Part shown: positions 1 through 11,061 of the stretch, piece by piece
Numbering within the stretch: position 1 is the stretch's first letter
Layout of the letters: each line of letters opens with the position of its first letter
Source of the DNA: a virus
Strand: one strand, 5' to 3'
UHGV virus genome: UHGV-0272930
DNA length: 11,061 bases
Program-made: the position numbers and the translations under genes
Notes under the pieces: generated by a model
The model's input: the letters and a program-made list of their open reading frames with translations, nothing else
Told to the model about the DNA's origin: nothing
Databases searched by the model: none

Positions 1-2
1 TG

Positions 3-110
3 CGGGCAACGGTGTTTAATTATATCGAATGTGATTACAATCGGTGGCGGCGGCACAGTTGGTGTGGCGGCCTCAGTCCGGAACAATTTGAAAACCAGAA
101 CCTCGCTTAG
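3..110 (+). CDS. insF: IS3 transposase OrfB (InsF), C-terminal fragment; 5' end lies outside the window
   Basis: Open frame from the window edge to TAG at 108-110; the translation matches the remembered IS3 OrfB C-terminus. Confidence 0.85.
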
Positions 111-140
111 GCCTGTGTCCATATTACGTGGGTAGGATCA
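102..140. repeat. IS3 right terminal inverted repeat (IRR)
   Basis: ctcgcttaggcctgtgtccatattacgtgggtaggatca; its reverse complement aligns with 10923-10961 at 28 of 39 positions, with the conserved TGATC tip. Confidence 0.85.
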
Positions 141-2505
141 TATTGTCCGTGCCGAATACGTCAAAGAATCCCATCTTAACCTTATATTCACCATCAACGA
201 TGTTTGGTACTGAGTCGAATTCAGGTGCATAACTGGTAAACAATCGGCTGGTATTCCCGTTAACAATACTGATAACAGCACCAGCATAATCACGTTCAGT
301 TGATTGTGTCCATGAAGCAAATAAATTACCAAAACCACCAGTGAATGATACGCCTTGTACTAATCCACATTGTTTGTTTTCTACTGTAATTTTCACTTCC
401 TGTGAATACGTTCCATCATTAAATCCCTGTGCGATAATACCAATAGTTGGTTTACGTACTTTTAAACGATTCATCGCAAGAGCGAAATTGAAACTATTGC
501 TTTGCGTATAGAAAGTATCTACAAGGGTTGTACCGTTATAGATTTTAATGATGTAGTACTTGAAGTAATCAGAATACGAGCGACCATTAACGATTAAGTT
601 CTTCTGTGAATCCCATGCAATATTAAAATCAGGTGCATCGGTGATTAACGCTGATTCAGTACGATTTGCCAGTACTACGCCAGTTACGGAAGGTAAAGCA
701 AAGTTATAAGTCGGTACTATTCCGTTAAGGGTTACACGCTGCGATACCAAACCAAGATTGTTATACGCCTCTACCCCAAAGTCATAGCTTGCAGTGTCAG
801 ACAATCCAAACAGTTCATAAGTGGTTTTCTGTACGCCCGTTTGCCCCGCATATGTCCATGTACTGGTACTGTGAAGTTTGTAGTAAACATAATAGCCCCG
901 TAGGTACGGATCTTCTGAAACCGTCCAGGTCAAATCAATGATAGAACCGCTGGTAGTGTTGCCCTTGCGTACTGCCTGTAGATTCGTTGGAGCCTTCACA
1001 GTAAGTTCAGGGAAGTTAATCACACCACCCGGCGACCATACGCCCGGATCTACACCGTCATACATCTGGTCAGGGGCTTCCACGCAGGTTAGCGTTACAT
1101 AGCCTACGTTCTCTTGATCGGTGGCAATGTCCTTGTTCAGTACTTTAAATTTACCTGAGATATTCAATTCGGCATTACTGACATTGATAGCATCCCATAC
1201 CTTGAGATCCCATCCTTCGGATGTGGTAAAGCTGATAGTACGTAAAGCATACTTTGCCTTGAGTACATCAACGTTTGCCATCTTAGCGATGACATCAGGA
1301 TCATATGACCAACTGTAATCACGACTAAGTGCGATTACCTGCCCGTCTTGCCGAACGGCTTCATCAACGGTTATATCTGAAGGTATGCGTACTACATCCG
1401 TGGTGTACATTGATTCAGGGTTAGTGAATTTGCAGTCAACCACATTGAAGTAGTCAGTACCGCCACTGGTTGAAATCTGTACAGCACCAACCATATTAGA
1501 TTCATTAAATGACGCTACTGAAACTGTTTTACGGTCTGTCGTAATACAAATCTGTCCGGCGTGAACATACATAATACCGCCAAATGATTGACAGATATTT
1601 TCTATGTTTTCTTTATAGCTTGATTGGTAACTGATAGCACCATTGGCGTAGTACTCGAAAGCATCACAATAGGCTGCCGTTTCTTTGAAGATATCAAGAT
1701 TAATTAATGCGGGATCAATACCCATCCCATACGTCGTATTTGTTAAGTAATCATAGATAATTGACGGTGGATTACTACTTGCTTTAATACTGCCATCCAC
1801 TAAATCAAAAATACGTTGCCCTTTCATTTCAACGGTCAAAGCAAACTGATCATTAACGAGAATGTTATTTTCTAATGATTTCTTCGTTTTCTTGATAACC
1901 GTACTGATACTAACAATGCCTTTACCAAGAAATTTATTAGTCCATTTTGGCCCTGCATATCCAGTAGCTAACGTTTTAGTACTGGTATAATCACCACCAA
2001 AGCGTACTTCTAGTTGTAGAAATTCCTGATACTTTTCCGCAATACTGGCTTTCGGTACTATGCCATCTTGTGTAATCGGTACGGCTAAAACTGGTTCGTT
2101 ATCGATATAGATCTGTAGAATATTCTTTTCAGTACCCGCATATGCTACAGCCTGTTCTGAAAAGAGATATTGAGAATCACTATTCGGTACGTTGTACCAT
2201 GACACAATTGAACCTGTCAGTACGTATGAACCGCCTGATACCCCGTTTTTATGTGGCAACTCACCGCCATAGATAACAGGTAATCCCGTAGTTGGGGAAG
2301 TACTTCGGCTTAATGAGTCCGACACATCCCCATAACCGCTTACGCCGATTTGCCCCAACATTGATGTAGCCACCAGTGAAGCAGCTCCCGCAGCAGCCCC
2401 CCAGCCAATCGCGGCTAATGCTGTACCGCCAGTAAAGTACACGGCTGCCGCGACAATTACCGCAGTTATGATAGCTCCAAAGAAGCCCCCTAAACTCTTA
2501 CCCAT
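124..2505 (-). CDS. Lambda gpJ-like central tail fibre / tip attachment protein with an N-terminal gpI-like hydrophobic Gly/Ala-rich domain; 3'-truncated by IS3 (native sequence ends at 141, last 4-5 codons and the stop come from the IS3 IRR)
   Basis: 793-aa ORF. Residues around 250-330 (IIYDYLTNTTYGMG...AAYCDAFEY) resemble the lambda J central region (WDMLTHPRYGMG...GQYCDQ). A fibronectin-III-like segment (LTWTVSEDPYLRGYYVYYKL...) follows. The N-terminal 60 residues (MGKSLGGFFGAIITAVIVAAAVYFTGGTALAAIGWGAAAGAASL) resemble the hydrophobic C-terminal half of lambda gpI. The reading frame runs across the IS3 junction at 140/141 and stops at 126..124 inside the IRR. Confidence 0.75.
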   Translation of the reverse strand: MGKSLGGFFGAIITAVIVAAAVYFTGGTALAAIGWGAAAGAASLVATSMLGQIGVSGYGDVSDSLSRSTSPTTGLPVIYGGELPHKNGVSGGSYVLTGSIVSWYNVPNSDSQYLFSEQAVAYAGTEKNILQIYIDNEPVLAVPITQDGIVPKASIAEKYQEFLQLEVRFGGDYTSTKTLATGYAGPKWTNKFLGKGIVSISTVIKKTKKSLENNILVNDQFALTVEMKGQRIFDLVDGSIKASSNPPSIIYDYLTNTTYGMGIDPALINLDIFKETAAYCDAFEYYANGAISYQSSYKENIENICQSFGGIMYVHAGQICITTDRKTVSVASFNESNMVGAVQISTSGGTDYFNVVDCKFTNPESMYTTDVVRIPSDITVDEAVRQDGQVIALSRDYSWSYDPDVIAKMANVDVLKAKYALRTISFTTSEGWDLKVWDAINVSNAELNISGKFKVLNKDIATDQENVGYVTLTCVEAPDQMYDGVDPGVWSPGGVINFPELTVKAPTNLQAVRKGNTTSGSIIDLTWTVSEDPYLRGYYVYYKLHSTSTWTYAGQTGVQKTTYELFGLSDTASYDFGVEAYNNLGLVSQRVTLNGIVPTYNFALPSVTGVVLANRTESALITDAPDFNIAWDSQKNLIVNGRSYSDYFKYYIIKIYNGTTLVDTFYTQSNSFNFALAMNRLKVRKPTIGIIAQGFNDGTYSQEVKITVENKQCGLVQGVSFTGGFGNLFASWTQSTERDYAGAVISIVNGNTSRLFTSYAPEFDSVPNIVDGEYKVKMGFFDVFGTDNMILPT

Positions 2506-2899
2506 TGTGTTTCCTTACTCTATAAAATGTTCCATTCGTTGGTTTTGGATGAAGTTCAAAGCCATCATGGCTTTCATTCACTCCAAGTACCCGACCTGAT
2601 ACAACCACTGCCATAATTAAAGGGTTATCAGGATCTAGCCATATATCACCGTCTATAACGACCTGTACGGGGTTACAGTACTGTTCAACTATCTCCCCTG
2701 TATGATTCCATCCTTCAGCCTTTAGACCTGCTATACCTTCCTGTACGCTTGTATATTCACGATTTGCTAATTGCGTAGTACCATTAATTAAATCGATAAT
2801 ACGTAATACAATAATATTGCAATCGTTATCTCCGAATTGATACGGGTTATCAATGGCGTACTGAATGACATTCATAATTTCATTGTGTAGATTTTTCAT
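2498..2899 (-). CDS. NlpC/P60-type tail tip peptidase, lambda gpK-like but lacking the N-terminal JAB/MPN domain
   Basis: 133 aa. QFGDNDCNIIVL and ESHDGFELHP resemble the Cys and His motifs of the gpK NlpC/P60 domain. Sits immediately upstream of the J-like gene with an 8-nt overlap, and its start overlaps the upstream stop as TAATG. No HxH...S..D JAMM motif is present. Confidence 0.55.
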   Translation of the reverse strand: MKNLHNEIMNVIQYAIDNPYQFGDNDCNIIVLRIIDLINGTTQLANREYTSVQEGIAGLKAEGWNHTGEIVEQYCNPVQVVIDGDIWLDPDNPLIMAVVVSGRVLGVNESHDGFELHPKPTNGTFYRVRKHNG

Positions 2900-3522
2900 T
2901 ATTTGTACTTCCAGTTTTGATTTTGATTAACTTGCCCTAACAGACTAAAGTACTCATCACCTTTGTAGTAAGATTGATATACTGAGTTAGCAGCAATTAA
3001 GGTCGGCTGTCGGTCTAGCTTTTTATATACACTGTTAACGTATATCGTCATTTCGTTAGTTTTTTGATTTGGGTCTGCTACTGCCTGTACGTAATCAATG
3101 AATCCTGAAAACATAAGCATTGAATCGATTACAGTACTGTCATATGGATTCAAGATTACTAATTTGATATTCATCTGAGCATCTTTAAGAAATCCACCTA
3201 ATGCAAGTGCACGTACTGATTGATTCACATTACTGACTTTGAAGTTGATAGCATCATTCGTGATGCCCTTTTGTTCTGAATAGGAAGGAAGTGAACCACT
3301 GATAATATCGGGGAAACTAATATATTGATAACCATCTAAATTGATATCTATAAGTGAGTCTGTCCAGTGAAAACCATTTGTGCCTTTTGGAAGTACATCA
3401 AAACAAGTTACCTGTACACCCAAGCTCATTACATCCATTAGTGTTAATCGTGTTTTCGTCGTACCTTTAACTAACTTCCAGTACTTCAATAGATTGGCAT
3501 TAGTAAAAACTGCATCATTCAT
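2899..3522 (-). CDS. Minor tail protein, lambda gpL-like (N-terminal domain only; no C-terminal Cys cluster)
   Basis: 207 aa. Occupies the lambda M-L-K-I-J position; weak motif resemblance (DGYQYISFP / FKVSNV against lambda L QYQPYP / LTVSNL). TAATG coupling at both ends. Confidence 0.45.
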   Translation of the reverse strand: MNDAVFTNANLLKYWKLVKGTTKTRLTLMDVMSLGVQVTCFDVLPKGTNGFHWTDSLIDINLDGYQYISFPDIISGSLPSYSEQKGITNDAINFKVSNVNQSVRALALGGFLKDAQMNIKLVILNPYDSTVIDSMLMFSGFIDYVQAVADPNQKTNEMTIYVNSVYKKLDRQPTLIAANSVYQSYYKGDEYFSLLGQVNQNQNWKYK

Positions 3523-4079
3523 TATGTAATATTCTCCGTTGCCTTAAATGTCATATTCATTATGTTACCGACTGGCAATGTATAGTCATTATCAGGGTCC
3601 AGTACTGCTTCGATCATCAGATTGTTATATTTAATAATCTCGCTTGCCTGTACTGTATTTTGTAAGACAGGAAAAATAGTAATAGAAGTACTGGTACGTT
3701 CTACAATGCGATATATTTTATTGTGGTTAGTAAATTGAATCCATTCACCTATCGCTAGAGAATTAGTACTGGTGTTGATTACCCTATTGCCTTTGTTAAC
3801 AAGTGCAGTACTGGTTAACGATCCCGTTTGTGTGCCTCTGTAGGTACTCAACAATCCAAGAGAAAAAGTAAAGGGCTTACCCTGTGAGTACTGAGCAAGG
3901 AAGTTTTGAACCTCTCCAATACTGGCAGTATTGAAACTTAACTGAAACTGAATCTCATAGTATTGAATACCTGTACTTCTCATGATACGTTGCCCTGTCC
4001 ATGTCTGATTTGAATAGACAGGTTCAGTACTTTTAATCTGGAAGTTTGTTATTTTTATTTGATTTGAAAAAGATGCCAT
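3522..4079 (-). CDS. Distal tail protein, lambda gpM-like with a C-terminal extension
   Basis: 185 aa. N-terminal segment YEIQFQLSF...EVQNFLAQYSQGKPFTF resembles lambda M (YSVTLSVPREEATVLESFLEEHGGWKSFLW). GAGGT Shine-Dalgarno 4-5 nt before the ATG at 4079. First gene of the tail tip set. Confidence 0.45.
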   Translation of the reverse strand: MASFSNQIKITNFQIKSTEPVYSNQTWTGQRIMRSTGIQYYEIQFQLSFNTASIGEVQNFLAQYSQGKPFTFSLGLLSTYRGTQTGSLTSTALVNKGNRVINTSTNSLAIGEWIQFTNHNKIYRIVERTSTSITIFPVLQNTVQASEIIKYNNLMIEAVLDPDNDYTLPVGNIMNMTFKATENIT

Positions 4080-4114
4080 TGTAACCTCAACAATCCTTGT
4101 TTCGAGTATTTATT

Positions 4115-4735
4115 ATGATTGACTTCTTAAACCACATATTGCCTATATTATCTGCTATTGCATTCCCTATAGTTGTTGTAGTAGTAACTCTTTATATAGT
4201 CTACAGAAGCGGAAGTACATCCATCATTGCTAATAAGATATGGGGGATATTCATTGGTGAGAAAAATTTCTTCAATGAAGAATTAGCATTAAAAGAAAAG
4301 GTTGAACATGATGTTGCTAAATTCAACTTTAAAGTAAATCTGAAAACCAGGAATCTCACTCAAATTGAACAATTTTATAAATTTCTGGAAAAATTCGATC
4401 TGGATATAGATAACTTCAAAGGACTTCGTGACTGCTACTTGCCCTCATTGCAGAAGGTCAAAAAAACATCTAAAAGTGAAATGTTTAATATTGGCCTGGT
4501 TGTCTTGTTAATAGGCGGTTTTTTGTTACCTATCTTCATTGGCGTGTTTATATTTAGAGACATTTCTACTTTCGACGGGGGGAAATTAGCAAATCTATTC
4601 TTTTATACGTTTTTAATTTCTGCCAGTACAGTTTTAAGTTTTAGTCAGTTACTTAGAAAGATTAAGTCAATCAGAACCCGTAAATTGATCTATAAAAAGA
4701 AATGCGAATATCTTGCAAACAGAAAGCCCATGTAG
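4115..4735 (+). CDS. Hypothetical membrane protein (moron) on the opposite strand to the structural operon; predicted N-terminal helix, soluble K/E/F-rich domain, two C-terminal helices and a basic tail; no recognisable family
   Basis: Only long plus-strand ORF not antisense to a minus-strand gene. ATG at 4115 (the ORF track begins at an in-frame TTG at 4097). Hydrophobic stretches ILPILSAIAFPIVVVVVTLYIVY, FNIGLVVLLIGGFLLPIFIGVFIF and FFYTFLISASTVLSFSQLL. Markedly more AT-rich than its neighbours by eye. Stop TAG at 4733-4735 lies inside a hairpin. Confidence 0.6.
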   Translation: MIDFLNHILPILSAIAFPIVVVVVTLYIVYRSGSTSIIANKIWGIFIGEKNFFNEELALKEKVEHDVAKFNFKVNLKTRNLTQIEQFYKFLEKFDLDIDNFKGLRDCYLPSLQKVKKTSKSEMFNIGLVVLLIGGFLLPIFIGVFIFRDISTFDGGKLANLFFYTFLISASTVLSFSQLLRKIKSIRTRKLIYKKKCEYLANRKPM

Positions 4736-4742
4736 GGCTTTC
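4722..4742. terminator. Candidate bidirectional stem-loop between convergent genes (8-bp stem, 5-nt loop)
   Basis: gaaagccc (4722-4729), atgta loop, gggctttc (4735-4742) form a perfect inverted repeat. It spans the moron stop codon and ends one base before the stop codon of the minus-strand tail gene (4743-4745). Flanking U-tracts are weak in both directions. Confidence 0.4.
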
Positions 4743-5846
4743 TTAAGAATTACGTCTCTGGCTGCTTCTTACTGCCTGTGTCACACTGTTGGCGTGCTTC
4801 TTCAACATTTCATTGAATTTCTTATCATCACCTGCAACGTCACCCTGAATGATTAAGGGAGCGTTAACGGTGATGTCACCAGCAGTACTACCGCCTTTGT
4901 CCTGAGTATCGAGGAATTTAGTAAGTTTCTTGTTGGCTTCTGGCTGTACGACACGCTCACCGGCTTTCAGTACGAATGATTTATTATCATAACTAGATGG
5001 TAATTCATCTACGCCGCCGTGGAACTGCCCCGCATCAGCACCTTTTGCAGTACTGATAATGCTCAATCCAAGAGAGGCTACCTGTGCATAGTTCGCAAGG
5101 TTTTGAGGCCACGGCGTAGCAAGTGCCTGTGCAAGTGCGGATTGAATGCTTAGTACTGTCTGAGCTATCGTGATCCCACGTGAAACCATGAATGCCGCTT
5201 CGGCTGCACCAGACGATTCCCCAAATGCGGCCACCATCGCCCCACTAAGGTTTTGTGCAGTATCTGAGAAGATTGTGAGTTGTTGCTGTGCATTCTGGTT
5301 ACTGATATCAATGGCCTGAGCATTGTACTTTGCTGTTATACCAGTAGTGTTAGCACCTACGCCGTAATCCCCCTGATAGACAGGAAGAGGTGCAGCCATT
5401 GTCATTACACGGGCAACTACATCAGCAGGTGTAAATGAATAGGATTTAGTAACTACCTGATCCTTATCCCCGGATAATTGAGTACCCGTAACGTAACCAT
5501 TGACGATGGCATAAGTGATCTGACTTTCTTCTAAATCTAATTGATACTGAATAATGACCTGAAATACAGTTTGTGATTCAGCTATTTCATCTAAGAATTG
5601 GTGCGTAGGATCATCAGGTAAGTATGCAACCACAATATCAAATGGTTCTACTGATTTATCGGATAGTAGTACTGTCTTGTACTCATTATCATAGGTTTCA
5701 AAATTATTTGTTTCTGACTGGATGGTTAGAGCAGGAAATTCAGTTACATTATTAATAGTAACATTGCCTATGCCCTGTGGTGAACGGTTTCCAGTGTCCG
5801 TATTATATTGTAAAGTTAATCCCTTACCTGAAAAAATGTCGGCCAT
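4743..5846 (-). CDS. Chimeric tail protein: major tail tube (lambda gpV-like) N-terminal domain joined in frame to a tape-measure (lambda gpH-like) C-terminal region
   Basis: 367 aa. Residues 1 to about 150 (...TEFPALTIQSETNNFETYDNEY...KSVEPFDIVVAYLPDD...) resemble the gpV N-domain. Residues from about 160 are a Gly/Ala-rich hydrophobic block followed by GQFHGGVDEL...FVLKAGERVVQPEANKKL, resembling tape-measure C-termini. AAGGA Shine-Dalgarno 8 nt before the ATG at 5846. Confidence 0.5.
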   Translation of the reverse strand: MADIFSGKGLTLQYNTDTGNRSPQGIGNVTINNVTEFPALTIQSETNNFETYDNEYKTVLLSDKSVEPFDIVVAYLPDDPTHQFLDEIAESQTVFQVIIQYQLDLEESQITYAIVNGYVTGTQLSGDKDQVVTKSYSFTPADVVARVMTMAAPLPVYQGDYGVGANTTGITAKYNAQAIDISNQNAQQQLTIFSDTAQNLSGAMVAAFGESSGAAEAAFMVSRGITIAQTVLSIQSALAQALATPWPQNLANYAQVASLGLSIISTAKGADAGQFHGGVDELPSSYDNKSFVLKAGERVVQPEANKKLTKFLDTQDKGGSTAGDITVNAPLIIQGDVAGDDKKFNEMLKKHANSVTQAVRSSQRRNS

Positions 5847-5863
5847 TTTATATCCTTATAGCG

Positions 5864-6256
5864 TTATCTTGTTTTCTCCGTAACTTGAATATTTATCGTG
5901 AATGATAAAGAAACCGAGCCAGTTATAGGGTCTGTTACGATATCGGATTGTTCATATGAGTAAGAGAGAATGATTAAATCAGCATCCTTGAAAGCACGTG
6001 CTTTCTCATTATCAAAAGTACTGATAATCTGATCATAAGTAATTGATGGTGCAGTGTTGCCTGATTCTGGTTTTGGACTAATCAAGTACTGAATAGCAAA
6101 GTTACCTGCTTGTCTCTGCCCTCCAAAAGAAATTGAAGACAATGAGTAATCAAATGCTATCTGTTCAAATACATCGGCATCACGTGATATTGTTAGATTC
6201 TTAGTTGCGTTGATTAGCTGTTTCATTGTCTGGCGTACTTTCTGTACTAACATCAT
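5864..6256 (-). CDS. Putative tail terminator / tail completion protein (lambda gpU position and size)
   Basis: About 130 aa when started at the ATG at 6256, which is preceded by a GAGGA Shine-Dalgarno and lies 1 nt after the upstream stop. The ORF track's start at 6334 would overlap the upstream gene by 77 nt and is probably a spurious extension. Weak resemblance to gpU (SRDADVFEQIAFDY against GRPAVFDEADFPAV). Confidence 0.35.
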   Translation of the reverse strand: MMLVQKVRQTMKQLINATKNLTISRDADVFEQIAFDYSLSSISFGGQRQAGNFAIQYLISPKPESGNTAPSITYDQIISTFDNEKARAFKDADLIILSYSYEQSDIVTDPITGSVSLSFTINIQVTEKTR

Positions 6257-6257
6257 A

Positions 6258-6581
6258 TTAGTAGTCCTCTGCAAATGAAGCACCAGCAGAAGTACGAAAG
6301 TAGCAATTAACCATACCTGACCGATCATCTTCAATATTATAAATTGTTTGGTTTACACCATCGATGATCAGTACTGTACCGATAGCTATATCAGCATTAA
6401 CTAAATCATCCTTTCTCATTGTTACGTATGTTTCTGTACTTTCGATAAATCCACCTGCCGCTTCAATAGAAACGGGAAGTACTTCTGCAATTCCAGTAAA
6501 AGTACTTCCCGTAGAAGTTTGGATTAATTGACCGAAAGCATTTAGAAACGTATCTTGTTGACCGTTAGAAAATGCTCTCAT
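6258..6581 (-). CDS. Head-tail joining protein, lambda gpFII-like
   Basis: 107 aa. C-terminal half (...DIAIGTVLIIDGVNQTIYNIEDDRSGMVNCYFRTS) resembles lambda FII (...GDTLTIGEENFWVDRVSPDDGGSCHLWLGRG). Lies directly downstream of the capsid gene. Confidence 0.5.
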   Translation of the reverse strand: MRAFSNGQQDTFLNAFGQLIQTSTGSTFTGIAEVLPVSIEAAGGFIESTETYVTMRKDDLVNADIAIGTVLIIDGVNQTIYNIEDDRSGMVNCYFRTSAGASFAEDY

Positions 6582-6586
6582 AGTTA

Positions 6587-10408
<3,822 letters not shown>

Positions 10409-10411
10409 TTA

Positions 10412-10961
<550 letters not shown>

Positions 10962-10987
10962 TAAACTCTCAGTCAGAGGTGACTCAC

Positions 10988-11061
10988 ATGACAAAAACAG
11001 TATCAACCAGTAAAAAACCCCGTAAACAGCATTCGCCTGAATTTCGCAGTGAAGCCCTGAA
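10988..11061 (+). CDS. insE: IS3 transposase OrfA (InsE), N-terminal 24 codons; continues beyond the window
   Basis: ATG at 10988 preceded by GAGGTGACTCAC; translation MTKTVSTSKKPRKQHSPEFRSEAL. Confidence 0.85.
   Translation, partial: MTKTVSTSKKPRKQHSPEFRSEAL

Follow-up and report, generated by a model that had tools for sequence, protein, structure and literature searches.

A prophage tail-tip hub gene probably split by IS3, with its central-fibre end removed from the reading frame

The window analysed here, a stretch of 11,061 nucleotides from the virus genome UHGV-0272930, holds a block of an E. coli prophage in which the tail-tip gene (124..2505, minus strand) runs into one end of an insertion sequence and stops there. 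The explanation in which we have high confidence is a simple transposition of IS3 into this gene, which removed its central-fibre end. The junction, the truncation and the missing domains are shown, and so are, in sister genomes, the displaced fragment and the target duplication. The splitting of a tail-tip gene by IS3 is a known kind of event and belongs to ordinary prophage decay.

The tail-tip open reading frame (2505..124, minus strand) comprises 793 codons, and its translation ends with ...FDVFGTDNMILPT before the stop. On the minus strand, the junction reads ...GAC AAT A/TG ATC CTA CCC ACG TAA: the last native base is 141, the IS3 terminal sequence TGATCCTACCCACG starts at base 140, and TAA, the stop codon, lies at 126..124. 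Of the 793 codons, 788 are native (141..2505), one is a hybrid and four belong to IS3. Hybrid codon 789 joins a native A to TG from IS3 and encodes M (ATG) where the native gene encodes I (ATT); everything after it, codons 790-793 (ILPT) and the stop codon, derives from IS3 alone. The open reading frame and the minus-strand read agree, and bear out the original prediction that a J-like frame crosses 141/140, terminates at TAA 126..124 in the IS3 right inverted repeat and acquires an IS-encoded tail, (M)ILPT. The alignment of the window with an intact homologous locus (L003) ends at window base 140, a base that matches because the next native base is, by chance, also a T.

The native length of the protein is given by its homologues. 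P0001 and others at 97-99% identity are 1067 aa long, and their pairwise alignment with the window frame ends at residue 788/789; the proposed comparison with full-length homologues confirms that the gene is cut by IS3 and that the distal fibre part is absent from the frame. About 100 full-length homologues, at 61-99% identity, all continue beyond residue 788, and none ends there, which argues against a lineage whose J-family proteins naturally finish at this point. Length variation among intact relatives (1020-1350 aa) lies entirely after residue 789, in a mosaic C-terminal region. A single record among complete E. coli genomes has the tail-tip gene, at 76% nucleotide identity and encoding a 1067-aa homologue (H1); it is informative on the native length and uninformative on the insertion. 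The earlier view held the protein to be several hundred residues shorter than lambda J; the loss amounts to 279 residues, and the appropriate yardstick is the native 1067 aa and not the 1132 aa of lambda J.

What remains in the 793-aa frame is a pair of hydrophobic helices at the N-terminus, the hub domains and the greater part of three FN3-like domains. The 279 missing residues cover the final strand of the third FN3-like domain together with the helical shaft, the PF09327 (Phage_Tail_Tip) central straight fibre and the C-terminal tip, and their sequence matches in the PDB are tail-tip fibres. A Pfam search of the window frame gives no match to PF09327, which is detected in P0001 at full length (E = 6.8e-20) as well as in P0121, the displaced fragment (E = 2.1e-21); its absence from the window frame is the truncation itself. 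In lambda gpJ, the hub domains are followed by FNIII-1/2, the helical shaft, the central straight fibre and the receptor-binding domain, and the C-terminus plays a role in host specificity (PMC11101478). The family architecture and the mosaic variability past residue 789 suggest that the lost 279 residues may contribute to receptor specificity. A lambda-like Ig receptor-binding domain was not identified in the canonical 1067-aa form.

The sequence at 1..140 (plus strand) is the right end of IS3. It contains the last orfB codons, whose stop is at 108..110, together with the right inverted repeat at approximately 102..140, and it ends with ...GGGTAGGATCA at base 140. Over its 140 nt this segment shows 100% identity with the IS3 copies of L009 and L013, and it matches loci annotated as 'IS3-like element IS3 family transposase' in 4109 of the 5426 complete E. 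coli genomes; the resemblance is therefore not due to chance. The terminal imperfect inverted repeats of IS3 begin with TGATC (left, TGATCTTACCCAGC...; right, TGATCCTACCCACG...); the right one occupies window positions 140 to 127 (minus strand) and the left one 10925-10938 (plus strand), and neither differs from the corresponding IS3 end of L004, L009 and L013. The window holds both IS3 ends only, and the length of the element and its orfA/orfB were read from L004, where the whole IS3 spans 1258 bp (8759-10016) with a 387-aa transposase call carrying HTH_Tnp_1 and rve; RefSeq words the matching element as 'IS3 family transposase, programmed frameshift'. The element shares its terminal repeats and orfA/orfB ends with the IS3 of E. 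coli (IS3 family, IS3 group), with 1258 bp and a 3-bp duplication in L004, and shows a few base differences from the commonest E. coli IS3 copy and otherwise nothing notable.

IS3-family elements duplicate 3-5 bp of their target (PMC10379815). Comparison of L004 with intact L003 places one copy of a 3-bp target-site duplication (TAT on the plus strand, ATA in the sense of the gene) at window 141..143. L004 reads ...GGACAATA/TGATCC...IS3...AAGATCA/ATATTCAGTAC, and intact L003 reads GGACAATATTCAGTAC. ATA flanks IS3 on both sides in L004 and L005 and is present as a single copy in L003; the window shows one side only. The presence of the 3-bp ATA on both sides of IS3 therefore indicates a simple insertion.

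The search for the displaced 3′ part of the gene beyond an IS3 copy, as had been advised, located it directly on the far side in near-identical genomes. The order in GCA_051373025.1 is the 793-aa frame, the 1258-bp IS3 and a 285-aa frame, and the 5′ part, IS3 and 3′ part with ATA on both sides are found in L004 and L009 (GCA_051373025.1) and in L005 (GCA_045582325.1). The phage block of the window differs from that of GCA_051373025.1 (L009) by three substitutions and one 22-bp indel. The displaced fragment (P0121) is 285 aa long, composed of MLGKIN followed by 279 aa that are 99% identical to the missing part, and is carried by at least 44 contigs. Its start TTG and first five codons (MLGKI) lie inside the IS3 left inverted repeat, and the codon of the sixth residue, N, straddles the boundary between IS3 and the duplication. 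A promoter scan found no promoter-like site reading out of the left inverted repeat into this frame, and so lends no support to its being expressed. The window itself ends inside IS3, and the ATA-TTCAGTACTGTCCAGAGC junction between the left end and the 3′ part was read from the sister genomes. All three contigs with the exact 793-aa protein are 10-20 kb long and break at IS3; every one of them ends in IS3, and the far side is unreadable there. The sister genomes suggest that the genome of the window probably carries the same split arrangement.

Altogether, these findings make it very likely that a copy of the E. coli IS3 (1258 bp, copy-out-paste-in) inserted by ordinary transposition at codon 789 of a 1067-codon gene, duplicating the 3-bp ATA. 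The disrupted gene encodes the tail-tip hub and central fibre and corresponds to lambda gpJ, with a hub like that of T5 pb3. Its upstream piece continues for four codons inside the right inverted repeat of IS3 before reaching a stop, yielding a 793-aa frame with hub and FN3 domains, and in near-identical genomes the downstream 279 codons stand directly beyond the element, where they are called as a 285-aa frame.

A rather improbable alternative is that an IS3-associated deletion or rearrangement was involved, the 3′ part of the tail-tip gene being lost or located elsewhere and the 10.8-kb block being rearranged as a circular or tandem unit. This reading draws on the other end of the window, where a second IS3 interrupts the large terminase gene at base 10924. 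The remnant (10412..10924, minus strand) is the 3′ part of terL and retains the nuclease part only (GpA_nuclease match), the ATPase part of the intact 579-587 aa protein of L011 and L012 having been lost through this IS3. The sequence at 10925..11061 (plus strand) is an IS3 left end, with the left inverted repeat TGATCTTACCCAGC... and the orfA start MTKTVSTSKK..., and shows 100% identity with the IS3 left ends of L004 and L013. It lies in the same orientation as the right end at 1..140, so that the two ends are directly oriented in the window. The IS3 left repeat adjoins terL in the window, whereas two long near-identical assemblies have this second IS3 in the opposite orientation, with the right repeat at the same base, and lack the junction seen here. 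IS3-adjacent deletion is also known in this lineage, 1.36 kb being missing from L009 on the left side of its terL IS3, and an IS3 moving intramolecularly from the tail-tip gene into a GTT site would be predicted to yield both window junctions. Against such a history for the tail-tip gene, the 3′ fragment starts at the IS3 left repeat and ATA in every fetched contig that carries it (L004-L008), including ENA metagenome contigs (ERZ27246718, ERZ27229783) with accessions near that of the sample of L002, the contig carrying the exact 793-aa protein of the window. The junction between the 5′ part and the right repeat is identical in all of L004-L008, and the phage block is nearly identical to GCA_051373025.1.

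The difference at terL nevertheless establishes that the genome of the window is not structurally identical to the two long proxy assemblies. Homologous recombination between the two IS3 copies was considered as its cause and rejected by reasoning, because the junctions between IS ends and flanks stay unchanged under recombination inside the IS. A model of flipped simple insertion predicts a fusion protein of the terL 5′ part with the right repeat, which is absent from a collection of 15 billion proteins; the control fusion of the terL 5′ part with the left repeat is present in it, and the test is undecisive on this model. Exact-pattern scans of GTDB species genomes and JGI metagenomes gave no matches to the junction between the left repeat and the terL 3′ part. 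It is conceivable, if doubtful, that the 10.8-kb block is a circular or tandem unit of IS3 plus segment formed by intramolecular IS3 transposition, or that the terminase IS3 was flipped in place; the latter may have occurred, for example, if an insertion was targeted to the repeat and one copy of the palindrome so formed was then lost. Either event, if real, would be an unusual and recent IS3-mediated rearrangement caught between sister strains.

The tail-tip frame of the window matches phrog_31 'central tail fiber J' (E = 3.6e-46), a family that matches both halves of the gene, and Pfam detects fn3 at residues 505-585 and Phage-tail_3 (PF13550) at 24.3 bits against a cut-off of 23. Foldseek comparison of an AF2 model gives its best fold matches to T5/DT57C pb3, at E of about 1e-27 (8hqz_A, 1.3e-27; 7zhj_b, 1.5e-26), followed by the lambda gpJ entries 8k35 and 8iyk at about 1e-22; the hubs of T1, Chi and JBD30 are also matched, within an overall range of 1e-27 to 1e-21. 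The model contains three beta-sandwich domains at approximately 505-800 (pLDDT 78-91), and in the last of them residue 788 lies after strand 772-782 and before strand 795-799; helices start at residue 807. The gene order of distal tail protein, tail protein, DUF6950 protein and J-like gene is that of the distal end of a tail module and is the same in intact L003. Lambda gpJ is encoded at the corresponding place, closing the tail module behind the positions of the distal tail protein, L and K, and it has the same domain order of hub, FN3 domains, helical shaft and PF09327 central straight fibre. Sequence similarity to lambda J reaches E = 6e-5 by BLAST over the hub, with only about 24% identity across some 150 residues. 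In contrast to gpJ, a pair of hydrophobic helices resembling gpI H1/H2 is fused in front, the model has three FN3-like domains rather than two, and the 1067-aa form (vs 1132 aa) has no identified lambda-type Ig receptor-binding domain. A tblastn search of a 50,697-record phage collection found no close cultured relative, the best J homologue having 28.6% identity.

The resemblance to pb3 raises the question of whether 793 aa could be a natural short form, a hub ending after the FN3 domains with the fibre encoded separately. In T5, pb3 ends after its FNIII domains and the central fibre is a separate protein, pb4, encoded by a separate gene. Hub and FNIII domains are common to both systems, but here a single gene encodes hub and fibre in every intact relative, and the split made by the IS falls inside a domain. 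IS3 supplies the final 4.7 codons together with the stop, a beta-sandwich modelled with confidence loses its last strand at the cut, and the downstream frame begins with a TTG inside the IS repeat. The junction read, the end of the alignment at 788/789 and the continuity of all of the approximately 100 homologues (61-99% identity) across residue 788 refute this reading, which retains hardly any probability. A chimeric junction produced by repeat assembly is just as implausible: the window does resemble a short-read contig, each end of which lies about 140 bases inside a repeat (a k141 contig of 11,050 bp), yet the junction GGACAATA/TGATCCTACCC recurs in the independent assemblies L004, L005 and L009, including two 4.8 Mb contigs, and a 793-aa allele with one residue different (WP_249437062.1, 'phage tail protein') is found on 49 contigs.

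The N-terminal segment had been described as gpI-like over roughly 100 residues, of which about 55 withstand a shuffle-controlled comparison. Residues 2-56 align with lambda gpI 96-146 (hydrophobic helices H1/H2) with a Smith-Waterman score of 83, against 40.9 +/- 7.1 for shuffled sequences, none of 2000 reaching 83. The following residues (56-110) are weakly similar to gpI, their score being reached by 89 of 2000 shuffles. BLAST (E = 0.58) and hhalign (probability 5.7%) are unsupportive for this low-complexity segment, as is Pfam, with no gpI-related match at E <= 10. Two helices are modelled at residues 8-24 and 32-44.

The other genes of the phage block described here lie on the minus strand. 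The DUF6950 protein (2498..2899, 133 aa; PF22262, phrog_2134) stands in the lambda K position, with the same gene order in L003, and is preceded by a 207-aa tail protein in the lambda L position (2899..3522; phrog_2048 'tail protein', E = 3.9e-24) and by the 185-aa distal tail protein (3522..4079; phrog_1302 'distal tail protein', with a weak Pfam match to the DTP-pb9 B domain). A 367-aa in-frame fusion (4743..5846, junction 5339/5340) is the scar of a 5.1-kb deletion, its halves matching PHROGs separately: it begins with the N-terminal part of a 928-aa Peptidase_S74 fibre-like protein and ends with the C-terminal part of a 736-aa tape measure protein. By blastn, L003 2025-7166 is absent from the window, and the deletion removed the tail tube, the chaperone and most of the tape measure. 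The intact prophage encodes the 928-aa S74 side-fibre-like protein in full, and this protein could also carry specificity.

The prophage, integrated next to mipA-yeaE-yeaD-gapA, is cryptic and carries no fewer than three lesions that inactivate it, among them the IS3 in the tail-tip gene, the 5.1-kb deletion and the terminase IS3. The block is unable to make a tail tube or to package DNA; the suggestion that its particles would be devoid of a receptor-binding domain is therefore moot, and the insertion is without consequence for particle formation. E. coli K-12 cryptic prophages, such as DLP12 and CP4-6, carry IS3 copies. The present prophage resembles them in being defective, with IS insertions and internal deletions, and in being retained in the chromosome, and differs in belonging to another prophage family, with no J homologue above 29% identity in the 50,697-record phage collection.

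The split carries little biological weight, adding another IS-inactivated gene to a dead prophage. It matters for annotation, as databases list the two halves as ordinary proteins, WP_249437062.1 'phage tail protein' and a 285-aa 'phage tail tip fiber protein', and the 793-aa and 285-aa entries should become one IS-disrupted pseudogene. The intact relatives form a widespread enterobacterial prophage family with no close cultured representative, and are of potential interest to those cataloguing receptor-binding modules.

A simple IS3 insertion fully explains the truncation of the J-like gene, which encodes the tail-tip hub and central fibre; the gene is of the gpJ/pb3 type, the E. coli prophage that carries it has decayed, and events of this kind are known. 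The original prediction, that IS3 cuts this gene and that its distal part is absent from the ORF, is confirmed by the junction read, the 1067-aa homologues and the displaced fragment; its coordinates and description of the junction agree with the ORF list, the translation and the minus-strand read. The minus-strand ORF (2505..124) comprises 793 codons and reads ...GGC ACG GAC AAT A/TG ATC CTA CCC ACG TAA at the junction, the slash marking window bases 141/140. The right end of IS3 occupies the window from base 140 leftwards (terminal repeat TGATCCTACCCACG...) and includes the plus-strand end of orfB, with its stop at 108..110. Related loci carry IS3 copies with 100% identity to window 1..140, and of 5426 complete E. 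coli genomes, 4109 contain annotated IS3 that this stretch matches. Codon 789 is hybrid (ATG, M, versus native ATT, I), while codons 790-793 (ILPT) and the TAA stop at 126..124 are IS3-derived. A promoter-like pair (TTGACG-16 nt-TATGAT; consensus match only) straddles the junction between the J 5′ part and the right repeat at 8735-8762 of L004, a GCA_051373025.1 locus (window about 137-164, minus strand), and is directed into the IS, antisense to the transposase.

The J-like label proved correct by fold and profile, the protein being a distant relative, since profile and fold matches are obtained but direct BLAST links it only weakly to lambda J (E = 6e-5, with 24% identity across the hub). 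The window ORF matches phrog_31 "central tail fiber J" in PHROGs (E = 3.6e-46), and fn3 and, at borderline level, Phage-tail_3 in Pfam. The full-length homologue was modelled with AlphaFold2 (mean pLDDT 65, hub and FN3 parts 70-90), and Foldseek with this model retrieved T5/DT57C pb3 (E about 1e-27), lambda gpJ (8k35, 8iyk; E about 1e-22) and hubs from T1, Chi and JBD30. Genes for a DUF6950 protein, a tail protein and a distal tail protein lie upstream, which is the siphophage tail-tip gene order. The family is widespread in prophages of Enterobacteriaceae (Escherichia, Klebsiella, Enterobacter, Kosakonia, Rahnella, Pantoea, Erwinia and others), and no cultured phage in a 50,697-record collection encodes a protein more than 29% identical.

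Protein search retrieved many homologues of 1067 aa at 97-99% identity. Alignment to one of these (P0001) gives 779/789 identical residues and ends at residue 788/789; therefore, 279 residues (26%) are missing from the window ORF. A natural end at this point, which would have accounted for the short protein, is contradicted by about 100 aligned full-length homologues (61-99% identity, 1020-1350 aa): all of them cross residue 788, and they vary in length only after residue 789. The model puts residue 788 inside the last beta-sandwich that is folded with confidence, after strand 772-782 and before strand 795-799, with helices starting at 807. What the ORF has lost is therefore the final strand of FN3-like domain three, the helical shaft, the Phage_Tail_Tip domain (PF09327) and the C-terminal tip. 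Pfam finds PF09327 in P0001 (E = 6.8e-20) and gives no PF09327 match in the window ORF. Among solved structures, the missing part has sequence matches to tail-tip fibres, namely 7z4b_EA, the phage T1 tail-tip protein 9l9p_S, 9ze4_N and the F2-pyocin fibre; its counterpart in lambda gpJ is the shaft, central straight fibre and tip. PMC11101478 describes how the domains of gpJ are ordered and what its C-terminus contributes to host specificity.

The search for the displaced 3′ part succeeded beyond an IS3 copy in two 4.8-Mb assemblies, GCA_051373025.1 and GCA_045582325.1, where the J 5′ part, an opposite-strand IS3 and a 285-aa ORF follow in order. The former has the window's 793-aa ORF as its J 5′ part; in the latter, an additional IS has shortened this part to 714 aa. 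Over 10.8 kb of phage block, GCA_051373025.1 differs from the window by 3 substitutions and one 22-bp indel and is thus a very close proxy for it. Its IS3 (1258 bp, L004 8759-10016) is flanked as ...GGACAATA/TGATCC...AAGATCA/ATATTCAGTAC, compared with GGACAATATTCAGTAC in the intact gene, revealing a 3-bp ATA duplication, in line with the 3-5 bp that elements of the IS3 family duplicate (PMC10379815). The 285-aa protein (P0121), retrieved with the missing 279 residues, is 99% identical to them, occurs on at least 44 contigs and is annotated "MULTISPECIES: phage tail tip fiber protein [Escherichia]". It begins MLGKIN, then IQYCPEQ...; codons 1-5, including the TTG start, derive from the IS3 left repeat, and codon 6 (AAT, N) straddles the boundary between IS3 and the duplication. 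The left repeat also leads directly into the J 3′ part at the start of three more contigs, two of which come from ENA metagenomes. A scan for promoter-like sites directed out of the left repeat into the 3′ fragment found none. Both gene halves are already in public databases without a pseudogene flag: NCBI lists WP_249437062.1 (793 aa, "phage tail protein") and P0121 as ordinary proteins, not as one disrupted pseudogene.

The lost part is a reasonable candidate for the specificity module. One homologue (P0002) is 99% identical over residues 1-788 versus 87-92% over 831-990, relatives of 1233-1350 aa have the last ~77 residues swapped for longer, unrelated modules, and others carry 33-130-residue insertions in the shaft. 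Across the family, C-terminal modules are mosaic, with protein lengths from 1020 to 1350 aa. Two points count against a simple specificity reading, however: no lambda-type Ig receptor-binding domain was identified in the canonical 1067-aa form, and the 928-946-aa Peptidase_S74 fibre-like protein that intact prophages also encode may bind receptors as well.

About 100 N-terminal residues had been described as gpI-like; on alignment scores, the resemblance appears real over about 55 of them, as an unproven homology. Smith-Waterman alignment of residues 2-56 to gpI 96-146 scores 83, against 40.9 +/- 7.1 for composition-preserving shuffles (reached by 0/2000), while the score of the following 55 residues, weakly similar, is reached by 89/2000. 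Homology to gpI was not established by BLAST (E = 0.58), Pfam at E <= 10 or hhalign (probability 5.7%). The gpI region contains two hydrophobic helices, H1/H2 (PMC11101478), and the model places helices at 8-24 and 32-44 of the J-like protein.

The prophage is dead: its tail tube cannot be made and its DNA cannot be packaged. Compared by blastn with an intact homologous prophage locus (L003, 98% identity), the window lacks L003 2025-7166. Lost with this stretch are the major tail protein gene, two ORFs in chaperone position and the greater part of both the S74 fibre-like gene and the 736-aa tape measure gene. This 5.1-kb deletion joins the N-terminus of the 928-aa Peptidase_S74 fibre-like protein to the tape measure C-terminus in an in-frame 367-aa ORF (4743..5846, junction 5339/5340), whose halves match different PHROG families; in GCA_051373025.1, an extra 22-bp deletion (window 5262-5283) breaks it into 219 and 148 aa. 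The left end of a second IS3 (10925..11061) cuts the large terminase gene (terL), leaving only the nuclease-domain end (10412-10924). Given the deletion and the cut terminase, the prediction that any particle would have no native receptor-binding domain becomes moot.

The orientation of this second IS3 differs between loci. In the window and in L002, a contig carrying the same 793-aa protein, the left repeat adjoins the terL 3′ fragment (...GGGTAAGATCA/GTTCACC), whereas in two near-identical genomes, at L009 (GCA_051373025.1; 9464-9477) and L013 (8220-9477), the right repeat lies at the same terL base (...GGGTAGGATCA/GTTCACC), as compared with window 10925-11061 plus 1-140. L013 has a clean simple insertion at this base, with a GTT duplication. 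Both window ends (1-140, 10925-11061) are IS3 ends in direct orientation. The difference may reflect independent insertion at the same site in opposite orientation, an in-place flip of IS3, or a circular or tandem unit of IS3 plus segment. The predicted terL5′-right-repeat fusion protein was absent from the protein collection, in which the terL5′-left-repeat control was present, and exact-pattern scans of two DNA collections for the junction between the left repeat and the terL 3′ part gave no matches. Recombination inside IS copies is unable to change such junctions between IS end and flank. The oddity leaves a small chance that the J 3′ part is not adjacent in the window's own genome. Beyond the terL IS3, L013 retains the terL 5′ part (432 aa), and L009 has lost another 1.36 kb beside the IS, extending into a small-terminase-like DUF1441 gene.

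A DUF6216 gene (window 4097-4735, plus strand, 212 aa, TTG start), without a PHROG match, separates the tape measure gene from the distal tail protein gene and runs opposite to them; its presence at the same place in intact relatives (L003 7771-8391) suggests a conserved moron-type insert. A single 608-aa ORF (6587-8413) fuses prohead protease (Peptidase_S78) to major capsid protein (Phage_capsid) and shares 53 bases with the end of the lambda-family portal gene (8361-9869); intact relatives have the same arrangement.

Follow-up and report, generated by a model that had tools for sequence, protein, structure and literature searches.

In phage lambda, the tail-tip genes follow the order K, I, J, where K combines a Prok-JAB with an NLPC_P60 domain. 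The preliminary description of the locus studied here took this arrangement as its reference, and Pfam recovers it as described, with both domains on K and Lambda_tail_I (PF06805) on gpI. The latter model comprises gpI residues 14-97 only, that is, the ubiquitin-like (Ubl) domain. gpK reportedly removes the Ubl domain from gpI by cleavage (PMC12908700). In the lambda tip, residues 101-223 of gpI make up the helices H1 and H2, a plug and strands (PMC11101478; PMC10721106), and a gpI strand augments the sheets of gpJ (PMC10721106). Iyer et al. (2006) described I-J fusions that are paired with JAB-less NlpC proteins, and considered that NlpC-only versions of K might be degenerate prophage variants (PMC1779556). 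RcGTA has a megatron protein with an iris/penetration domain and a standalone g14 peptidase (PMC7296036). In T5 pb3 the plug lies within the hub chain, and a membrane-anchoring role was proposed for it (PMC10721106). Domain shuffling is a known source of variation among hub proteins (PMC13243795).

Here, we analyse a tail-tip locus in a stretch of 11,061 nucleotides, referred to as the window. We show how its genes are arranged, which folds and profile similarities their products have, and that the layout is conserved under purifying selection. We consider it probable that the locus represents a tail-tip module of Enterobacteriaceae prophages in which the structural half of gpI is encoded in cis and makes up the initial ~105 residues of a J-like hub protein, with its parts working in the manner proposed below.

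Gene layout and conservation of the locus

The segment under study, 2205-2899 on the minus strand, consists of a 133-aa ORF in the K position (K-like gene, 2498-2899) and codons 1-100 of a J-like ORF (124-2505). It belongs to a decayed E. coli-type prophage. Upstream on the same strand lie the genes of a distal tail protein (3522-4079, 185 aa; phrog_1302 'distal tail protein', E 2.6e-14; Pfam DTP-pb9_B-dom at E 7.7e-5, under the cut-off) and of an L-like hub/minor tail protein (2899-3522, 207 aa; phrog_2048 'tail protein', E 3.9e-24), which occupies the gpL position. The L-like protein gives no match to Pfam Phage_tail_L and contains a single Cys, and thus no 4Fe-4S site. Its gene has 1 nt in common with the K-like gene. 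The stop codon of the latter overlaps the ATG of the J-like gene by 8 nt (ATGGGTAA), and a ribosome-binding site, AAGGA, precedes this ATG. There is therefore no space for an I gene, whose absence the preliminary description had noted, and no ORF lies between the two.

The J-like body (residues 106-788; 141-2190, minus strand) is a baseplate hub protein. Pfam finds Phage-tail_3 (24.3 vs 23 bits) and fn3 (25.4 vs 25 bits) in it, and the J-like protein matches phrog_31 at E 3.6e-46. A Foldseek search with its model returns T5 pb3, JBD30, lambda gpJ, T1 and Chi at E 1e-29 to 1e-22, with T5 pb3 as the best match (E 1.4e-29), lambda gpJ at E 5.9e-25 and, further down, the RcGTA megatron at E 4e-12. 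These matches place it among the J-like tail tip/baseplate hub proteins, in which the hub domains HDII-HDIV are followed by FN3 repeats and a fibre. Full-length relatives carry Phage_Tail_Tip (PF09327); one of them, P0001, is 99% identical and has a full length of 1067 aa.

The same arrangement of distal tail protein, L-like protein, DUF6950 protein (the K-like gene product, see below) and J-like protein with a hydrophobic N-terminus was found in 12 related loci from at least eight genera, apparently intact prophages included. Gene sizes and tight overlaps are the same, and the position of the L-like gene is kept. Neither a separate I gene nor an MPN domain was detected in these loci with a gpI HMM and a K-family HMM. 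The joint absence of the Ubl and JAB domains, which the preliminary description had noticed, holds in 12 out of 12 family loci. However, its wording that the two were lost together presupposes a lambda-like ancestor; a cis or single-chain state, as in the T5 pb3 plug and the RcGTA megatron, is equally plausible as the ancestral one. Where dS is unsaturated, dN/dS amounts to 0.0-0.3 for the J-like N-terminal segment and the K-like gene, and the layout is under purifying selection. It is also present in a cultured phage, Acinetobacter phage Loki, as ORF18, ORF19 (DUF6950) and ORF20 (J-like).

The copy in the window is a non-functional remnant. Its positions 1-140 are the end of an IS3-family element, which IS3 copies from thousands of E. 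coli genomes match with 98-99% identity; this end cuts the J-like gene, whose frame enters it and stops at 124. IS3 copies bound the element, J and terL are truncated, and a 5.1-kb deletion has taken away the genes for tube and chaperone along with most tape-measure genes. Such degradation, together with the idea of Iyer et al. on degenerate NlpC-only variants, would fit a view in which the arrangement is merely a product of decay, a deletion in a degenerating lambda-like prophage having taken gene I along with the MPN-coding 5' part of K and left chance ORFs behind. This explanation is effectively refuted by the layout shared among the 12 loci and Loki and by the dN/dS values, and the complete fold of the K-like protein and its own Pfam family also speak against it.

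The N-terminal module of the J-like protein and its probable relation to gpI

Residues 1-105 of the J-like protein (2191-2505, minus strand) are a candidate gpI-C-like (plug/penetration) module, as judged by hhalign, a gpI-C HMM and phrog_31. Within it, residues 1-55 comprise 11 Gly, 14 Ala, a single charged residue and 13 small-xxx-small motifs, with a Kyte-Doolittle hydropathy of up to 2.1. According to DSSP on the AF2 model, two helices (9-22 and 35-48) are followed by strands at 77-79, 95-98 and 100-105. Hydrophobic helix 1 (residues 9-22; 2440-2481, minus strand) is Gly/Ala-rich and predicted to be membrane-spanning; its pLDDT is low. Hydrophobic helix 2 (residues 35-48) is encoded at 2362-2403, and the strands of residues 95-105, VLTGSIVSWYN, at 2191-2223, both on the minus strand; for the strands 95-98 and 100-105 pLDDT reaches 60-78. 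Residues 1-73 as a whole stay below a pLDDT of 50, and therefore a structural superposition on gpI is not possible. The most conserved stretch of the module is the motif SRSTSPxxGLPVIYGG (residues 66-81; 2263-2310, minus strand), where R67, S68, G74, P76 and G80 do not vary among 43 sequences.

With one charged residue and its high hydropathy, the segment 1-55 resembles a signal anchor, and its placement by AF2 is not confident. It might thus be thought to act in the producing cell, for instance in the targeting of J to the inner membrane, in lysis or in exclusion, and not as a plug of the virion. We regard this as quite improbable: inspection of the N-terminal sequence reveals no signal-peptidase or lipobox motif, the segment runs unbroken into the moderate-confidence strands and then into the hub body, and the equivalent segments of gpI, PA0640 and megatron proteins are located inside tail tips.

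The preliminary description had likened the beginning of the J-like protein to the hydrophobic half of gpI, and profile comparison bears this out. In hhalign with a diverse gpI profile, J-like residues 2-105 are collinear with residues 97-212 of gpI, its structural half, over ~95-107 columns (probability 87-92%, P 4e-7 to 5e-6), and the alignment spans the two Gly/Ala-rich hydrophobic helices, the linker and the LPVxYG strand region. The reference sets for gpI, K and J were composed of diverse proteins from 11 phage records; a search of IMG/VR for the gpI alignment yielded only near-identical lambda copies. The score of 45.3, which has to be read with the caveat that Gly/Ala-rich hydrophobic helices easily give rise to false profile matches and that both profiles are shallow (Neff 2-3.6), compares with 13.4 +/- 2.7 in 200 column shuffles (maximum 21.5) and with 24-26 +/- 4.4 in local shuffles which keep the block structure (maximum 41.4). 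With the gpI-C HMM, the J-like segment of the window scores 10.0 bits, and the best of 2000 shuffles reached 8.9.

Individual elements of the alignment correspond as well. The start of the J-like protein, M-GKSLGG..., aligns with gpI A97-K98-S99-G100-G101 and thus falls directly after the invariant Gly that closes the Ubl domain. Helix 1 is aligned with gpI helix H1 (GGFFGAIITAVIVAAAVYFTGG vs GGVFQIVLGAAAIAGSFFTAG) and helix 2 with H2, in the hhalign and HMM alignments. The counterpart of the conserved motif in gpI is QGNxxPVLYGE, with 'GnpvPllYGe' as the aligned gpI segment, and hhalign places residues 95-105 on the gpI strand VGSRVVSQEI. A bridge between both proteins is provided by phrog_31, which is matched by gpI at its positions 132-276 (E 3.5e-8) and by J-like residues 11-141 of the window at the overlapping positions 175-315 (E 0.0036). 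Finally, a full-length gpI HMM matches the family's J-like proteins only with its positions ~89-146, past the Ubl domain, and in related loci the J-like N-terminus is the sole ORF it matches.

Other searches do not reveal this relationship. Pfam and PHROG scans of J-like residues 1-151 and 1-103 gave no significant gpI-family match at E<=10. PF06805 was found neither in any window protein at E<=1 nor in the J-like N-terminus at E<=10; for the latter the Pfam test that the preliminary description had put forward is bound to be uninformative, because this model covers only gpI 14-97. BLASTP of the N-terminus against lambda gpI remains at E 0.15. phmmer with residues 1-120 against 1.8 billion representatives returned 15 matches, none of them gpI-like: all are J-like N-termini or short fragments thereof, save one weak internal match in a 448-aa protein (E 1.6e-4). 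The HMM of the J-like N-terminal family retrieved no gpI chain from all PDB sequences, its best matches being weak ones to membrane segments of the unrelated proteins SCAP and TraT (E ~0.1). The gpI-C HMM retrieved gpI of lambda, T1 and F2-pyocin from the PDB, and no hub or megatron proteins. tblastn of the J-like N-terminus and the K-like protein against 50,697 phage records gave nothing useful. At the I/J junction, hhalign of the J-like family against gpJ N-termini reached only P 0.055 (window residues 129-161 to gpJ 42-70).

These results bear on the main alternative, namely a plug/penetration domain of independent origin, as in RcGTA and R4C, whose resemblance to gpI-C would be convergent; the function would be the same, and no fusion of I and J would have taken place. 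It is suggested by the failure of HMM-versus-sequence methods to see gpI, by the unrelated transmembrane proteins at the top of the PDB matches, by the J-like proteins of RcGTA and R4C, which bear such an N-terminus without detectable similarity to gpI (negative HMM scores for the R4C megatron; PMC7296036), and by the domain shuffling in hub proteins (PMC13243795). However, convergence would not readily account for a match that is collinear over four elements (the GKS-GG start, helix 1 with FTGG(A/T)xLAA, helix 2, and PVxYG plus strand) and lies 4-5 SD above block-structure-preserving shuffles, nor for the fact that PHROG 31 independently unites gpI-like and J-like N-terminal sequence and that the gpI HMM selects only this segment in related loci. 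An independent origin thus appears rather unlikely. Homology of J-like residues 2-105 to the C-terminal structural half of gpI is probable on sequence grounds and not proven, because the similarity is invisible to HMM-versus-sequence searches. The hydrophobic I-like segment is found in cis with J, as the preliminary description had proposed.

The protein in the K position

In the preliminary description, the 133-aa protein was taken for the NlpC/P60-like part of K alone. Pfam matches neither Prok-JAB nor NLPC_P60 in it, and DUF6950 (PF22262) is the only family assigned (36.7 bits vs a cut-off of 27, profile positions 7-125 of 134). PF22262 is carried by 53 of the 55 K-like homologues. An NCBIfam scan of the tail-tip proteins returned nothing, and a six-frame search of the ORFs of 1-4200 revealed no JAMM-like string H.H...D. 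The model shows a complete domain (pLDDT 94), and by this predicted structure the protein appears to be one of the NlpC/P60 (papain-like) fold without MPN/JAB, which is consistent with the original reading.

Two residues never vary in the K-like family: Cys27, which belongs to the NDCN motif and opens helix 27-39, and His111. The canonical position of the catalytic His corresponds to Leu94 in the alignment with gpK, both by eye and in hhalign, where the alignment is not significant (P 0.13), and a peptidase activity of DUF6950 is uncertain. BLASTP against gpK gives E 8.9, and in hhalign DUF6950 shows no significant similarity to K proteins, to Loki ORF19 or to the R4C peptidase; R4C gp15 matches the DUF6950 profile with E 2e-5. 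The K-like protein belongs to a family of its own and is not a truncated gpK.

Proposed function and comparison with known systems

By analogy with the structures of lambda, F-pyocin, T5 and RcGTA, residues ~74-105 (LPVIYGG...LTGSIVSW) of the J-like protein would supply strands that lock into the sheets of the hub domains. The SRSTSP linker and the helices 9-22 and 35-48 would be situated in the lumen of the trimeric cone, where they may act as a plug of the channel and retain the C-terminal end of the tape-measure protein. Upon receptor binding, the cone would open, and the released helices would insert into the outer membrane. Since the J-like protein starts at the post-Ubl position of gpI, there would be no Ubl domain to remove and no JAB peptidase would be needed. 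The K position would be left with an NlpC/P60-fold DUF6950 protein, a putative distant relative of the GTA/R4C tail peptidase, which presumably either cleaves peptidoglycan as a tail-borne peptidase or assists in assembly.

A further-reaching interpretation is offered tentatively, as a possibility that we would not call likely. The free N-terminus of the J-like protein coincides with the reported site at which the JAB domain of gpK cuts gpI, from which it would follow that the Ubl/JAB assembly checkpoint is dispensable. The family would then be a natural 'checkpoint-free' lambda-type tail tip with its plug in cis, which still keeps the NlpC/P60 half of K as a conserved protein standing by itself. 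If true, the two activities of gpK would be separated, its NlpC/P60 half would be essential in its own right, either in assembly or as a cell-wall peptidase that is ejected, and a link by sequence would join gpI-C and the 'iris/penetration' N-termini of GTA-type megatrons into one ancient module.

In kind, this design is not novel: earlier publications describe the pattern (PMC1779556; PMC7296036), and no new mechanism is revealed. What the family adds is a gpI module on J without the Ubl domain and its pairing with DUF6950, here assigned to the NlpC/P60 fold. A functional annotation is gained for DUF6950 and for the N-terminal parts, so far unannotated, of roughly a thousand 'phage tail tip fiber' proteins from Enterobacteriaceae. 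The joint absence of the Ubl and JAB domains lends comparative support to the recently reported cleavage of Ubl off gpI by gpK, and the family may serve as a simple system for probing the function of the NlpC/P60 half of gpK.

With the C-terminal structural half (residues ~97-223) of lambda gpI (TAPI, known as tail tip assembly, 'insertion' or plug protein; homologues in T1 and PA0640 of F-pyocin) the module shares the GKS-GG start, two Gly/Ala-rich helices, the linker, P-x-x-YG and the strand, as well as the genomic place just upstream of the J body or at its beginning. In contrast to gpI, it has no gene of its own, lacks the ubiquitin-like N-domain (PF06805), and possesses a shorter linker with a conserved SRSTSP motif. 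The TAPI-TAPJ fusions and the JAB-less NlpC/P60 'TAPK' that Iyer et al. described from prophages (PMC1779556) likewise place I material on J beside a neighbour without JAB. They were found via the Ubl domain, which is wholly missing here and whose cleavage site is where our J-like protein begins; by their description, they are thus set apart.

RcGTA g14 and g15 and roseophage R4C gp15 and gp16 (PMC7296036; PMC10276861) follow the same order of distal tail protein, hub, standalone NlpC/P60-type protein and large J-like protein. Their J-like protein starts with a two-helix hydrophobic 'iris/penetration' domain which closes the channel, and gpI and JAB are both absent. Order and sizes match R4C gp13-16, but the resemblance to an RcGTA-type tail tip is one of design only. 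The N-termini have no detectable sequence similarity to the R4C megatron, on which our N-terminal HMMs give no signal; the hub here is without Fe-S cysteines; and the K-like protein stays below NLPC_P60 and TIGR02219-type models. In Pfam and NCBIfam, GTA_TIM and Rcc01698_C of the megatron, Phage_BR0599 of the Fe-S hub and the TIGR02219-type models of the peptidase have no match in the window proteins, though they match R4C.

In Loki (Lokivirus), ORF19 is a DUF6950 protein (E 6.6e-16) directly upstream of the J-like ORF20 (Phage-tail_3 and fn3), whose N-terminus has two hydrophobic helices and then ...MVYGKARISG. Sequence similarity is nevertheless very low (6.2 bits with the gpI-C HMM, ~0 with the J-like N-terminal HMM). 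Loki moreover has an additional non-contractile tail sheath protein, ORF17, and its DUF6950 protein lacks the conserved His, with no His in the C-terminal half. T5 pb3, which heads the Foldseek matches of the J-like body, also has its plug within the hub chain, but as an insertion in the HDII-insertion domain and not as an N-terminal extension, and HDI is part of the same chain. Siphophage tail tips use the same domains, differently distributed among polypeptides, and the family described here adds a clean case.

Gene layout of the tail-tip region and state of the prophage

Lambda K (with Prok-JAB and NLPC_P60), I (with Lambda_tail_I) and J were taken as the reference for the tail-tip region. 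Positions 2205-2899 comprise the K-like gene (133 aa, 2498-2899, minus strand) and codons 1-100 of the J-like gene (793-aa ORF, 124-2505, minus strand). The L-like gene (2899-3522, minus strand) and the K-like gene have one base in common. The K-like and J-like genes overlap by 8 nt at the K-like stop, with an AAGGA ribosome-binding site ahead of the J-like ATG, and thus leave no space for an I gene. The layout reported in the preliminary description, including the lack of a separate I gene, is hence confirmed.

All phage genes of the window are located on the minus strand. The gene order begins with the C-terminal part of the large terminase (10412-10771), followed by a head-tail joining protein gene, a lambda-type portal gene (8361-9869) and a protease-capsid fusion (6587-8413), in which prohead protease (Peptidase_S78) and HK97-type major capsid protein form one 608-aa polypeptide; the same fusion is found in the intact relative prophage L003. 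Two small connector genes lie between this fusion and a 367-aa ORF (4743-5846), and the distal tail protein is encoded at 3522-4079. A 156-aa ORF (5864-6334, minus strand) has a TTG start and a 77-nt overlap with the upstream 107-aa gene; its true start is probably further downstream, as the counterpart gene call in the intact relative has 130 aa. The plus strand carries a DUF6216 gene (4097-4735), which lies between the tape-measure and distal tail genes and encodes a predicted membrane protein of 212 aa. It looks like a moron because it is kept at the same place in L003 and in a further relative, L096. The GC content of the window is 31-49%, mostly 35-42%, and the element occurs in E. coli and other Enterobacteriaceae.

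IS3 sequence is present at both window ends (1-140 and ~10901-11061). The two IS3-family pieces have the same orientation and, when aligned to E. coli genomes, fall at opposite ends of individual IS3 copies of ~1.28 kb; therefore, IS3 copies flank a prophage fragment of 10.7 kb. They truncate the large terminase gene and, after residue 788, the J-like gene. That the latter was cut by IS3 follows from its 793 aa in the window versus 1067 aa in a 99% identical counterpart in E. coli and relatives. In comparison to L003, 5.1 kb are missing at a junction at 5330-5339. The lost DNA encodes a 928-aa fibre-like protein, the major tail protein, chaperones and the greater part of the tape measure. A 10-bp overlap of the two alignment blocks points to microhomology at the junction. 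The deletion created the 367-aa ORF as a fusion, in which the N-terminal ~172 residues correspond to the start of the 928-aa Peptidase_S74 fibre-like protein of L003 and the C-terminal ~195 to the end of the 736-aa tape measure protein. In L003, the gene for the 928-aa protein (1509-4295; window counterpart 5330-5846) follows the connector genes and precedes the major tail gene. Residues 1 to ~150 of the protein match the "major tail protein" PHROG phrog_158 (E 1.7e-10), and the protein terminates in a Peptidase_S74 (intramolecular chaperone) domain; both this combination of tube-like and fibre parts and its position are unusual.

From the IS3 truncation and the 5.1-kb deletion it follows that the window is a dead prophage remnant, and its copy of the tail-tip module is non-functional. 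Nevertheless, an apparently intact prophage carries the module with 98% identity. The order of distal tail protein (~185 aa), L-like protein (~207-211 aa), DUF6950 protein, i.e., the K-like protein (123-141 aa), and J-like protein with a hydrophobic N-terminus is conserved in L003, in the most divergent family members (J 41-46% identity) and in eight species-representative genomes (Scandinavium, Pluralibacter, Buttiauxella, Pseudescherichia, Phytobacter, Enterobacter, Pseudocitrobacter and Mangrovibacter). In comparisons with unsaturated dS, the J-like N-terminal segment has a dN/dS of 0.0-0.3, and the K-like gene one of 0.10-0.34. A prophage-decay artefact is ruled out by this conserved order across loci together with the low dN/dS, and the layout is a maintained design. 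Throughout the survey of homologous prophages, neither an I gene nor an MPN domain was found in any of the related loci, in line with the earlier claim that the ubiquitin-like (Ubl) N-domain of gpI and the JAB peptidase domain of gpK appear to have been lost together. The layout may have arisen by such loss together with a fusion, or may be an ancestral cis state. A tblastn search with the K-like protein and the J N-terminus gave no match in 50,697 INPHARED phage records; homologues are common in assemblies.

The N-terminus of the J-like protein

The body of the J-like protein is a baseplate hub/J protein, as evident from Phage-tail_3 and fn3 domains, phrog_31 (E 3.6e-46) and Foldseek matches to T5 pb3 (1.4e-29), lambda gpJ (5.9e-25), T1, Chi, JBD30 and the J-like "megatron" of the gene transfer agent RcGTA. 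Of residues 1-55, 11 are Gly, 14 are Ala and a single one is charged; the stretch has 13 small-xxx-small motifs and a peak hydropathy of 2.1. Direct searches with this N-terminus did not retrieve gpI. The Pfam lambda tail I model cannot serve as a test here, since it spans only gpI 14-97, i.e., the Ubl domain. BLASTP against lambda gpI gave E 0.15, Pfam and PHROG scans did not find the gpI family, and phmmer against 1.8 billion representatives returned nothing gpI-like, but almost only N-termini or fragments of long J-like proteins. An HMM of the N-terminal family matched no gpI chain in the PDB, where unrelated membrane proteins scored best (E about 0.1).

Because these direct methods were negative, profiles were built for gpI (12 diverse phages plus lambda-like sequences) and for the J-like N-terminus (43 sequences). 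Hhalign places J-like residues 2-105 of the window collinear with gpI 97-212 (probability 87-92%, P 4e-7 to 5e-6). Both share the order GKS-GG, helix 1 (GGFFGAIITAVIVAAAVYFTGGTALAA vs GGVFQIVLGAAAIAGSFFTAGATLAA), helix 2, linker, GLPVIYGG in the J-like N-terminus aligned to NVLPVLYGE, and a strand. Full column shuffles score 13.4 +/- 2.7 and local shuffles preserving the hydrophobic block structure 24-26 +/- 4.4 (maximum 41.4), against 45.3 for the actual alignment. An HMM of the C-terminal structural half of gpI (gpI-C, ~97-223) scores 10.0 bits on the window N-terminus, and 2000 composition-matched shuffles reach at most 8.9. In the related loci, the J-like N-terminus is the sole ORF matched by the gpI HMM. 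As an independent line of evidence, part of PHROG 31, the J family, resembles I: positions 132-276 are matched by lambda gpI (E 3.5e-8) and positions 175-315 by the window N-terminus (E 0.0036). The AlphaFold monomer exhibits helices at 9-22 and 35-48 with low confidence, which is expected for a segment that needs trimeric partners, followed by strands at 77-79 and 95-105 with moderate confidence.

The resemblance to the hydrophobic half of gpI thus holds at the level of profile comparison, with HMM-versus-sequence searches being negative. Taken together, we consider the J-like N-terminus probably homologous to gpI-C, and functional equivalence of the two very likely. With these caveats, the interpretation of a gpI-like segment fused to J is supported.

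The K-like protein

The sole Pfam assignment of the K-like protein is DUF6950 (36.7 bits, cut-off 27), a domain for which no mention was found in the literature searched. The claim that this protein lacks the JAB/MPN domain was borne out: Pfam detects no MPN domain, no ORF within 1-4200 carries a JAMM-like motif, and a K-family HMM matched nothing in 12 related loci. Two sequence links, both weak, connect DUF6950 to NlpC/P60 proteins of phage tails: lambda gpK matches phrog_2134 (E 0.0048) and DUF6950 (E 0.067), and the tail peptidase of roseophage R4C matches NLPC_P60 (E 5e-6) as well as DUF6950 (E 2e-5).

The AlphaFold model, based on 27 homologues in the alignment, is of high confidence, with a pLDDT of 94 and a pTM of 0.88. 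Both Cys27, at a helix N-terminus, and His111 are invariant across the family. Leu94 stands where the canonical catalytic His is expected (by eye and by HHalign against gpK, the latter not significant, P 0.13). The DUF6950 protein of Acinetobacter phage Loki (18158-18592) retains the Cys (FDCC), but its C-terminal half is devoid of His, which suggests that some DUF6950 members may be non-catalytic proteins of NlpC/P60 fold. The Mangrovibacter plantisponsor protein (2492-2917 of its locus) is the most divergent in the family (35% identity). Its stretch QHNAYIAV resembles the canonical gpK His motif PNHAAIY; close relatives of the window protein read NPLIMAVVV there.

Comparison with known tail tips

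In lambda, gpI ~101-223 forms two hydrophobic helices, a lumen plug and strands threading gpJ; it grips the C-terminal end of the tape measure and was proposed to enter the outer membrane on cone opening (PMC11101478, PMC10721106, PMC12617516). The Ubl domain is not visible in any structure. GpK was reported to cleave it off after gpI joins the tip (PMC12908700), and in F-pyocin the gpI homologue likewise sheds an N-terminal domain ahead of tip-tube joining (bioRxiv 2026.02.24.707460). The J-like start (M-GKSLGG) aligns with gpI A97-K98-S99-G100-G101, directly after the invariant Gly that ends the Ubl domain. In the closed lambda tip, residue 101 is the first of gpI to be resolved (PMC11101478). 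It lies a few positions past the invariant Gly96, and the Pfam Ubl model ends at the next position, 97. The J-like proteins of the prophage family begin at the position aligned with gpI ~97-101.

In this family, a plug module of gpI-C type most likely forms the N-terminus of J. Encoded in cis and with a ready-made free N-terminus, such a plug would need neither the tag nor the JAB peptidase, which would account for the joint absence of Ubl and JAB. By analogy, the retained NlpC/P60-fold protein may work like the second domain of gpK or the tail peptidase of RcGTA and R4C.

The gene order of the prophage family is also that of RcGTA and R4C, both of which possess a standalone tail peptidase. 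Their megatron N-terminus carries a two-helix "iris/penetration" domain that closes the channel and was proposed to form an outer-membrane pore (PMC7296036, PMC10276861). In general, hub domains are spread over one to three polypeptides, depending on the phage (PMC13243795, PMC10721106). A viral protein structure search further led to Loki, where ORF19 is the DUF6950 protein in the same neighbour layout and the next gene is J-like, with two N-terminal hydrophobic helices and then ...MVYGKARISG. The tail-tip arrangement is a variant of a known design and of modest interest; specific to the prophage family are the DUF6950 partner, the gpI-C fusion without any Ubl domain and a similarity to gpI that is detectable in the sequence.

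What the first reader, a model, noticed from the sequence alone, without database searches (positions are those of the whole stretch)
4097..4735. Reverse-oriented AT-rich membrane-protein gene inserted between the tape-measure-like and M-like tail genes
Every structural gene is on the minus strand and tightly coupled, yet one roughly 206-aa ORF sits on the plus strand exactly at the H/M junction, which is contiguous in lambda. It is visibly more AT-rich than its neighbours, has no Shine-Dalgarno shared with the operon, and ends in its own hairpin. The product has one N-terminal and two C-terminal hydrophobic helices around an 80-residue K/E/F-rich domain and a very basic C-terminal tail (RKIKSIRTRKLIYKKKCEYLANRKPM). 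I recognise no domain family. Opposite-strand membrane proteins in late operons are typically morons with host-benefit functions (superinfection exclusion, abortive infection, receptor masking), so this is the most likely place in the window for an uncharacterised defence or exclusion function. Its position also forces operon transcription to pass antisense through it.
Basis: partly seen in the sequence, partly recalled or inferred. Interest (0 to 1): 0.7.

Follow-up and report, generated by a model that had tools for sequence, protein, structure and literature searches.

The report
Swappable membrane-protein gene in prophage tail operon
The backwards-facing gene is a real, conserved accessory gene of the uncharacterised DUF6216 family, sitting in a swappable slot between two tail genes of an enterobacterial prophage, and it is a plausible but untested candidate for protecting the host against other phages.

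Summary
A 206-aa ORF (ATG 4115 to 4735, + strand) lies between the tape-measure (TMP) stop and the distal-tail-protein (Dit) start, and every other long ORF is on the - strand. It is under strong purifying selection (dN/dS 0.06-0.10) and is the most AT-rich gene in the window. AlphaFold models it confidently as a three-helix membrane protein with a 90-aa cytoplasmic domain and a basic tail.

It is a short form that lacks the Cys-bearing loop domain of the 260-300-aa members.

In 50 related viral contigs found through Dit, the TMP/Dit junction is:
- empty (56-139 bp) in 36;
- occupied by DUF6216 in 4;
- occupied by an unrelated 190-aa membrane protein in 8;
- occupied by a DUF726 hydrolase in 2.

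Every cargo is reversed. Cargo swaps independently of 97-99%-identical flanks. So this is an accessory (moron) slot, not a tail component.

Long-form relatives sit in the P2-like S/V slot and in Pseudomonas defence-type islands. No known defence, Sie, phage or structural family matches. Function is inferred only: most likely exclusion or defence at the inner membrane. No promoter for the gene was found. The window's prophage is itself defective (5.2-kb deletion, IS3 insertion).

The parts
4115..4735 (+). Cargo gene: 206-aa short-form DUF6216 protein. Layout: TM1 about aa 8-30, cytoplasmic domain aa 31-122, TM2 about 124-147, 10-aa loop, TM3 about 158-179, basic tail 180-206.
   Evidence: ORF. 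Start codon shared by all homologues. Pfam PF19723, E 5.6e-22. dN/dS 0.06-0.10. AF2 pLDDT 92.5. Hydropathy and charge.
4097..4114 (+). In-frame TTG extension listed by the ORF finder; probably not translated. It overlaps the ATAAATAC element.
   Evidence: No homologue carries the six extra residues.
4721..4743 (.). 9-bp GC-rich hairpin (AGAAAGCCC-ATGTA-GGGCTTTCT). It spans the cargo stop codon and touches the TMP stop codon. It belongs to the slot and looks like a two-way terminator without a canonical U-tract.
   Evidence: Fold -14.3 kcal/mol, z -3.5. Stem invariant in all DUF6216 loci and also present behind the unrelated 190-aa cargo in L029 and L024. Not called a terminator by the scan. 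Empty junctions do carry scan-positive terminators at this place.
4080..4114 (-). 35-nt spacer between the Dit start and the cargo start. It holds the conserved motif ATAAATAC (- strand, 4113-4106), 27-34 nt upstream of the Dit ATG. Candidate Dit promoter or leader element.
   Evidence: The motif is present upstream of Dit in all eight empty junctions examined and, as a conserved TATTTAT/GTATTTAT core, in the DUF6216 and 190-aa-cargo loci but not the two hydrolase loci. It is the single occurrence in the window. It recurs before other - strand genes in L001, L009 and L013.
3522..4079 (-). Distal tail protein (Dit), the conserved right-hand anchor of the slot.
   Evidence: phrog_1302 E 2.6e-14 and a weak, sub-threshold Pfam match to the pb9 B domain. 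49-100% identical homologues in 50 IMG/VR loci.
4743..5339 (-). Last 198 codons of the tape measure gene, the conserved left-hand anchor of the slot.
   Evidence: phrog_13674 and phrog_1506 TMP C-terminus. 98% identical to L001 10647-11243. Homologues in all 50 viral loci.
5337..5846 (-). 5' part of the 946-aa Peptidase_S74-bearing tail gene, fused in frame to the TMP remnant by a 5.2-kb deletion. This yields the 367-aa ORF 4743-5846.
   Evidence: Window 5337-9530 matches L001 16446-20639 and window 140-5339 matches L001 6044-11243. Junction sequences. Split PHROG matches.
1..139 (.). End of an IS3-family insertion sequence that truncates the J-like tail-tip gene (124-2505).
   Evidence: 98.4% identity to IS3 in 1407 plasmid records. 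Homology to L001 starts at window 140.

Best explanation
**What is shown.** The gene is the cargo of a single-gene accessory ('moron') slot. The slot lies exactly between the tape-measure stop codon and the distal-tail-protein start codon of a lineage of low-GC temperate siphovirus-type prophages of Enterobacteriaceae (Kosakonia, Scandinavium). The slot is bounded by a terminator-type hairpin next to TMP and a conserved ATAAATAC element next to Dit. It can be empty or hold any of at least three unrelated reversed genes, and cargo is exchanged independently of the flanks.

**What the cargo is (shown).** It is a minimal form of the uncharacterised DUF6216 family.

**Topology (inferred).** The N-terminus faces the periplasm. 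TM1 is followed by a conserved 90-aa cytoplasmic domain, then TM2, a 10-aa periplasmic loop, TM3 and a strongly basic cytoplasmic tail.

**Mechanism (inferred).** The gene is expressed from the repressed prophage, inserts into the inner membrane and protects the lysogen against superinfecting phages at the membrane. The most likely route is interference with genome entry, as the unrelated three-TM protein P22 SieA and HK97 gp15 do. The reversed orientation keeps it outside late-operon control. It may also allow late transcription or RNA polymerase at the adjacent Dit element to silence it during the phage's own lytic growth.
For: **The slot.**
- Same position and orientation in all 18 contigs that carry 58-100%-identical homologues, including a Kosakonia cowanii chromosome and Scandinavium lactucae.
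- In 50 loci found through Dit, independently of cargo: 36 empty, 4 DUF6216, 8 with a 190-aa one-TM protein, 2 with a DUF726 hydrolase. All cargoes are reversed. The cargoes are not homologous to one another.
- Cargo moves independently of the flanks. L020 has 97-99%-identical flanks but the other cargo. L010 has 97-99% flanks but a 71% cargo. L083 has a 40% cargo against 65-82% flanks.
- Boundary elements.

**The gene.**
- Functional gene: dN/dS 0.06-0.10.
- Membrane architecture.
- In long forms, two invariant Cys lie in the insert between TM2 and TM3, which fits a periplasmic loop.
- The cytoplasmic domain is the best conserved region.

**Family context.**
- A 290-aa Rahnella member sits between gpS and gpV of P2-like prophages. 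That is the variable orf30 slot of P2 (PMC6823313).
- Pseudomonas members lie beside an OLD/retron-I-B-type ATPase (PADLOC 2.9e-43) and in an island with a PLD nuclease, PDC-S32/AbiJ, Abi_C and ApeA-HEPN.

**Precedents.**
- HK97 gp15, a tail-operon moron, is an inner-membrane superinfection-exclusion protein (PMC3594210).
[quoted passage not shown] The gene is reversed and convergent with ejection gene 16.
- Small high-turnover loci between two conserved phage genes are reservoirs of anti-phage genes (PMC9122126).
- A defence gene placed divergently inside a late operon has been described (PMC11364771).
Against: - There is no homology to any known defence or exclusion protein: PADLOC none, P22 SieA hhalign probability 1.9%, HK97 gp15 0.3%.
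- None of the three cargo types matches PADLOC, so 'defence hot spot' rests on analogy.
- No convincing promoter for the cargo was found. Expression from the prophage is therefore unproven.
- The most conserved part is cytoplasmic. That is not what one would first expect of a protein that meets an incoming tail tip in the periplasm.
- Of five chromosomal long-form contexts, three (L078, L079, L085) show no defence neighbours.
- The family is rare. Only 9 clusters at 90% identity of the short phage form exist in 5.8 billion proteins, and only 99 representatives at E below 1e-3 in 1.84 billion.
Confidence: 0.45

Rival explanations
1. Abortive-infection-type membrane effector. The conserved cytoplasmic domain senses a phage cue. 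The three TM helices then oligomerise and depolarise or permeabilise the inner membrane, killing the infected lysogen before progeny are made.
For: - The cytoplasmic domain is the most conserved part.
- The gene stands alone.
- Family members sit beside Abi-type genes and a defence-type ATPase in Pseudomonas.
- The phage form dispenses with the periplasmic domain, so the active core is TM helices plus the cytoplasmic domain.
Against: - No similarity to known Abi or pore-forming effectors.
- A toxic effector in a prophage would need tight control, and no partner gene exists in the slot.
Confidence: 0.2
2. A lysogenic-conversion or housekeeping-type membrane function unrelated to phages (envelope stress, transport modulation, colonisation). 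It is carried as a moron because it benefits the host in another way.
For: - Three of five chromosomal contexts are solitary genes among metabolic genes.
- No defence signature was found in any cargo.
- Morons are known to have diverse roles (PMC3594210).
Against: - The slot turns over quickly among near-identical phages.
- The family recurs in a second phage's variable tail-gene slot and in defence-type islands.
- Both are patterns typical of anti-phage cargo (PMC9122126).
Confidence: 0.2
3. A lytic-cycle function for the phage itself: a holin/antiholin-like lysis-timing protein (three TM helices, N-out/C-in, basic tail), or an accessory factor for tail assembly or genome injection.
For: - The topology and basic C-terminal tail resemble class I holins (comparison from general knowledge).
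- The position is next to TMP.
- The lysozyme gene of full-length relatives is also on the + strand.
Against: - The gene is absent from 46 of 50 related loci, which keep the same tail genes.
- It is replaceable by unrelated genes.
- In full-length relatives it lies about 6 kb from the lysozyme gene (L001 3411-3860 against 10001-10639), not adjacent to it.
- Solitary chromosomal homologues exist.
- It is transcribed against the late operon.
Confidence: 0.07
4. A chance or decaying ORF in AT-rich spacer DNA with no function.
For: - Weak Shine-Dalgarno (GAG) and no detectable promoter.
- The prophage in this window is itself defective.
Against: - dN/dS 0.06-0.10 with saturated synonymous divergence.
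- Intact in every locus, down to 40% identity.
- Significant Pfam match.
- Confident fold prediction.
Confidence: 0.02

Closest known systems
Pfam DUF6216 (PF19723), an uncharacterised proteobacterial membrane-protein family
   Same: - Significant HMM match (78.7 bits).
- Shared N-terminal TM helix, RSGS...NR/K-x-W...G-x-K and D-x-x-K/R-F-N motifs, TM2, TM3 and basic tail.
   Different: - The phage form is 206 aa and matches only profile positions 8-141 of 270.
- It lacks the roughly 80-100-aa insert with two invariant cysteines between TM2 and TM3 that typical 260-300-aa members carry.
- No function is known for any member. One paper mentions the name in passing.
Salmonella phage P22 SieA (superinfection exclusion)
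   Same: - Prophage-encoded inner-membrane protein with three predicted TM segments, about 164 aa, single gene (PMC10883804).
- Its gene is reversed relative to the late operon and convergent with the gene for a DNA-delivery protein (gene 16), 22 bp away. The cargo here is convergent with TMP in the same way.
   Different: - No sequence or profile similarity (BLASTP E 13; hhalign probability 1.9%).
- SieA has an annotated promoter of its own. None was found here.
- SieA lacks the 90-aa cytoplasmic domain.
- Function here is untested.
HK97 gp15 and the other tail-operon morons (HK97 gp22, gp23 'reverse moron')
   Same: - An extra gene between tail genes that are adjacent in relatives, with deviant composition.
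- A membrane protein; gp15 blocks genome entry and depends on the incoming phage's tail tube or TMP (PMC3594210).
- HK97 also has a reversed moron between I and J.
   Different: - gp15 is 62 aa with one TM helix, is co-oriented with the operon, lies between the chaperone and TMP genes, and belongs to the YebO family.
- It is not homologous to this protein (hhalign probability 0.3%).
Prophage diversity hot spots carrying anti-phage systems (P2 old/tin locus, P4 psu-int locus; P2 orf30 slot between S and V)
   Same: - A small locus with high turnover between two conserved phage genes (definition in PMC9122126). Here there are four states across 50 loci, and swaps between 97-99%-identical flanks.
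- A long-form DUF6216 occupies the S/V slot of P2-like prophages (PMC6823313).
   Different: - The slot is much smaller (0.6-0.9 kb, always one gene) and lies inside the tail module.
- None of its cargoes matches a known defence protein.

Membership tests
Pfam DUF6216 (PF19723) | Score above the family's gathering threshold | tested here: met
   78.7 bits against a cut-off of 27.3, E 5.6e-22. All homologues carry PF19723 in precomputed annotation.
Pfam DUF6216 (PF19723) | Full-length architecture of typical members (about 270 aa, with a Cys-containing domain between TM2 and TM3) | tested here: not met
   Only profile positions 8-141 of 270 are matched. The alignment shows the insert with invariant C194 and C219 is absent from the short phage forms. 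It is therefore a truncated or minimal subfamily.
Phage moron (Juhala/Hendrix sense) | Inserted between two genes that are adjacent in related phages | tested here: met
   36 of 50 Dit-anchored loci have a 56-139 bp TMP/Dit junction without an ORF.
Phage moron (Juhala/Hendrix sense) | Base composition differs from the neighbours | tested here: met
   GC 0.324 against 0.392 for the window, lowest 1.4% of windows. The difference from the adjacent Dit (0.360) is modest.
Phage moron (Juhala/Hendrix sense) | Own promoter and terminator (an independent transcription unit) | tested here: inconclusive
   The hairpin is present but belongs to the slot and lacks a U-tract. No sigma-70-like promoter was found upstream in 5 of 6 loci.
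Phage moron (Juhala/Hendrix sense) | Expressed from the repressed prophage | not testable with these tools
   Needs RNA-seq or 5'-RACE on a lysogen.
Prophage anti-phage hot spot (Rousset et al. 2022, PMC9122126) | Small locus with high gene turnover between two conserved phage genes | tested here: met
   Four junction states. Unrelated cargo between 97-99%-identical flanks.
Prophage anti-phage hot spot (Rousset et al. 2022, PMC9122126) | Cargo includes recognised defence systems | tested here: not met
   No PADLOC match for DUF6216, the 190-aa protein or the DUF726 hydrolase.
P22 SieA family | Sequence or profile homology to SieA | tested here: not met
   BLASTP E 13. hhalign probability 1.9%.
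P22 SieA family | Blocks DNA injection by related phages | not testable with these tools
   Needs phage challenge, potassium-efflux or DNA-entry assays.
HK97 gp15 / YebO family | Sequence or profile homology to gp15 | tested here: not met
   hhalign probability 0.3%.
Holin (class I-like) | Required in the phage lineage and encoded with the lysis genes | tested here: not met
   Absent from 46 of 50 related loci. It lies about 6 kb from the lysozyme gene in full-length relatives (L001 3411-3860 against 10001-10639), not adjacent to it.
Tail-assembly component | Conserved with the tail module | tested here: not met
   Absent or replaced in 46 of 50 loci that keep TMP, Dit and the downstream tail genes.

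The most novel reading that the evidence does not exclude
DUF6216 is a new family of single-gene, membrane-anchored anti-phage (exclusion or abortive) proteins. Temperate phages trade its members as cassettes in slots inside tail modules: TMP/Dit here, S/V in P2-like phages. The phage-borne 206-aa form defines the minimal active core, three TM helices plus a novel cytoplasmic domain with no known fold relative. The TMP/Dit slot would itself be a previously undescribed one-gene hot spot. Its other cargoes (a 190-aa one-TM protein and a DUF726 serine-hydrolase-like protein) would then also be new defence candidates.
Probability: 0.4. Interest if true: 0.6.

Novelty: new member of a known kind. 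Interest (0 to 1): 0.45.

Why it matters
If the protein does exclude or abort other phages, an entirely uncharacterised Pfam family (DUF6216) would gain a function. It would also add a new fold to the short list of inner-membrane exclusion proteins, whose mechanisms are poorly understood.

The slot gives a ready comparison set for experiments. Near-identical prophages carry DUF6216 alleles of 100%, 91%, 71% and 60% identity, two unrelated cargoes, or nothing.

The slot also shows that high-turnover accessory loci can be as small as one gene and can sit at an internal terminator/promoter boundary of a tail operon. That is useful for mining similar slots in other phages.

If nothing comes of the phage tests, it is one more moron of unknown role.

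Tried and rejected
**Homology searches that found nothing useful.**
- PADLOC, PHROGs and NCBIfam gave nothing for the protein or for long-form relatives.
- A profile search against PDB sequences gave no hit at E up to 10.
- Foldseek against viral structures gave no hit with E at or below 0.001.
- The afdb50 library was unavailable.
- GenBank phages gave no match by DNA or by tblastn with the short or the long form. Complete E. coli genomes gave no DNA match.

**Other searches.**
- The genome-contig scan with the wide alignment failed for lack of a conserved stretch. With the narrower alignment it found one species, Scandinavium lactucae.
- A literature search for DUF6216 found one incidental mention.

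**Hypotheses rejected.**
- Homology to P22 SieA, to HK97 gp15, or to the alternative 190-aa cargo.
- Tail-assembly component, holin, and chance ORF (see rival explanations).

**Promoter search.**
- No conserved sigma-70-like site was found. The one scan hit in the window places the -10 over the start codon.
- I first read the conserved 35-nt spacer as a leader of the cargo. Comparison with empty junctions shows its conserved core (ATAAATAC) belongs to the Dit side.
Full report
**1. The observation.**

The ORF finder lists 4097..4735 (+) as 212 aa from a TTG. It is the only sizeable + strand ORF in the tail region, and the - strand genes are tightly packed. They are a terminase remnant, a 176-aa connector-like protein, portal, a protease-capsid fusion, small head-tail proteins, a 367-aa 'TMP-like' ORF, Dit, a 207-aa tail protein, DUF6950 and a J-like protein.

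Eight homologues all begin at the ATG at 4115. It lies 35 nt from the Dit start and 7 nt from the stop of the TMP-derived ORF.

GC is 0.324 against 0.392 for the window, in the lowest 1.4% of equal-sized windows. The adjacent Dit and tail genes are also low, at 0.35-0.36.

Hydropathy and charge give two strong hydrophobic segments and one weaker one, with a tail of 11 K/R against 1 D/E. AlphaFold2 with a 41-sequence alignment gives pLDDT 92.5 and pTM 0.80, with long helices 2-32, 120-147 and 155-202 around a small alpha/beta domain.

A 9-bp hairpin at 4721-4743 folds at -14.3 kcal/mol, z = -3.5.

Pairwise dN/dS is 0.06-0.10 where synonymous sites are not saturated, so this is a constrained protein-coding gene.

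**2. What the protein is.**

It covers only profile positions 8-141 of 270.

An exhaustive HMMER search of 1.84 billion representatives found 99 relatives at E below 1e-3. About ten are roughly 200-aa proteins like this one. The rest are 260-300 aa and match only the first 145 or so residues.

Alignment shows the long forms have an extra 80-100 residues with two invariant cysteines between TM2 and TM3. The phage form has a 10-residue loop there. TM3 and the basic tail align again afterwards.

The cysteines in the long-form loop and the basic tail give the inferred topology: N-terminus out, 90-aa domain in the cytoplasm, short loop out, tail in. This is inferred, not shown.

The cytoplasmic domain is the best conserved part: mean pairwise identity 0.57 against 0.31-0.49 elsewhere in the phage subfamily, and 0.32 against 0.15-0.24 family-wide. 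D66, N71, G48 and F70 are invariant or nearly so.

Nothing else is known about the family:
- no PADLOC, PHROG or NCBIfam model;
- no PDB sequence relative;
- no meaningful fold match for the whole model or the isolated domain;
- one incidental literature mention.

**3. The surroundings: a swappable slot.**

The identical protein occurs on at least 24 assembled contigs. Homologues down to 58% identity occur in further lineages, including a Kosakonia cowanii chromosome and Scandinavium lactucae. It is always between TMP and Dit and always reversed. A 40%-identical homologue sits in the same place in L083.

To avoid selecting on the cargo, I collected 50 IMG/VR loci through the Dit protein (49-100% identity) and measured the TMP-stop to Dit-start interval:

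| Junction state | Loci |
|---|---|
| Empty, 56-139 bp, no ORF | 36 |
| DUF6216 | 4 |
| Reversed ~190-aa protein with one N-terminal TM helix | 8 |
| Reversed ~260-aa DUF726-type alpha/beta-hydrolase-like protein | 2 |

The 190-aa protein has no Pfam or PADLOC match and only a weak hit to phrog_3829. It is unrelated to DUF6216 by hhalign (probability 0.3%).

Cargo and flanks are uncoupled:
- L020 shares 97-99% identical Dit, TMP C-terminus and downstream tail genes with the window but carries the 190-aa gene.
- L010 shares 97-99% flanks but its DUF6216 is only 71% identical.
- Elsewhere the cargo is consistently more diverged than the flanks (60% against 76-90%; 40% against 65-82%).

The gene is not a conserved tail component. 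It is one of several alternative occupants of an accessory slot.

**4. Anatomy of the slot.**

In empty junctions the TMP stop is followed by a GC-rich hairpin with a T-run, which the scan calls terminator-like (one-way in L057, two-way in L036). Next comes a conserved (T)ATAAATAC motif, then a small hairpin or ribosome-binding region, then the Dit ATG.

In cargo-bearing loci the cargo lies between these two elements. The hairpin stays next to TMP. Its left arm is read as the last codons of the different cargoes (RKP(M)* in DUF6216, TESPD* in the L029 cargo). ATAAATAC stays 27-34 nt upstream of Dit (window 4113-4106 on the - strand), directly abutting the cargo ATG. The same motif recurs upstream of other - strand genes in full-length relatives.

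So the hairpin is not the cargo's own. The 35-nt spacer belongs at least partly to Dit.

In the DUF6216 loci the hairpin has lost a canonical U-tract in both directions and is not called a terminator by the scan. I therefore cannot say whether late transcription stops before the cargo or runs antisense through it.

I found no credible sigma-70-type promoter for the cargo. The one scan hit puts the -10 over the start codon, and a lenient scan of 200 nt upstream was empty in 5 of 6 loci. Independent expression is thus assumed, not shown.

**5. Where else the family occurs.**

- A 290-aa member from Rahnella lies between gpS and gpV of P2-like prophages, and close relatives are on IMG/VR P2-like contigs. 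This is the position of P2 orf30, known to vary between P2-like phages (PMC6823313).
- In Pseudomonas, one member is next to a 488-aa ABC/OLD-type ATPase whose best PADLOC match is the retron I-B ATPase-Toprim effector (2.9e-43).
- Another sits in an island with a PLD-type nuclease, a PDC-S32/AbiJ-N-terminal protein, Abi_C and an ApeA-HEPN protein.
- Three others are solitary genes with long intergenic flanks among ordinary genes, one beside a Bro-N-like gene.

This is suggestive of mobile, defence-associated cargo. The sample is small.

**6. How it most likely works.**

Shown: it is accessory cargo of a high-turnover slot, a constrained gene, and by prediction a polytopic membrane protein.

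Inferred: it is expressed in the lysogen and acts at the inner membrane against incoming phages.

The nearest functional models are:
- HK97 gp15, a tail-operon moron whose membrane product blocks genome entry in a way that depends on the incoming tail tube or TMP (PMC3594210).
[quoted passage not shown] Its gene is reversed and convergent with ejection gene 16.

Neither is homologous to this protein, so the claim is 'works like', not 'is a'.

The general rule that small variable loci between conserved phage genes hold anti-phage genes comes from P2/P4 (PMC9122126). A defence gene placed divergently within a late operon, with the proposal that this ties its expression to the phage's state, is described for Tai systems (PMC11364771).

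The conserved cytoplasmic domain fits an abortive-infection sensor/effector almost as well. I rank that as the main rival. A non-phage conversion function cannot be excluded. A holin, tail-assembly or chance-ORF reading is rejected on distribution and selection.

**7. Novelty and verdict.**

Reversed or extra membrane-protein genes in tail operons are a known kind of thing.

What is new is the family (DUF6216, never studied), its minimal phage form, and the one-gene TMP/Dit slot with at least three unrelated cargoes.

I file it as a new member of a known kind, with moderate interest. It is cheap to test and comes with a natural allelic series, but the function is unproven and a specialist would not be greatly surprised.

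**8. Other things seen.**

The prophage in this window is defective.
- A 5.2-kb deletion relative to L001 removed most of TMP, both chaperones, the major tail protein and most of a 946-aa Peptidase_S74 protein.
- Bases 1-139 are the end of an IS3-family element that truncates the J-like gene.
- The window is 100% identical to IMG/VR contig UViG_2698536647_000002 over the two end segments compared (bases 1-160 and 9500-10079) and in the cargo, Dit and TMP C-terminal proteins.

Noticed in passing
window 4743-5846 (- strand); junction at 5337-5339: The 367-aa 'tape-measure-like' ORF is an in-frame fusion made by a 5.2-kb deletion relative to full-length relatives (L001 11243..16446). Its N-terminal half comes from a 946-aa Peptidase_S74-bearing tail protein, whose N-terminus resembles major tail proteins (phrog_158). 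Its last 198 aa are the TMP C-terminus. The major tail protein, both chaperones and most of TMP are missing, so this prophage cannot make tails.
   Followed up: yes
window 1-139 (and L019 9921-10238): The left end of the window is the terminus of an IS3-family insertion sequence (98.4% identical to E. coli IS3). It truncates the J-like gene to 793 aa, against 1067 aa in relatives. The same IS end abuts window position 763 in L007. Contigs L010-L012 break at the same 30 nt inside their TMP genes, so this IS has hit these prophages repeatedly.
   Followed up: partly
window 4106-4113 (- strand); L001 3401, 7640, 10010; L009 3364, 9991, 14327; L013 3365, 4166, 9991, 14327: The motif (T)ATAAATAC lies 27-40 nt upstream of Dit in the empty junctions examined and in the DUF6216 and 190-aa-cargo loci, and recurs mostly in intergenic spots upstream of other - strand late genes. 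It may be a phage late-promoter or regulatory element. It resembles the T4 late promoter TATAAATA (from memory). It is not tested, and a single occurrence in the window is what chance predicts.
   Followed up: partly
L020, L021, L022, L024-L027, L029 (TMP/Dit junction); L023, L028: Two other reversed cargoes occupy the same slot. One is a ~190-aa protein with one N-terminal TM helix (no Pfam or PADLOC match, weak phrog_3829). The other is a ~260-aa DUF726-type serine-hydrolase-like protein with a GHSLG motif (phrog_35015). Both are uncharacterised and would be candidates for the same kind of function.
   Followed up: partly
L001 3411-3860 (+), 2921-3346 (-); same in L002, L006, L009, L010, L013, L017: In full-length relatives the lysozyme gene (PF00959) is also reversed within the - strand late region. 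It is divergent from a SegE-like GIY-YIG homing-endonuclease gene. No holin was identified next to it.
   Followed up: no
L070/L071 8001-8873; L073, L074, L076: A 290-aa long-form DUF6216 gene occupies the gpS/gpV junction (the P2 orf30 position) of P2-like prophages of Rahnella and relatives. There it is co-oriented with the tail genes.
   Followed up: partly
L072 6413-7879 and 8001-8819; L077 7001-14810: In Pseudomonas knackmussii a DUF6216 gene directly follows an OLD/retron-I-B-type ATPase (PADLOC 2.9e-43), possibly forming a two-gene unit. In Pseudomonas sp. J452 it lies in an island with a PLD nuclease, PDC-S32/AbiJ-NTD, Abi_C and ApeA-HEPN genes.
   Followed up: partly
window 6587-8413 (- strand) and 8361-9869: The capsid gene encodes a 608-aa fusion of a prohead protease (Peptidase_S78) and a major capsid protein (Phage_capsid). 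It overlaps the portal gene by 53 nt. The whole element has about 39% GC although its identified hosts are Enterobacteriaceae, whose genomes are GC-richer (general knowledge).
   Followed up: no
window 5864-6334 and 6258-6581 (- strand): The 156-aa ORF from a TTG overlaps the preceding 107-aa gene by 77 nt. Relatives have a 129-130-aa gene here, so the real start is probably further downstream.
   Followed up: no

Follow-up and report, generated by a model that had tools for sequence, protein, structure and literature searches.

For a siphovirus tail tube to polymerise, its tube protein, a tape measure and the chaperones G and G-T are all required, and the C-terminal end of the tape measure sits in the tail tip complex. 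In lambda the corresponding genes form the block V, G, G-T and H. Cryptic prophages of E. coli, for example Rac, e14, DLP12 and Qin of K-12, decay by internal deletion and by insertion of IS elements. A third point of comparison is Tab, encoded by Pseudomonas prophages, which stops tails from being assembled, its activity being directed at the tape measure (PMC10884400).

The locus described here can be set against each of these. Like cryptic E. coli prophages, it combines an internal deletion, IS3 copies that truncate essential genes, secondary frameshifts and a near-clonal set of genomes; unlike their typical pseudogenes, it carries a deletion that is in frame and so has left a tidy chimeric ORF of 367 aa. 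The undeleted relatives of the element have the lambda V/G/G-T/H block in the same order, with the –1 slip site A_AAA_AAG ending G, but with an additional gene before it, for a long fibre borne on a tube-like N-terminal domain. Of that block, the window (the whole stretch of 11 061 nt analysed here) retains only the last 198 codons of the tape measure gene. The parent fibre resembles tube proteins of the lambda gpV type (phrog_158, N-domain PF16461), which have an Ig-like C-terminal decoration, in that it is likewise a tube N-domain with something added at the C-terminus; here, however, the decoration is a long fibre, and a plain tube protein is encoded separately downstream. With Tab the likeness is one of analogy: the shared idea is that of a prophage protein interfering with tape-measure-dependent tail assembly, and no anti-Tab partner is present. 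We conclude that the ORF is almost certainly a fusion pseudogene, produced by one in-frame deletion of 5184 bp in a decaying lambda-like siphovirus prophage of Escherichia. The case is one of ordinary prophage decay, long known in E. coli, and not of a new kind of tail protein.

Organization of the structural module

On the minus strand the module runs from a terminase remnant through a 176-aa ORF, the portal, protease-capsid and FII-like connector genes and a 129-aa ORF to the 367-aa ORF; past the latter it continues with an antisense DUF6216 gene, the distal tail protein, the tail tip protein, DUF6950 and the J-like tip fibre:

10412..10924 (–), large terminase remnant (GpA family), residues 426–595 of 595, cut off by IS3
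8361..9869 (–), portal protein, lambda family (PF05136, E 1e-61)
6587..8413 (–), fused prohead protease and major capsid protein, 608 aa (PF04586, PF05065; phrog_617, E 6e-81)
6258..6581 (–), head-tail attachment protein, lambda FII-like, weak match (PF05354, E 2e-4, below cut-off)
5864..6253 (–), neck or tail-completion candidate, 129 aa, no family match, position conserved
4743..5846 (–), chimeric 367-aa ORF, almost certainly an in-frame deletion scar (WP_053263671.1)
4097..4735 (+), antisense, DUF6216 membrane-protein gene (PF19723, E 5.6e-22)
3522..4079 (–), distal tail protein, 185 aa, apparently intact (phrog_1302, E 2.6e-14; PF21430 below cut-off)
2899..3522 (–), tail tip protein, 207 aa (phrog_2048, E 3.9e-24)
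2498..2899 (–), DUF6950 tail tip protein, 133 aa (PF22262, E 5.5e-9)
124..2505 (–), J-like central tip fibre gene, IS3-truncated, residues 1–789 of 1067 followed by ILPT from the IS

The 129-aa ORF is conserved directly upstream of the fibre gene in relatives. The 608-aa protease-capsid ORF overlaps the portal gene by 53 nt, and its fused arrangement is known (phrog_617, phrog_4523) but less common. E. coli has a GC content of ∼51%. Over most of the module GC is ∼35–42%, except in the Ala/Gly-rich tape-measure region (49%) and some stretches of J, and this low value suggests a phage lineage from a lower-GC background.

The 367-aa ORF combines two tail protein families

Three features can be distinguished within the ORF, where L020 denotes the undeleted relative introduced in the next section:

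5337..5846 (–), N-half, residues 1–170, tube-protein-like N-terminal domain of a tail-fibre gene (939 aa in L020)
4743..5339 (–), C-half, residues 170–367 and stop, last 198 residues of a 736-aa tape measure protein
5337..5339 (–), deletion junction, ATA (Ile170) codon, 3-nt microhomology

An earlier note on this DNA had described a single ORF joining a tube-like N-domain to a tape-measure-like C-terminus, and profile searches bear this out. Residues 1–153 match the PHROGs 'major tail protein' profile phrog_158 (profile positions 13–165 of 376, E 1.7e-10), which places the N-half in the TTP superfamily. Within residues 170–366 there are matches to the tape measure profiles phrog_13674 (positions 578–756 of 764, E 3e-28) and phrog_1506 (positions 1077–1225 of 1269, E 6.5e-18), and the C-half (residues 170–367) is a tape measure protein by this measure; it also matches phrog_21845, phrog_20905 and phrog_21688, the tape measure profiles being hit at their C-terminal ends only, as well as annotated tape measures of cultured phages. 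The ORF does not hold a full-length ruler: 198 of the 736 tape measure residues are left, and it covers positions 578–756 of phrog_13674 only.

In these searches no family took in the whole protein. PHROGs divides it into its two halves, Pfam has no match anywhere in the 367 residues, N-half included, NCBIfam has none for the fusion or its unannotated neighbours, and sequence and profile searches of PDB returned nothing meaningful for the fusion. The AlphaFold2 model of the fusion, built from a 24-sequence alignment, has a mean pLDDT of 51.5 and a pTM of 0.30 and is unreliable for a fold search; at this low confidence its predicted secondary structure consists mostly of strands with one helix at residues 81–91. 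The absence of G and G-T chaperones, also noted earlier, is likewise seen here, and there is no separate tube gene in the window: no whole ORF of it was assigned to a tail tube or tail assembly chaperone family in Pfam, PHROGs or NCBIfam, and it has no G and G-T pair with a programmed –1 frameshift before the tape measure. The same note considered tube and ruler stoichiometries incompatible in one polypeptide unless the product is processed or alternatively initiated. Nothing suggests either event, because neither an in-phase slippery heptamer nor an internal start preceded by a Shine-Dalgarno-like sequence was found near the junction.

Mapping of the deletion

Two relatives were dropped as intact references: the contig L001, whose own tape measure is cut by an IS, and L013 (Enterobacteriaceae bacterium ENNIH3), whose tape measure is split in two ORFs and in DNA only ∼70–75% identical to the window. 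Both were replaced by an undeleted contiguous relative, L020, a single contig of Scandinavium lactucae V105_6 that came from a scan of one genome per species; it belongs to another genus than the carriers of the fusion and is not fully intact, its J being frameshifted.

Window positions 5337–8146 correspond to L020 1–2819 at 98.3% DNA identity, and positions 140–5339 to L020 8001–13209 at 94.9%. Missing relative to L020 are exactly 5184 bp, a multiple of 3 equal to 1728 codons. The shared ATA is at once codon 170 of the fibre gene (L020 2817–2819) and codon 539 of the tape measure gene (L020 8001–8003), and the 30 nt flanking the junction on either side agree fully with L020, at 2817 and 8001. 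A comparison with further contigs gives matches of window positions 5337–10930 to the E. coli contig L008 (98.6% DNA identity) and of positions 140–5339 to L001 (93.6%), which overlap by 3 nt. At the protein level the relatives of the two halves switch sharply at residue 170: residues 1–170 are 98–99% identical to residues 1–170 of the proteins P0004 and P0006, and the C-half is 98% identical to P0001 and, over 138 aa, 100% identical to P0015, an undeleted tape-measure fragment of E. coli. Both parental alleles are found undeleted in E. coli at 98–100% identity (fibre in L008, P0006 and P0004; tape measure in P0015).

The N-half is related less to the tube protein than to the fibre. It shares 31% identity with the 151-aa tube protein of L013 (BLASTP, E 9e-19) and 52% with the N-terminal end of that genome's orthologous fibre (793 aa), and its closest relatives are the N-termini of 497–622-aa proteins named 'tail fiber domain-containing' or 'pyocin knob domain-containing'. 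In this respect the earlier proposal has to be amended. It postulated an in-frame internal deletion from the end of V into H; the deletion itself is now established to the base against L020, but its left breakpoint lies in the fibre gene and not in V, so that the N-half is a fibre domain paralogous to the tube protein, and nothing is left of the true 154-aa tube gene. The size assumed for the block, about 4 kb, compares with a loss of 5.2 kb relative to L020, and the predicted junction near 5350–5400 was close, 10–60 nt from the actual one at 5337–5339.

The deletion thus joined tail-fibre codon 170 to tape-measure codon 539 (of 736) at the shared ATA. It probably arose by microhomology-mediated illegitimate recombination or by replication slippage; the reading frame would then have been kept by chance, with a likelihood of one in three.

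Genes removed by the deletion

In L020 the deleted interval comprises residues 171–939 of the 939-aa fibre gene, the whole 154-aa tail tube gene (phrog_158, E 1e-18), the 99-aa chaperone G (phrog_344, E 1e-6) and residues 1–538 of the 736-aa tape measure, that is, its N-terminal 73%. The fibre matches phrog_158 over residues 1–152 and, towards its C-terminus, several tail-fibre profiles, among them phrog_1980; the L013 orthologue of the tube protein passes the PF08813 cut-off (27.2 versus 24.2 bits); and the tape measure matches phrog_13674 end to end (positions 4–756, E 3e-87). The chaperone gene ends GAA AAA AAG TAA, and its A_AAA_AAG is in phase for a –1 shift into a 121-aa T frame; L013 also has A_AAA_AAG in phase. 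The gene order is the same in L013 and in L015 (Shigella sonnei), which are more distant relatives. The DUF6216 gene stands between the tape measure and the distal tail protein in L001, L013 and L020 and is absent in L009; it has no match among the PADLOC defence models and looks like a conserved inserted cargo gene (moron) outside the lesion.

Since the tube, G/G-T and ruler are lost and siphovirus tube polymerisation needs them, the element should be unable to build a tail, and the defect of the tail module that was suspected earlier follows from what is deleted relative to L020. No tail would be polymerised, with no tube subunit, chaperone or ruler left. Together with the breaks in J and terminase described below, the loss of the tube gene, both chaperones and 73% of the tape measure makes the element a defective (cryptic) prophage.

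It should be noted that the relatives called undeleted have irregularities of their own. The tape measure of L013 (9066–11497) is split into ORFs of 290 and 498 aa that jointly cover the tape measure profile, and J of L020 (10844–14046) is frameshifted near residue 905; these are either defects or sequencing errors. L015 has two IS insertions.

Among phages, the Escherichia phage DCP80 (L019, PQ671644.1) shows a similar run of gene sizes at positions 1–18299. These first 18 kb hold an annotated large terminase, homologues of the window's capsid and fibre N-domain, and portal-, tube-, chaperone- and tape-measure-sized ORFs in matching positions. The record is labelled Straboviridae (T4-like, 141 kb) despite this siphovirus-type first part, and it may be chimeric or misclassified. 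The best phage record reaches 29% protein identity for the capsid and 33% for the N-domain, and the parent phage family is without a close cultured representative.

IS3 insertions and further decay

The window begins and ends in IS3 sequence:

1..141 (unstranded), IS3 end, 99.3% identity to an IS3-family element in L001
10923..11061 (unstranded), second IS3 end, same orientation, 100% identity to the L001 IS

Thousands of E. coli records contain annotated IS3 transposase elements with 98–99.7% identity to the first of these. In L001 the head genes were lost to an IS. As a result of the IS3 truncation, which is present in all copies seen, J is without its C-terminal 278 residues. The terminase truncation belongs to the window's variant: its extent was measured by tblastn against the 595-aa terminase of L002, and the first 425 residues are gone in the window. 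L002 has an intact terminase together with the same deletion and the same J truncation, and the IS3 insertion in terminase is therefore the later event. Beyond the deletion, the decay of the element includes IS3 insertion into J, IS3 insertion into terminase (in the window's variant) and a frameshift within the fusion in a sub-lineage.

A remnant of the family, with a J that is ∼76% identical, is present in E. coli 14EC007 (L018, NZ_CP024131.1, 2142168–2177228). It lies between mipA and yeaG, beside a serine recombinase, and is cut up by two IS3-family copies. The mipA/yeaG locus may be an integration site of this prophage family.

Distribution of the fusion allele and alternative readings

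At least 24 contigs, drawn from NCBI isolate assemblies, ENA and Logan, encode exactly this 367-aa protein, and GCA_001268685.1 is one example of a carrier genome; the hosts of the allele are Escherichia, and the protein record, WP_053263671.1, is titled 'MULTISPECIES: hypothetical protein [Escherichia]'. Copies of intact length are near-identical, being the exact protein and one 367-aa variant, P0059. A derivative of 219 aa, P0054, has the same junction and then a frameshift; a single look-up listed 64 contigs with this derivative and 11 with the intact fusion. Among the proteins that cluster with the window ORF, P0058 has the terminal ILPT of IS3 read-through that is also found in the window's J, and P0056 and P0057 are each truncated differently. 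P0054, P0056, P0057 and P0058 represent further independent lesions in the same gene of other genomes. All copies are near-identical, and selection on the fusion is apparently not readable from them in either direction.

The allele is absent from several large collections. Megablast of window positions 3400–6700 against 5426 complete E. coli genomes gave no match; the whole window matched the complete E. coli genomes only at the IS3 ends and at one 76%-identical remnant, and plasmid and phage collections only at IS3. The exact 24-nt junction pattern had no match among genomes taken one per species, and the deleted allele is therefore in no species-representative genome.

An ORF that is open and identical on so many contigs could be expressed and have some activity, which speaks against regarding it as a pseudogene. 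One may imagine that the chimera has been co-opted as an expressed, dominant-negative poison of tail assembly directed against related superinfecting siphophages. It retains the tape-measure end that normally lies in the tail tip complex, and its neighbours are the distal tail and hub genes, which are intact. Defences that act by a block of tail assembly are known from prophages (PMC10884400), and by analogy with Tab an accidental deletion product would, if this were true, have been exapted as a Tab-like defence. We nevertheless consider this very improbable. PADLOC returned no hit at E ≤ 0.01 for the fusion or its unannotated neighbours, although its 2023 library may not include Tab; the frameshifted derivative is on more listed contigs than the intact form; clonal spread explains the near-identity of all copies equally well; and neighbouring genes are being destroyed by IS3.

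Still less credit, close to none, can be given to a naturally miniaturised tail gene, the alternative raised earlier, in which one polypeptide would serve as tube and ruler of a short-tailed phage or of a gene-transfer-agent-like particle. The ORF is indeed in frame and intact, and the neighbouring genes for head, distal tail, hub and DUF6950 seem undamaged. Such a gene would be expected to have diverged relatives, however, and both halves occur together only in copies of this allele. The first homologue search, of 5.8 billion proteins, gave 52 hits, 47 of which carry the tape-measure C-half (relatives of the latter are the C-termini of tape-measure-like proteins, up to 607 aa where complete); the only hit with both halves was P0002, a 219-aa frameshifted copy of the same allele. 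The N-domain family comprises 137 representative clusters at 50% identity, drawn from 1.84 billion representatives, and a tape-measure half was present only in P0069, a fragment of the same allele. Across these 137 clusters and the 47 C-half hits, then, the two halves stand together only in truncated copies of the allele studied here, and neither the clusters nor the 52 hits of the first search include a diverged homologue with a tube domain followed by a tape-measure C-terminus. Moreover, the relative that is 98% and 95% identical on the two sides has the full fibre-tube-G-G-T-tape block exactly between the breakpoints, J (lacking 278 C-terminal residues) and the window's terminase (lacking the first 425) are broken in the same element, and the frameshifted derivative is on 64 contigs.

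A chimeric contig that wrongly joins two genes is hardly conceivable either: the window does look like a short-read contig bounded by 139–141 nt of IS3 at each end, and the name k141_146429 of the identical contig L004 suggests a 141-mer assembly, but the same junction occurs in independent assemblies (NCBI isolates, on contigs of 112 and 378 kb, ENA and Logan) and has no repeat longer than 3 nt that could mislead an assembler. The length of the IS3 ends, 139–141 nt, suggests a 141-mer short-read assembly broken at repeats.

The reading as a fusion pseudogene is thus the one we adopt, and the chimeric protein is most likely without function. The fusion by itself is of minor importance. It cleanly illustrates, at base resolution, prophage decay by a 5184-bp microhomology deletion and IS3 truncations, and it warns that a strange combination of domains in a prophage protein may be no more than the in-frame scar of a deletion. 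In annotation, WP_053263671.1 is better treated as a fusion pseudogene than as a tail protein.

Tail fibres with a tube-like N-terminal domain

A more interesting by-product of the analysis is the parent protein family, fibres that are anchored by a tube-protein-like N-domain and encoded directly upstream of the true tube gene. A literature search yielded no account of fibres anchored in this way, nor of the present fusion. In the undeleted relatives two tube-type genes stand in tandem (L020 2310–5650, L013 5422–8325, L015 10001–13349). The first encodes a 622–939-aa protein with a tube-like N-domain and a long fibre and lies upstream of the tube gene; the second, downstream, encodes a plain tube protein of 151–157 aa. 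Judged by sequence, the N-terminal domain of the fibre is a paralogue of the tube protein. The L013 fibre orthologue also matches the Ig-like end of phrog_158 (positions 298–370), and 4 of 6 aligned members of the N-domain family match PF16460.

Within the family the domain is at the N-terminus in all but a few hits. Most cluster representatives are long (104 of the 137 have at least 500 aa; median 877 aa), and full fibre proteins have 600–1500 aa. All eight sampled members of the family end in a Peptidase_S74 intramolecular chaperone; this module is within the fibre in L013 and is a separate ORF of 286 aa in L015.
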